64,000 nt of DNA, taken from NCBI GenBank assembly GCA_963823665.1, contig CAWGMQ010000008.1, positions 608,001-672,000 of the forward strand. Reading direction: 5' to 3'. The stretch's first letter is position 1; each line of letters opens with the position of its first letter. The notes beneath the pieces are model-generated. The model was not told the origin of the DNA. It did not search any database and saw only the letters and a list, made by a program, of their open reading frames with translations. Below, piece after piece: positions 1 through 64,000 of this stretch. The translations under genes and the position numbers were made by a program. Origin of the DNA: an uncultured Planctomycetota bacterium. Lineage in GTDB: Bacteria; Planctomycetota; Planctomycetia; Isosphaerales; Isosphaeraceae.

Positions 1-1094
1 CCCGCGAACCACGCCGCCGCGGCCGGCACGCCCAGTAAATGCCCCCGAGCGTCAGCGCACCGCCGGCAACGAGCGTGGGGGTCAGAACTTCCCCAAAAAG
101 CCACATTCCCCAGATCGACCGTCAGGATCGGCGACGCATTGCTGAAGGTGGCGACCTGGCTGGCGTCGAAACTGCGCAGAGCCAGATTCTGATAGGCCCA
201 CGCGAACGGGGTGATGAAGAGCCCGAGGAAGATCAGGGCCGACCAGGCGGATATCGGCACCTGTTTGAGGCTGGACAAGCTGGGAAAGTCGAGGAAAGCA
301 AAGGGTACCGACATGAGGCAGCCGGTCAGAACGGTGCCGGCCAGGACGGTCATCGCCCCGTGGCGGACGATGAGCGGCTTGCTGACCGCGATGTATCCTC
401 CCCAAGACGCCACCGCGCCGAGGAGGAGCAAGTCGGATAGCACGACCGAATGAGCGGCGTCGCCGCCGGTGGAACGGTGTTCGAGATAGTGGCCGATGCC
501 GATCACGACGATTCCTGCCACACTGAGCAGCACACCCGTTAGCCGCGCGAAGTTGGGCCGCTCCATTCGGAAGCTCCATGCCAGGAGCAAGACGACCAGC
601 GGACAGGTCGCGTAGAACAGAGCGACGTGCGACGTCAGCCCGAGCTTGGTCGCGCTCAGGAAAAAGCCCTGATTGATCGGCACGCAGAGAGCCGCCGCCA
701 GCACGAGCCTCCATCCATCCTGGCGGATCAAGCGGCCGAGGCCGCCCTTGATCAAGATCAGCGGGACCAGGCAGAGACATGCCAACGCGAACCGCATTAG
801 CGGAATTGACGCAAGGGGCAGGGAGTGCACAACATATCGTGCTGCCGGAGCGGTGGTCGATCCGACCAGAACCATCAGCGCCACATGGAGATACGCTTGT
901 CCGGAGGGCTGGTTTGGAACAGGCTCGCTCGTGCTGCGACCCGCGCTTTTTTTCGGTCGATCCGTGTCTGTAAAGTCAAGCTCCGCATCCTTGAGCGATC
1001 CGCCGTCCACCTCGTCCCCAACCACGGCCGTCACCTCGCCTTTGGTGTCTTGCGTCTGTCGCACCGATCTTTCGACATCATCCCGATTCGACAC
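1..1094 (-). CDS. DMT/EamA family transporter (runs off left edge)
   Basis: My own minus-strand translation from GTG at 1094 gives a hydrophobic multi-TM protein (ALMVLVGSTTAPAARY...PLMRFALAC...LCVPINQGFFLSATKLGLTSHVALFYATCPLVVLLLA). It is absent from the ORF track, presumably because its stop lies outside the window. Confidence 0.8.
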   Translation of the reverse strand, partial: MSNRDDVERSVRQTQDTKGEVTAVVGDEVDGGSLKDAELDFTDTDRPKKSAGRSTSEPVPNQPSGQAYLHVALMVLVGSTTAPAARYVVHSLPLASIPLMRFALACLCLVPLILIKGGLGRLIRQDGWRLVLAAALCVPINQGFFLSATKLGLTSHVALFYATCPLVVLLLAWSFRMERPNFARLTGVLLSVAGIVVIGIGHYLEHRSTGGDAAHSVVLSDLLLLGAVASWGGYIAVSKPLIVRHGAMTVLAGTVLTGCLMSVPFAFLDFPSLSSLKQVPISAWSALIFLGLFITPFAWAYQNLALRSFDASQVATFSNASPILTVDLGNVAFWGSSDPHARCRRCADARGHLLGVPAAAAWFA

Positions 1095-1165
1095 GAATCA
1101 TCCTAGGTCAAAAGGCAAGAGGGGATTGAGGAATGTCGAGGTGTGCGCGGCGTGCGCATCGTCTC

Positions 1166-1250
1166 GGAGTAGGAGTAAGAATGAGAGTACGATTAGGATT
1201 AGGATTAGGATTAGGATTAGGATTAGGATTAGGATTAGGATTAGGATTAA
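1166..1250. repeat. Hexamer tandem repeat (GATTAG)x9 + GATTAA with degenerate leader units
   Basis: Perfect GATTAG units at 1191-1244, GATTAA at 1245-1250, preceded by GGAGTA GGAGTA AGAATG AGAGTA CGATTA. Confidence 0.97.
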
Positions 1251-1385
1251 CAGCAAGACGATGGTATGGACGCATCCGGCGCGATCGAGGTTCGCCTTTA
1301 CGGAAGTCCGAACCTGCGATACCGTCTTCGTTGCGGCATGATGCCCGATCCGATGCGAACCTGCTTTCCAGGGATGGAGCTACCA

Positions 1386-2075
1386 ATGAGGAGCGTCGCT
1401 AAAGCCGGGTTTGCGGCGTGGACAGTGGTCGGAGTCGCGGTTCTCGCGGGGTCAGCCGGCGACGTTCGGGCCGATGCGATCAACTTCCTGGATCTGGCAC
1501 CGCAACGGGTTGCATCGCTGGATGTGGGCGGTGTGACGATCACGGGGTCCAACACGCTGGTCATCAACGACGTGCCGGACGCAGGCCCGGAGGGAATCTC
1601 GATCCTTGGAGGCGTGCCCGGCATTGGTTCCGGGGATGCCACGATCGATCCCACGGAATCGGTCACGTTTCACTTTGAAGCCGGGCCTGCCGGCAACATC
1701 GTGTTGGAGCCGTATTTCATCGGCTCATTGCCGAACACGCCTCTGGCGGCCGCGGGCGAGTCGATCATCACCGCGTTCGGGCAGAACGGGCAATCACTGG
1801 GGGCGGTCGCGCTCTTTCCGTCGGACGGTCTTGGGTTTATCAACAACGGTACTGCGTTCAATATCTCGGCGGCTTTCGCCAATCAGCCGATCTCATCATT
1901 TACCTTTCAGCCGGAAGGAAACGCGTTTACCGGGACCTTCGCGACGCTCGCTGGACTGGGATTTACCGCCGTCCCCGAGCCGTCGTCGGTGCTGGCGTGG
2001 GGCGCTGGTGTGTTGATCGCGCTGGGCGAAGTGGTGCGACGACGGCGGAGTGGGCGGTGCAAGACTGCGACGTAG
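1386..2075 (+). CDS. PEP-CTERM sorting domain protein
   Basis: Signal peptide (MRSVAKAGFAAWTVVGVAVLAGSAGDVRA), C-terminal VPEPSS + hydrophobic helix + RRRR. Confidence 0.9.
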   Translation: MRSVAKAGFAAWTVVGVAVLAGSAGDVRADAINFLDLAPQRVASLDVGGVTITGSNTLVINDVPDAGPEGISILGGVPGIGSGDATIDPTESVTFHFEAGPAGNIVLEPYFIGSLPNTPLAAAGESIITAFGQNGQSLGAVALFPSDGLGFINNGTAFNISAAFANQPISSFTFQPEGNAFTGTFATLAGLGFTAVPEPSSVLAWGAGVLIALGEVVRRRRSGRCKTAT

Positions 2076-2119
2076 AAAACTCATTTGACGCAGCGCGAAT
2101 TGACTTGTTCTGATGGGCG

Positions 2120-2683
2120 ATGACCCAATTCGAGCGTTCCAGCCGACCGCTCTCCGGGGGATCATTCGCCGTGCGTGAGCGCCGCGTTCAGTTCACGATC
2201 CGGACATTGATGATCGCCGTGGGCGTGGTGGCGGGCGCGCTCGCTTTGCTCAAGCGAGCGCCTGAGGGGCTTGCGGTTCTTTTGCTGCTGGGTCTGCCGC
2301 TCTACGGCTTGAGCGTCCTCTTCGGCAAGATTCCGCGGGGGCGCTCCGCCTGGCGGTTCGGGATGTCGGTCGTGATGCTGAGCGTGATCATGCTCGGCAT
2401 GGGTTGGTTCTCGGCGCGAATGTTGATCTCGGTGAGCCGGATGCACGACGCGCCGAACCAGGATCATGGGATGTGGGCAGGGAGTCCTTATCCGCTGTTG
2501 TGTCTGGCGATTCCCGCCGCCGTGACCGCCTTCGGCCTTTTTCTGAATATCGTCGTGCTGGCCGAGCTTTGCGTGTCGCGGCGACGGTTCGGTATTCTGC
2601 TGCTGGTTCCGGCATTCGCTGCGGCGCTTGCACTGGGTTGGATCGGACTGTTCGGTTGGTTGGCTGCCGAGAGATACCACTGA
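2120..2683 (+). CDS. Hypothetical membrane protein
   Basis: Several TM segments; QFTIRTLMIAV N-terminal motif common in planctomycete membrane proteins; start uncertain. Confidence 0.7.
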   Translation: MTQFERSSRPLSGGSFAVRERRVQFTIRTLMIAVGVVAGALALLKRAPEGLAVLLLLGLPLYGLSVLFGKIPRGRSAWRFGMSVVMLSVIMLGMGWFSARMLISVSRMHDAPNQDHGMWAGSPYPLLCLAIPAAVTAFGLFLNIVVLAELCVSRRRFGILLLVPAFAAALALGWIGLFGWLAAERYH

Positions 2684-2697
2684 GGGAGATCGACACG

Positions 2698-4425
2698 ATG
2701 GCAACGTTCGCAACACCCTCCAGAATGCTGTTGATCATGGCCCTGGCACTCGCCACGATGTGCGACCGGTGCGCGAACGCCGATGGCCCGGCAGCCGCGC
2801 AGGTGCGCGACTTGGACTCCGACGGCGACGGGCTTTCGGACTTCCAGGAAATTCATAAATACCGGACTGACCCGGCGAAGAAAGACACAGCCGGTACGGG
2901 CACATCCGACGGGGATTGGTCAGTGCGGCGCGAGTTCACGTACAGCGTGCGCGCGGTGATCCGTGTGATGCCGCCCTACAACCTGGCGGCACTCAACGAC
3001 GATTACCAGGATGTGCGGGTCATCGCGGAGACGAAGGATTACGCCGAGCTTGAGGTCGTCATCTATCCGCTCAACACATGCGCGGGCACGATCACGGGCA
3101 ACCCGAACTGGCGCGTCGAGTATGGCGGCATGACCGAATTCCTTGACCCGGGCGTGACCACCAACTGGGACGCCTCGATGCGGGAGCAGCTTCTGGCGGA
3201 GCTGCGGGGTTCCGGGATCGACCCGGAGAAGTTGACTGATAAGGAAGTCGTCGAGAAGGTGTCACGGTGGATGTACTCGCGAGCCAGGCATCGGAACATG
3301 TTCTGCACTTATTACGTCCACTTTCCGGGCGGAAAAGCAGCGGTGTTCCTGGGGTTGGAGCGAGCCTTCGAGCGGGAGAAAGGCAGCCCGGAGTGGTCGG
3401 TCTCGGAGCAGTTTGCGAGTGAGCTTTTCGGTAAGGAGATGTTCAATCGCAAGGTTTATGGCACTTGCACTTCGGCGGCGGTGGCGCAGGCGACGGTGCT
3501 GCGGGCAGTGGGCATTCCGACGCGGCTGATCATTGCGATCCCGGTGGCGGATGCTTCTGACGACGAGCAAGTCGCGCTGGTGGGGAAGGGGATCACGCAC
3601 CACCAGGTTCGGGGTGTGACGACGACGGCGCTGGCGGCTGCGGGAAAGAGTTTCACGGCGCACACGTTTCTTGAGGTGTTCGTGGGGAATCGATGGCGGC
3701 GGCTGAACTATAATGCGCTCGGGCAGAACGTGCTCGATTCGACTTATCTGGGGCTGATGATTCATGTTCATACGTTCAATGATTTGAGTGAAGCCGGCCT
3801 GGCGCCGACCTGGGGCGCGCGGTATGCGCTGGGTAAGCGAGATGGGGAGTTCAAGTACAGCAATCCTTACAGGGCCGTTGCGCTGGACGATCACTTCGGA
3901 CGGTTTGCCAAGGTGCCGAATCCGGTGGTGGCAGAGAAGGAGCACAAGCGCATCACGATTGACCGGGTGTACTGGGCGGATGCTGCGGATGCCCCGGCCC
4001 AGGTGCGGGCGATGCGGGGCAGTGCCCAACCTGCGGGAAGGTTCTGGATCCATGGGGTGGAGTGGTTTGGCGATGTCAGCTATATCCAGTACAAGAAATT
4101 CATGCAGCGGGCGGACAAGGACTTCGTGCTGGCGGCCAAGGGGCAGCCGGAGATTCCGTGTAGACTGTCGATGAGCTACGTTACTGACCCGAATGCGGGC
4201 GTGCGCGACATGGAGGTGACGATTGCACCTGAGGATTTCGCGAAGATGGCCCGACGCGTGGCTTATGCGCTGCGCCCGGTCAATTCTGTGAAGGAGTACC
4301 AATGGCGGGTCGACGAGGGGGTCATGCTGACGCTTGGGTCGTCGCGAGACGAGAAGCTGGACGCGATCCTGGAGCGACTGGATCGGCTGGAGAAGCGGGT
4401 TGAGGCGCTCGAGAAAAAGCGGTGA
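2698..4425 (+). CDS. Secreted transglutaminase-like domain protein with Ca-binding DSDGDGLSD repeat
   Basis: Signal peptide, DLDSDGDGLSDFQE, GTCTS (Cys), AHTFLEVFVG (His), C-terminal coiled coil KLDAILERLDRLEKRVEALEK. Confidence 0.75.
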   Translation: MATFATPSRMLLIMALALATMCDRCANADGPAAAQVRDLDSDGDGLSDFQEIHKYRTDPAKKDTAGTGTSDGDWSVRREFTYSVRAVIRVMPPYNLAALNDDYQDVRVIAETKDYAELEVVIYPLNTCAGTITGNPNWRVEYGGMTEFLDPGVTTNWDASMREQLLAELRGSGIDPEKLTDKEVVEKVSRWMYSRARHRNMFCTYYVHFPGGKAAVFLGLERAFEREKGSPEWSVSEQFASELFGKEMFNRKVYGTCTSAAVAQATVLRAVGIPTRLIIAIPVADASDDEQVALVGKGITHHQVRGVTTTALAAAGKSFTAHTFLEVFVGNRWRRLNYNALGQNVLDSTYLGLMIHVHTFNDLSEAGLAPTWGARYALGKRDGEFKYSNPYRAVALDDHFGRFAKVPNPVVAEKEHKRITIDRVYWADAADAPAQVRAMRGSAQPAGRFWIHGVEWFGDVSYIQYKKFMQRADKDFVLAAKGQPEIPCRLSMSYVTDPNAGVRDMEVTIAPEDFAKMARRVAYALRPVNSVKEYQWRVDEGVMLTLGSSRDEKLDAILERLDRLEKRVEALEKKR

Positions 4426-4652
4426 GGTTCCGAAATTCCTTGGCGAAGCTCGGCGCGTCGCCAGCGCTGGCACCGAAGACGGTCCGCAGATAGCGGACCC
4501 TACGGGTTCAACGCGGATTTCCTCGCTCACAGAAGAATTAGACCTCTTACAGTTGGGACGAGGGAAAAAAGCGAGCCTTGGGGTGCCGTAGCTTTGATTA
4601 TTTTACGTTTATGTGAGCACTTCGAGTCAAAATGCTTTTGAACAGAAGGTAA

Positions 4653-6651
4653 GTCGAGTAGCGGAGGGACGGGTGTGACCCCGTCGCCTCCGCCCTCTTC
4701 AAACCGGACTTGCAGATTTCCCGCATCCGGCTTGCCCAAATCCTCTCGATCGAAGGCGATTCGCAGGGAGGCAGCGATAAGTCATTTCAGGAGCCGCAGG
4801 CCGAGGCTCTGCAGGTGGAAGTAATCTGACTTGCCTACCGGGGTACGGTAGGCTCGCTGACTGCGACGTTGCAAGTGACGCGTCAAGCGCAGCAGCATGA
4901 AGCTATTGAGGTTCCGAAACCGATGGCGGGGATAGCCGTAACGGAAGTATCCGCTCCAGCCTTTTGTCCAGCGGTTGATACCGTCTATCACCTCTCGGAT
5001 GGAGACGAAACACAGCCTGGGCCCAGTCATCTCTCGGATTCTTTCGTGGGCGCGAGCCATCGACTTGACTGAGGGAAACACGTTGAGATATCGATGATCG
5101 CGGCCAAAGAGGTCCCGGTCGTATCGCAACGCAAAGCCCAGAAAGTTCAGGCTCTGACCCGGTTCATGCAGCTTGACGATTCGCGTTTTCTCGCGGTTGA
5201 CGGTGAGCCGAAACCGTCCCTCTAACAGATTCTCGATCCAATCGATCAAGCGCTGAGATTGATAGCGTGCCAGGACCACAAAGTCATCGGCATACCGCAC
5301 GAGTTTGGCGTTGGCCCAGCGACTAGGTCCGTCGAAACGATAAAACAGCTTCTCGAACCAATGCAGGTAGAGATTCGCCAGCAACGGTGAAATTACTCCA
5401 CCCTGCGGCGTCCCCTGTTTCGGCCGAGTCACTTTAGTCTTACCGTGTCCGTCGGTCTCGACGACGGGGCTTTCCAGCCACATGCGGATCAGCTTCAGCA
5501 CGGAGCGGTCGGCAATCCGTCGTTCCAGGCACTTGATCAATGCATCATGTGGAATTGTGTCGAAGTACGATTTCAGATCCGCGTCATAGATCTCTCGAAA
5601 CCCGGAGTTGACATGGTGACGGATCGTGTCGATCGCCTGATGAGCGTTTCTTCCTGGACGAAACCCAAACGAGCAGTTCAGGAAGTCAGCCTCAAAGATC
5701 GGCTCGAGTATCAACATGGCCGCCGTTTGGACGATCCGGTCTTTGACCGTGGGAATTCCCAGCGGTCGCATCCGGCCGTCCGGTTTAGGGATATAGACGC
5801 GTTTGACCGGCTGCGGTCGGTAGCGTTTGGTGCGGAGCTCTTCGTGCAACTGCCGTATGTAGGCATCCCAGGCAGGATCATCCAGTGTGACGAGGTCCTG
5901 ACAGGTGACACCATCCACCCCGGCAGCGCCGTTGTGATTCAGCACCAGAGTCGCCGCAATCCGCAGCACGTCTTCCCGATAGATCCGGTCGTACAGAGCG
6001 TAGAACCGGAACTTCGGCTCCTGCTTGGCCTTTTGACCTAGCTTCTTTCTCAGTTCAGAGACTTTCGGCGGTAGCAGGACCCCAGACTTCACTTCTGGCT
6101 CAGCCAGTTGTTGGTCCCAGGTCAGGCCACCGTGTTCTTCCGTAGTGGGACGTTTGTCCAAGCGGATCTCCTCACTTCTGATGAAGCGTGAATTTGGCAG
6201 GGGTCCTTTGCTCCACGGTGGTTAGCCGTATCGTCGCTACTACGACCCCCTCCGACTCCCGGCGTGGCCGACTGGCGGTTATGGTTTCCCGTCGGTCGTT
6301 GGTCAGAGATCACTTCCAGATCTCAGACCGCCAAGCCGGGTCTCTCAGGTTCCTCACTGATCTGTCGACGCCCGCCATCCCCTCTCACCCCGGGTAGCCC
6401 ATCCGCTGCACGTGCTCGTTGCTTCGCGAATGGTGTCAGGTTTCGGCATCTTCGGAAGATTGACCACTACCACTGGTTTATCGAGGCCGAAACGGGTTCA
6501 CGCTTTCGCATTACGGCTGACGTCTTCGCGTTCTCGGGCTCCGACGGCGCGGTTGCCCGCACCGCCGCCGAGTCGGCTTCATGGTGAACGAGCAATTGCC
6601 ATGGGCAGTTCCTTTTAACTGTCGAGATCAGCGAGACTTAGCCTGACGCAC
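4653..6651 (-). mobile_element. Complete group II intron (~1999 nt, En-minus)
   Basis: Minus strand starts GTGCG at 6651; contains RT/maturase ORF; domain V AAGCCGGATGCGGGAAATCTGCAAGTCCGGTTTG (AGC triad); domain VI ends ...CTACTCGAC at 4653. Confidence 0.93.
4782..6161 (-). CDS. ltrA: Group II intron reverse transcriptase/maturase
   Basis: RPLGIPTVKDRIVQ, SFGFRPGR, GTPQGGVISPLLANLYL, RYADD, domain X (GWSGYF); no HNH endonuclease domain seen. Confidence 0.96.
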   Translation of the reverse strand: MDKRPTTEEHGGLTWDQQLAEPEVKSGVLLPPKVSELRKKLGQKAKQEPKFRFYALYDRIYREDVLRIAATLVLNHNGAAGVDGVTCQDLVTLDDPAWDAYIRQLHEELRTKRYRPQPVKRVYIPKPDGRMRPLGIPTVKDRIVQTAAMLILEPIFEADFLNCSFGFRPGRNAHQAIDTIRHHVNSGFREIYDADLKSYFDTIPHDALIKCLERRIADRSVLKLIRMWLESPVVETDGHGKTKVTRPKQGTPQGGVISPLLANLYLHWFEKLFYRFDGPSRWANAKLVRYADDFVVLARYQSQRLIDWIENLLEGRFRLTVNREKTRIVKLHEPGQSLNFLGFALRYDRDLFGRDHRYLNVFPSVKSMARAHERIREMTGPRLCFVSIREVIDGINRWTKGWSGYFRYGYPRHRFRNLNSFMLLRLTRHLQRRSQRAYRTPVGKSDYFHLQSLGLRLLK

Positions 6652-7110
6652 CGAAGGTAACGAAGGGGAGGAGAGCTGAGGGCCAGAAGCAGATGCCGAC
6701 GCGGGCACGGCACGCAACTGTCAGGATGGCCTCGGCGACGGCCGGTCCTTCCGGATCCAGGCGCCGAGCACTCAATACGGCTACCGCGTCACCGAATTTG
6801 TCTTTACCTTCGTTGCCTTTGTTCAAATCTGAGGCCACTGATATGCATCAGTCTTTTGTCGCGTCCATGCGGGCATTGAACTTAAGTGTGACGATGGGAT
6901 AATCGGAGTGGTCTTCGCCAAGGACCTGGGAAGATCAGTGCCGTAGCAAACGACCTCGACCGGCTGAACGTTCTTCTTCGCTGTGTGGCGAGAGTGTCTG
7001 CGCGAGGCCGAGAGAGCGGCAAGCGACTGTTCTGAAGCGGCCTGGTTGATCAACCTGCGACGATGCGACAAGTATTGGTTTGCGGGCCTCGATTCGAGGT
7101 GAACTGATTC

Positions 7111-10100
7111 ATGGACGTTCCTGTTTCATTGCGGCTTCTGGCTTCGACGAACAACGCGCGCGGGGATTTATTCACGCGGCTCGTCAAGGATCTGTTCTTC
7201 GCTCTCGGTTATGACGACTTGAGGCTCGATGTCCACAAGTCCGGCCGCGAGATTGACATCCAGGGGACGCACCGGCTCGAGCTGCGACGGCTCGTTGCCG
7301 AATGCAAAGCCCACACCGACAAGATTGGTGGCGAGGATCTCAACAAGTTCTTCGGTGTCGTCAGCCTCGAACGCGACAAGGACGAACGAATTCCCATCAC
7401 CGCCTATTTCGTCTCGCTCAGCGGGTTCCGGGAGACGGGCAAACAGCAGGAGCTCGAGACCAGCGAGCAGAAGCGAATCATTCTGCTTGATGGCAAGCAG
7501 ATGATTGATGAGATGGTGAATGGTCGGATTCTGATCAGCCGAGAAAAGGCCGTGGAGAAAGCCGGGGGCTGCCGTGCGCACGCTCGGTTGGAAGATGTCG
7601 ACGTGGACGAGACGGAATTGCTCGGGCACGAGCTCGGATATCTGTGGGCTGTGTACTACTCCCACGGCAAGCAGCGAGCGCACTTTGCACTGATTCACGC
7701 TGACGGTACGCCTCTGACCGAGTCCCTCGCTAGAGAAGTCATCAAGGCCGACCGGAAATGTCGCGGGTCACTGTACAAGCTAATGTACTTGGCTCCGCCG
7801 GCGCCGGCGGCCGATCGCGAAGCGCTCGCGAAGGCGTCGATCGAGCTCTATCGGCGATGGCTTGTCGCGGAATGTGGGGAGATTCAACTCCTGGGCCTAC
7901 CAGCGGATTCTGATCTGGCGACAAAGCGCATGAAGTTAGAGCGACTGTTCGTCCCGTTAAAGGTCGTCGCAGCCGCGCAGACGGAGGGAACCGGCGAGAG
8001 AGAATTTACAAGCCCGCCAGAGAAGATCACGCCCATCGGCGCGTTCCTTGGCCTGCATCCACGTTTTTCATTGCTGGCTAAACCAGGAGGCGGCAAGAGC
8101 ACCGTTCTGAAGCGGCTAGCGGTCGCCTACGCAGTAGCCGAACGGAGGGCAGACACGGACGATGGGCTTCCCGATCGGGATTGGTTGCCCCTGTTTCTGC
8201 GCTGTCGGGAGCTGCGTGATCGAGCCCATCGACCGATTCGCGAGCTGCTGGACGATCTACCGAAGCACGCCGGCATGAACGACGCTGTAGCATCATTTTT
8301 CCGCGCTCACATGGACGAAGCCCTGCGCACTGGGCGGGCGCTCTTGCTGGTCGATGGTCTCGACGAAATTCTCGACGAAGGCGCGCGGACAACGTTCGCC
8401 GGTCACGTGCGCACGTTTCTGGCGATGTTTCCGCAAGTGGCCACAGTCGTGACGTCGCGCGAGGCGGGATACCGCCACGTAGCAGGAGTGGTCGCCAGCG
8501 CCTGCGAGCAGGTGTCCCTCGCTCCGTTCGATCACGCTGACGTCCAGCGTCTTTGTGAAAGCTGGCATGTCGAAGTCGCGGGGGATAACGACAGGGTCCG
8601 AGCCGAAGCGGAAGCTCTGGCGGCTACGATCTGGAACAACGAGCGCATTCGCTCGCTCGCAGAGAACCCGCTGATGTTGACGACGCTTCTGGTAGTCCGA
8701 CGTTGCTCCGGCGGCGAGCTGCCGACTCGCCGTGTGGAACTCTATCGAGAAGCTGTGCGCGTCCTGATTCGCACCTGGAACACCGAAGGCTTCGAGCCGA
8801 TGGACTTGGAGGAAACCCTGGCTCAGCTTTCGTACGTGGCCTGCGTGATGATGAGCGAAGGTCTTCAGCAAGTGGGTCACCGACGGCTCCTCAAACTGCT
8901 CAGGGACGCGCGGAAGGAGCTGCAAGCCGAGTTGCAGTTCACGCGGGTTAGCGCCGAGAACTTTGTTGAACGAATCGAATACCGGAGCAGCCTTCTGATG
9001 CAGACGGGGCATGAACGGATCGACGGCGAGATCCAGCCGGTCTACGAATTTCGGCACCTGACTTTTCAGGAATACTTGGCGGCGCGCGGGCTGGTCGAGG
9101 AACAGTATCCCGGCCGAGATGACGGCCGGGGTCTGCGCGAGATTCTTGAGCCTCATTTTCCGGATCTATCTTGGCATGAAATCGTCGCGCTCGCATGCGT
9201 GATGGCGGGGCGCAGAGCTGTGTCCGTGCTTGAGCGACTTACGGAGCTGTGCGAATTTGGGAAGGCGGTTCAAGGCGCGGGCCCACCTGGCGATGAGGAG
9301 CATCGGCGACTGGCGCGCCTCCTGCGGCAGTGCCTCCTCGACGAAATACAAGTGCCGCCACCTGCCCTAGTTTCTGCGCTACGCGAAACCGTGCGCCATA
9401 CTGCCGACGGTGAGGGGCTAATACTCCTGCGGCACGGAAAGTTCGGCGGATTATTACAGGATGTCGTCGAGAAAACCTACCTCGAAGCGAATCGTCGCTG
9501 GGAAGACTATTATCGCGCGATGCTCGTGCTAGCGGGCGACGCCGTTTTTGGAAATCGGGCGATCGAGCTCTCATCCGAAGTCGCCTGCACCCTCGATCGC
9601 TGGCTTGCGTCGGGAAACCGACGAGAGCAAGCGCACGCGCTGCTGGTTTCGGCACGTCTTGCGATTTCGGCGTGGGGCAAACGCGAGAAGATTAACAGTG
9701 AATTCGTAGAGCGCATGAAATCGTTACGTAACGCCGCCGGTCAGATTCTCAATCCGGAGGATCCCGTGCTAGCGCTGACCGCCGCATGGACGCTTATGTG
9801 GACGGGGGCAGTTAGGGTTCCGAGCATGCCCCCCGCGCCGCGCGTCATTCAGACGTTATTCAAGTTATGGCGTGAGGCGGCTTCTCCTGAATTGCGTTCC
9901 ATCGCCGGGTCGGCGCTTTCATGCCAGCCGGTTCTTCCGCGAGACACAATCGCCACTGAGTTCTGGGCCACTGAGAATGAAGAACCCGCGGAACCGTCGC
10001 CCTCGTTCGAGCACCCCGCGACGCTCATAACAGCTTGGTATCGGCGCGGGCCTTGGAGCGACTCGGTGCTAGCCGAAAAAATCAGGCAGGCCGGATACTT

Positions 10101-10206
10101 CAATGGCGTGCAGGCTATGTGCATTCGCACGTTCGGCGAAATCCTCCTGACACTGGGCGATGCGGGACGTGCGGCAATTGAGGAATGGCAGGCGCGCCGT
10201 ACTTGA
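7111..10206 (+). CDS. Restriction endonuclease (Mrr-like PD-(D/E)XK)-NACHT NTPase fusion
   Basis: N-terminal GDLF...EIDI...VAECK nuclease motif; Walker A AKPGGGKS; Walker B LLLVDGLDE; VTSR, NPLML, HLTFQEYLAA; helical C-terminus. Confidence 0.88.
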   Translation: MDVPVSLRLLASTNNARGDLFTRLVKDLFFALGYDDLRLDVHKSGREIDIQGTHRLELRRLVAECKAHTDKIGGEDLNKFFGVVSLERDKDERIPITAYFVSLSGFRETGKQQELETSEQKRIILLDGKQMIDEMVNGRILISREKAVEKAGGCRAHARLEDVDVDETELLGHELGYLWAVYYSHGKQRAHFALIHADGTPLTESLAREVIKADRKCRGSLYKLMYLAPPAPAADREALAKASIELYRRWLVAECGEIQLLGLPADSDLATKRMKLERLFVPLKVVAAAQTEGTGEREFTSPPEKITPIGAFLGLHPRFSLLAKPGGGKSTVLKRLAVAYAVAERRADTDDGLPDRDWLPLFLRCRELRDRAHRPIRELLDDLPKHAGMNDAVASFFRAHMDEALRTGRALLLVDGLDEILDEGARTTFAGHVRTFLAMFPQVATVVTSREAGYRHVAGVVASACEQVSLAPFDHADVQRLCESWHVEVAGDNDRVRAEAEALAATIWNNERIRSLAENPLMLTTLLVVRRCSGGELPTRRVELYREAVRVLIRTWNTEGFEPMDLEETLAQLSYVACVMMSEGLQQVGHRRLLKLLRDARKELQAELQFTRVSAENFVERIEYRSSLLMQTGHERIDGEIQPVYEFRHLTFQEYLAARGLVEEQYPGRDDGRGLREILEPHFPDLSWHEIVALACVMAGRRAVSVLERLTELCEFGKAVQGAGPPGDEEHRRLARLLRQCLLDEIQVPPPALVSALRETVRHTADGEGLILLRHGKFGGLLQDVVEKTYLEANRRWEDYYRAMLVLAGDAVFGNRAIELSSEVACTLDRWLASGNRREQAHALLVSARLAISAWGKREKINSEFVERMKSLRNAAGQILNPEDPVLALTAAWTLMWTGAVRVPSMPPAPRVIQTLFKLWREAASPELRSIAGSALSCQPVLPRDTIATEFWATENEEPAEPSPSFEHPATLITAWYRRGPWSDSVLAEKIRQAGYFNGVQAMCIRTFGEILLTLGDAGRAAIEEWQARRT

Positions 10207-10616
10207 GCAGTAGCAAACGGGAAGATAGCCAAACATGACCGTCACACCCAGTCCTGCCGACAGGGCCTGAGCTGAACCCGTCCCGCATCGCTGAGAGTTC
10301 AGTGGACGGACTTGATCGTTGTGTGACGTCCGATACGGGCAGCCCAGGGAACTGCTCGCCTCGAGTGCCTCGGCTGGAAGTTCTGTTCAACGCTGTTTGG
10401 ATAGCGGTTACAGGCAACTTAAGCAATAGTATATAATATGTTTCTTTTTAACTAATGATCGGACACCGTATTGGTGCCGCCATCGCCGCACCACTGAACT
10501 TCGATCTCACGCCCATCGTCGCTCCTTCGCGCCTTCTGTTTGCGACGTTGCATGACCTCATCTTCAGGTTTCAACTGAATCGCTGAGGATGCAAAAGCTC
10601 CCACCTTCGCATGAGC

Positions 10617-12314
10617 TCATCTTCGCACGATACCTCGTCGTTCCGCGCCAACCATCTTCTCCGACTCACCGGGCGAGATTGTAGCCCCGCTCAGCCGCGC
10701 GGAGCGACCGGCCCACGCAAACTGGTGCGACCCCACTGCCACCCCTGCGCCGGCCTCCTCAATCAAATCACACCCCCCGCGACCCCGGACCATCACCCAG
10801 CACATCAACCCACATCCACCCAAGAACCACCCTGCTGTTCCCAGCCCCAGGAGGCCGAGACCGCCGAACTGCGGCATTGCCAGGTAGTAGGACCACGAAA
10901 GCACCACGGGAGCCAACGCCGCAATCCTTGCTGCACGCGGCATTCCGCTTCTCGATAGCCAGATCGGGACGCAGAGCAGGGCAGGGAGCTGGACCATGAA
11001 GTAGTGGCCCCAGGCCAGCGGGGAGACCAGCAGCGTGGCGCAGGACGCCAGGGCGAAGGCTGAGAACGCATCGAGAGCGTGACCACGCCGGCCCACCATC
11101 GCGGCCAGGGCCAAGAGCGAAATCAGAATAAATCCGATCGCGACGCGTACGGCTGGATTCGCGATCCGCTCCGGCTGGTCGGGGGTGAAGGCTTCGGCGT
11201 TCCCGGACGACCCGCGAGTACCAAGGGCTGACGCACCCTGGTCAATCGCTCCAGGGGCTGACGCACCCTGGCTACGTGCTGTCGCCCCCTCCGGGGGCTG
11301 AAAACGTACGGGCGCGGGGCTGCCGAATCGGTAAGACTTGCTCCAGAGATAGACGCCGTTGGCCAGGCTCTGGTTGCGGTAGCTATGAACGTTGAAACTC
11401 GCCTCGGGACCGACACGCTCGTTGGTCACGACCTTCGTTTGCCACACATCCAGATAGTGGATGTTCTTGTGCCAGCCGATGATTGAAGCTGGGATCAGTA
11501 GCAGGAAGAGAATCGCGCCGGCGGAGACACCGGCGGTCGAGGCGATTGCGCTTGACCAGGGGCGCTCGCGGCGGCCGGGGAAGAGGACGGATAGCCATTG
11601 CTGACCTAGCAGGAACACCACGGGCAAGGCCGGCACGAGCTTCACGCTCGCTGGCAGGGCTAGCGTCAGACCACCCAGGAACCAGATCGCCTGCCTTCGA
11701 CTTTGAAGCACCAGCCGCGAGCCTAGCATCAGAAAATAGAGGATCGCGATCCCTAACTGGCCGGCTTGCATGCAGTCGAGGAAGGGCAGAATCACCGCGA
11801 GGACCGCGCAGACTGCGATCCGGCGGAACTCGCGTTTCTGGGGGCCGCCGATCAACTGCCAGAGACGCCGGCTCTCGGCGATGCATCCGAACGTGAACGC
11901 GACGTTCACGGCGTACCAGAAGAGAACCTGGGATTCAGTGTCCAAGAGCGACAGGGGCGCGACCAGAATGGCAAAGAGAGGCGGATAGAGATAATGCCAG
12001 CCGCGAGGGTTGGTCACGGCGTAGGGATTGCGCCCGTCGAAGAAAGCCGCTCCGGCCTCCGTGAAGACCGTGAAGTCCGTCCTGTGGGCTTCGGTGTGGC
12101 CCGGGGGTATCCGGCCGGTTGGGCCGATGAATGCGTAGCCCCAGACGGTGAAGGCGGAAATCAAAATAGTGGAGAGCACCCAGGGACGGGCCTGGGAAAG
12201 CGAGCGCAGGCCGAGGCCGTCGAATTTGCAGACGGATTTGGCCGGGACTGCGCCAGCAGGCTGGTCTCGCCTGATCGTGCGCGCGCCGCGCGCTGATTCG
12301 TCGTCCATTGACAC
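10617..12314 (-). CDS. Glycosyltransferase family 87 (DUF2029) membrane protein
   Basis: TDFTVF...NPY...YLYPPLFAIL...AGQL...VKL...NQSL...SPLAWGHY; many TM helices. Confidence 0.85.
   Translation of the reverse strand: MSMDDESARGARTIRRDQPAGAVPAKSVCKFDGLGLRSLSQARPWVLSTILISAFTVWGYAFIGPTGRIPPGHTEAHRTDFTVFTEAGAAFFDGRNPYAVTNPRGWHYLYPPLFAILVAPLSLLDTESQVLFWYAVNVAFTFGCIAESRRLWQLIGGPQKREFRRIAVCAVLAVILPFLDCMQAGQLGIAILYFLMLGSRLVLQSRRQAIWFLGGLTLALPASVKLVPALPVVFLLGQQWLSVLFPGRRERPWSSAIASTAGVSAGAILFLLLIPASIIGWHKNIHYLDVWQTKVVTNERVGPEASFNVHSYRNQSLANGVYLWSKSYRFGSPAPVRFQPPEGATARSQGASAPGAIDQGASALGTRGSSGNAEAFTPDQPERIANPAVRVAIGFILISLLALAAMVGRRGHALDAFSAFALASCATLLVSPLAWGHYFMVQLPALLCVPIWLSRSGMPRAARIAALAPVVLSWSYYLAMPQFGGLGLLGLGTAGWFLGGCGLMCWVMVRGRGGCDLIEEAGAGVAVGSHQFAWAGRSARLSGATISPGESEKMVGAERRGIVRR
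11225..11311. repeat. REP-like palindromic element read in-frame within the GT87 gene
   Basis: GGGCTGACGCACCCTGG twice (11225, 11255) followed by CTACGTGCTGTCGCCCCCTCCGGGGGCTGAAAACGTACGG; near-identical copy at 21813-21877. Confidence 0.8.
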
Positions 12315-12448
12315 CCCCCCGCCCGGGACAAACCGGGGACTTCCTCCGCACTCTTTGTCGGTTCAGCGAACGGGGAAATCACCCGCTGGATCGCAATTCG
12401 CGTGGCGGTGGTGTGGGTTTTGAGGGTGTGATGGATTGCGCGGGACAG

Positions 12449-12746
12449 CGGTCGCGCGGGGGGCGGCGACCCTTCGGGTGCCCGGAGACCCGCGCCCAAC
12501 ACGCGCGGGGCACCTGGGGAGGCGTTGCCCGGCCGGGCGCTTTGGGTGGGGGGAAGACCTTCGGTCGCGCGGAGGGCGGGGTCTGGAGACCCGCGCCCAA
12601 CGTGCGCGATCACGCGGAGGGTAGGGTCTGGACACCCGCGCCCAACTCGCGCGGGGCACCCGGGGTGGCGTTTCTGAGCCTAGCGCCTGGGTGGGGGGAA
12701 GACCTTTGGTCGCGCGGAGGGCGGGGTCTGGAGACCCGCGCCCAAC
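12449..12746. repeat. Cluster of four REP-like repeats (core GGAGACCCGCGCCCAAC)
   Basis: GGTCGCGCGGAGGGCGGGGTCTGGAGACCCGCGCCCAAC-type units near 12450, 12560, 12610 and 12705 with irregular spacing; degenerate inverted copy at ~38931-38980. Confidence 0.88.
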
Positions 12747-12824
12747 GTGCGCCTGCTACGACGGAAGACTGGCAGAGCCAGGGCAACCCTGCGCGCGGCA
12801 TTGAAGAACAGGGAGCGAAGCGGG

Positions 12825-14111
12825 ATGATGGAGCGCGCGATCGAGAGCGCCTGGCAAGGAAGCACCCAACAGGAGAGCACCGCCGTGATCAAGCAGCCGG
12901 GCTCGTGGTGGCGTTCCTGGGGATTCTGGGTCAAGCTGTGCGCGGGCTTCGCGATCGTCATGCTCGCGATTGCCGCTGGCGCGGTGACGTGGCTGCGATC
13001 GAGTGCCGCCGGGCAACGGGATGCCGTCGCCGCGATCAAAAAGGCCCGCGGGACCGTGACGTACGACTGGGAGGAACCCGACGCGATTCGATCGTCCGGG
13101 GCTTTCACGCTACCCGGGTTTCCGGAATGGTTGATCTACCTGGGTTGGTCCAACGGTCCGGTACAATCAGAAGAGGCCGGGCCGGATGCTCCGGCCTGGT
13201 TGGTGTCGTTGCTGGGCGTGGATTGCTTCGGGAATGTCACGTCGGTCTCGCTGCCGGGACGAACGATGGGGGATTCCCTCGAACCGATCGGCAAACTCAA
13301 ACGGCTCAAGTCGCTGCGTCTCAATAATATGGTGCTCAACTATCAAAGTCTGCAATTCCTGGAAAACCTCGGCGAGCTTGAAGATTTGACGCTCGTGCGG
13401 TCGCGGCTGGGAAGAGGAGCCCGTTTGCATCTGGCGCACCTCAAGAAACTGCAATCCTTGAACCTGATGGGGACCAACGTCGATAACGCCGCGATGGCAA
13501 GCATCGCGGGCCTCACCGAGCTCACCAACGTCAACTTGAGCGGCACCAAGATCGATAGTGCAGGCCTGGCCTCGCTGAAGGCATTGAGCAAACTGGAGGA
13601 TCTGAATCTGGACCGCACGGCAATCGGCGATCAGGGTCTATCGGTGCTCGCCGGGCTTCCAGCGCTTACTCACTTATCCATGTACGGAACGCGGATTACC
13701 GGACAGGGCCTCGTTCATCTTAATGGCTTGAAACGGCTCGAGTCGCTGCGTCTCGAAGGCACCGATCTTCGCGACTTCGGCCTGGCACAGCTTGCGAACG
13801 TGACCAGCTTGAAAGTGCTCGGGCTGAAAGGCACGGGCGTGGGGGATGCCGGCATCAAGTGCTTAACGGGATTGAAGAATCTCGAGGAGCTGACGCTGGA
13901 CCGCACGGGCGTGACCGATGCCGGACTGGCCGATCTGGCGGCTTTACCACATCTGGTCATCGTCTCGGTGCAGCACACACGAGTTACCGAGGCCGGGATC
14001 GCTGCGATCCAGGCCCAGCGGGCGGCGCTCCAGTCACAGCAGCTTGCGGCGACGACGAGCGGCGTTTCAGCGGCGCGTTCGGATATCACCAACCTGGAAA
14101 TCGTGCACTGA
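12825..14111 (+). CDS. Membrane-anchored leucine-rich repeat protein
   Basis: One TM helix, QRDAVAAI motif, then ~24-aa LxxLxxLxLxxTxIxDxGL repeats. Confidence 0.9.
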   Translation: MMERAIESAWQGSTQQESTAVIKQPGSWWRSWGFWVKLCAGFAIVMLAIAAGAVTWLRSSAAGQRDAVAAIKKARGTVTYDWEEPDAIRSSGAFTLPGFPEWLIYLGWSNGPVQSEEAGPDAPAWLVSLLGVDCFGNVTSVSLPGRTMGDSLEPIGKLKRLKSLRLNNMVLNYQSLQFLENLGELEDLTLVRSRLGRGARLHLAHLKKLQSLNLMGTNVDNAAMASIAGLTELTNVNLSGTKIDSAGLASLKALSKLEDLNLDRTAIGDQGLSVLAGLPALTHLSMYGTRITGQGLVHLNGLKRLESLRLEGTDLRDFGLAQLANVTSLKVLGLKGTGVGDAGIKCLTGLKNLEELTLDRTGVTDAGLADLAALPHLVIVSVQHTRVTEAGIAAIQAQRAALQSQQLAATTSGVSAARSDITNLEIVH

Positions 14112-14119
14112 AGCGCGCC

Positions 14120-14686
14120 ATGAACGACGCAGCCAAGCTGCTGGAATCGATCAAGAGCGGAGATACGCACGCGGCGGCCAAATTGCTGCCGCTGCTGTAT
14201 GACGAGCTGCGAAAGCTTGCTCGGCAGAAGCTCGCCCGTGAATCGCCGGGGCAGACTCTGGATGCCACGGCGCTGGTGCACGAAGCCTATCTACGGATGA
14301 TTGGTTCTGGAGACGATCGCCCGTTTGCAGGCGAGGGACACTTCTTTGCCGTTGCGGCCGAAGCGATGCGGCACGTCCTGGTTGATCGGGCCCGGCGCAA
14401 GCGGCGGGAAAAGCATGGCGGCGGACGCCGGCGCGTCGACCTGCACGATGACCAGCCCGCGCCCCCGGATCGAGCCGACGATCTGCTGGCGCTTGACGAG
14501 GCCCTCGACCGGCTGGCGGTTGAAGACCCGGAGGCCGCTCGTCTGGTTCAGATACGGTATTTTGCTGGCCTCTCCGTTGAGGACGCTGGCGCGAGTTTGG
14601 GGATCTCTCGGGCGACGGCTTACCGGCAGTGGGCGTTTGCCAGGGCGTGGCTGCTTGAGGAGCTCGGTGGGGGGGAGGCGGTGTGA
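14120..14686 (+). CDS. Planctomycete-type ECF sigma factor
   Basis: LLPLLYDELRKLARQKLARESPGQTLDATALVHEAYLR...RYFAGLS...WAFARAWL. Confidence 0.92.
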   Translation: MNDAAKLLESIKSGDTHAAAKLLPLLYDELRKLARQKLARESPGQTLDATALVHEAYLRMIGSGDDRPFAGEGHFFAVAAEAMRHVLVDRARRKRREKHGGGRRRVDLHDDQPAPPDRADDLLALDEALDRLAVEDPEAARLVQIRYFAGLSVEDAGASLGISRATAYRQWAFARAWLLEELGGGEAV

Positions 14687-14847
14687 TGCGTCGCCACGCA
14701 CACAACCGTTCATCTCGATGACGCATGGCAATGCAGCGGTCGCATCCCGTAGGATCGGAGCGAGGAAAGCCGGTACGAGCGCAAGACCCGCGCCGACGCC
14801 GAACAATTGATCCCAGCAATCATGGACGTCAATCACGGAGTATCTAG

Positions 14848-15243
14848 ATGGGTCAGACAACACTGGTAAATCCTCGGTTGGAAGACGTCCCTCGTCTGAT
14901 CAATCAGCTTCGATCTGCCGATTTCGACGTAAAGGCAGCGTTCTGGCTCTACACGAGCGAGTCCGGTCAGTGGTTTCTCTACATCATTTCAGATGTCGTC
15001 GACAAGGACGGAGGCATTGTCGCATACGGGCGCGTGTATGGAGTGATGCGGCAGTTCACAGATCTCCGGATCAATCCCTTCGAGGTGAAACTGATCGGGC
15101 TCGAGAATCCTCTCGCGAAGGCGGTCATCGACAATCTTGCCCACCAGCGTGCTCCCCTGCCGACGTGGATCGAAGGCATGAGGCTGGGGGATATCTATAT
15201 CGAAAGCGCCTATATTTATAGTGGCGCTAGCACCGCGGCCTGA
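14848..15243 (+). CDS. Conserved hypothetical protein
   Basis: Protein-like 131-aa ORF (AAFWLYTSESGQWFLYIISDVVD...AYIY); function not recognised with certainty. Confidence 0.7.
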   Translation: MGQTTLVNPRLEDVPRLINQLRSADFDVKAAFWLYTSESGQWFLYIISDVVDKDGGIVAYGRVYGVMRQFTDLRINPFEVKLIGLENPLAKAVIDNLAHQRAPLPTWIEGMRLGDIYIESAYIYSGASTAA

Positions 15244-15329
15244 TGTCAATGCGACATTGTGTCACTTCAATCCGCGGTCTCCAGTGGGTATTGACCGGGT
15301 CCCGGTCGGGGCCATGGACGGTGACGCAC

Positions 15330-15800
15330 TTTCGCTGAGCGAAAGGCGACTCTCGTTTCGTCGTTGGCCCCGGTCCTGCGGTCGCGGTGAATCGCCAGAC
15401 GATTGGGGAACTCGAGCGGCGTTCGGCGCGAATCTTACGCAATCGGACCCCGGTTTATTCGTGCGGAGCGGTGCGGCCCGCACAACTGGTCCCCGGCTGA
15501 TGAATGCTGCCGAGTTTTCACCGATTTTGCGCAAATAGAATGACCGGTTTGTAGATCATTTCAGAAAAGGCACTGAGTGCGCCGGCGGGTCGGCGCGAAC
15601 CGCTGAGATCGTTCAATGCCGACAAACCAGAAACTCGAGGACGACGCGATGTCTGGTTCAAAGCTTTACGCGCGCAATGGCGGGCTAAAGGCCTGCCTGG
15701 CGCAGGCGCAGCGCCCCGAATCCCTTCGCGGAGCGAACGGCGACAATGTTGGAGGCGCTGCTCGTGGTGCGCGGCGAATCCGTTCGCGGAGCGAGGGCGC
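15330..15800. repeat. Three dispersed copies of a TTCGCGGAGCGAA(AGGCGAC) REP-like palindrome
   Basis: CTTTCGCTGAGCGAAAGGCGAC (~15330), CCTTCGCGGAGCGAACGGCGAC (~15722), GTTCGCGGAGCGAGGGCG (~15782). Confidence 0.7.
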
Positions 15801-16283
15801 GTTTCAGCACACAGTCGTTTATCCAAGTCTATTCGTTACGAGAACGGAGCATGATCCCAACTTCGTCAAGCGAGTTTCAAACACGCGCTGGACGTCGGCG
15901 CCCGACGCTTCTCAGATCGGTCAATTTACACTGGTGTACAAATGCTGAAAGGGGTCTGGAATATTGCCAGATATTGCCATTTTTCGAGATGCGCGGCGGT
16001 CATCCAACGCGGGGATTGACGAGCCGCAAGCCCAAGCAGCACTGGTACATTCGAGCTATTAGTCGGGTCTTCGGGCGATCGAAAACCACGCGTGGCAATG
16101 GTCACTCGAAATTGCCATCACTCGAGTCTGTTGATGTTCACTATGTTTAGCGGGAGTCACTTGCCGGGATTTTGGTGGCTCTTCTGGCCGCTTGTGGCGG
16201 CCCCGGGCGCTTATCCGCGGTGGGGGACAATCAATGAGTATCGCGCCGGGGTTGCCCGGGGCGTGGAAAGGTGGAGGTGGATC

Positions 16284-16700
16284 GTGGCAGACCAAGAACC
16301 GCAGTTCGACAAGAACGAGAAAAAATTGGATCTTGCCCGGGCGGTCGCTCGGGGTCAGTCGATCGTTGTCTGGGCGCGGAAGAACGACGTGCCCGTGCGG
16401 ACGGCGTACAACTGGGCGAGCGAGCCCGAGGTTCGCAAATCGTCCGAGATGTGGCGGCGGGCCGCCCTCAATCAGGCGATTGGGCGGATGGCAAGGAGTG
16501 CCACCGCGGCGGCGGGTGGGATTGAACGGCTGGCGAGAGGGGCCGATTCCGAGTCGGTGCGGCTTTCGGCCTGGCGGGCCATTCTGGCCGACCAGATGTC
16601 GGTCGCCAAGTTCTCGACGCTCGAACAGCGAATGACGGAACTGGAGGAGCAGCAGGAGAAGCGGCAGCAACAGTTCGGGCCTCAATTTGGAGGAAAGTAA
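16284..16700 (+). CDS. Small HTH + helical coiled-coil hypothetical protein
   Basis: GGAGG RBS before GTG; LARAVARGQSIVVWARKNDVPVRTAYNW is HTH-like; C-terminal LEQRMTELEEQ. Confidence 0.7.
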   Translation: MADQEPQFDKNEKKLDLARAVARGQSIVVWARKNDVPVRTAYNWASEPEVRKSSEMWRRAALNQAIGRMARSATAAAGGIERLARGADSESVRLSAWRAILADQMSVAKFSTLEQRMTELEEQQEKRQQQFGPQFGGK

Positions 16701-16968
16701 TCGGTGTCACATCGCGGTGCGCCGGGCCAGGTCTTGCCCGTTCCGGGTGTCGCTCTTGAGTCGTGCGCTCAGGGCGGCGCTCGGGGCGGATGGAGATTTT
16801 TTTCGCAGGAGTGAGACAGGCATGGCCGGAACGGCGCTTGGGTTTTTAGTTGCGTCGAGACGCGGCGTTTTAACAAACACGCTCTGCGGGCAGCCCGCCG
16901 CACTCGCGGGTGCCCCGGCGGAGCCCCCAAGTCGAACAACATGCGCACTCCCAGAACGAAGGTGGCCC

Positions 16969-18487
16969 ATGCGACCGGAATTCAAGCAGGTTAAGGCCGT
17001 TTTTCTTGCGGCGGTCGAGAAATCCGATCTTGACGAGCGGGAATCCTATCTCCGAGAAGCGTGTGGGGGCGACGACGCAATGCGCCGTCAAGTCGAGAAC
17101 TTATTGCGCCGGCACGAAGATGCCGGCAGTTTCCTCGAGCGACCTCCACTGGACGAAGATCTTGCGCTTGCCGACGGGGGGCCGGCCGGAAGCCGGACGG
17201 AATACATCGGTACGAAGATCGGACCGTACAAGCTGATTCAGCAACTCGGTGAAGGCGGGATGGGCACGGTCTGGGTGGCGGAGCAGACAGAGCCGGTCAA
17301 ACGCCGGGTCGCGCTCAAGGTCATCAAACCCGGGCACGACTCGGCCCAGGTGGCGCGGCGATTCGAGGCCGAGCGACAGGCGATGGCGCTCATGGACCAC
17401 AGCCATATCGCCAAGGTGCTTGATGCCGGAGCCACCCCGGCGGGGCGCCCCTATTTCGTGATGGAGCTGGTCAAAGGCGTGCCGATCACGCGGTACTGCG
17501 ACGAGTTGAACCTGCCGGTTCGCGAGCGGCTGGAACTGTTCGTTCCGGTGTGCCAGGCGATTCAACATGCGCATGGGCAGGGGATTGTCCATCGGGACAT
17601 CAAACCCTCGAACGTGCTGGTGTGCATGGAAGACGGTAAAGCCATTCCCAAGATCATCGACTTCGGCGTCGCGAAGGCGCTTCAAACGCGGCTGACGAGC
17701 GAGTCGTTGCACACCGAGATTGGACAGTTGATCGGCACGCTCGAATACATGGCGCCAGAGCAGGCGGAGCTCGAGTGCGCTCGACATCGACGCGCGTGCC
17801 GACGTTTATGCTCTGGGGGTGTTGCTCTACGAGCTTTTGACCGGAACGACGCCGCTGGAGAAGAGCCGGCTGCGGAGCGCGGCGTTTGCGGAGTTGATTC
17901 GCATGATAAAGGAAGAAGAGCCGCCCAGGCCGAGCACGCGGTTGACGCAGTCGCACAATTCTCTGGCGGGCGTGGCGGTGCAGCGGCGGAGCGAGCCGGC
18001 GCGGCTGGCCAGGGACGTGCGCGGCGAGCTGGACTGGATCGTGATGCGGTGCCTGGAGAAGGACCGCACGCGGCGCTATTCGAGCGCCAGCGGGCTGGCT
18101 AAAGACATCGAGCGGCACCTGCGCGACGAGGCCGTCGAGGCATGCCCGCCGAGGGCTTCGTACAGGATGGGCAAATTTTTGCGGCGGAATCGGCACACGG
18201 TTGTTGTGGCAGGCGCGACCCTAGGCATTGTGCTAGCCGTCCTGATGAGCGTCACGTGGGCGTGGATCCAGGCCGCGCGCGAGCGAACGAAGGCGCAGTT
18301 GGCCGAGGTTGCCGCACGAATGGCGCAAGCCGAGCAGATGCGGGCCGAAGCGGCTGCGAAGGCGACCAGCAGATTTTTGCAGGAAGGGATGATTACCGGC
18401 GCCGAAGCGGACGAACAGGTGGGACCGACGAAAAAAATGCCCCGAGACGGAGCCAGGACCAAGCCGGAACGCACGAATAAGCCGTGA
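16969..18487 (+). CDS. Hanks-type Ser/Thr protein kinase (apparent frameshift ~17775)
   Basis: LGEGGMG, VALK, HRDIKPSN, DFG, YMAPE; continues in another frame as DARADVYALGVLLYELLTG; TM helix near the C-terminus. Confidence 0.9.
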
Positions 18488-18562
18488 GAACCCTCTGAAA
18501 CATGTGCGCCTCAAAACTGGTATTCTATTGGTAGGACCAGTCGTGACGAACGGAGGGTGCGC

Positions 18563-20176
18563 ATGAAGGTGGGTATCCGTGATCTTTTCTTCGTGAGCGC
18601 GATTGGCGTGGGCGCGGCGGCAACGGGCGCGGGCTTGATGCGAGCGCAGGAGTCGTATCCGCCACAAAAGGCTCAGACGAAGGAAGTTAAGTCTGATACC
18701 GGGTCGACCATCACGGCACTCGACGACACGTTTCACAAGCAATGGGCCGCCGCAAAGATGACGCCGGCGGCGCCCGCGGACGACCTGACGCTGATGCGGC
18801 GTCTTTCGCTGGCATTGTCTGGAACGGTGCCCTCGCTCGAGGAAATCCGGCGGTTCGAGGCGCGGCCGAAGGAAACCCGGGTGCGGGAATGGCTCGATGC
18901 CTTGCTCGCCGACCGGCGATTCTCGGATTACCTGGCCGAGCGATTCGCCAGGGTTTACGTCGGCACGGAGGATGGCCCGTTCATTCTGTATCGACGGCGG
19001 CGGTTCATCGCGTGGCTCTCCGACGTACTGCTCGAGAATCGGCGTTATGACGGGATCGTGAAGGAGATGATCGCTGAGCGAGGCTTGTGGACGGACCACC
19101 CGGCGACGAACTTTGTTTCCGTGACGTTTGACCCCGAGCTGGGCAAGCCGACACCCGAGCGGCTGGCGGCACGGGTGGCGCGCGCGTTCCTGGGCATGCG
19201 GATCGACTGCGCCCAGTGCCACGACCATCCTTTCCAGAAGTGGAAGCAGGACGATTTTCGCGGGCTTGCTTCGTTCTTCGGCGGGGTGAACTCGAACCTG
19301 CGGGGCATCCGCGACGGCGAGAAGAACGAATACCGGCCGCCGGACCGCAAGACAAGAGAGCCGGTGGACGTCGCGCCATGCGTGCCGTTTCGTCCGGAGC
19401 TGAAGCCGGATTCGGGCAGCCCGCGCGAGCAGCTCGCGGCCTGGGTGACCGACCGGCGAAACTCCAGTTTTTCGCAAGCGACGGTGAATCGCATTTGGGC
19501 GCTGCTGCTGGGCCGGCCGCTTGCGGAGCCGGTCGATGACCTGCCGTCAGCGGGACAGCTTCACCCGGCGCTCGATCTGCTCGCGGCCGATTTCGCGGCG
19601 CACGATTACAACCTGCACCGGCTGATCCGCACGATCGTGGCAAGCGAGGCCTTCCGGCTCGGCAGCGCGACCGATGCCGCGAACCCGGACGCTCTGGACG
19701 CGGCGTGGGCTGTTTTTCCGATGACCCGGCTGCGACCGGAGCAGATTGCGGGGGCACTTTTCCAGGCTGCATCCGTCACCACGCTGGGGCCGCAGTCGCA
19801 CTGGTTCATCCGGCTATCGACTTACACGGGGCGGAACGATTTCGTCAAGCGCTACGGCGATAGCGGCGAAGACGAGTTCGACGCCAGCAGCGGCACGATT
19901 CCGCAGCGTTTGTTGCTCATGAACGGCAAGATTGCCAAAGAGAAAACCGCCGGCGGCTTGTTAACCGCCGCAGGGCAGATCGCGGGGCTGGCGCCTGACG
20001 ACCAAACTGCGGTTGAAACCGCGTTCCTCGCCGTGCTCACCCGACGGCCGACGCCGGAGGAGCTGACGCATTTCACCGCGCGGCTGGACAAAGCCAAAGG
20101 CGACACGCGAAAAGAGCGTTTGACCGACCTGTTCTGGGCGCTCATCAACACGACCGAATTCTCCTGGAGCCATTGA
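18563..20176 (+). CDS. DUF1549/DUF1553 domain protein
   Basis: RRLSLALSG, CAQCHDHP, VNRIW, DLFWALINTTEF. Confidence 0.9.
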   Translation: MKVGIRDLFFVSAIGVGAAATGAGLMRAQESYPPQKAQTKEVKSDTGSTITALDDTFHKQWAAAKMTPAAPADDLTLMRRLSLALSGTVPSLEEIRRFEARPKETRVREWLDALLADRRFSDYLAERFARVYVGTEDGPFILYRRRRFIAWLSDVLLENRRYDGIVKEMIAERGLWTDHPATNFVSVTFDPELGKPTPERLAARVARAFLGMRIDCAQCHDHPFQKWKQDDFRGLASFFGGVNSNLRGIRDGEKNEYRPPDRKTREPVDVAPCVPFRPELKPDSGSPREQLAAWVTDRRNSSFSQATVNRIWALLLGRPLAEPVDDLPSAGQLHPALDLLAADFAAHDYNLHRLIRTIVASEAFRLGSATDAANPDALDAAWAVFPMTRLRPEQIAGALFQAASVTTLGPQSHWFIRLSTYTGRNDFVKRYGDSGEDEFDASSGTIPQRLLLMNGKIAKEKTAGGLLTAAGQIAGLAPDDQTAVETAFLAVLTRRPTPEELTHFTARLDKAKGDTRKERLTDLFWALINTTEFSWSH

Positions 20177-20178
20177 GG

Positions 20179-21456
20179 ATGTCTCTTTTTTCTTCTTCAA
20201 GCCGTGCGCTGCCGTTCGAGCTTGACCGGCGCGGTTTCCTCAAGCTGGCCGGGATTTCGTGGATGACTCCCCTGGGGGAGATTCTTGCTCAGCAGGCGGA
20301 AAAAACTCGAGGGCCGGCCCAGTCGGTCATCCTGCTGTGGCTGGGCGGCGGGCCGAGCCAGCTCGAAACGTTTGACCCGCACCCAGGCACGAAGATTGCC
20401 GGCGGGACAAAGGCGATCGACACGGCCGTGAAGGGCATTCAGCTCGCCGAGGGGTTCGACCAGCTCGCGGCAGAGATGGGCTCGATTGCACTGGTGCGGT
20501 CCATGGTGAGCAAGGAGGGCGACCACGAGCGCGGCACGTACATGATGAAGCGCGGGTACCGGCCGGACCCGACGGTTGAGCACCCGTCGATCGGGGCGAT
20601 CTGTGCGCATGAGCTACCCGTGGGGCGTACCGAGATCCCGCGCCATATTTCGATCCTGACCGGCCAGTGGCCGAGCCGCGGGGGCTTTTTGGGGGCGGAG
20701 TTCGACCCGTTCCAGGCCGATGATCCCAACGGGCCGTTGCCCGATGTGAGCGCCGGCGTGGCGGACGCCCGTGATCGAGCGCGGGTTGCCGACCTCGAGA
20801 TCCTCGAGCAGACGTTTGCCCGCGGCCGGAAGACGCGCGTCGCCGCCTCGATGCACCGCGAGACGCTGGCGCGTGCCCGCGTGATGATGACCTCGGAGCA
20901 GCTCAAAGCGTTCGACGTTTCCCAGGAGCCCGAGAGCCTTCGCAAGGAATATGGCGATTCGCCTTTTGGGCGCGGCTGCCTGGCCGCCCGGCGGCTGATC
21001 GAAATCGGCGTGCGCTGTGTGGAGGTGAATCTCGACGGATGGGACGGCCACGTCGCCAATTTCGAGCTGCATCGTTCCAGGATCAAGATGCTCGACCCGG
21101 CGTTTGCGGCGCTTGTGCGGGACCTGAGGCAAAGGAAGATGCTCGAGCGGACGATCGTGCTTTGCTGCGGCGAATTTGGCCGCACGCCCAAGATGAATCT
21201 GACCGGCGGGCGGGACCACTGGCCTACTGGATTCAGCCTGGCGCTGGCGGGCGGCAAGATCCCGGGCGGCAAGGTGCTGGGCGGGACTGACCCTGAAGGC
21301 GTCAAGGATTGCGACAAGCCGACCCAGGTGGAAGACGTTCACGCCACGGTGCTGGCGGCCCTGGGGTTGAATCCGGCCAAGGAGAATATTGCGCCGGCCA
21401 CGGGGCGGCCTGTCAAACTGAGCGCGGGGAAGCCTATTCGGGAGTTGGTGGGGTGA
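20179..21456 (+). CDS. DUF1501 domain protein
   Basis: RRGFL Tat-like motif, GGPSQLETFDP, GWDGH, GEFGRTP, GRDHW. Confidence 0.93.
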   Translation: MSLFSSSSRALPFELDRRGFLKLAGISWMTPLGEILAQQAEKTRGPAQSVILLWLGGGPSQLETFDPHPGTKIAGGTKAIDTAVKGIQLAEGFDQLAAEMGSIALVRSMVSKEGDHERGTYMMKRGYRPDPTVEHPSIGAICAHELPVGRTEIPRHISILTGQWPSRGGFLGAEFDPFQADDPNGPLPDVSAGVADARDRARVADLEILEQTFARGRKTRVAASMHRETLARARVMMTSEQLKAFDVSQEPESLRKEYGDSPFGRGCLAARRLIEIGVRCVEVNLDGWDGHVANFELHRSRIKMLDPAFAALVRDLRQRKMLERTIVLCCGEFGRTPKMNLTGGRDHWPTGFSLALAGGKIPGGKVLGGTDPEGVKDCDKPTQVEDVHATVLAALGLNPAKENIAPATGRPVKLSAGKPIRELVG

Positions 21457-21612
21457 TTTGGCGCATTATTCGCCACGCGCGAAGCAACTGGGCGGTGTTC
21501 GCGGCATCGACGCAGGCGCGGATACTCGGGGCTCGGCATTCACCGTGGTCTGACCCTCGATCGCCCACGCCTTCGACTTGATTCGGGTGGCGCGGTCGCA
21601 GAAAATGGGAAT

Positions 21613-21867
21613 ATGCAAGTCCAAGGGCGAGTTTGTAATGGTGTCGTCGTTCCGGAACGAGAACTTCCGCTGCCGGAAGGGACGTTAGTGATTGTTATCT
21701 ATCCCGCCTCGCCTGGGACAAAGCCGTCCGATTCCGGCCGACGAGTTCGATTACCGTTGGTTCGATCTGACCATCCCGGAAGTCGTCAGCTCGATGCTGA
21801 TCGTGTCGCGGAGCTCCAGGACGACGACGCACCCTGGCTACGTGCTCCGGCCCCCTCCGGGGGCTGA
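21613..21867 (+). CDS. Small antitoxin-like protein with REP-derived C-terminus
   Basis: GRVCNGVVVPERELPLPEGTLV resembles AF2212/DUF104-like antitoxin N-termini; the last ~16 codons lie within the REP copy. Confidence 0.55.
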   Translation: MQVQGRVCNGVVVPERELPLPEGTLVIVIYPASPGTKPSDSGRRVRLPLVRSDHPGSRQLDADRVAELQDDDAPWLRAPAPSGG

Positions 21868-21877
21868 AAACGTACGG
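21813..21877. repeat. Second copy of the REP-like element found in the GT87 gene
   Basis: GCTCCAGG..GACGCACCCTGGCTACGTGCT..GCCCCCTCCGGGGGCTGAAAACGTACGG matches 11248-11311. Confidence 0.85.
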
Positions 21878-21902
21878 TCGCTGGGTTGCCGAATCTATCG
21901 TT

Positions 21903-22020
21903 CTCGTCACGCCTCGACACGACATCGACACGCCATCGACACGGGGTAAAGTTGGAGGCGGTTTGGGTTTAAGACAAAAACCGGCCGAAATTCGGAAAAT
22001 TCGAATATTGGCTCGACACG
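21903..22020. repeat. Short direct repeats TCGACACG at 10-11 bp period
   Basis: CTCGTCACGC CTCGACACGAC ATCGACACGCC ATCGACACGG (21903-21944) plus CTCGACACG at 22012. Confidence 0.75.
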
Positions 22021-22441
22021 CGTAAGATGTTGTGCCGCATGGGGATCACGAGGATCGGCGCGTTTTGCCGTTGAGCGTTCTTTTGCGCGCGGCTGGCGCA
22101 TATGGCCGCGGTCGTGTTGCGAGACGTGAGGCGGGCCGATCGCGAGCGACTCGAACGTCGAAACGCCGGTTATTCGGGGAGACCGTCTTGGTGGCCTGGA
22201 CTGGTTGGCGGCTCGTTCCGCCGCCAGTAAGTCTTCCAGCCCTTGTTGCGGACGATCGCATTCGCTGGAATCTGCCAGAGGTCGAGACCGACTCCGAGAA
22301 GGTCGCCGCATGACAGTAGTGCGTTGAGGCGCATAAGGAAGTCGACGCACAAACAGCACCACCCAATCCCCGTGCGTCCAAGACGACCATATAATGAGAT
22401 GCCTTCCGCGGCAATCATCGAGCGAAGAGGAAGATCAATCC

Positions 22442-25400
22442 ATGCCGGCTGGTTCGACAACCGAAGGAAGCACCGACACCGACTCGAATTCCGGCGCAGC
22501 GGTTGCTGTGGCACTCATTGCAGCCGGCGTGCCAGAGTCTGATGGTGATCAGCCTGTTGGTCGAGCGGGCCTCGATCGACGGACTGTGGAAATCGGCCGG
22601 GAGCTCTTCGAGCGCATGGGACGCGGGCCGCGACCGTGGCATCGCGCGTGGTGGGAGAACCTGTTCATCGCCGCGACGCTCGACGACACACTCGTCCGGG
22701 TGCAGCTCTTTCGGTTCATTGACGCGCTGCCGGCGTTGCACACGGACGGCGCGGTCCGCCGACACCTTGCCGAGTATCTGGCGGAGGCAGGCGACCGCGT
22801 TCCCTGGTGGCTGAGAACAGCGATTGGACTCGCCCCGCCCGGAACGGCCCGGGAAGGGTGGCTTGCGGCTGTGGCGCGTCGCTCGGCGGGGGTCATGGCC
22901 CGAAAATTCATCGCGGGCGCCACTCCGGCGGAAGCCATTCAGACGGTTGTCGGTCTGCGTGGTCGCAAGCTGGCGTTCACGGCCGACCTGCTGGGTGAGG
23001 CGGTGATCAGCGAGCGCGAAGCGGACGTGTACCAGGAGACTTGCCTGACGCTCGTTCGCGACCTGGACGTGCCGATCCGTTCGGCGGAAGAGATCCCGCT
23101 CATTGATCGGGATGGCCACGGCCCGATTCCGCGGGTGAATCTCTCGCTCAAACTCTCGAGCCTGACGGCGCACTTCGAGCCGATCCAAGCGGCCAGATCG
23201 ATCGAGCATGTCTCGGCCCGGCTGCGGCCGATTCTCCGGCTTGCCCGTGAGAAGGGTGCTCAGATCCACGTCGATATGGAGCAGTACGCTTATCGCGCAC
23301 TCAGCTACGAGCTGTTTTGCCGGGTGCTCGAGGAACCGGAATTCCGCGACTGGAGCGATGTGGGAATCGTGGTGCAGGCCTATCACGGCGAGGCCGAGTC
23401 TGAGCTGCGGATGTTGCGCGACTGGGTGAATCGGCGCGGGTCGCCGATCACGATCCGCCTGGTCAAGGGAGCGTACTGGGATTATGAAGTCGCCACTGCC
23501 CGCCGGCTGGGCTGGCCCGAGCCGGTTTATCTGCAGAAGTGGCAGAGCGATGCTTGCTTTGAGCGCTGCGCTTCTTTCCTGGTCGAGAACCACGACTCGC
23601 TGCGGCCGGCTTTCGGCAGTCACAATGTGCGCAGCCTCGCGCATGCGATCGCCGCGGCCGAATCGAAAGGCTTGTCCAAAAGCGCTTACGAGCTGCAAAC
23701 ACTCTATGGCATGGGCGACGCGATTCAGAAAGCGCTGGTGGAGCGTGGGCATCGCGTGCGGGTTTACACGCCGTATGGGGCCATCCTTCCAGGGATGGCC
23801 TACCTGGTGCGCCGGTTGCTCGAGAACACATCGAACGAATCGTTTCTGAAGGCGAGTCTCAGCGACAAGACACCTGTCGAGGAACTGCTCCGTGACCCCG
23901 AGGAGGTCGGTAAGATGCTCTCGCTGAAACGACGGCCCAAGAGCGGGGGCTCGGCCGCTCTCCCAGGGTCAGCACTTCCGCCGTTCCGGAACGAGCCGCC
24001 GGTCGATTTTGCCCGTGCGGAGAACCGCGAGGCGATGCGGCAGGCGATTGAAACGGTGCGATTGCAGCTCGGGCGATCGTATCCTCTCTTGATCGATGGC
24101 CGGGAGATCCACACGGAGACCCGGCGGTTGCCCTCGGTCGACCCGAGCCACAGCTCGCGGATTGTGGGCCAGGTCGCGCTGGCTGAAGTCAAGCATGCCG
24201 ACGCAGCAGTCGCCGCGGCCCGTAAGGCGTTTCCCGGCTGGTCGACGACTCCGCCGGCGAAGCGTGCCGCCGTGTTGATCGAGGCGGCGAAGCTGATGCG
24301 GGAACGCCGAAGAGAGCTGGCGGCGTGGGAGATCTTCGAGTGCGGCAAACCGTGGGCCGAGGCGGACGGCGACATCGCCGAGGCGATCGACTTCTGCGAA
24401 TTCTACGCACGCGAGATGTGCCGTCTGGCCGAGCCGGTGCGCTGCGACGCATCGGGAGAGATGAATTACACCGAGCCCATCGGCGCGGGGTGGCGGTGGT
24501 GATCCCGCCCTGGAATTTCCCGCTGGCGATTCCGACCGGCATGACGGTTGCCGCGCTCGTCACCGGCAACACCGTGATTCTCAAGCCGGCGGAGCAATCG
24601 CCGGTGATCGCGTGGCGGCTAGCCGAGATTCTGGTCGAAGCTGGACTTCCCCCCGGCGTGCTCAATTATGTGCCGGGCCTGGGAGAAGAGGCGGGCCAGG
24701 CGCTGGTGAATCATCCCGATGTCGACTTGATTGCGTTCACGGGCTCGCGGGAGGTGGGTCTGCTCATCAATCGTCAGGCGACGGTGGTTGCGCCGGGGCA
24801 GGATCACGTCAAGCGAGTGATCGCCGAGATGGGAGGCAAGAACGCGATCCTGGTTGACGATGACGCCGATCTGGACGAGGCCGTGGTGGGGGTGATCACG
24901 AGCGCATTCGGTTACGCGGGGCAGAAGTGTTCGGCGTGCTCGCGAGTGATCGTGCTCGCCGAGAATTACGATGCGTTTCTCTCTCGGTTGATCGAGGCAG
25001 CGCGGGCGGTCAAAATTGGGCCGGCCGACGATCCGGAGACGGTCATCGGACCGCTCGTCGACGCTGCGGTGCGCAGCCGCGTTCTCGAATATCAGAAGAT
25101 CGCCGCCGCTGAGGGCCGCGTGGTCTTTCAGGGGGACCCGGGCGAGCTCGCGAGCCGGGGCTATTTCGCGGGCCATACGATTGTCGCGGACGTGGGGCCG
25201 TGTGCGCGTGTTGCGCAGGAGGAGATCTTCGGCCCGGTTCTGGCCGTGCTGAAGGCGAATGATTTGAGTGACGCGCTGCGGATTGCGGATGCTACACCGT
25301 ATGCACTGACGGGCGGGCTTTACTCACGCAGCCCGGCGAATATCGAGAAGGTGAAGCGCGAATTTCGCGTCGGCAACCTCTATATCAACCGAGGCATTAC

Positions 25401-25569
25401 GGGAGCGCTCGTCGCGCGGCAGCCGTTCGGCGGGTTCAAGCTCTCGGGCATCGGCACCAAGGCCGGTGGACACGATTATCTTCATGAGTTTATGCTCACG
25501 CGATGTGTCACGGAGAACACGATGCGGCGGGGGTTTGCGCCGGAGGAAGTGGAGGGTGATGCGCGTTGA
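22442..25569 (+). CDS. putA: Bifunctional proline dehydrogenase / P5C dehydrogenase (apparent frameshift ~24485)
   Basis: QLFRFIDALP, VDME, IRLVKGAYW, YLVRRLLENTSN; then IPPWNFP, FTGS, EMGGKN, GQKCSAC, EEIFGP. Confidence 0.92.
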
Positions 25570-25665
25570 TTCCGTCCTCGCTTCGATTTGCATCGAACCG
25601 ATCAACCGGACACAATAGTATTACCGAGTCACTTTCCGAACGGTTCGATGCCCCAGGACAACGGT

Positions 25666-26820
25666 ATGTCGATCGTGAACCAAACACGCGCCGAGGGACA
25701 CGAAGAGTCTGAGCTTCGCGACCTACCGCTCGACTACATCTCGGTCAAGGGATTTCGAAGCATCAAGTCGATAGAGAAGCTCGCTTTGCGCCCCCTAAAT
25801 GTCCTGATTGGTGCGAACGGATCAGGGAAGTCGAACCTGTTGGAGGTCTTTCGTTTCTTGAAGGAGTTACGCAGCGGCAATCTTGTTCAGTACGCCGACG
25901 CCAACGGAGGCGCGTCCAAAGTACTGCACTTTGGGTCGAAGGTGACGCAGCAAATCGAGCTCGAAATCTCGTTTCGCGACGAAAAAAACGGGTATCACGT
26001 GGAGTTATCACCCACTTCGGAAGATCGATTTTATACGCATGATGAGTGGTGCTGGTTTTGGGACAAGGCTCGTCCGAGTCCATTTACGGCGCCTCTGACA
26101 GGAGACGGAAAGGAAGCCGGGATCAGTCAGCCGCAGCAAAGGACTGCGAATTGGGTACAACTACGATTGTCCAGTTGGTCGATTTTCCACTTTCACGATA
26201 CGAGCGCGAGCTCCCCGATGAAAGCGACCGGGGATCTGGACGACAATCGCCTTTTTCGGACCAACGCTGCGAATCTGGCCGGGTACCTTTCGTTCCTGTC
26301 GAAGCAGCATCCCGCGGAATATCAATTGATTTTGAAAACCGTGCAACTTGTGGCGCCGTTCGTTCGTGACTTCCATTTGGAACCGCTTCGCCGGAACCCC
26401 AAGATGATCAGACTGGAGTGGAATCACAAATCTTCGGACAATTATTTTGACGCATCGGCGCTTTCCGATGGCACTTTACGCTTCATCTGTCTGTGCACGC
26501 TGTTTCTGCAACCCCCGGCATACAGACCTTCCGTGATCCTGGTCGACGAACCGGAGCTGGGCTTGCACCCGTATGCCATCACTATGCTCGCGAATCTCAT
26601 CAAAAGCGCGTCGACGAAGACGCAAATCGTTGTGTCGACGCAGTCGGCATTGCTCTTGGATCACTTCGAGCCGGAGGACGTGCTCGTGGCGCAGCTTCAA
26701 GATGGCGCGACGATCATCAACCGTTTAGAGTCACAGAACCTGGCGCAGTGGCTCGACGAATACAGCTTGGGCCAGCTTTGGGAGAAAAACGAGTTCGGCG
26801 GGAGACCGGCACGTGCTTAG
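25666..26820 (+). CDS. ABC/AAA_21-type ATPase
   Basis: GFRSI, Walker A GANGSGKS, LSDGTLR signature, ILVDEPELGLHP, STQS; start uncertain. Confidence 0.9.
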   Translation: MSIVNQTRAEGHEESELRDLPLDYISVKGFRSIKSIEKLALRPLNVLIGANGSGKSNLLEVFRFLKELRSGNLVQYADANGGASKVLHFGSKVTQQIELEISFRDEKNGYHVELSPTSEDRFYTHDEWCWFWDKARPSPFTAPLTGDGKEAGISQPQQRTANWVQLRLSSWSIFHFHDTSASSPMKATGDLDDNRLFRTNAANLAGYLSFLSKQHPAEYQLILKTVQLVAPFVRDFHLEPLRRNPKMIRLEWNHKSSDNYFDASALSDGTLRFICLCTLFLQPPAYRPSVILVDEPELGLHPYAITMLANLIKSASTKTQIVVSTQSALLLDHFEPEDVLVAQLQDGATIINRLESQNLAQWLDEYSLGQLWEKNEFGGRPARA

Positions 26821-27502
26821 GCTCCTCATCCTCGTCGAAGGCGAAACCGAGGAGACATTCGTCAACGAGGTTCTTGCCCCGTACTTGTTTTCGCGAGGAT
26901 TTTCGAGAGTCGACGCCAGAATCATGGGCAATGCCCGTTTGCGCAGTAAGCGCGGCGGTGTACGCGGCTGGCCCGAGGTCCGTTCAGAAATCCTCCGCCA
27001 CTTGAGGTCGGACGATCACATTTATGTCACAACACTCGTCGATTCTTATGGTATGCCGGGTGACCAAAGAAGGGCTCATTCCTGGCCGGGCCGACAGGAA
27101 GCAGCCGTTCTGCCATTCCAGGAGAAGGGCAACCACGTCGAGTCGGCTCTGGTGGTGGAAATTGACAAAGAGCTACGGGACACACGTCGTTTTATCCCTT
27201 TGGTTGTAATGCACGAATTTGAAGCTATCCTCTTCAGTGACTGCGAGAGATTTGCGGCTGCAATCGGGCGAACCGATCTTCGGGCGAAACTGTTGAGAAT
27301 TCGCACTGCGTTCGCGTCACCCGAAGAGATCAACGATTCGCAGGACACGCATCCCTCGCAGCGCATCATCGACTTGATCCCCGAGTACCGCAAACCAATT
27401 CACGGCAACGTCGCGGCTATTGAGATCGGTCTCGAGACGATCTGTCGCGAGTGTGCGCATTTTCGTCAATGGATCGAGCGGCTGGAGTCGCTGCGCCCGT
27501 AA
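26813..27502 (+). CDS. DUF4276 family (TOPRIM-like) protein
   Basis: ILVEGETEETF, TTLVDSYG, MHEFEA, PEEIND, C.HF..W; overlaps the end of the ATPase gene. Confidence 0.85.
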   Translation: MLRLLILVEGETEETFVNEVLAPYLFSRGFSRVDARIMGNARLRSKRGGVRGWPEVRSEILRHLRSDDHIYVTTLVDSYGMPGDQRRAHSWPGRQEAAVLPFQEKGNHVESALVVEIDKELRDTRRFIPLVVMHEFEAILFSDCERFAAAIGRTDLRAKLLRIRTAFASPEEINDSQDTHPSQRIIDLIPEYRKPIHGNVAAIEIGLETICRECAHFRQWIERLESLRP

Positions 27503-27663
27503 CGCCGTCTGCTGGCCGGTCAAAGGCCGTGGCCAGCTCGAGGCGTGTTGTGCGGCGGCTCTAAATGGCGTTGCCCGCTTCTCGGATGAACCGCCTGAAT
27601 TCCGAGGCATACGCGCTCGCCGCTCGGCAGAAGCCTCGCCCGCTCGGAATTGCGAAGATCCAT

Positions 27664-28954
27664 TTAATCCGGTAGTTCCTTGCCCTGCGTCTCCGGTGCA
27701 AACCACAGAATCGCCAGCCCGACCCAGAATAATCCCGACATCGCAACGACGGCCCAGCGCAGGCCGATTGCTGTGCCGATTGTGCCGCGGATGAGCAGAA
27801 TCACGGCGCCGAAGACTCTGCCCAGGTTGAAGCAGGCGCTCGAGCCGGTGGCACGGAGCCTCCGTGGGAAGAGCTCGGGGAAATAGATCGCGTAACCGGC
27901 GTGCATTCCGAGCACGAAGAAGGCCATGACGGGCAAGAACCAGAGGGCCTGCACATAGGTGGTCACGCCGAGGAAGCAGGCCGGCGCCGTCACCGCGGCG
28001 CCGATGTGGTACACGGCGAACGCGAAGCGGCGGCCGCGCCAGGACGCGATGGGTGCGAAAGCCAGGAGGCCGAGCAATCCGCCGGTGAAATTCATCAGCA
28101 AATACGCGCGGCTTCCCATCTGCTGGCGACGGGCTTCGGAATGGCTTGCGCCAGGATCGTGCCGGCGAGCTCGGGGCTCCAGGCGAATATTCCCCAGAAC
28201 GTTGCCAGACCGATGGTGGCGAGGCCCAGACCCACAAACGCCCGCGATCGCCACGGCCCGGGGCCGAAAAGCTCGCGGAGCTCGGCGGGCGGGCGCGCAA
28301 TTCGAAACCGTGGTGGAGGATTTCACGTCGCCGCCTGGTCCAGGCCGAGTTTCGCGGATTCCGACGCGGATCCACAGCACCAAGAGCGGCAGGCAGCAGG
28401 CCCAAGAGGAAGCCCCATCGCCACGAGCCGGGGCTCTGGAACAGCATTCCGGTTATTGACGCCAGGCCCGTGCCGATGACGCTCGACGCATGAAAAACAC
28501 CGGCGGCTCTGGCGCGCGAATGCGACGGAAACGTCTCGGCCACGAGCGCTGCGGCGATCGCCCATTCACCGCCGGTGCCGAGCGCTACCAGGAACCGGAG
28601 CAGGTGCACCTGAAGTGTTGACTGTGCAAATGCGGTCAGCGACGAAAACACCGAGTAGATCAGGATGGTGAGGGCCATCATCCGGGCCCGGCCGAAGCGG
28701 TCGGACAGCACGGCAAAGAACAAGCCGCCCGCCGCGCCTCCCAGCAAGAAAACCGCGAAGCCGAGGTTTCCCTGCCAGTCGACGGCCGATCGATCGCCGG
28801 CGGAGAGCTCGGTGAACATCGGCGTCTTGAAGATCGTGAAGAGCTGGCCTTCGTAGACGTCGAATACCCAACCGGCGGAGGCGACGGCGAGAACCATGAG
28901 CGGGGCGGAACGGGGCCGGGGCTCAATTCGCGGAAGTTCGTCGTTCCTCGCCAT
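27664..28954 (-). CDS. MFS transporter (apparent frameshifts ~28150-28380)
   Basis: GWVFDVYE, SDRFGR, GTGGEW, then in another frame YFPELFP.RLRATG..CFNLGR. Confidence 0.85.
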
Positions 28955-28963
28955 GGGCCGATC

Positions 28964-30490
28964 TCACAACTCGTCAGACAAGCCCGCGCTGGCGATGCGA
29001 GGGGGCGCCGCGACGCTTCTACCGCGCCCCAAGATCGAATGCCTTCGCCCGTAACCAAAGTAGATCAACAGCCCCAGCACGAGCCACACGGCGAGGCGAA
29101 TCCAGTTGTCGCGCCCGAGGTGGAACATCATGTATCCGTTGACCAGAATGCCCATCGCCGAAACGAAATGGATGAAGGGCGCGCGGAACGGACGCGGGGT
29201 GGCTGGATCGGTCTGCCGCAAGATCCAAACGGCGCCGGAGACGATCACGAATGCGAACAGGGTGCCGATGCTCACGAGCTCGGCCAGGAAGCCCAGAGGT
29301 GCAAGAGCGGCCGCCGCGCCCACGCCCACGCCGACCAGAATGGTCGACTTCCAGGGCGTTTTGAACCGCGGATGCACCGCAGCGAAGATTCCCTGCGGGA
29401 GCAGCCCATCGCGCGCCATGGCCAGCAGGATGCGCGGCTGGCTCAGATTGCCGACCAGGAGCGAACTGGTCATGCCGGCAAGGATCCCGACAGTGATCAA
29501 GCCGCTCGCCACGGTCAGGTTCTTGGATTGAAAGGCCGAAGCCAGCGGCGCATCCTTGTCGATCAGGCGATAGGGAACCATTCCGGTCAGCACGACCGCA
29601 ACCGCCACGTACAAGATCGTGCAGATCGCGAGTGCACCGAGGATGCCGAGCGCCAGATCGCGCTGCGGATGTCGCGCCTCTTCCGCGTGAGTTGATATCG
29701 AGTCAAATCCAATGTAAGCAAAGAATATCCGCCCCGCGCCCTCGGCAACGCCGCGCCATCCTTTTGTCTCGTGCACGAACGGATGCCAGTTCCCCGGATC
29801 GATGTAAGACATCCCGATGCCGACGACGGCGAAAATCACGGCGATGTTCAAGAACACCATCGTCGCATTGAAGCCGGCGCTTTCCTTGATGCCGATGACG
29901 AGGATCACGGTGATCACAGCCGTGATGAAGACCGCGGGCAAATTGAGCCAGGCGTTGCACGTTTCGCCGCCCGGCATGGTTACCGTTTGCCAGAAGAATT
30001 TCCCTTTCTCGAGGCTGTAATCCCAGGGGGCTGAGGTCAGCCGCGGATCAAGACGGATATGCAGCACGTTTCGCAACAGCGAGTCGAGATACTTCGACCA
30101 GCCGGCGGCAACAACACTCGAGCCGATTGCGTATTCCAGGATCAAGTCCCAGCCGATGATCCACGCGACGATCTCGCCCAGGGTCGTGTAGGCGTACGTA
30201 TACGCACTGCCGGCCACCGGCACCATGCTGGCGAGCTCGGAATAACAGAGCGCGGCGAATCCGCAGCCGATGGCTGCCAGCAGGAACGAGAGCACCAGCG
30301 ACGGCCCCGCCGTATCCTTGGCAACCTCGCCGATCAGAACGTATATCCCAGTGCCGATCGTGGCGCCGACACCGAGGCCGGTCAGTGCAAGCGGCCCCAG
30401 CCGCCGATTGAGGCGCTCGCTGGAATTCATCTCGTGGATCAACTGGTCGATATTCTTCCGCCGGAACACGCCGGGCGACTTCAAGCTCAT
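28964..30490 (-). CDS. APC family amino acid permease
   Basis: GATIGTGIY, LCYSELAS, GSAYTY, FFAYIGFD, RPFRAP. Confidence 0.93.
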   Translation of the reverse strand: MSLKSPGVFRRKNIDQLIHEMNSSERLNRRLGPLALTGLGVGATIGTGIYVLIGEVAKDTAGPSLVLSFLLAAIGCGFAALCYSELASMVPVAGSAYTYAYTTLGEIVAWIIGWDLILEYAIGSSVVAAGWSKYLDSLLRNVLHIRLDPRLTSAPWDYSLEKGKFFWQTVTMPGGETCNAWLNLPAVFITAVITVILVIGIKESAGFNATMVFLNIAVIFAVVGIGMSYIDPGNWHPFVHETKGWRGVAEGAGRIFFAYIGFDSISTHAEEARHPQRDLALGILGALAICTILYVAVAVVLTGMVPYRLIDKDAPLASAFQSKNLTVASGLITVGILAGMTSSLLVGNLSQPRILLAMARDGLLPQGIFAAVHPRFKTPWKSTILVGVGVGAAAALAPLGFLAELVSIGTLFAFVIVSGAVWILRQTDPATPRPFRAPFIHFVSAMGILVNGYMMFHLGRDNWIRLAVWLVLGLLIYFGYGRRHSILGRGRSVAAPPRIASAGLSDEL

Positions 30491-30766
30491 CCTGTGCATC
30501 CTCGAGGCAAGTTGATCAAGCAAAGCTTGCTGGGGCGCGATGTCCCGCCGGGTACTTACCGGGATCAGCCGAGCAAACAGCCTACGGCAATGAATCGGCG
30601 AACGCAAACCTGCCAAGACGTGAAAGCCCACGGAAATGGCCGTCGCGTTTCAGGAACGAGCGTCTGTCACGATTGCGGGCGATACCATACAATCGTCGCG
30701 TCGCGGACCGCTCGAAAGACCACGTACGCTCCTTGCTGGGCCTTTGAGCCCGGAGGGCGACCTCGG

Positions 30767-31957
30767 ATGATTTCCCCGCAACAACCTTATTCCGGGCGCC
30801 TGCGATCGGTCGACGCCTACCGCGGCTTCGTGATGCTGGCGATGGCCTCCGGAGGCATCGCCACGTTCGGCTGCCTGAGCCTGGCGAGCGGAGGCGAATT
30901 CTCGATCGCGCGGGAACTCGTGATACAGCAGTTTGACCACGTTCCCTGGCGCGGTTGTGTGTTCTGGGACCTGATTCAACCGTCGTTCATGTTCCTGGTC
31001 GGCGTGTCGATGCCCCTTTCCTACAGCCGCCGGCGCGCTCGTGGCGATACCTGGCTGCGGCTTTTCGGTCACGCGCTTAATCGCTCGCTCGTGCTGGTGG
31101 TGCTGGCGGTGTTCCTGGCGTCAAACGGCGGCTCGCGCACCGATTTTTCGTTCACAAACGTCCTGGCACAGATCGGCCTGGGATACTCATTCGCGTTCCT
31201 GGTGCTCGGACGGCCGATGAGTGTGCAGCTCGCCGCGGCGATCGCGATTCTCGTCGCCGACTGGCTGCTGTTCGCGCTTCACCCATTGCCGGGCCCCGGG
31301 TTTCGCCCCGGATTCTACGGCGCCGACGAGCCGTCGCTCCTCATGCGCGGGGTTCTTGCCCACTGGAACAAGAACGCGAACGTCGCCGCGGATTTTGACC
31401 GGTGGCTCCTCAACCTATTTCCGCGGCCGGTTAACCAGCCGTTCCGCTACAATCCCGGCGGATATGCGACTCTCAATTTCATTCCGTCGATCGCCACGAT
31501 GATTTTTGGAGTGCTCGCCGGCGAGCTGCTCATGTCGAGGCCCGGCAAGATCAGCAAACCCCGAATTCTGCTCTTCGCAGGTGTGGTCCTGTGGATGCTC
31601 GGCCATATCCTGGACGCCACTGTCTGCCCGATCGTCAAGCGGCTCTGGACTCCGTCCTGGGTCGTGGCCTCGAGCGCCTGGACGTGCTGGATGCTGGCGG
31701 CCTTTTACTGGGTGATCGAAGTCCGCGGGTACAAACTCTGGGCGATACCCCTTGCCGCCGTGGGTGCCAATTCCATCGCGATTTACGTGATGTATCAGCT
31801 CATGAAGCCGTTCATCGTGGGCTCGATACAAACGCACTGCGGCCGGCAGTTCTTTGGAGGGCCGACTGGACCACTTGTCAGGGGACTCTCCGTTCTCGCC
31901 GTGCTCTGGCTCGTCTGCCTGTGGCTGTACAAGCGGAAGTTCTTTTTCAAGATCTGA
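30767..31957 (+). CDS. HGSNAT-like / DUF5009 membrane acyltransferase
   Basis: RLRSVDAYRG, DHVPW, WDLIQPSFMFLVG, PIVKRLWTPS. Confidence 0.85.
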   Translation: MISPQQPYSGRLRSVDAYRGFVMLAMASGGIATFGCLSLASGGEFSIARELVIQQFDHVPWRGCVFWDLIQPSFMFLVGVSMPLSYSRRRARGDTWLRLFGHALNRSLVLVVLAVFLASNGGSRTDFSFTNVLAQIGLGYSFAFLVLGRPMSVQLAAAIAILVADWLLFALHPLPGPGFRPGFYGADEPSLLMRGVLAHWNKNANVAADFDRWLLNLFPRPVNQPFRYNPGGYATLNFIPSIATMIFGVLAGELLMSRPGKISKPRILLFAGVVLWMLGHILDATVCPIVKRLWTPSWVVASSAWTCWMLAAFYWVIEVRGYKLWAIPLAAVGANSIAIYVMYQLMKPFIVGSIQTHCGRQFFGGPTGPLVRGLSVLAVLWLVCLWLYKRKFFFKI

Positions 31958-31966
31958 AGTCCACGA

Positions 31967-33559
31967 TCACCGCTTCTTCAAACGGCTGAGCTCCTTGGCG
32001 GCGTGAACGACCTTCGTGGTATGAGTAACCTTTGGCGCTGTGACCGTCAGGTGCGCCGGATGGTGAGACTTGTGACCATGACCTTCCTTCTTGGTTTGAC
32101 CGCCGGAGCTGCCCGTCGAGCCGCTCCCGGTCGAGCCGCTACCCGTCGTGCGGCCGGTGCCCGTTCCTGTCGTGCCGCTGCCGCCGGTGCTGGAGCCGCC
32201 GGTCTTGCCCGGGAAGAGGTTTTTCAGGTCGGCCTGGATGGCGGCCTGGTCGGCGGCGACGGTCGAGAGATCGGTCGTGGTCACGGCGGAATCCTGGATC
32301 GCCTTCACAAGGTCGTTGAATGTGTTCGTGATTGTCGTCGAGGAGACGCTTGTGCTGAAGAGAGCGGTGAAATCAGTGAGCGCCTGGCTCGTGGACGTGC
32401 CGCCTGCGACGGCCGTGGCGAGCTCGGAAATAACAGGATTCAGAGTCGATGCCTTGAAGTAGAAACCATCCTGCGCGATCGCCTGACCGTCGTTTGTCAG
32501 GCTTTGCTCGTCGGCAATTGTAAGACCCGACTTTTCCGCCAGACTCTGGAGCTCGGTTTGCAGCTTTTGCACGTCAGCCTGTAATTGCTGCCAGGCGCCC
32601 GATGAAGTCGCCGGGATGTTGGGCAGAACCGTCACCGCCGCGAGTGCGGGTTGCATCGGCGGCACACTGATCGACGGCGGGACGGAGACCGGCATCGGAA
32701 CGCCGATCTTCGGTGGCAGGAACACGGGGCTGGTGACCACGCCGACCGACGAAAGCGACCCGAGGAGACTGAGTCCGCCGAACGGGCTGACGATGATCGG
32801 CTGCGGCGGGGCAACGGGGAGGATTGGGGACGCGATGGCTACGGTCGAGCTCGTAACCGCGGATGAGAGGGAAAGTGTCGCGGGCGCGGTCCCAACCTGG
32901 TCCAGCCACGCTTGGCCTGCGGGGATCATTGGACCAGGTATTTTCGGCAGGTCTGACTGGATGGCGGCCTCGTCTGCGGCGACGGTTGACAGGTCAGTCG
33001 TCGTCACGGCCGAGTCGTGGATCGCTTTGACGAGGTCATTGAACGTGTTTGTAATCGTCGTGTTCGACACGCTCGACGAGCTGAAAAGTCCAGTGAAGTC
33101 GGTTTGAGCCTGGCTTGTGGATGCATTGCCCGCAACTGCCACGGCGAGCTCGGAGATGACGGGATTCAGGGTTTTTGCCTGGAAATAAAAACCATCCTGC
33201 GCGATTCCCTGGGAGTCATTCGTCAGGTTTTCGAGGTCGGCGATGGTCAGACCCGATTTCGCTGCCAGGGTCTGGAGCTCGGTTTCGAGCGTCTGCAGGT
33301 CGGTTCGCAGCTTCGTCCACGTCGCAATGCTTGTGGCGCGGCCGAACGAAAACGATGCGATCGCGTTTACCGGCACCGGAGTCACCGGCAGCACCGGCAC
33401 GCTCGTGGTCTCGATCGGCGTGGTCACGACACCCACGTAGGACAGGCTCCCCAGCAGGCTGCTTGGCCCCGCGTAGGTCAAGACAACACGGCCTTCGAGC
33501 GTCTCGCAGCCTGGCGCTCTACGGCGGAAACGGCTTCCATTGCGGCGAACGTTCCTCAT
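31967..33559 (-). CDS. Putative extracellular protein with LEPRxLL-like N-terminus and two tandem repeat units
   Basis: RRRAPGCETLEGRVVL; duplicated domain (KSGLTIAD...NPVISELA...TTTDLSTVAAD); G/S/T linker and basic tail. Confidence 0.8.
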   Translation of the reverse strand: MRNVRRNGSRFRRRAPGCETLEGRVVLTYAGPSSLLGSLSYVGVVTTPIETTSVPVLPVTPVPVNAIASFSFGRATSIATWTKLRTDLQTLETELQTLAAKSGLTIADLENLTNDSQGIAQDGFYFQAKTLNPVISELAVAVAGNASTSQAQTDFTGLFSSSSVSNTTITNTFNDLVKAIHDSAVTTTDLSTVAADEAAIQSDLPKIPGPMIPAGQAWLDQVGTAPATLSLSSAVTSSTVAIASPILPVAPPQPIIVSPFGGLSLLGSLSSVGVVTSPVFLPPKIGVPMPVSVPPSISVPPMQPALAAVTVLPNIPATSSGAWQQLQADVQKLQTELQSLAEKSGLTIADEQSLTNDGQAIAQDGFYFKASTLNPVISELATAVAGGTSTSQALTDFTALFSTSVSSTTITNTFNDLVKAIQDSAVTTTDLSTVAADQAAIQADLKNLFPGKTGGSSTGGSGTTGTGTGRTTGSGSTGSGSTGSSGGQTKKEGHGHKSHHPAHLTVTAPKVTHTTKVVHAAKELSRLKKR

Positions 33560-33916
33560 CGCTGTTCACTCCCGGTTCACTTGTCGCGGTGCGGGTTCTG
33601 ACTCTGGTGAACTCCAGGTCGTCACCTTGGCGGTGGTGCTACTCCTCGGCGGGATCTACAAGGTGTCGAATGGAAATCGCATTCAACGCCCGGTTGCCGC
33701 CATCGTTTCTCGCTCGGCCTTATTCGGACGACTGACCAACCAAACTTATGGTACCGAGGCAAGTGCACGCATGCAAGCGGGTAGACGAGGTTTGAGGAGC
33801 CGTTTCCACGCGCCATTTCGCCGTTCTGTTTCATGCTGCGGGATTGACAGGCAGCTCCCGGCGGCCTTACCGTGCGATTTTCGTTTCTGCGTTCGTCGAC
33901 GTTTGGAGCACCGGCA

Positions 33917-34861
33917 ATGGCTGTCGCATGGCATGGGGTTTATCCAGCGGTCACCACACAGTTCTTGCCGGGCGGAACGCTCGATATTCCGGCTACCCTG
34001 GCTCATGTTGACCGATTGATCGACGCCGGCTTGCACGGGCTGATCATGCTGGGAACTGTGGGCGAGAATTGCTCGCTCGAATACGCCGAGAAGCTGGAAG
34101 TTTTGCGCGCGACCGTGGGCCATGTGGGCCGTCGGGTATCAGTGCTCTCGGGTGTCGCCGAATACACGACACAGCTTGCTTGCCGGTTTGCGAGCGACGC
34201 CCAGAAGATTGGTGTCGATGGACTCATGGTCTTGCCCGCGCTGGTTTACAAGTCGGACGCGCGCGAAACCATCGCGCACTTCCGCACGGTGGCGCGGTCG
34301 TCGAGTATCGATCTGATGGTGTACAACAACCCGGTTTCGTACCAGGTCGACGTCACGCCCGAGATGTTTGCCGAACTGGCTGATGAGCCGAACCTGGTGG
34401 CGATCAAGGAATCGTCGGAGAACGTGCGCAGGATCACGGACTTGAAGAACGTCTGTGGCGACCGATACGTGCTCTTTTGTGGCGTCGACGACCTGGTGCT
34501 TGAAAGTGTGCTGCTAGGGGCAACCGGCTGGATCTCGGGCCTGGTCAACGCATTCCCGCGGGAAAGCGCCCGCTTGTGGGAGCTGGCCACGGACGGTCGG
34601 TGGGAGGAAGCGCGGGCGATCTATCGTTGGTACACGCCGCTTCTCCATCTCGACACGCACGTCAAGCTCGTGCAGTACATCAAGCTGGCGCAGCAAGAAT
34701 GTGGTTTCGGCTCAGAGCTCGTTCGGCCTCCGCGGCTGCCGCTTGTGGGACAAGAGCGCGAGGAAATCCTGGCGATCATTCGCAAGGCGCTCGCGGCCCG
34801 TCCGGTGCTTTCCGGCCAGAGCGTTCGAGCCAAGCAGGTTCTCGCGCTAGCGCGCAGGTGA
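33917..34861 (+). CDS. DHDPS-family protein, probable 1-pyrroline-4-hydroxy-2-carboxylate deaminase
   Basis: LGTVGEN, VYNNP, IKESS, KLVQYIKL; lies next to hydroxyproline epimerase and D-amino acid dehydrogenase genes. Confidence 0.85.
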   Translation: MAVAWHGVYPAVTTQFLPGGTLDIPATLAHVDRLIDAGLHGLIMLGTVGENCSLEYAEKLEVLRATVGHVGRRVSVLSGVAEYTTQLACRFASDAQKIGVDGLMVLPALVYKSDARETIAHFRTVARSSSIDLMVYNNPVSYQVDVTPEMFAELADEPNLVAIKESSENVRRITDLKNVCGDRYVLFCGVDDLVLESVLLGATGWISGLVNAFPRESARLWELATDGRWEEARAIYRWYTPLLHLDTHVKLVQYIKLAQQECGFGSELVRPPRLPLVGQEREEILAIIRKALAARPVLSGQSVRAKQVLALARR

Positions 34862-35198
34862 CAGCGGCGCGGCGGGCCACTCGCCGGTGACCAAGATGTG
34901 GGAAACCGACGCAGGCGGGGACGGTGAGCCGTCCGGCGAGTCGAACGAGTTCAACCGGGGAACAGAATCGAAGTGACTCCTTGATTCAACGCTGAAGGCG
35001 CTCTGCTCAAGTTCGTCCAGTCACAAGCAACTCCGCAGATCACGCGGACTCATCCCTCCTGTCCGTCAGTGAAGTCACTGTGATTTGCCGGGCCCAACGG
35101 CTTGCGTCAATCCGAATCGAAAAGTGGTCTGAGAATCGAGCTCCCGCCCCGATCCCTTCCATTCTTCATCCGTCCGTTTTTGACTCGGAGGTCTTTCC

Positions 35199-36248
35199 AT
35201 GCGCGCTTCGAAGGCACGCGGTTTCACGCTCATCGAGTTGCTGGTGGTCATTGCGATCATCGCGGTGTTGATCGCGCTCTTGCTCCCCGCCGTGCAGGCT
35301 GCCCGTGAGGCCGCCCGGCGGTCGCAGTGCGTCAACAACCTGAAACAGATCGGTCTGGCGATTGCGAACTACGAGAGCTCGTTCGGCTCGTTCCCGCCCG
35401 GCTCCATAAAATACGGGTCGGGCGCCAGCATCGACTGCGTCAATCAGCGGCATCATACGATGTTTGCGCTCATCCTGGGGAACATCGAGCAATCAAACAT
35501 TCATAACTCAATAAACTTCAGCCTAGGATCGTGGGACACGACTGGTCCTTACGGGCTGGGCGTCAACTCGGCTGAGGCTAACAGCACGGCGTACAACACT
35601 CGGGTGAACAGTTACCTCTGTCCGTCAGACAATCTCGGCCCGAACAACCTTACGACGCCGGGCAATACCCAGGTTTCCTATGCGGGGTCAGTCGGCAACC
35701 GCGACGTGTATCACTGGTGGCATGGTTGTCCCGCGAGCCCGACACCCGAGGAAGAAGGCGACGGAATGTTCAACGGCGATTACACCTACACGGTGGCCAA
35801 CGTGACGGATGGACTGAGCAATACGTTTTTCGTCGGCGAGACGTCGCGGTACAACAACGATCCAGACGGGACGTTTTTCTACAGTTGGTCAAACGACATC
35901 TGGTGGGGGTCCGATGTGGCGGGAGTGAGCCGGATCAACGCTCTGGCCAGTACGATCGCGCGGCCCAACGCCCCGATTCTTGTTCCCGACGTCGGCCCTG
36001 ACACGACCAATATCACGCTCTGGTGGAGAAACCCGAGTCTCCAGTTGCAAAACATGGGACAGTGGGGATTTCGCAGTCAGCACCCCGGGGGCGTTAACTT
36101 CGTCTTTGGAGACGGGTCGGTTCACTTCATCAAGGACACGATCAATGTCGTCGGCGCGCCGAACTCGACCGGTCAGTTGACCTTGGGCGTCTATCGCCAG
36201 CTTGCGACCCGGAACCTCGGCGAGGTCATTGACAGCAGCATGTATTGA
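35199..36248 (+). CDS. DUF1559 prepilin-like protein
   Basis: [14 protein letters not shown]...NNLKQIGLA...[14 protein letters not shown] (H-X9-DG). Confidence 0.95.
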
Positions 36249-36286
36249 TACCGTCCGATCTTTTTCCGCGATTGAAGGAACCCGAG

Positions 36287-36520
36287 ATGAAGTTGTTGCG
36301 TTCTTGCTGGAAATTGCTTGCTTCGTTCGCTTTGCTCGGGCCGCCGGCGGGTTGTGGCGGCGGTGGGCCCGAGGCTTTTGCTCCTGGCAGTACACCGGGC
36401 GCGACTCCCACCGCGACGAGCGGCGCGGAACCGAGCGCATCCGGCGGGCGGTCATCGAGCTCACCGAAGCGATACCAGCGAGGCAGCTATCAGACCCAGG
36501 GGCCGCAAGCCCATCCTTGA
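36287..36520 (+). CDS. Small putative lipoprotein
   Basis: Signal peptide ending AGC-GGGG, directly downstream of the DUF1559 gene. Confidence 0.55.
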   Translation: MKLLRSCWKLLASFALLGPPAGCGGGGPEAFAPGSTPGATPTATSGAEPSASGGRSSSSPKRYQRGSYQTQGPQAHP

Positions 36521-36529
36521 GCAACTCGT

Positions 36530-36599
36530 CGAAACGCTCGATCTCCCATTGCTCCCCGGTTGAGTCCGTGGGATAGTTGGCGCGTCCCTTGCGGGGCAT
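36530..36599 (-). pseudogene. IS5-family transposase N-terminal remnant
   Basis: MPRKGRANYPTDSTGEQWEI resembles the IS5-family YPSDLTDxQW start; preceded by AGGAG; similarity ends after ~20 codons. Confidence 0.55.
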
Positions 36600-36729
36600 T
36601 GTGACGACTCCTTTCGTGCCATCATGGGTCACGAGAGCCGCCGGGTGGGCTGCGTCTCATACTTGAGATCGCTCACGCCCGGTTTGAGTCGCTCGGATAG
36701 CCGATTGTCCTTTATCAACCGGAGGAGCG

Positions 36730-37669
36730 GTGCAGCGGATCTCGGTGATCGACACCCATACCGGCGGTGAGCCAACCCGCGTCGTGATTTCCGGAGGGCC
36801 GGACCTGGGTTCGGGCTCAATGGCGGACCGCCTGGCCGTTCTTCGCGACCGGTACGACACATTTCGCACGGCTGTGGCCGGTGAGCCTCGCGGCTCCGAC
36901 GTGATGGTCGGCGCGATTCTGCTTCCGCCGGTCGATCCCTCGTGTGCTGCCGGAGTGAACTTTTTCAACAACGTCGGATACCTCGGCATGTGCGGGCACG
37001 GCACAATCGGCGTCGCCGTGGCGCTATCGCATCTGGGGCGCATTCGGGCCAGGCGCGCATCGGATCGAAACACCCGTCGGACGGGTCACCGTCAGCCTCG
37101 AAGGGCGAAATACGGTCACGATCGACAATGTCGAAAGTTATCGGCTGACCAGGGGGGCATCGGTCGATGTCCCCGGGCTGGGCACGTACACCGGCGACGT
37201 CGCATGGGGAGGCAACTGGTTTTTCCTCGTGCATCAGCACGGAGAGGAACTCTCCGTTGCCAACGTCGATCGTCTGACCGATGTGACATGGCGCATCCGT
37301 CAGGCTCTGGTCGCGAACGGAATCACCGGTGCAGAGGGCGCGGAGATCGATCACATCGAGCTCTATGGCCCGCCCACGGTTACGGGTGCCGACAGCAAGT
37401 GCTTCGTGCTCTGCCCCGGGCGGGCCTATGATCGCTCACCGTGCGGCACCGGCACCAGTGCGAAGATCGCGTGCCTCGTCGCCGACGGCAAGCTCGCCGA
37501 CGGGGTGGTCTGGCGGCAGGAGTCGATCATCGGGAGCGTGTTCGAGGCCTGGGCGCGCAAGTCCGAGCGGGGCGTCCGGCCCCAGATCCGCGGTACTGCC
37601 TACGTGAACGCCGAATCCACCTTGATCATTGATCCCGACGACCCCTTCGCCCTGGGCATCCGGCCATGA
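36730..37669 (+). CDS. 4-hydroxyproline 2-epimerase (proline racemase family; apparent frameshift ~37050)
   Basis: [26 protein letters not shown] and DRSPCGTG (both catalytic Cys). Confidence 0.88.
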
Positions 37670-38925
37670 GCAAGCTTTCCGCAGGCCGCCGAGCCGTGGT
37701 GATCGGCGGCGGGGTCATTGGCGTCTCCTGCGTCCATTATTTGCTGCGCGACGGGTGGCAAGTCACCCTCCTGGACCGCGGGGGTATCGGTAGCGGGAGC
37801 TCGCATGGCAACTGCGGTTTCATCTGCCCAAGCCATGTGCTGCCTCTGGCTGAGCCGGGGATGGTCATGAAAGGAATCAAGAGCCTTTTCGCCCGAAACT
37901 CACCATTCGCAATCAAGCCGCGGCTCGACCCGGCGCTCTGGGCGTGGTTCTTGCATTTCGCTGCTCGTTGCAACGAACGCGACATGATCTCCGCCGGGCG
38001 GGGAATCCAGGCGCTCCTGGAGTCGTCAATTGCGCTCTATCGTGAGTTGATCGAAGGCGAATCGCTCGACTGCGAGTTCGAGTCGCGAGGGATGCTGTTC
38101 GCTTACCGTTCCAGCCATGAGATGGAAGCGTACGCCGCCACGGACCGCTTGATGACGACCAACTTCAACTGCCCGGCTCGACGGTGCGACGCGCGCGAGC
38201 TGGTCGAGCTCGAGCCCGCCCTTAAGCCTGGCCTGGCCGGCGGCTGGTACTATGACCACGACGCACACCTGCGCCCGGACAAGCTCATGCGCGCGTGGCG
38301 CCAATCGATTGCCCAAGGCGGCGCTACGATTCATGAAAACTGCGCCTTCGAGAGATTCCAAACACACAATAGCAGCGCAACGGCCGCTGTCACGCCGCGC
38401 GGCGAGCTCACAGCAGACGTCTTCGTGGTCGCCGCCGGCGCCTGGACGCCGCTGCTGAACCAACAGCTTGGATGTAGAGTGCCGATTCAGCCGGGCAAGG
38501 GCTACAGTATGACGATGCCGCGCCCGGCCGTTTGTCCCAAGATCCCCCTGATTTTTCCCGAGACTCGCGTGGCTGTGACACCGTTTCAATCGGGTTATCG
38601 GCTCGGCTCGACAATGGAATTCGCCGGATACGATGACTCGATCCGGGCCGAGCGTCTGCAGCTCCTCAAGGACGGCTCCGCCGCCTATCTTCACGAACCG
38701 TACTGCGAGCCAGTTCTTGAGAAATGGTACGGCTGGCGGCCGATGACATACGATAGCCTGCCGATCATCGATCGCAGCCCATCCTACGAGAATGTCTTTA
38801 TCGCCGCCGGCCACAACATGCTCGGTCTTTCGATGGCGACGGCGACCGGCAAGCTGATTGCCGAGCTGGCGGCCGGCACGGCGCCCCATGTTGAACCGGC
38901 CCCGTATCGCGTGAGCCGATTTTGA
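37666..38925 (+). CDS. FAD-dependent D-amino acid dehydrogenase (DadA/DAO family)
   Basis: VIGGGVIG, SSHGNCG, PGKGYS, GWRPMT, GHNMLG; ATGA overlap with the epimerase gene. Confidence 0.9.
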   Translation: MSKLSAGRRAVVIGGGVIGVSCVHYLLRDGWQVTLLDRGGIGSGSSHGNCGFICPSHVLPLAEPGMVMKGIKSLFARNSPFAIKPRLDPALWAWFLHFAARCNERDMISAGRGIQALLESSIALYRELIEGESLDCEFESRGMLFAYRSSHEMEAYAATDRLMTTNFNCPARRCDARELVELEPALKPGLAGGWYYDHDAHLRPDKLMRAWRQSIAQGGATIHENCAFERFQTHNSSATAAVTPRGELTADVFVVAAGAWTPLLNQQLGCRVPIQPGKGYSMTMPRPAVCPKIPLIFPETRVAVTPFQSGYRLGSTMEFAGYDDSIRAERLQLLKDGSAAYLHEPYCEPVLEKWYGWRPMTYDSLPIIDRSPSYENVFIAAGHNMLGLSMATATGKLIAELAAGTAPHVEPAPYRVSRF

Positions 38926-38999
38926 TTCAGTGTCGGGCGCGGGCTTTCCGATCCGGCGCAACCCACGACCGAAGGCTAACCTTGGTTCCACCTGCAAGC

Positions 39000-40001
39000 T
39001 CAAGACCGACGGCTCACCATCTCCGCGAGCCAGTCGCGACTGATTGGCCAGGGCTCTCGCGAGAGCGCCATCAGATCTAACATGCCGATCGCGTCGGCGG
39101 GCATCATCGGTATCAGTTGTTGTGTCCAGCCGCACGAAAGAACAAGGGCACCGATCAAAAGTCGAGGATCGACGCCGTTTTCCCGCAGGGTTGCGAGCTT
39201 GAGCGAACCGTCGCGCTTGGCCAGGCGTCTCCCATCGGTTTCGACCACGAGGGAAACGTGCCCGAATTCGGGAACAGGCGAACCGGCCGCTCGATAGAGC
39301 AGGATTTGCCGGGGGGTGCTGGGAACGAGGTCGCTGCCGCGGATTACCTGGTTCACGCCCATGGCCCTATCGTCGGCAACGACCGCGAGCTGATACGAGT
39401 GGCCGGCGTGGTTTCGCGCGACGATGAAATCTCCACCCAGCCGCGCGGGGTCGAGTGCGATTCGTCCCAGACAGAGGTCGTCCCATTCAACCACGCCCGG
39501 CGGCACACGGAACCGCCATGCGAACGCACGGTCCGCGAGTGCCGCGGCGTCCGCAACGCAGCGATGAGAACAGGTGCCGGGATACGCAGGTCCTTCTTCA
39601 TCGGAATGGGGAGCGCTTGCCGCGCGGGCGACGTCCGCCCGCGTACACGTGCAGGGATAAACGCTTTCCGTTCTTTTGAGCCGTTCGAGCATTTCCTTAT
39701 AACTCGCGGTTCGCTCTGATTGAACGTACGGCTCGGAGGGCCCGCCGATTTCCGGTCCCTCATCCCAATCGAGCCGGAGCCAGCGCAGGTCTTCGAGCGC
39801 GGTCTGCGCTGCGCCTGCGCGGACCCTTGATCGATCCAGATCTTCGATTCGCAAAATCACACGCCCGCTCGACCGCCGCGCAGCGAGCCAGGCGATCAAG
39901 AACGTGCGCGCATGCCCGAGATGAAGCCCACCGGTCGGCGAAGGTGCCAGCCGGCCGACGACTTGTGCGTGCTGCAGTTGAGTGAGCCCGCTATGGCACA
40001 A
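39000..40001 (-). CDS. gluQ: tRNA glutamyl-Q(34) synthetase
   Basis: GRLAPSPTGGLHLGH, LRIEDLD, CTCTR, YQLAVVADD, RLAKR; no anticodon-binding domain; start uncertain. Confidence 0.88.
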   Translation of the reverse strand: MCHSGLTQLQHAQVVGRLAPSPTGGLHLGHARTFLIAWLAARRSSGRVILRIEDLDRSRVRAGAAQTALEDLRWLRLDWDEGPEIGGPSEPYVQSERTASYKEMLERLKRTESVYPCTCTRADVARAASAPHSDEEGPAYPGTCSHRCVADAAALADRAFAWRFRVPPGVVEWDDLCLGRIALDPARLGGDFIVARNHAGHSYQLAVVADDRAMGVNQVIRGSDLVPSTPRQILLYRAAGSPVPEFGHVSLVVETDGRRLAKRDGSLKLATLRENGVDPRLLIGALVLSCGWTQQLIPMMPADAIGMLDLMALSREPWPISRDWLAEMVSRRS

Positions 40002-40095
40002 TTGAGATCGCCTCGCACGATATCGATGAGGATTGTCGCATGCGAGAATGGAGCAGGGGAGTTGAACTCCCGAGTGGTGACGACGCACAATTGTA

Positions 40096-41348
40096 CTACT
40101 GCTGTATCGCCGAGCTGACGACGGACAGGAATATTTTCTCCGCACCCGAGGAGTAGGTCGGCAAGACCTGGGTCATGAACACCCCGGTCATGTCATTGCG
40201 TGGGTCAATCCAGAATTGCGTCGAGTAAAAACCGCCCCAGCCATAACGGTGCAAGACGGGCTTTTCTCCGTCGCGACCGGCGGTCTGCACCAGGCCGAAT
40301 CCCAGACCATACTTCATCACGATGAAGGCAAAGTGTTTTCCGATCTGGTTCGTCGTCATCTCACCAATCGTCTCGGGCTTGAGAATCCGCGCACCTTGGA
40401 GCTCGCCGCGGTTGGCGAGCATCTGGGCGAATCGCGCGTAATCGCGTGCGGTTGAAAACAGGCCGCCCCCGCCCGATAAGAACGTGTCCGAACCGTAGTT
40501 CCTGGGGAGAGCGTTCAGGTTCCCCGACGGATCGGCGCGATAAATCGTCGCTACGCGGTCGCGCTTCGATTCTGGTACTTGAAACAATGTGTCGTACATC
40601 TCGAGCGGCTTGAAGATGCGTTCTTGCAGGTACACATCGAAACTCTGGCCGGACACAACCTCAATCAAGCGCCCCAGCACGTCGTGACTCAACCCGTAGG
40701 TCCAGCCCTCGCCGGGCTGATGGGCCAGCGGTACTCGCCCGAGCCGCTCGACCAGCTCGGCAATCGTCTTCTCGTTTCGGAAGCCAACGCCAGCCTTTGC
40801 ATACGCGCGGTCCAGCCGAGCGCCCTGGGATGAAGCGCAGCTCCGTACGAGAAACCTGCCGAGTGAGACAGCAGGTCGCGCACCGTGATAGGCCGCTTGG
40901 CCGGCACCGTGGCGATCGTCGACTCGGTGTCGTCCTTGGCCTGGCCGAGTACGCGCATTTCTTTGAGCGCGGGCAGGTACTTTCCGACGGGATCATCGAG
41001 CGCGATCTTGCCTTGCTCAACCAAGGTCATCACCGCCACGCAGGTGATCGGCTTGGTCATCGAGGCGATCGCGAAAATCGTATCTTCGGTCATTGGCGCT
41101 TTGCTCGCCAGATCGCGATAGCCGATCGACGTGACAGACGCCACCTTGCCGTGCCGGGCGACCAGTGCGACCGCTCCTGCGATCTTCGCGTCGTCGACAA
41201 GCTTCTGTAGTGCCGGTTTCAGCTCCGCAAGCTTTTCGGCCGAGAGCTTGACCTCATGCGGCTCTGCTTTGGGTAACTCTCCCGCTCGAACGGCTATCAC
41301 GCAGGCAAATAGTAGTGCAGCGGCAAGAACAGCGGTCGAGCGCATCAT
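40096..41348 (-). CDS. Serine hydrolase, beta-lactamase family (apparent frameshifts ~40690-40830)
   Basis: IASMTK (SxxK), LLSHSAG, GGGGLFSTARDY, WGG; signal peptide. Confidence 0.85.
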
Positions 41349-41478
41349 GAGCTCCTGGTTTTACGCGCAGTACGGCAATCGCATGGCTGATCGCAACGAT
41401 AGAAACAACCTGCGCTCGCCGCCATCAATCTCGCCAGTGTATCCCACGAACCGGGGCTTCGCATCAACACACCCGCTC

Positions 41479-41778
41479 CTACGTCTTTTCACCGAGCGGC
41501 CTCGGACCGGCGAGCGGCTCCTTCCGATCGATGATCGGCGGGCAAAGCGCCGCCATTTCACGATTGACGGCTACGAAATCCTTCCACTCATCCGGTACGT
41601 CGTCTTCATGGTAAATCGCGTGCACAGGGCACTCCGGCGTGCAAGCGTCGCAATCGATGCAGTGATCCGGGTCGATGAACAGCATTTGTTCGCCCTCACG
41701 AAAGCAGTCGCACGGGCAAACGACCACGCAGTCGGTGTACTTGCAGCCGAAACAGGGTTCCGTCACGACGAACGCCAT
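41479..41778 (-). CDS. fdxA: 7Fe-type ferredoxin
   Basis: MAFVVTEPCFGCKYTDCVVVCP...CIDCDACTPECP. Confidence 0.9.
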   Translation of the reverse strand: MAFVVTEPCFGCKYTDCVVVCPCDCFREGEQMLFIDPDHCIDCDACTPECPVHAIYHEDDVPDEWKDFVAVNREMAALCPPIIDRKEPLAGPRPLGEKT

Positions 41779-41934
41779 GATTTCCTCCCCACACGAGGCG
41801 TGTGACCTGACCTCATACTGATGAGGTAATGCCTTCTGCGGGCCCGGAGCGGCCAAGCTTTCCGAAAAGTTTGTTAGAATGTGAACGCGGTCGGTCTTTC
41901 GCGAACGCGGGTTGATAACAAGTGGTGATCCAAA

Positions 41935-43353
41935 ATGGGGAATGACGAGCGCCAGGCCGCCTGGAGTTCATTGGTCTTGCTCGAGGGCTGCCGCCTCGGG
42001 GATAACCTCGCCGCCGAGGCGCTTTTCTATCGTTATTTCGAACGACTCAAGGCGCTGGCACAGAGGCGGCTTCCATCGCGTTTGATGCGAAGAGCCGATC
42101 CCGAAGATGTTGTGATGTCCGTGTACCGAAGCTTCTTCGTCGGCGCTCGCGCCGGCCGATTCACGCTAACTCGCACCGGCGACCTGTGGCGGTTGCTGTC
42201 AGCCATTACCAAGCACAAGCTATTCCGGCAGATTCGCCGTCACATGGCTGGCCAACGGTCACTCGACCGTGAAGTGTCGGTTGACCAGATCGAGATTGGT
42301 CTTCTCCCGGCACAGCAACAGAAACCCTCGGCCGAGGAGACTGCGGCCTTTTCGGACGAGCTCGAATGGATATTCGGCCATCTCGACGCGACGGGCCGCC
42401 GTATACTCGAGCTCCGTGTGCAGGGAGCGGAGCTCGCCGAGATCGCGCAGGCGACGAGCCGCTCACACCGCACCGTCCGTCGGGTTCTCGCACAGGCCCG
42501 GGATCTCATCGCCAATCGTAAAGATGATCCAGACCCGTTGCTTTCGCATCAAGACTTCGTGTTGGAGCGAATGATCGGCTCAGGGCGTATGGGCAAGGTC
42601 TACGAGGCATGGCAACACAGCTCGAATCGAGCCGTCGCGGTGAAGTTTCTGCGCAAATCGCTTCTTGGCGAGCCTTACCTTGTTGAACGGTTCATCGACG
42701 AATCGCGAATCGTCGCGCGGCTCCGGCACACGAATATCGTCGGTGTGCAGGGTCTGGGTCGGACAACGGGCGGCTCTTATTTCCTCGTGATGGACCTCGT
42801 GCGCGGTCCCAATCTGGTTGAGCTCGCCAGGCGCCGGGAGATTTGCATCGCCGAGGCGATTCGCTGGACCATCGAGACTTGCTCTGCCCTCGAGCATGCC
42901 CACTCTAGAGGTGTCATCCATTGCGACATCAAGCCTGCGAATCTGCTGCTCGCACCGGATGGCGGGATACGACTTACCGACTTCGGCCTGGCGCGGTCGC
43001 TCTCCGCTGGAAAACCGCGGGCGGCCGAGATCGAAGGAACCGGACCGTTCATGGCGCCGGAGCAGGTATCACGTTCCTGGGGTTCCATCGACATACATAC
43101 CGACGTCTATGGCATCGGAGCGGTTCTGTTTACACTCTTGACGGGACGCCCGCCCTGGCCCGGTCGCAGACTCGCGGAAATCCTGGCTGACGTCACGAGC
43201 ACAGCTCCGGTCATCGCTCTCGACCGGCTTCGCCCTGAGCTGCCCCAACCCTTGAGGGAGATCTGCCGGCGGTGCCTCGCCAAGCCGCCGGGGCAACGTT
43301 ACCGTGGCCCGAACGACGTGCGATCGGCCTTGACTCGAGTGGCTGTCTCGTAA
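41935..43353 (+). CDS. ECF sigma factor fused to a Ser/Thr kinase
   Basis: N-terminal DPEDVVMSVYRSFF...LWRLL...EIAQAT..SHRTVRR; C-terminal IGSGRMG, VAVK, HCDIKPAN, DFG, FMAPE; single uninterrupted ORF. Confidence 0.88.
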   Translation: MGNDERQAAWSSLVLLEGCRLGDNLAAEALFYRYFERLKALAQRRLPSRLMRRADPEDVVMSVYRSFFVGARAGRFTLTRTGDLWRLLSAITKHKLFRQIRRHMAGQRSLDREVSVDQIEIGLLPAQQQKPSAEETAAFSDELEWIFGHLDATGRRILELRVQGAELAEIAQATSRSHRTVRRVLAQARDLIANRKDDPDPLLSHQDFVLERMIGSGRMGKVYEAWQHSSNRAVAVKFLRKSLLGEPYLVERFIDESRIVARLRHTNIVGVQGLGRTTGGSYFLVMDLVRGPNLVELARRREICIAEAIRWTIETCSALEHAHSRGVIHCDIKPANLLLAPDGGIRLTDFGLARSLSAGKPRAAEIEGTGPFMAPEQVSRSWGSIDIHTDVYGIGAVLFTLLTGRPPWPGRRLAEILADVTSTAPVIALDRLRPELPQPLREICRRCLAKPPGQRYRGPNDVRSALTRVAVS

Positions 43354-43384
43354 GAATCAGCCTTCCTGAAGGAGTGTTACCTTG

Positions 43385-44038
43385 ATGCGAATCACACCGA
43401 TCGCGGTCGTAACCATCGGATTGCTTCTGGGAGCCACAGCTTCGCTCGGGTCAGGCCGTCGCGACGAGCCGCCGGCGCGGCCGCCTTCAGTTGTGCGCTA
43501 TGACTCAAACGGCGAGCTCTTGCGACCGGAAGGGTATCGAAGCTGGGTCTTCGTCGGTGCCGACCTTGGTCTCGATTACTCGCAACGAAACGATCAGGCC
43601 CTCGATTATCCGAAGAGGAACGACGAGAAGGCGGACGATCAGCGGCCGTTTCACAACGTCTACGTCGATCGCGCGGCTTACGAACATTATGCGCGCACCG
43701 GCGAATTCCCGGACAAGACCATGCTGGTGCTCGAGCTATTCGAAGCGCGCCGAAAGGAGCCGCGGAACGTGGTGACTCGGGGGCTGTACGAGGGAAACCG
43801 CGTTGCGCTCGAGGTCGCGGTGAAGGATCGCCAGCGTCCGGACGGGTCCAAGGCGCCCTGGGCGTATTACGACTTCACGGGCCAGCCCGGCCCCAAAGGA
43901 CGCGATCTACGTCAATCTGCCAAGGCCAAGCCCGACGGATCGTGCTACGACTGCCACAAACAACATGCTGACGTGGACAACGTGTGGGTCCAGTTTTATC
44001 CGACGCTACGCGACCTGACGTATCCCGGCGCTCGATAA
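43385..44038 (+). CDS. Cytochrome P460 family protein
   Basis: Signal peptide, RPEGYRSWVFVG, FHNVY, VAVKD, CYDCH, VQFYP. Confidence 0.85.
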   Translation: MRITPIAVVTIGLLLGATASLGSGRRDEPPARPPSVVRYDSNGELLRPEGYRSWVFVGADLGLDYSQRNDQALDYPKRNDEKADDQRPFHNVYVDRAAYEHYARTGEFPDKTMLVLELFEARRKEPRNVVTRGLYEGNRVALEVAVKDRQRPDGSKAPWAYYDFTGQPGPKGRDLRQSAKAKPDGSCYDCHKQHADVDNVWVQFYPTLRDLTYPGAR

Positions 44039-44077
44039 GGGCCTCGTTCGGCGACACGGATCGGAGTCTGACGCATC

Positions 44078-45487
44078 GTGACTCAGTGGCTCACAACGAT
44101 CTACTCCTGGTTCTACTCCGAGATTTTCACCCGGATCGGCTTCCTCCTCGCTCTGATTCTGATGGCCGGTCTGCTGCGACAACGACGATCCCCCAGCAGC
44201 ACGATCGCCTGGCTGCTGGCCATTCTGTTGATGCCGAACGTCGGCGTGCCGCTCTACATCATCTTCGGCGGCCGCAAGGTGCGCCGCATGGCACGGCGCA
44301 AACAGCCGATATACCAGACCGCAGGAGTGCCCCCTGGCGACGAGCCTGATGGTCCCGTGCAACGCCTGCTGGCGTCGTACGGAGTTCCGCCTCCGTCGAC
44401 GGATAATTGTCTGGAGCTGGTAACCTCCGGTGTCGAGGCTTACGAGCGCGTCGTCGAACTGATCGAGGGAGCCCGTTCGAGCATCCACATCACGACCTAC
44501 ATTCTCGGCAGTGACAAGGGAAGCAAGGCACTGGTCGAATGCCTCACGCGCAAAGCGTCACAGGGCGTCGCCGTCCGCGTGCTCATCGACAGCTTCGGCT
44601 CGTGGCGGCTCCGGCGCAGCTACCTGGCTTCGCTCGTTGCTGCCGGCGGCGAGGTTGCATCGTTCATGCCGGTTCTCAACCTTTTTCGCGGCCGCGCCAA
44701 CCTGAGAAATCATCGCAAACTCGTCGTGGTCGACTCTCGCTCGGCTTTGACCGGTGGCATGAATCTGGCTTGGCCCTACATCGGCCCACCGGGATCGACT
44801 GGACTCTGGCGCGACCTTTCCGTCGTCGTCGAAGGGCCCGCGGTTGCCGAGCTCGATTCACTCTTCACATCCGACTGGACGTTTGCCACCGGCCGAGACC
44901 CCCGCAGTGGCCCATCCCTGGATCTGGTGTCGTGCGCCACCGGGTTCGAGGCAACCACGGTTCAGGTCGTTGCCAGCGGACCGGACGTCGCGGGCGACCC
45001 GCTCTACGAAGCCTTGCTGGCTCTGATCTTCTCAGCACGTACGCGAATCTGGATCGTCACCCCCTATTATGTTCCCGATGAGATGTTGTCTCGAGCGCTG
45101 GGCCTGGCTGCCCGGCGCGGCGTTGATGTCCGCCTGATCGTGCCCGCGCGATCAAACCACATCTCCGCCGATCTCGCCCGCGCCAGCTACGTTCGCGACC
45201 TGCACACCGCCGGCGGAAGCATCCTGTTCTACGAACCCGTGATGCTTCATGCCAAAGCCGTCCTTTTCGATGACCGCCTTGCGGTCATCGGATCCGCCAA
45301 CATGGATATGCGCAGCCTGTTCCTGAATTTCGAAGTCGCGCTCTTCGTGCACTCTCCAAAGCAGGTGGACCAGGTCGCAACCTGGGCCGAAGCACTGATG
45401 GCCGGCTCAAAGCCCGAGATGCCCACGCCCGGATGGGCTCGTGAGCTTTTCGAAAACGTCGTCCGGCTCTTCGCACCGCTACTGTAG
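44078..45487 (+). CDS. cls: Cardiolipin synthase (PLD family)
   Basis: Two HKD motifs (NHRKLVVVD, HAKAVLFD), GSANMD, N-terminal TM helices. Confidence 0.9.
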   Translation: MTQWLTTIYSWFYSEIFTRIGFLLALILMAGLLRQRRSPSSTIAWLLAILLMPNVGVPLYIIFGGRKVRRMARRKQPIYQTAGVPPGDEPDGPVQRLLASYGVPPPSTDNCLELVTSGVEAYERVVELIEGARSSIHITTYILGSDKGSKALVECLTRKASQGVAVRVLIDSFGSWRLRRSYLASLVAAGGEVASFMPVLNLFRGRANLRNHRKLVVVDSRSALTGGMNLAWPYIGPPGSTGLWRDLSVVVEGPAVAELDSLFTSDWTFATGRDPRSGPSLDLVSCATGFEATTVQVVASGPDVAGDPLYEALLALIFSARTRIWIVTPYYVPDEMLSRALGLAARRGVDVRLIVPARSNHISADLARASYVRDLHTAGGSILFYEPVMLHAKAVLFDDRLAVIGSANMDMRSLFLNFEVALFVHSPKQVDQVATWAEALMAGSKPEMPTPGWARELFENVVRLFAPLL

Positions 45488-45511
45488 TAATGATCGGCCA
45501 TGCCGCTACCG

Positions 45512-47092
45512 TCACTGTGCTGCTGCATGGAGACTCAAATGGCCTTCGCTCAGGTGCTGTTCGATTGAAGCGCACGCCCCTGGATCCGCTGCCGGCGGAC
45601 CGGCTGCGGGCGCGTCCGGCATCTCGAATTTGAGCAGAGCGGAAAGGATCTTTCCCGCCCAGCGGTACACGTTGTTGTCCTGCACGGCCGACCGCATGCG
45701 CTGCATTCGTCGCTTCCGCTCGGCCGGCGACATTCCGATGGCCAGCCGGATCGCGTCGGCGAGTTCGTCGATTGCATACGGATTGAACAGAAGAGCATCG
45801 CTGAGCTCGAGAGCAGCCCCGGCAAACTGGCTCAAGAGCAGGACGCCATCCTCGTCCGGCCGGCTAGCGACGAACTCCTTGGCAACCAGGTTCATTCCAT
45901 CATGAAGCGAGCTGACGACGCAGAAGTCAGCCAGACGATGGAGTGCAGTCATCTCCACCGGCGAGAAGTGCCGCTTGAAGTAAATCACGGGGCGCCACCT
46001 CTGCGTTCCCCATTTCCAGTTGAGCCGCTCGACCTGACTGTCGATCTCCTTGTCAATCTGCTGATATGAAGCGATGTGCCCTCGGGACGGCACGCCAACT
46101 TGCACGAACGTGAGACGCTCGCGGAACTCCGGGTAACGCTGGAAGAACCGATCGAGTGCTTCGAACCGCTCGGGAATCCCCTTGGTGTAGTCAATCCGTT
46201 CGATACCGATTCCCAGAATATCGCCGCGGCGGCCGAGCATTCGCCGCATCTTGACGATCTCCTGCTCTACCTCACTCGAACGTGCCAGCGCCTCCTGGCG
46301 CTCGAAATCGATGCTGATGGGAAAAGGTCGCACCAGGGTCGACTTGCCCCCGCGTACAATCTCACCCTGCTCCTGGTCGATGCGGGCTTCGAGCGTTCGA
46401 TCGACGACCTCGAGGAAATTCTGGCAGTGGTATCGCAGGTGGAATCCCAGAAGATCATTTCCCAGCAGTCCCTCGAGCAGTTCCTCCTTCCACGGAAAGA
46501 CGCGAAACGTTTCGCGGTTGGGCCAGGGAATGTGCCAGAACTGGGCGATGATCAGGTTAGGATTTCTTTCCTTGAGGTATCGCGCGAGCAGTGCGAAGTG
46601 GTAATCCTGGATAAATACGAACGCCGGTCGCCCCGCCGCCTCCTCAAGCACGGCGTCGCCAAACAACTGGTTCACCCGGCGATACATCTCCCAGTGCTCC
46701 GGACGAAACACCGGACGGGTGAACGTCACATGACAAAGCGGCCAGAGACCCGCATTCGAGAGCCCATGGTAATAGCCTTCCTCCTCTTCCTTGGTCAGCC
46801 ACACTCTTCGTAGAGTGTAACTGGGGTCTTCCGGCGGAACCTGAACGTGATCGAACTCATCGACCATCGCGCGGTCGGCGTCGCCCGAACCATGGCCCAC
46901 CCACACGCCGCCCGATGCCCGCATCACCGGGTCGAGCGCAGAAGCCATCCCGCTCGCGGGACGCTGGCAGGCAATCGTATCGCCGCCTTCTTCATAATTG
47001 TGGATGAACGGCTCCCGGTTCGCGACCACGATCATTGGATAATCCGTGATCTTGGCCCCGATCAGCTCATGCAGCGATTCCTTGTCCCACAT
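45512..47092 (-). CDS. otsA: Trehalose-6-phosphate synthase (GT20)
   Basis: VANREP, QDYH, HIPWP, RIDYTKG, DGMNLVAKE. Confidence 0.9.
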   Translation of the reverse strand: MWDKESLHELIGAKITDYPMIVVANREPFIHNYEEGGDTIACQRPASGMASALDPVMRASGGVWVGHGSGDADRAMVDEFDHVQVPPEDPSYTLRRVWLTKEEEEGYYHGLSNAGLWPLCHVTFTRPVFRPEHWEMYRRVNQLFGDAVLEEAAGRPAFVFIQDYHFALLARYLKERNPNLIIAQFWHIPWPNRETFRVFPWKEELLEGLLGNDLLGFHLRYHCQNFLEVVDRTLEARIDQEQGEIVRGGKSTLVRPFPISIDFERQEALARSSEVEQEIVKMRRMLGRRGDILGIGIERIDYTKGIPERFEALDRFFQRYPEFRERLTFVQVGVPSRGHIASYQQIDKEIDSQVERLNWKWGTQRWRPVIYFKRHFSPVEMTALHRLADFCVVSSLHDGMNLVAKEFVASRPDEDGVLLLSQFAGAALELSDALLFNPYAIDELADAIRLAIGMSPAERKRRMQRMRSAVQDNNVYRWAGKILSALLKFEMPDAPAAGPPAADPGACASIEQHLSEGHLSLHAAAQ

Positions 47093-47515
47093 TGGCACCT
47101 CCCATCTTGGAAGACTTGGAGCGCGAAGACGGGTTTCATCAACGCACGTATGCACCATTCCTTGGTCGTGAGGATGAATCCTGCTGAAGTAATGTTTTCA
47201 TAATCATTCACAACGATTCAAGGCTCGAAAATCCATTTCACGCCATACCTTTTCCACGTACCGCCACGCGTTCGCGCTTTCTTGTGCGCGGAATCGTCAT
47301 GCCTTGCCAATATTGACGCGCCATACGCTGTGATAGGAACGCGACATGATGGCGTGCAATCGATCTGGTCAAGCCGTTTGAGTGCCGCTCAAGGGTATTT
47401 TGGCCGAGGTCAGTCGTTACGATGCAAATCCGATGCCGAGCACAACGTTTTCGGTAGGGCATCAAATTCATCATCACGTCGTCACGACCGCGATCGCTCG
47501 TGGCCAAGCGTCGTC

Positions 47516-48742
47516 TCAGGCTTCATTGACGACACCTCCGACTGGATTCGATTCGAGGTCGATCGCCGATGAGGCAGCACGCGCAAGGAGATGCTTGAGC
47601 ACCACTGGGGCGAATAACGTCGTGACCATCACCATCATCGTGACTGCGCCGAAGAGCCCCGCATCGAACACCCCCGCCGCGAGCCCTGCCTGTGCAAAGA
47701 TCAGCCCCACCTCGCCGCGCGGCACCATCCCCACGCCGACCACCATCTTGTTGCCTCGAAACCAGAACGGCGCAAATCCCGCAGCCAGCTTGCCCGTGAC
47801 GCCAACGAGGATCAGCACCAACCCGACGACCAGAGATTGCCGGCTGCTGGGAACGACCGGATTCAGCGCGTTCAGATCGACCGCCGCTCCAACCGCAACG
47901 AAAAAGAGCGGAACGAAGAAGTGGCCGATCTCGGTGATCCCGCGCTCGATTTCGTGCGATTGCGGAGCTCGCACCACCAGCAGGCCGGCGGCAAACGCCC
48001 CGATGATCATCGCGGAGCCACACTTATCAGCCAGCCAGGCCAGCCCAAACGCAGCGACGAGCGCGAGGGCCGTCGCTGTGCCCGGCAGCTCTATCCGCCC
48101 CGCCCAGCGGAAGAGAATTGGCACCACATGCCGACCCACCAAGAGCGCAGCCACGAGAAAGCCCAGCGCGCTTGCTGTCGTCTGCAGAATCCCCAACCAG
48201 GAGACCTCCCGGCCTTCTGCCAGCTCGCCCACCACCCCCAGGATGAGCAGCCCCAGCACGTCATCCATCACGGCGGCGCCCAGGATGATTTGACCTTCGG
48301 GCTCGTGGAGCCGCCCCAGATCCGATAGCACTCGCGCGGTGATTCCCACACTGGTTGCCGTGAGCGTCGCCGCAGCTACAATCGAGACAACCGTGCTCAG
48401 CCCCATTAGCCGGCACGCCGCGAAGCCCAGGCCCAGCGGCAACGCCACCCCGGCCACCGCCACTGCCAGTGATGTCACTCCCACTTTCAACAGCCGTCCA
48501 AGATCAGTCTCGATGCCAATCGCGAACAGCAGAATCACCACGCCCAGCTCGGAAATCAGTTGAATCGTCTCGATCTGCGGATCCACCAGCCCTAGCACCG
48601 ACTTCCCAACCACCACCCCACCGATCAGCTCGCCCAGCACCGCCGGCTGCCCAGCTCGTTGCGCCAGGTAGCCAAATACCTTGGCCGCTACCAGCATCAC
48701 GACCAGAATTCCCAGTAACTGTGAAATGTGCAGATGTTCCAT
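47516..48742 (-). CDS. CPA2 cation:proton antiporter
   Basis: GQPAVLGE, ATSVGIT, AAVMDD, PRGEV. Confidence 0.92.
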   Translation of the reverse strand: MEHLHISQLLGILVVMLVAAKVFGYLAQRAGQPAVLGELIGGVVVGKSVLGLVDPQIETIQLISELGVVILLFAIGIETDLGRLLKVGVTSLAVAVAGVALPLGLGFAACRLMGLSTVVSIVAAATLTATSVGITARVLSDLGRLHEPEGQIILGAAVMDDVLGLLILGVVGELAEGREVSWLGILQTTASALGFLVAALLVGRHVVPILFRWAGRIELPGTATALALVAAFGLAWLADKCGSAMIIGAFAAGLLVVRAPQSHEIERGITEIGHFFVPLFFVAVGAAVDLNALNPVVPSSRQSLVVGLVLILVGVTGKLAAGFAPFWFRGNKMVVGVGMVPRGEVGLIFAQAGLAAGVFDAGLFGAVTMMVMVTTLFAPVVLKHLLARAASSAIDLESNPVGGVVNEA

Positions 48743-48897
48743 GATGCATGCGGTCATGGCAAGCGGACTTGTCCGCAGTGGGGGTGCAAGCTAAAATAGA
48801 ATGCTAACGAACGAATTGTGGTCCAATAGTCCCCCCAGATCGCCGTGCGCCATTCAAGGAGTCGCTGGCCTCCGGGAAGGCGAGGCTCAGCTCGACA

Positions 48898-50724
48898 ATG
48901 AAGCGACGCGACGACATTCGAAACGTGGCTATCATAGCACATGTCGACCACGGGAAAACGACCCTGGTCGACGCGATGCTTCGTCAGTCAGGGCAGTATC
49001 GGGCATCACAGCTCCAGGGTGAGCGGATTCTCGACTCCAACGACCTTGAGCGGGAGCGCGGCATCACCATCCTGGCCAAGAACATCGCCATCTCGTTCGG
49101 CGACACCAAGATCAATCTGATCGATACGCCCGGCCATGCCGATTTCGGCGGCGAGGTCGAGCGCACGCTCCAGATGGCCGACGGCGCCTTGGTCTTGGTG
49201 GATGCCTTCGAAGGTCCGATGCCGCAAACCAAATTCGTGCTCCGCAAGGCCTTTGCACGCCACATCCGGCCCATCGTCGTCATCAACAAGATCGATCGGC
49301 CCGACGCTCGGCCCACAGAAGTCCTAAACGAGATCTTCGACACGTTCGTCGAGCAGGGAGCCAGCGAGCTTCAACTCGACTTTCCTTATATCTATGCGTC
49401 GGGGAAAGCCGGTCTTGCCTCTCATGACCCCCATGCAACCTCCGGCGACATCAAACCGCTCTTCGAGATGATCATGGAGCACGTGCCGGGGCCGGTTGTC
49501 GACCCCGATGGGCCTTTCCGCATGCTCTGCACCACCCTCGACTTCTCGGAATACGTCGGGCGCATCGCCGTCGGGCGCATCGTCTCGGGCGCGCGGCGCG
49601 GCCAGAAGGCTGCGTTGATCAAATCTGGCGACAAGTTGGTCGCCGGATCCATCGACAGCGTGATGGTCTTCGACAAGCTCGGCCGTGCCGAGGTCGAAAC
49701 GGCCGAAGCCGGCGACATCGTCGCCATCGTCGGTCTGGGTTCCGTCGACATCGGCGACACCATCGCCGACCCCGAAAACCCCGTCGCGTTGCCGCGAATC
49801 GAAATCGATGAGCCAACGTTGAGCATGCTTTTCCGCGTCAACGATTCCCCACTCTGTGGCGAGGGCCAGTTTCTCACGTCGCGCCACCTCAAGGAACGGC
49901 TCGACCGCGAGCTCGAGTCCAACGTCGCCCTGCGCGTCGAGCCCAGCGACGAACGCGACGCCTTCAAAGTCTCCGGTCGCGGCTTGCTCCATCTTTCGAT
50001 CTTGATCGAAACCATGCGCCGCGAAAGCTATGAGCTCTCCGTCGGCAAGCCCGAAGTCATCTACCGCGAGATCGACGGAGTCACTTGCGAGCCGTACGAA
50101 TTCCTGGTCGTCGACGTCCCCCACAGCCACATCGGGCCTGTGATCGAGCACACCGGCGGACGCCGCGGCGAAATGACCAAGATGGATGTCAAGGGAGCGT
50201 ACGCCCACATCGAGTTCCTGATCCCCGCCCGCGGTCTGATCGGCCTGCGCACCCGCTTGATGAGCGCAACCCAGGGCGAGGCGATCATGCACCACAACTT
50301 CCACGACTATCGCCCGGTCAAAGGCGACGTCCCCAAACGCCAGAACGGCGTGATGGTCAGCCTCGTCCGCGGACCGGCCGTCGCCTATTCCCTCGATAAC
50401 TTGCAACAGCGCGGCTCCATGTTCATCTCACCCGGCGACGCCATTTACGAAGGCATGATCATCGCCGAGAACGCGCGCGGCGACGATATGGTCGTCAACC
50501 CCTGCAAGGAGAAAAAACTCACGAACATGCGGGCCTCGGGCTCAGACAAGAACATCCTGCTCAAGCCGCCGCGCGAGCTGACACTCGAGATCGCGCTCGA
50601 ATATATCGAAGACGACGAGCTCGTCGAAGTCACTCCTTCGTCCATTCGCCTCCGCAAGAAAATCCTCTCCGACGAGAGCCGCAAGCGCTCGGAGCGCGGC
50701 AGCGGCAAGGCCGTGAGGGTTTGA
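48898..50724 (+). CDS. typA: Translational GTPase TypA/BipA
   Basis: AHVDHGKT, RGITI, DTPGH, NKID, GRGLLHL, KKLTNMRASGSD. Confidence 0.97.
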   Translation: MKRRDDIRNVAIIAHVDHGKTTLVDAMLRQSGQYRASQLQGERILDSNDLERERGITILAKNIAISFGDTKINLIDTPGHADFGGEVERTLQMADGALVLVDAFEGPMPQTKFVLRKAFARHIRPIVVINKIDRPDARPTEVLNEIFDTFVEQGASELQLDFPYIYASGKAGLASHDPHATSGDIKPLFEMIMEHVPGPVVDPDGPFRMLCTTLDFSEYVGRIAVGRIVSGARRGQKAALIKSGDKLVAGSIDSVMVFDKLGRAEVETAEAGDIVAIVGLGSVDIGDTIADPENPVALPRIEIDEPTLSMLFRVNDSPLCGEGQFLTSRHLKERLDRELESNVALRVEPSDERDAFKVSGRGLLHLSILIETMRRESYELSVGKPEVIYREIDGVTCEPYEFLVVDVPHSHIGPVIEHTGGRRGEMTKMDVKGAYAHIEFLIPARGLIGLRTRLMSATQGEAIMHHNFHDYRPVKGDVPKRQNGVMVSLVRGPAVAYSLDNLQQRGSMFISPGDAIYEGMIIAENARGDDMVVNPCKEKKLTNMRASGSDKNILLKPPRELTLEIALEYIEDDELVEVTPSSIRLRKKILSDESRKRSERGSGKAVRV

Positions 50725-50747
50725 TCGGACCGCAGCCTGGTGGTGTA

Positions 50748-51281
50748 TCAGACAAGGTCCTCGGCCAAAAGGCTGAAAAGCTCAACGTCGTGCCAGCGGC
50801 CGTCACGCCAGAACTTGCGCCGCGCCACTCCCTCGTGCCGATAACCGGCTTTCTCGAAAACTCGCTTCATCGCCGGGTTCATCGTATGACCCTCGATGCG
50901 GTGTAACCCCAGCTCACCGAAGGCAAAGCGCGTCCGCACCCGAACGGCATCCGTGGCGTAGCCCTTGCCCCAGGCCGATCGATCGCCGATGAAAAGGCCG
51001 CCGGTTGCCCACCGATTGCGCCAGTTGATCTCGTGCAAGCCGATGAACCCGATGTGCCGGCCCTTCTCGTCGATGATGGCCCAGACAAAGTCACCGTTCT
51101 GACGCGTTTCGATCGAATCGAAGAAAAGCTCTTCCTGGCGCCGGCTGAATCCCAGGTTCAGCTTGAGTGTCGCCGTGACCTCTGGGTCGTTCAGCCATGC
51201 CAGGGCGTTTTCGAGGTGCAGCGTCCGGTCCGGCGGCAACAGCCGGACGCGCTCCCCGCGTTGCCCGACGATTTCCATCAC
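50748..51281 (-). CDS. GNAT N-acetyltransferase (RimL-like)
   Basis: WGKGYAT...AFGELGLHRI...EKAGY. Confidence 0.88.
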   Translation of the reverse strand: MMEIVGQRGERVRLLPPDRTLHLENALAWLNDPEVTATLKLNLGFSRRQEELFFDSIETRQNGDFVWAIIDEKGRHIGFIGLHEINWRNRWATGGLFIGDRSAWGKGYATDAVRVRTRFAFGELGLHRIEGHTMNPAMKRVFEKAGYRHEGVARRKFWRDGRWHDVELFSLLAEDLV

Positions 51282-51305
51282 ATTCTCCTCACGTATTTCG
51301 ATTGA

Positions 51306-51934
51306 TCAGTTCGCGGGATATTGGCCCGTTTGCTTCATCCAGTTGGTCAGGTCGCGCATTCTGGCTCGATACTGGTGCGGCGGTTCAAACGGTAGCGGGC
51401 CGATGTCCTTGGCCGCGGCTTTGACCTCCGCGGCTTGCTCGGGGAGCCCGTTGTCGCCGTAGTGGCTGACCGTCTCCGTCGAAAACCTCGCCTTGATCAC
51501 CATCACCGAGAAATTGCGACCGTTGATGAACAGATAGGCAAGGGTCCGGCCGTACGGGTCCAGCGTCGGGCAGCGTAAGAGATCGACCTCGCTCGCCGCG
51601 GCGAACGCCCCCTGCGCGAACGCATTCGCTTCCTTGCCAAAGGGCTGGTCGAACGGCAGATTGTGCTCGAGCCGACGGGTCTCCGGGGTATCAATTCCCA
51701 GAATTCGCACAACCTCCGCCTCGGCCCCGGGCCAGCGGATCACAACGGTGTCGCCGTCTTCAACTGCGACAATTGCCGGGTCAACCTTCACGCGCTGACC
51801 GAACGGCCGCGGCTGTGCCTTGGCCGGCGCGGCGCCGTCTTGGTTTGTGGCGCGGCGGGCTCTTGTCCCAGCAAGAACGGAATGAAGCACAACCCCGCCA
51901 GAGTCGATGCTGCGATGCGAGCGAAAGGATGCAT
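51306..51934 (-). CDS. Thermonuclease (SNase-like), secreted (apparent frameshift ~51830)
   Basis: EDGDT, VRILGIDTPE, DPYGRTLAY; signal peptide MHPFARIAASTLAGLCFIPFLLG lies in a different frame upstream. Confidence 0.85.
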
Positions 51935-52016
51935 GGCAATCTCCGGGCGAATCATCTCGCCAAGGTACTCGGTGTCATGGACAACGCCGTTCGACTAGAG
52001 GTTCGGTTCGGGCCAT

Positions 52017-52856
52017 TCAGGCGCGCGACTTGATGAACGTCAATCCGTCGCTGCAAAGCGCCAGGGCGTCGGGAAACAGGTCTCGCCACACCTTTGTGGC
52101 CGCGGCCAGGGCCGGCAGTGCCCGCCCAAATGCCTCGATCGTCAGATATCCGTTGTATTTGTGGGCGTTGAGACCGCCGAAGAAACCGTCCCAGTCGACC
52201 TGCCCCGTGCCCGGCACGCCACGGTCGTTCTCCGAAACATGCACGTGGATCGTCTCGGCGGCGCATGATGCGATGGCTTTCGCCTGGTCCTTCTCTTCGA
52301 TATGCGCATGAAAGCTGTCGTACATCATTTTGCAGGCAGGATGATCCACCGCGCGCACGAATCGGGCGGTCTGCGCGGCCGTGGTCAGAAAGTAGATCTC
52401 GAACCGGTTCAGGTACTCGACGGCGATCTTCATGCCCCGGGCCTGCGCCTTCTCGGCCGCGCGCTGAAGCGTTTCGACGCCCTGCTTGAACTCGTCTTCA
52501 GTCGGTCCTTCGCCTGAAAAAACGCCGATCGCCGAATGCGTCGGCCCGCACAGGATCTCGCACCCGAACGCCTGACCACATTCCATCACCCGATCGAGAT
52601 GTGTAACCGCCGCCGCGCGGATCTTGGGATCGGCCGAGATCGGGTTGGTTTCAGGCCCCATCACCGTCACGGCCGTCGCCCCCAAGCCCAGACTCTTGAC
52701 CCGCTTGCCTAGTCGTTCAAACGGCGCAAGGTCGGCCGTGTCGAAGATCGGCACTTCAACCGAGTCAAAGCCCAGGGCCTTGATTCGCTCGAGGATCGCA
52801 TCGTGCTGCTCGGTAACATGAGTTGTCCACAACAATAGGTTCATGCCGATTTTCAT
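52017..52856 (-). CDS. Sugar phosphate isomerase/epimerase (ketose 3-epimerase-like)
   Basis: EYLNRFE, DSFH, HVSENDRG, IEAF. Confidence 0.88.
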   Translation of the reverse strand: MKIGMNLLLWTTHVTEQHDAILERIKALGFDSVEVPIFDTADLAPFERLGKRVKSLGLGATAVTVMGPETNPISADPKIRAAAVTHLDRVMECGQAFGCEILCGPTHSAIGVFSGEGPTEDEFKQGVETLQRAAEKAQARGMKIAVEYLNRFEIYFLTTAAQTARFVRAVDHPACKMMYDSFHAHIEEKDQAKAIASCAAETIHVHVSENDRGVPGTGQVDWDGFFGGLNAHKYNGYLTIEAFGRALPALAAATKVWRDLFPDALALCSDGLTFIKSRA

Positions 52857-52919
52857 GGTTCCTGTTCCTTCCGTAGCCCATCATTTTCCGAGGATGCTCA
52901 ACCGTAAAAGAGCACAATC

Positions 52920-54068
52920 TCAAACCGGCACCACTTCCTCCCACTTGTTGTGCTCCGCCGAGTCCAGCACCGCATCGCAAACAGCCTGCGTGGCAAGCGC
53001 GTCCCTGAAGGTTGGCGCGGTCGGCTGACCTTTGCCCAGGTTCTCCAGGAAGTCAGCCACCTGGTGCACGAACGTGTGCTCGTAGCCGATCTGCAAGCCC
53101 GGAACCCACCAGTTCTTCATGTACGGCATGTCGCCGTCGGTGACGTGCACTTTTCGCCAGCCGCGAACGATCGAGTCGTCACGATGATCGAAATAATCGA
53201 GCCGATGCAGGTCCTCGAGGTCCCACTTGAGCGACGCCTTCTCGCCGTTGACTTCAAACGTGTAAAGCGCCTTGTGGCCTCGCGCGTACCGCGTCGATTC
53301 GAACAGCCCGAGCGAGCCGTTATCGAATCGGCAAAGGAACGCACACGCGTCGTCAATGCCCACTGGCTCGACCTTGCCTGTCAAGTTGTGCTTGCGCTCC
53401 TTGATAAAAGTCTCCGTCATCGCACAGACCGATCCGATCGACCCGTTGAGCCAGAGCGCCGTGTCGATGCAGTGGGCCAGCAGGTCGCCAGTGACACCCG
53501 AGCCCGCCGTCGCCACGTCCAGCCTCCAGAGCCCCGTTCCTCCCTGCGGCAGATCGGCCGAAATCGTCCAGTCTTGAAGAAAGTTGGCTCGATAGTGAAA
53601 GATCTTGCCCAACCGTCCTTCGTCGATTAACTGCTTGGCAAGCGTCACCGCGGGAATGCGGCGGTAGTTGTACCAGACCGTATTGGCCACGCCGGCCTTC
53701 TCGACCGCGTCGACCATCTGCTGGCCCTCGACCATGTTCATCGCCAGCGGCTTTTCGCACAGCACCATCTTGCCCGCTGCAATTGCCCCGAGCGCAATTT
53801 CGGCGTGCGTGTTATTGGGCGTGCAGATGTCGATCGCGTCGATATCTTTGCGCAGAACCAGCTTTCGCCAATCGGTCTCCGTCGACTCGTATCCCCACTT
53901 CTCCGCGAAAGCCTTCGCACCCTCGGCCGTTCGCCCGCAAATCGCTTTCAACACCGGTCGGTACGGCACGTCAAAGAAATCGTTGACCCGCTTGTAAGCA
54001 TTCGAATGCGTCCGGCCCATGAAGCCATAGCCCACGACGCCGATATTCAAAGGTTTCAGTTTCGACAT
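52920..54068 (-). CDS. Gfo/Idh/MocA oxidoreductase
   Basis: [19 protein letters not shown]. Confidence 0.92.
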
Positions 54069-54092
54069 GGTCTTCTCCGTGGATTATTCTCG

Positions 54093-55142
54093 CTACTCCG
54101 ACCACCCGTGCGCTTCACGCACGGCGATCATCGCGGCCAGGATGTCGGTCCAGGTCTTCGGGTTCGTCATCACGGCATTCGGAAACATGCAGCCGTCCCA
54201 GCAGACGTGGCGGATGCGCTTCGTCAGCTTGCCATCGTCGTCACGCAGCCAGAACCCGGCATGATGCGCGATATCGAGCTTGCCCGCCGGGTCATTCGCC
54301 AGGCAATGCCTCCCCGTGTGGTCGTGAGTGCCCGAGCCGTACACGGTCGCGTCATTCTGCGCGACATGGAAGTCGATCGTCCACGGCCGCAGCGCCGCCG
54401 TTAACTTTTTCAGTGCCGCGTCCAGCACCGATCGGTCCTTCCAGTCGTATCCTGCGGGAAGGATCCGATCTTCAGGAGCGTTTTCCCCCAGCGTGTAGAG
54501 CAGCGTATGCGCCATATCGGCCTGGAAACCCAGCGTCTCGGGCTCGTTCACCCGCTCGAGCAGGTCGACCATCGTTCGCCACGAGTGCATCCCGCCCCAG
54601 CAAATCTCACCCTCGGCCGCTAGCTTCTCGCCAAAATCGCGAGCGATCGCCGCGGCCTCCTTGAATGTCTCGGCGATCTTCTTCTGGTTGCCGATCGGGT
54701 CCTTCGCCCAGTCTGCCGGTGATGACGCCGAATCGATCCTCACCACCCCGTTTGGCCGGACCCCCATCTCACGTAGCGACCTGGCGATCCGGCACGCCTT
54801 GCGAATGGCGTTCAAGTAGTTCTCGCGCTGTTTGGCGTCACCCATCGCTGACCCGTCGAACCACACCGGTGCCACGACCGAGCCCACGACGAAGCCCTTT
54901 GCCGCGATCTTGCCGGCGAGCGCTTTCAAGTCGTCGTCGCTGATGTCGATATTGACGTGCGGATCGTACAGGAAGATGTCGACGCCGTCGAACTTGACTC
55001 CGCCCACCTGCGCCGCCGCCGTCAAGTTGAGCATCGTGTCCAGGTCGATGAACGGCTCGGCCCCCTCGCTCCCTTTGCCGACGATGCCCGGCCACATCGC
55101 ATTGTGCAATTTCGGATAATTATGGGAGTGGTTGCCGCTCAT
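54093..55142 (-). CDS. Xylose isomerase-like TIM barrel protein
   Basis: [26 protein letters not shown]. Confidence 0.8.
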
Positions 55143-55203
55143 TGCATTGTCCTCGTGTTCAGCGTGTCATCAAAAAAAGGATTCGCATCTCAGGATCAAC
55201 ACC

Positions 55204-55881
55204 CTATCGATTCTCGCGCGGCCGAGCCACCTGGGGCGCGCCGTCGACGAGGTGGTTTCTCACAAGCTGCTCGACTCGGCGGACCGCCCGGATATAGCGA
55301 AAGCCGTCTTGAGACCAATTCAGACCACCCTCCGCTGATTCAATCGCCCTGGGTCCGAACAGCAGACTTCCCGAGCCATCGGGCGTCTGGACGCGCACCA
55401 AGTTACGAATTTCGCCCGGAGGGAACGTCCTGATCCGGACGGCATTGCTCCTGGGCTCGGGATTCCAGATGATCGCTCGCCGCTCCGTCACCGCATAACA
55501 CACACTTGCATCCCGCGACCGCTGCTTGATTCGCGAGATCCAGTTACCAACCAGGCCAATCCCGATCAGCGAGGCAACCGCCACCAAGAATATACCGAGC
55601 GTCATCGCGGACCCGTCGTCGAATCGTTGCCGGTCAAGTGCGCGCATCATTCCAGATGCGCCCAGAACGAGAAGAGTTGCGGAAATCGCACTCCACACAT
55701 AAAACGCCACCCCGGGACGCGCGAAAGGCGGCTCGGATCGCGCCGCCCAGAGCAGCCGCTCGCCGGGCTCGAGCTCCCCTTTGATTCGCACACGAAGCTC
55801 GTTCGTCAATGACTCGAACGCGTCGCCGTCAGGCGCAACACAAAAGTCGTCCGTATCATGGCAACGCGCTCCAACTGTCAT
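55204..55881 (-). CDS. Hypothetical membrane protein (PH-like C-terminus)
   Basis: LEPGERLLW, two TM helices, YAVTERR, DGSGSL. Confidence 0.7.
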   Translation of the reverse strand: MTVGARCHDTDDFCVAPDGDAFESLTNELRVRIKGELEPGERLLWAARSEPPFARPGVAFYVWSAISATLLVLGASGMMRALDRQRFDDGSAMTLGIFLVAVASLIGIGLVGNWISRIKQRSRDASVCYAVTERRAIIWNPEPRSNAVRIRTFPPGEIRNLVRVQTPDGSGSLLFGPRAIESAEGGLNWSQDGFRYIRAVRRVEQLVRNHLVDGAPQVARPRENR

Positions 55882-56570
55882 CACGAGCCCCCGCTCGACT
55901 TCGGCAAGATCATGTCGCGCACCCACGCCTCGAGCTGCTCGTTCCACCGGTCGGCCCCCAGTTCACTAGCGCGAGCCAAGCTTTCCAGGATGTCCGCCGA
56001 CGAAAGGCCCAAGAGAGCGCTCCGCTCTGGTTGCGCGTATGAGCCGTCACCCCGCAACACACAAATCGCGAACTGCGACGACTTGGGTTGAAACCGCCAA
56101 ACTTCTCCCACACCCAAACGTCCCCAGGCGACGAGCGCCATCTCGGCCGAGTGGCTCACCTCAACCTCGATCGCCAGATCGGGCGGCGGTTGATCCTCAA
56201 GATTGATGTCGACCGGCCCTCTCATCCGAACTGCATTCTCGCCGAAATAAAACGTCTTATCGCCCTCGAGCCCAGCATCCGTTTTCTCGCGGCGGTACGT
56301 TGCCTGGCCAGCATCCTCCCAGAGAATGCCGAGTACTCGAGCCAGTGCTTTCACCAGCTCAGCCAATCGCTCCGCAAACCAGTCATGCCGCCGCGATTTC
56401 CCCACGAAAGACAGCTTCCCGACGCAGTAGATCAACCGTAAGCCAGGCTGGTCCTCGAGCGCATCGCTGACTTTGACGTACGCGTCCCACGTGACACGCC
56501 CCATCTCGAATCGCTGTTCGACCGGCTCGGCTTCGGCAGAGGGTGGATTCTCGAGCGTCACCGACATCAT
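55881..56570 (-). CDS. Uma2 family endonuclease
   Basis: VTWDAY, GLEGD, PPDLAIEVEVS, GVGEVW. Confidence 0.88.
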   Translation of the reverse strand: MMSVTLENPPSAEAEPVEQRFEMGRVTWDAYVKVSDALEDQPGLRLIYCVGKLSFVGKSRRHDWFAERLAELVKALARVLGILWEDAGQATYRREKTDAGLEGDKTFYFGENAVRMRGPVDINLEDQPPPDLAIEVEVSHSAEMALVAWGRLGVGEVWRFQPKSSQFAICVLRGDGSYAQPERSALLGLSSADILESLARASELGADRWNEQLEAWVRDMILPKSSGGS

Positions 56571-56576
56571 TGCACC

Positions 56577-57299
56577 TCACTTCCCTTCAGTGGCGTCATC
56601 GCCATTCGAAGGCAGGTCGCCCGTCTGTCTCGGCCGAATCACTCGGTCCACCCAGCCCGGTAGATGCGCGATGACTGAAGCCATTCCCGAAGCCTCGGCT
56701 TCCCGCACAAGCTCAATAATGTCGTCCGTGCCCAGCTCCGGTAGCCAGAGACTGCGAGCAATGCTCTCATAGCTTCCATCCTCCACGAGTCTGAAGAACG
56801 AGCATCGCAGCGCAGCCGCATCGAACCGCCAGACCTCAGGAACCCGAGCACGCCCCCAGGCGATAACGGCTTCATCCGCGGGGTGGCTGACCTCAACCTC
56901 GATCGCAAGGTCAGGCGGAGGGTCCACACTGAAGTCATAGTCCCTTCCACCCCGCATTCTGAGCGCGTTGGCACCGAAGTGAAACGTGCGATCACCCTCC
57001 AGACCGGCCCCCTTCTCGCGACGGCGATACGTGGCTTCCCCCGCCGGCTCGCAAGGGATGCCCAGATGCGCCGCGATCCCCACGACAAGATGGCCCAGGC
57101 ATTCGGAAAGCCACTCATGCCGCCGCGATTTCCCCACGAAAGACAGCCTCCCGTCGCAGTAGATCAACCGTAAACCAGTCTGGTCCTCGAGCGCATCGCT
57201 GATCTTGACGTACGCGTCCCACGTGACGCGCCCCATCACAAAGAGCTGCTCGCCACTCTCAGAAATTGCGGCGGCCTGGCTCGCGATCGTCATCGTCAC
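56577..57299 (-). CDS. Uma2 family endonuclease (tandem paralog)
   Basis: VTWDAY, GLEGD, PPDLAIEVEVS, VPEVW. Confidence 0.88.
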   Translation of the reverse strand: MTMTIASQAAAISESGEQLFVMGRVTWDAYVKISDALEDQTGLRLIYCDGRLSFVGKSRRHEWLSECLGHLVVGIAAHLGIPCEPAGEATYRRREKGAGLEGDRTFHFGANALRMRGGRDYDFSVDPPPDLAIEVEVSHPADEAVIAWGRARVPEVWRFDAAALRCSFFRLVEDGSYESIARSLWLPELGTDDIIELVREAEASGMASVIAHLPGWVDRVIRPRQTGDLPSNGDDATEGK

Positions 57300-57308
57300 G
57301 CCGGCACC

Positions 57309-58548
57309 TCACTTCGCCTTTTTGCCATGATCGCCCACCGCCGGCAGATCCGCGTGCGTGTCCGGCCCGAAATACCGCAGACTGACGAACGGCTCGCTCC
57401 CCGTGTTGTGGAAGAGCACGCCTTCGCCCGCCCGCTTGGCCGTGACGAACACCTCGTCCGCGGTCATTTCACCAAACCGGATGAAGTTCGGGCTGTCCAC
57501 CGCCAGCTTCCCGATCAAGCCGCTCCCCTGCACAACGATCAATCCATAAGCACCCGGGTCTTTGATCGTGATCGACCGCCCCGGCTCGACCGTCAGCTCG
57601 CAGGCGCTGAAGAGCTGCTTCGAGTCGACTCGGCCGTACACGATCCACTTGTCGACGTAGCCCGCCGAAGATCCTCCCGAACGCTCGATCGGCTCCAGAT
57701 AGTTGTTCTTCTTGAACTCCGGATCGACGTTCTTTTCCCAGTCGAGCTGGTCGACGAGATAGTTGATGTCCTTGTGATAGGCATCCGGAACGTCCTTGAC
57801 CAGCAGCTCCCAGGGAACGCGCCGGCCTTCGACCATCGATTGATACATCCCGAAGACGTCCGAGCCCCACTGGGGCTCATACGTCAGTAGCGACCCCGGC
57901 GCGTGCAGCACGCACGGCGGAATCAGCCACCCGGTGCCGGGCTTGAGCCGATACGCCTTCGAGTGGTCGAGGATCCCGTTGTCCCCCTGGTTCCACCGCT
58001 CCAGGCAGCGATGAATGTCTCCCTTCGTCGTCCCCGGCTCGAGCCCCATGAACGTGTAGGGAAAGAGGTTGCCCGTCCAGTTGAGCTGAGGGGGGAAATA
58101 GTAGCTTTCGGGCTTGCCCTCACGTCCCAGGAGCGCCGCCTGCTTCTGGTTCTGGTGCATGTGGTGCGGAATCGGCCCCAGGTTGTCGAAGAACTTGCTG
58201 TAGACCGGCCAGCGCTTGTAGGTATTCCACAAGCTGCCCCCGATGATCTCCGCTCCAAACGTTTCGATCGCCTGCTTCAGCGTAAATCGGTCGCCGTTGT
58301 GCACCACGTACGAGAGGCCCTCATCGGGCGGCGCCCCTTCGTTCGCCGCCGCCGTCGTCGACGCGAACCAGCGCTCGTCGATTCCTCCGCGATGCGTCCC
58401 CAGCGCATAAAGGTCCTCGCGCGAAAGCTTCAGGCGGCCCCCCGGCATCAAGAACGACCGCGGCACCCAGGTGGGCGCCAGCCTTAGTATTCCCTCGCCG
58501 GTCTCGACGCGCCGCGCGCACCCGCGCAGCCTGGTTCTGCTCGCTCAT
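57309..58548 (-). CDS. Cupin-fold, mannose-6-phosphate isomerase-like protein (apparent frameshift ~58510)
   Basis: PHHMH, KPESYY, LHAPG, YEPQ..SD resemble PMI type I metal ligands. Confidence 0.7.
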
Positions 58549-58612
58549 CCCTATCCCTCTCGTAACAAACAAACAAGGTTTAGAAAGCAGGGCACGACCC
58601 GCGGCCTCGATT

Positions 58613-59577
58613 TTAGGGCGAGTCGCGGAAAAAAGCGATGACGCTCTCCAGGATCTGGTCCAGCGATCGCGTGGGACGGTAGCCGATCAGCGATCCGATC
58701 TTGCTGATGTCCGGAACTCGCCGCGGCATGTCCTCGAATCCCTCGCCGTACGCCTGCTCGTACGGCACGCACACAATCTCGGATCCTGACCCGGCCAGCA
58801 CCCTCACCCGCTCGGCGAGCGCGCGGATCGTCACCTCCTCGCTCGAGCCGATGTTGAACACCTCGCCCACCGCGCCGGGGTGCTCCATCAGCTTCATGAG
58901 CGCCCCGCCACATCCGTGACGGCCGTGAAACATCGAGACTGGCTGCCATCGCCGTAAATCGTGATCGGCCGGCCCGTCAGTGCCTGCTTGACGAACGTCG
59001 GCACAACCATTCCGTACTGACCTGTCTGCCGCGGGCCCACCGTATTGAATAGCCGGGCGATCACGGTTGGCAGCTTGCGCTCCCGCCAGTACGCCAGCGC
59101 CAGGAACTCGTCGATCGCCTTCGAGCATGCATAACTCCAGCGCCCCTTGGAAGTCGGCCCAAGCACCAGGTTGCCGTCCTCACGAAACGGCACCTGGTCG
59201 GAGAGGCCATATACCTCGGAAGTCGACGCCACCAGGACTTTTTTCTTCTTCTTGTTGGCCTTCGCCAGCACCACCTCGGTTCCATGCACGTTCGTCTCGA
59301 TCGTCCTCACCGGGCTCTCGACGATCAGACGCACGCCCACCGCCGCCGCCAGGTGGAAGATCACGTCGCACTGGTCCACCAGCTCGGCCACAGTCGGCCC
59401 ATGATGCACACTCTCAATCGTATAATGGAACCGGGGATTCGCCCGCAGATGGCCGATGTTGTCGATGCTTCCCGTGGAAAGATCATCCAGAATGAAAACT
59501 TCGTCCCCGCGCTCCAGATAGGCATCCGCCAGGTGCGATCCAATGAAACCCGCACCGCCGGTGATCAAAACTCGCAT
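58613..59577 (-). CDS. NAD-dependent NDP-sugar epimerase/dehydratase (apparent frameshift ~58910)
   Basis: TGGAGFIG, STSEVY, YACSK, FNTVGP; continues GEVFNIG in another frame. Confidence 0.9.
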
Positions 59578-59706
59578 GCAACGTGGTCCTCGATGTCAAT
59601 TCCGAAAGCCGCCCCGATTATACGCCGATTTCCGCGCCGCAGTGAGGCGCTCGCCCGGTAGTTGTGCTATTCTCTCCCGTGGCACTGGCTCGGCCGGTGC
59701 TCCGTT

Positions 59707-59730
59707 GTAGCAGGCACACTCCGTGTGCCG
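59707..59730. repeat. GTAG-type REP-like palindrome
   Basis: GTAGCA GGCACAC TCC GTGTGCC hairpin; only one copy seen in the window. Confidence 0.6.
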
Positions 59731-59825
59731 CCCGCAGATTTCCGATGGACGACAGTGGCCCAGCGAGGGCTCCAACTTGAGCCAGACACCACCGGGCCGC
59801 AACCGTGATGCAAGGTAGGAAGCCC

Positions 59826-60431
59826 ATGCTGGAAGGCCCTCTGGTATTCGTCGACATCGATACCCAGCGCGACTTCATGGAGCCCGGCGGCGCGCTCTAC
59901 GTGACGCGAGCGACCGAGATCGCGCCCAACCTCGCCAGGCTGAGCACCACCGCGGCCCGCCACGGCATCCCGATCCTGGCTTCGGCCTGCTCGCATCAGC
60001 CCGACGACCCCGAGCTTCAGCTTTTTCCGCCCCATTGCATGGCCGGCACGCCCGGCCAGAGCCGCATTCCGGCGACCGCTCAGCCCGGCTCCGTCGTGTT
60101 GCCGGTCGGAACACACCTTTCCGGCGAGCGGCCGCCGCACCTGACTCTGGAGAAAAACGATCTCGACATGTTCAGTCGCGCCGACTCGGACGAAATCCTC
60201 GATCGCTATAACCAGGGCCACCCCCTCTTCGTCGTCTACGGGGTCGCAACCGACTACTGCGTGAAGAAAGCCGTGGACGGGTTGCTCCTGCGACAGTGCC
60301 GCGTCGCGATCGTGGTCGACGCGATCCGCGCGATCGATCCCGCCGCCGAGACTGGCATCTTGACCGATTTCGCCCGCCGCGGCGCACTCCTCGTGCTCAC
60401 CCGAGTCGTCTGCGAAGCATCGCACGCGTGA
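59826..60431 (+). CDS. Isochorismatase family cysteine hydrolase (nicotinamidase-like)
   Basis: VDIDTQRDF, FPPHC, K, GVATDYCV. Confidence 0.88.
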   Translation: MLEGPLVFVDIDTQRDFMEPGGALYVTRATEIAPNLARLSTTAARHGIPILASACSHQPDDPELQLFPPHCMAGTPGQSRIPATAQPGSVVLPVGTHLSGERPPHLTLEKNDLDMFSRADSDEILDRYNQGHPLFVVYGVATDYCVKKAVDGLLLRQCRVAIVVDAIRAIDPAAETGILTDFARRGALLVLTRVVCEASHA

Positions 60432-60504
60432 GCGAGACGAGCACCCCTGCCGGTTTCCACTTTTCCGGCCCCGGGCGATCATTGATTTCGGAGGAACCTC
60501 GACC

Positions 60505-61305
60505 ATGCAAGACAAATATCGCAAGCGATACCGAGCTCAGCCGGCCTCAAGCCGGTTGCGCGAGCAGATCGCCCGCGAGGCCGCCCGGCGCGTCTACAAG
60601 ACGTTGGTACCTAGGGTGACGGACGAGCCTCCCCCGGGTTGGCTCGACGCCGCGAGCTCAAACGACCTCTACGCCGCCAAACGAAAAGCAGCGGCTGTGC
60701 TCGGCCACCGGCTGCGCCCCGGTGATCTCCCCTCCGATTCGGAAGTTCGCGAGCAGCTTCTCGCACTCGCGCGCGACCCCGCCGGTATCACCGCAGACCC
60801 CGATCCAGAGCCCGAGCCAGGCGCCCCGATCGCCACTCTTGCCGAATCCCTCGATCGTTTCGCCCTCTACAAGATGCGCCTCCAGCCGCTCGAATCCGTC
60901 AAGCTGAACCCCAAGCATCATCCCGAGGGAGACGCCCTTTTTCACAGCCTCCAGGTCTTTCAACTGGCGCGAGACGTTCGCCCTTACGACGAGGAATTCC
61001 TGCTGGCAGCCCTCTTGCACGAGGTCGGCCTCGCCATCGATCCGGACAGCTCGGTCGCCGCCGCAATCGATGCCCTTCGAGGCTCCGTCACCGAGCGCAC
61101 TCTCTGGCTGATCGAGCATCAGAACGACCTGCCCATCCCCGCAAAGCTCAAGCGCACCATCGACGGATCCGATTACGCCGATGATTTGCTGCTCCTTCGC
61201 GAGCTCGATCAAGCCGGCCGCGTCCCCGGTCAAGCCGTGGACACGGTCGTTGAAGTCCTCGACTACATCAAAGGCCTCGAGCACGAAAGCTATCTCGACG
61301 ACTGA
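60505..61305 (+). CDS. HD-like domain protein
   Basis: HHPEGDALFHS, AALLHE (HE rather than HD). Confidence 0.7.
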   Translation: MQDKYRKRYRAQPASSRLREQIAREAARRVYKTLVPRVTDEPPPGWLDAASSNDLYAAKRKAAAVLGHRLRPGDLPSDSEVREQLLALARDPAGITADPDPEPEPGAPIATLAESLDRFALYKMRLQPLESVKLNPKHHPEGDALFHSLQVFQLARDVRPYDEEFLLAALLHEVGLAIDPDSSVAAAIDALRGSVTERTLWLIEHQNDLPIPAKLKRTIDGSDYADDLLLLRELDQAGRVPGQAVDTVVEVLDYIKGLEHESYLDD

Positions 61306-61307
61306 CC

Positions 61308-62821
61308 TCACAAATCCTCCGGCTTGATCACCTCATCCCCGCTCCTCGACAGCAGCGCACGCAGCACCGCCGGCGCAATCGTCGCCGGCAAATAACGCAC
61401 CGAGCCATCCGCAAACATCGCATTGATTCCCCCGGGAGTGTGGCTCCTGAAAATGCTCTCGATCCCGGGCTCGGGGTCGAACTCCCAGTCGTCCGGTTTG
61501 GTCCACACCACCGCGTGATCATCCCCCGCATCGATCCCGACGATTGTATTCGACGTGCCGTCGGTGATGTCGCGGATGCTCACCGGTTCCGCGCCCCTGA
61601 GTATCGTGCCCGCCCCTCGCGCGGCAAGGTATCGGGTCTTTCCTTCGGCCACGAGCGCCGCCTTCTCGGCAGGACAATGGAACACCTCGGGCATCTTGGA
61701 AATGAGAGCACGGTTGTGCGGGCTGTCCCAGGCCTCGTCCAGATGAAACTGGTCGTATAGCGCCTTCTGCTCCAGGTACGGTAAGATCAGCACGCGCCAG
61801 CTCAAGAGTGGCTTGCCATCCTTGCTCCGGCTGAACGCCGGCGGGAAGGCATTGTGCGCGTCGTGGTAATTGTGCATCGCCAGAATGATCTGCTTTTCGT
61901 TATTCGTGCACTGGTTGCGAACGGCCGCCTCGCGAGCCGACGCCGTGACCGCATCGAGGATCGCACCCGCCTGCCGAGCATCGACCGATAACGTGACGCG
62001 ATCACCGGTCGCCGTCGGCTTGAGCTCGGCTACTGCCTTCGCCAGCCCCGGCACGGCTTTCTCGATCTCCGCCGAGCCCCGCAGCAAGTCGACGAGCTTT
62101 TCTGCCAGTTGCTTGAGCGCCCCGGCAGCCTGCGCATCGCGCGAGCCGGCAACCAGCCTGAAGGTAGGTTTCGCCGCGTCGTCAATCCCTGCGGCAGCCC
62201 ACAGCAGCCCCCGCGTCAAGCCGGTCATCGGCCCGCCCCCAAGCTCCTCCGGCAGCATCGGCACCATCTCCTCCAGGACCCGACGGCTCTCTGCCGACGG
62301 AAGAACGAACAATTGAATCGCCACCGACTCCTCACTGAGCGCCCGGAATGCCGCCGAGAATTCGGGCGCACAGTTACCGGCTCCGTCGCCTTTCCCACCC
62401 GAGCCACCGCCTCGGCGGTCCCCGCCACGATCGCGTTATGAATGGGTGTCGCCTCGCCATGAATCGTTCGCGCGATTCCCTCCGCCTGCGCCCCGCCGGC
62501 AAGGGGCACAATCACCAGCGGTTGACCCGGCATATCGATGATGCTGAACAGGACGTAGAGGTCCTTCGCCCCCGCGGCTTTGAGACCCTCTGACCACCGA
62601 AGCATGAATGCCTTTCCGTCAGACAGGAATCCCGGCGGTGCATCGCCGAAGACTCTGGCCGACAACTTCGGCACGTCCAGCTTGGCCACATCCACGTGAA
62701 TCACGGCAAACACATCCGGCGATACGAAAGGTGCGATCTCCTTGACCCGTGCATCGCTGCCAGCAGCGCCCGGGCCCTGTGCCAGCGCCAAGAGCACCAG
62801 TGTGGCAAAAGCAGTCATCAT
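61308..62821 (-). CDS. DUF1559 domain protein with long secreted N-terminus (apparent frameshift ~62345)
   Basis: NNEKQIILAMHNYHD, LSWRVLILPYL, ITDGTSNT, HTPGGINAMFADGSV. Confidence 0.85.
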
Positions 62822-62895
62822 GAAGTTTCTCCCTTGTTGCAGGCTATTGTTGGTCTTGGCCAGAATTCCTGCACGGCCCGTTCGGCCATGCCACA

Positions 62896-64000
62896 TTAGC
62901 GGGTCAAGTTCAGTTCGTAGTTGATCCGGTGTTGCGGAACGTTTACTCCGCCCGGCGAAAACGGGGCCGTGATGGTGGCGCGATTCCCGTTTACGCGATA
63001 CTCGAATGGCTTCCCCGTCGCGCTATCGAGCGGCACTGGGGCTTCGGTGATCTCCTCCAATCGCGAAGGGAGCTTGCCGTGAACCGCAGCATAAAGCCGG
63101 ACGGCCTCGATGCTCTGAATCGCGTCCAGCCGCCGCTCCGATAAGGCCAGACTGAGCCCACACGACCGCACTGCGGGAATCAGCATGGTGAAGAGCTTGT
63201 AGAGATACTTCCCCTCCGTACGGCTCCGGTTATCGGCCGTCCATTCGTCCATACCATGGTAGCCCTGATAAAACGGCAGGCTCGTCCACTTGAAGAAATC
63301 GTCCCGATACTTCTCATACTCACGAAACGTGTGCAAGGCGGCAACCTGCACCGCCGGCATCGCCTCCACCTGCTCCGCCGGCCTGCCCCTGCGCGATGAG
63401 CGCCCGCTTGGCCTCCGGATAAGCCTGCAAAACCAGCGCCGCCATCCCCATTTTGTATTTCCAGTCCCGGAAGCCGGATCCATCGGCCCCATCCGCAATT
63501 TCGGCGAGGTGGAACAGCTTCCGTTGCAGCTCGGCCGTGAATTCCCGTGCCTTTGCAACGCTCCACGGCGGGCCATCAAGCTCACGCAGCGACGGGATCT
63601 CATTCTCCAGTAGAAAACGCTCGTTCTCGAATCCGGCCGAAAAGTCCAAGAGCGGCCGCGGCCGGTGCGCCAGCGCCCAGTAGAGGCTCGGCGCGCCGGG
63701 TGCCTGGATCAGGTCCTCCAGCGGCCTGCACATCACCTGGCACAGGTGTACGCCGATCAGCGCCTGGATGATCAGCGGGCCCTCGCTGACATGCCGCGCC
63801 ACCGCGAATCCTGCCTGGATCCAGTGCATGGCTTCATCGAGATTCCCCTCGAGGATCGCCAGCCGCGCCCGCAGCGACACCAGCCAGATCAGCGACCGCA
63901 TCTGCTGGATTTCCTCGATCAACAGATCAACGGTTTCTTCTCGTTGCTCGAAGCCCCAGTCGCATGTCTGGCGCCGTGCCCCCATCTCGATCTCGCGAAG
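62896..64000 (-). CDS. Conserved planctomycete hypothetical helical protein (partial; apparent frameshift ~63390)
   Basis: LRARLAI...PLIIQALIG...PSLYWAL...IEAVRLYAA..GKLP..L...P.D..TGKPFEY. Confidence 0.75.

Follow-up and report, generated by a model that had tools for sequence, protein, structure and literature searches.

A class F-like group II intron in a planctomycete genome occupies a periodic repeat arm of a family associated with GxxExxY genes

The window analyzed here, a stretch of 64,000 nucleotides from an uncultured planctomycete of the family Isosphaeraceae, carries a group II intron without an endonuclease domain that interrupts one arm of a dispersed, 9-bp-periodic repeat. All full copies in this genome, all located copies in one relative and about half of a sample of related introns occur in arms of this kind. 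Ordinary EBS-guided retrohoming into a multi-copy repeat arm, probably at replication forks, is the reading that we consider well favored by the sequence comparisons below; the retrohoming mechanism itself is most likely ordinary.

The intron (Table 1) starts with GUGCG and ends with AC on the minus strand, and in an Rfam search the match to RF00029 (DV/DVI) terminates exactly at 4653. It combines the characteristics of a group II intron, namely GUGYG...AY ends, a DV/DVI with a bulged A and an RT-maturase in DIV. The RT-maturase reading frame is intact and matches TIGR04416 with 364 bits (cut-off 300). The boundaries proposed in an earlier note on this DNA are thus borne out by the ends, by the end of the RF00029 match and by the empty site described below. 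Its description of a full-length DV with an AGC triad is likewise confirmed, and its candidate EBS1 (CGAAGA, 6454-6449) pairs with CTTCG through five of six bases and belongs to a pairing that covaries among relatives.

Table 1. Features of the intron and of the interrupted element (window coordinates)
Feature	Position	Strand	Remarks
Class F-like group II intron of 1999 nt with IIB-type recognition	4653..6651	-	ends, Rfam match, empty ortholog
Intron-encoded RT-maturase, 459 aa, YADD, without endonuclease domain	4782..6161	-	
Domain V: AGC triad 4732-4730, 5-nt GAAAU loop 4720-4716	4700..4734	-	coordinates counted from the fold
Domain VI, bulged branch-point A at 4659	4656..4697	-	single-sequence fold
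EBS1 (CGAAG), pairs with IBS1 CTTCG	6450..6454	-	
EBS2 loop	6473..6482	-	about 3 pairs with own exon; exon of the C6 copy fits better
EBS3 (A), pairs with first 3' exon base, T at 4652	6385..6385	-	
Alpha loop	6587..6593	-	
Alpha-prime, terminal loop of DId stem-loop (class E/F feature)	6414..6420	-	
Outer part of interrupted arm = 3' exon of the intron	4637..4652	+	
Inner part of interrupted arm = 5' exon; IBS1 at 6652-6656	6652..6666	+	
Spacer between arms, resembling those of other doublets in this genome and in G011	6667..6801	.	
Degenerate inverted partner arm, shorter than the family consensus by one base	6802..6827	-	

Once the intron is taken out, the arm is again complete, with three 9-bp units and a full score (PWM score of 55.5 vs 14.5 for the interrupted half). 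The rejoined element, expected at about 190 bp with a reverse-complement right arm, measures 192 bp, and its right arm is an imperfect reverse complement of the left one (25 of 28 columns, one gap). The single unpaired base noted between the arms is present here, but it stems from a loss of 1 nt in the right arm that is private to this genome; it is absent from the ortholog in the same-genus genome G011 and from three other doublets. In G011, the orthologous junction aligns without gap or duplication and the intron is absent, while the doublet, the NACHT gene that follows it and the transglutaminase-like gene upstream are all the same. The G011 locus is therefore the empty site of the intron. 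Between the transglutaminase-like gene and the doublet, G011 (L246) carries some 3.3 kb (two ORFs) more than the window does at 4426-4513, with no arm at the borders of this extra segment. Directly downstream of the element, positions 7111-10206 encode a 1031-aa Mrr-type nuclease fused to NACHT, likely a defence protein. Elsewhere in the window, a run of GATTAG hexamers follows a degenerate hexamer stretch (around 1190-1230). Public runs contained at most 0.29 of the words sought; the contigs of four of them showed no spliced joint, although contigs cannot show its absence; one contig of these sets crosses the 3' junction of the intron with two differences.

The repeat unit is a non-palindromic arm of about 30 bp, consisting of AAC followed by three 9-bp units. 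It is a purine/pyrimidine-biased direct repeat that lacks a REP-type palindromic unit. Among 30 arms examined, 20 are solo (no partner within about 500 bp), five face a partner and five have a partner behind them, so the earlier view of the repeat as a palindromic element is not supported. That the repeat is multi-copy does hold: a single 18-nt pattern, which makes all counts lower bounds, finds at least 35 matches in this genome against one for the reversed control, and 17 to 43 matches in six same-family relatives among the 60 searched. The purine strand of the arms follows the majority orientation of the contig in 31 of 35 cases (p = 1.2e-4). Strong strand polarity per contig is visible on contigs C4, C5, C6 and C10, and possibly reflects a replication-linked spread of the arms. 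Paired tandem repeats of 7 and 8 nt, possibly of the same kind, were noted as putative regulator sites in the portions of the Geobacter genome papers available to us (PMC2700814, PMC2996986).

Two further full copies of the intron occur in this genome, with 97% and 96% identity. All three (L001, L002 and L003) sit in the same arm type at different loci and are cut at G|TT, and both the flanks outside the arm and the arm unit used differ among them. Two copies have an identical 14-nt exon end; two lie in the 3' arm of a doublet, while L003 lies in a solo arm. In the copy on contig C6, which occupies the arm directly before a GxxExxY gene, EBS1 and exon have changed in a matching way. Occupancy is low, with three copies against 35 listed empty arms. 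The full copies, whose ORFs are all intact, are mosaics in which the near-identical pairs change from segment to segment, a pattern that suggests gene conversion. A relative of 772 nt without ORF (L004/L005; C8:1904181-1904952; 80% identity) has an EBS1 that matches its own exon and was probably mobilised in trans. A second group II intron family is found at eight loci (L159-L166) with eight identical DV/DVI ends, each followed by a second DVI-like hairpin with an ending like the intron's own, as if insertion had taken place ahead of an intron remnant that is itself dispersed. Near arm L061, what looked like an intron start was discarded as a chance match within a gene. On each contig, the introns of both families lie on one strand (C8: 6/6; C6: 3/3; C3: 2/2). 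As the purine strand of the arms is biased in the same way there, the intron has used arms in the minority orientation, which may explain the low occupancy and the location of two of the three copies in the inverted partner of a doublet.

Target recognition was compared over a sample of relatives. From 80 related loci, 59 candidate starts were obtained; 11 entries with unsure starts and one tandem copy were dropped, four copies of this genome were added and two near-duplicates removed, leaving 49 introns (46 foreign and three own). Pairing between EBS1 and IBS1 scores 5.16 in these introns versus 3.35 for permuted exons (p = 1e-4, n = 49), confirming the covariation that the earlier note had proposed for testing, and EBS2-IBS2 pairing scores 4.19 versus 3.26 (p = 3e-4, n = 49). 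The domain I column at window position 6385 complements the first 3' exon base by 29 Watson-Crick pairs and one GU pair among the 32 introns with both ends. A periodicity at lag 8-10 is present in 20 of the 49 5' exons, compared to 4.3% of controls. A proportion of 24/49 5' exons match arms taken from the GxxExxY flanks of other genomes (three of the introns scored being from the own genome). The corresponding values are 1.8% for 853 flank windows, 5.6% for shuffles with IBS1 retained and 3/49 for the other strand. The arm library consists of inverted-repeat brackets and replaced a first library without period-8 arms, which had given 25/49; for the period-8 pattern, the control lacks independence, as the reversed pattern nearly re-reads the repeat. 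Clustering at 70% identity sorts the 20 arm-type matches that have an RT into 16 clusters, and they represent at least seven phyla. None of nine g3/g4-like introns, whose starts were taken without an EBS-pairing check, matches an arm.

Of the 49 introns, 24 thus have flanks of this type, while the other 25, which include the close relatives L081, L083 and L123, do not score as such; the preference is therefore partial. The exon matched the GxxExxY flanks of its own genome best in only three of 11 genomes, in a comparison for which 10 genomes had been picked because their exons looked periodic. In a same-genus relative (L247), EBS1 and EBS2 suit a different arm type. Three introns (L105, L118 and L139) start with GAAAGCG instead of GUGYG, and their EBS1 pairing fits a start 2 nt earlier. 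Four introns that were not scored as arm-type (L221, L089, L121 and L088) lie in or beside other repeats or hairpins. The use of repeats by relatives of the intron may be wider than counted.

The clearest example is genome G003, whose RT is 60% identical to the query and belongs to the same starred clade of the RT tree. Of 33 Rfam matches, 32 were retrieved, 31 of them with both ends. All 31 located copies (seven full and 24 without ORF) lie, as judged by eye, in the arm type that flanks the GxxExxY gene L196, and the 32nd match is a 3' fragment with the same flank. Two arms carry tandem intron copies in successive units, 9 bp apart, and many sites are in doublets. The orientation of the introns follows a replichore-like pattern with two switches (24/26 sites, p = 6.5e-4), while the arms occur on both strands (123 on one and 129 on the other).

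With respect to its class, the intron is class F-like and IIB-type; the wording "class F-like" is used because class E and the Ge.ur.I1 group are absent from the RT tree. Two marks of classes E and F given in the accessible text of Nagy et al. 2013 (PMC3753933), a 5-nt DV loop and a terminal alpha-prime, are both present. The DV loop is GAAAU here and of the GAAAW type in 26 of 32 introns, alpha-prime lies at the end of the DId stem-loop, and the 7-bp alpha/alpha-prime pairing shows compensatory changes in 16 introns. In the RT tree, built with references from the available part of Toro and Martinez-Abarca 2013 (PMC3552965), in which Ni.ha.I1 (g3) is the sole named class F member, the query clade is separate from the g1, g2, g3, C and D references, the deep forks being unresolved. 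The RT is 42% identical to Ni.ha.I1 and falls outside the g3 clade of the latter. Membership of class C is rejected by the AU test (p-AU = 1.45e-5) with two plasmid references that were labelled class C here from their CGC triad. An assignment to group IIC, including IIC-attC, was also discarded, given the AGC instead of CGC triad, the full DV, the RT outside class C and the presence of EBS2, which covaries with IBS2 in this lineage, contrary to IIC introns, which have no EBS2. The rejection of class C by the RT tree and the location of 3/3 own copies and of the G003 copies in arms support the earlier proposal that a non-IIC lineage homes into a dispersed multi-copy repeat.

The protein linked to the arms is GxxExxY (PF13366/TIGR04256), a small uncharacterised nuclease of the PD-(D/E)XK family. 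In this genome, a listed arm lies no more than 100 bp from four of the 10 PF13366 matches, and a fifth match is preceded by the intron-interrupted arm of C6. The same arm type directly flanks GxxExxY genes in G018 and G022 as well. Over 11 genomes, 26 of 34 GxxExxY genes have inverted arms on either side, most of them with a period of 8, 9 or 10, compared to one of 34 control windows. GxxExxY is in any case present in 37 of 61 related genomes. By this association, the arms belong to an 8/9/10-bp-periodic family that brackets GxxExxY genes and also occurs as orphans between genes, either solo or as inverted doublets. The earlier note had proposed to look for a tyrosine recombinase or HUH transposase linked to the repeat; GxxExxY is neither, and of 11 Y1 (HUH, PF01797) matches none comes closer than 1 kb to any of the 35 listed arms, the nearest being at 2.6 kb. 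In one GxxExxY subfamily (L071, L073), the arms point away from the gene and the stop codon is located at the start of the downstream arm; L071 has a second instance of the gene start behind the doublet. A search of non-subscription papers yielded none in which group II introns are connected with these arms, or GxxExxY with repeats; the supplements of the two Geobacter papers, which deal with multicopy repeats, may contain arms.

According to the mechanism that we propose, an endonuclease-less class F-like intron would have retrohomed into one unit of an arm of three 9-bp units. As the sequence comparisons show, the intron RNA reads an arm on its pyrimidine-rich strand, by means of EBS1 (5-6 bp), EBS3 (1 bp) and, less strongly, EBS2, and a single repeat unit is sufficient as a site. 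Because arms are numerous and intergenic, the lineage would stay on them: introns with an arm-fitting EBS would multiply and persist, and changes in the EBS would move the lineage between arm types. The arms would then be the "safe", i.e., harmless, target presumed in the earlier note. Insertion linked to the replication fork is suggested by the missing endonuclease, by the likeness to RmInt1 (described in the accessible part of PMC8914252) and by the 24 of 26 G003 sites that fit two switch points; GC skew, skew at 4-fold sites, the position of dnaA and tRNA orientation do not separate leading from lagging strands in either this genome or G003.

An alternative is that the RNP, as in IIC introns, depends on the DNA hairpin that an inverted doublet forms, with insertion close to the base of the doublet's 3' arm. 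Such targeting would agree with the two of three own copies in the 3' arm of a doublet, with the many doublet sites of G003 and with an inverted partner within 400 nt upstream at nine of 26 arm-type sites, as against four of 29 empty arms in this genome and 1% of flank windows. Nonetheless, we regard it as unlikely. The hairpin is probably not needed, since 17 of the 26 arm-type sites have no strong upstream partner (the window's own site scores 11, just under the threshold) and L003 sits in a solo arm; moreover, the intron keeps EBS2 and an EBS1 of 5-6 bp, whose target a folded stem would hide, and class C is rejected. A single entry into one arm, followed by passive copying with the repeat or cassette or by duplication, could account for the identical 14-nt exon end of two copies and for the mosaicism, and arms and cassettes do lie in duplicated segments here (common flanks of L071 and L073). 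Yet, the flanks beyond the arm and the unit used differ among copies, the EBS1 of the C6 copy is re-tuned and the tandem copies of G003 occupy successive units. With the G011 ortholog being a doublet that lacks the intron, passive copying is largely refuted and very improbable.

Still less credible is a reading of the element as an attC site of an integron and of the intron as an attC-targeting one. It could draw on the imperfect inverted repeat, the G|TT cut in all three copies, the class E and CL1 IIB introns reported within integrons or CALINs (available text of PMC7923331), and the AAC and GTT near the outer ends, which had been likened to attC cores. These trinucleotides are indeed present, but the heptamer cores (R'' RYYYAAC and R' GTTRRRY) are absent from all 30 arms. 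The attC-like reading is therefore abandoned: besides the missing cores, most arms are solo, the bulge that would represent the conserved extrahelical base of attC is not conserved, the 64-kb window contains one such element and no cassette array, and no match to the integron integrase (TIGR02249) exceeds the cut-off in this genome. Among five arm-rich relatives, one has a TIGR02249 match with no arm in the 35 kb around it, a weak control as the gene holds a stop and no attC core is found there. Finally, the relatives of the intron cut before YGG rather than at G|TT.

Among known systems, the class F (IIF) introns Ge.ur.I1, So.us.I2, Pe.th.I2 and Ni.ha.I1, as far as described in the available text of PMC3753933 and PMC3552965, resemble the present intron in having an RT-X without En, a size of about 2 kb and a 5-nt DV loop; they also share the terminal-loop alpha-prime and EBS1, EBS2 and EBS3. 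Their hosts are listed as "putative non-coding sequence" (PMC3552965, Table S2), and in the accessible parts, these papers name no repeat family as a target, the word "repeat" being absent from that of PMC3753933. This same text reports IBS1 variants at 9 and 19 nt upstream of the Ge.ur.I1-1 splice site. The IIC-attC and terminator-type IIC introns are likewise En-minus, specialised on a dispersed intergenic motif and often found in the 3' arm of an inverted repeat. They differ by their CGC triad, their DV and their lack of EBS2; the target described here, often a solo arm, has no attC cores. The class D intron RmInt1, which inserts into ISRm2011-2, is also En-minus and EBS-guided with a multi-copy target and a replication-linked strand bias (PMC8914252, same part), but its target is an IS gene rather than a 30-bp periodic arm and its RT is of another class. 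REP/REPIN-RAYT systems share the short intergenic repeats, solo or in inverted doublets, that are tied to a small nuclease-like gene (PMC1525189, in part), and REP-targeting IS elements use such repeats as landing sites as the intron uses arms (PMC1525189; see also PMC3116915). On the contrary, the arms are periodic instead of palindromic, the partner is GxxExxY instead of an HUH Y1 protein and the invader is a retroelement. In Thermosynechococcus elongatus, intron proliferation also involved EBS divergence and ORF-less copies mobilised in trans, comparable to the 24 of G003 and the 772-nt mini-intron; EBS changes led to unrelated sites there (accessible text of PMC2882425), whereas here they often remain within one repeat superfamily. 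By analogy, the intron would work like RmInt1 on its IS, with an ecology like that of IIC introns on terminators or of IS elements on REPs.

A 2015 review recognizes, in the part available, three target specificities for bacterial group II introns, i.e., homing sites, terminators and attC (PMC4424553). The specialised introns named in a 2025 introduction, IIC and the IIB1 lineages at start or stop codons, do not include the present one (PMC12584367, as far as accessible), and our search of non-subscription papers yielded no description of this target preference. With the present finding, about half of the lineage sampled has a named target family, and an explanation is proposed for the cryptic splice sites that Ge.ur.I1-1 has at -9 and -19. 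The finding also shows a route to about 30 copies of one intron in a genome, all in intergenic repeat arms, and provides a natural probe for the GxxExxY repeat family, which is uncharacterised. A more speculative extension, which we hold to be possible but rather doubtful, is a three-layer parasite system: GxxExxY, as a PD-(D/E)XK counterpart of RAYT, would spread the arms, and a cross-phylum class F clade would be specialised to hitch-hike on them, with the RT or the RNA recognizing the periodicity of the arm, so that the EBS could drift among arm types while the intron stays within the repeat family. If true, homing sites, terminators and attC would be joined by one more mode of targeting.
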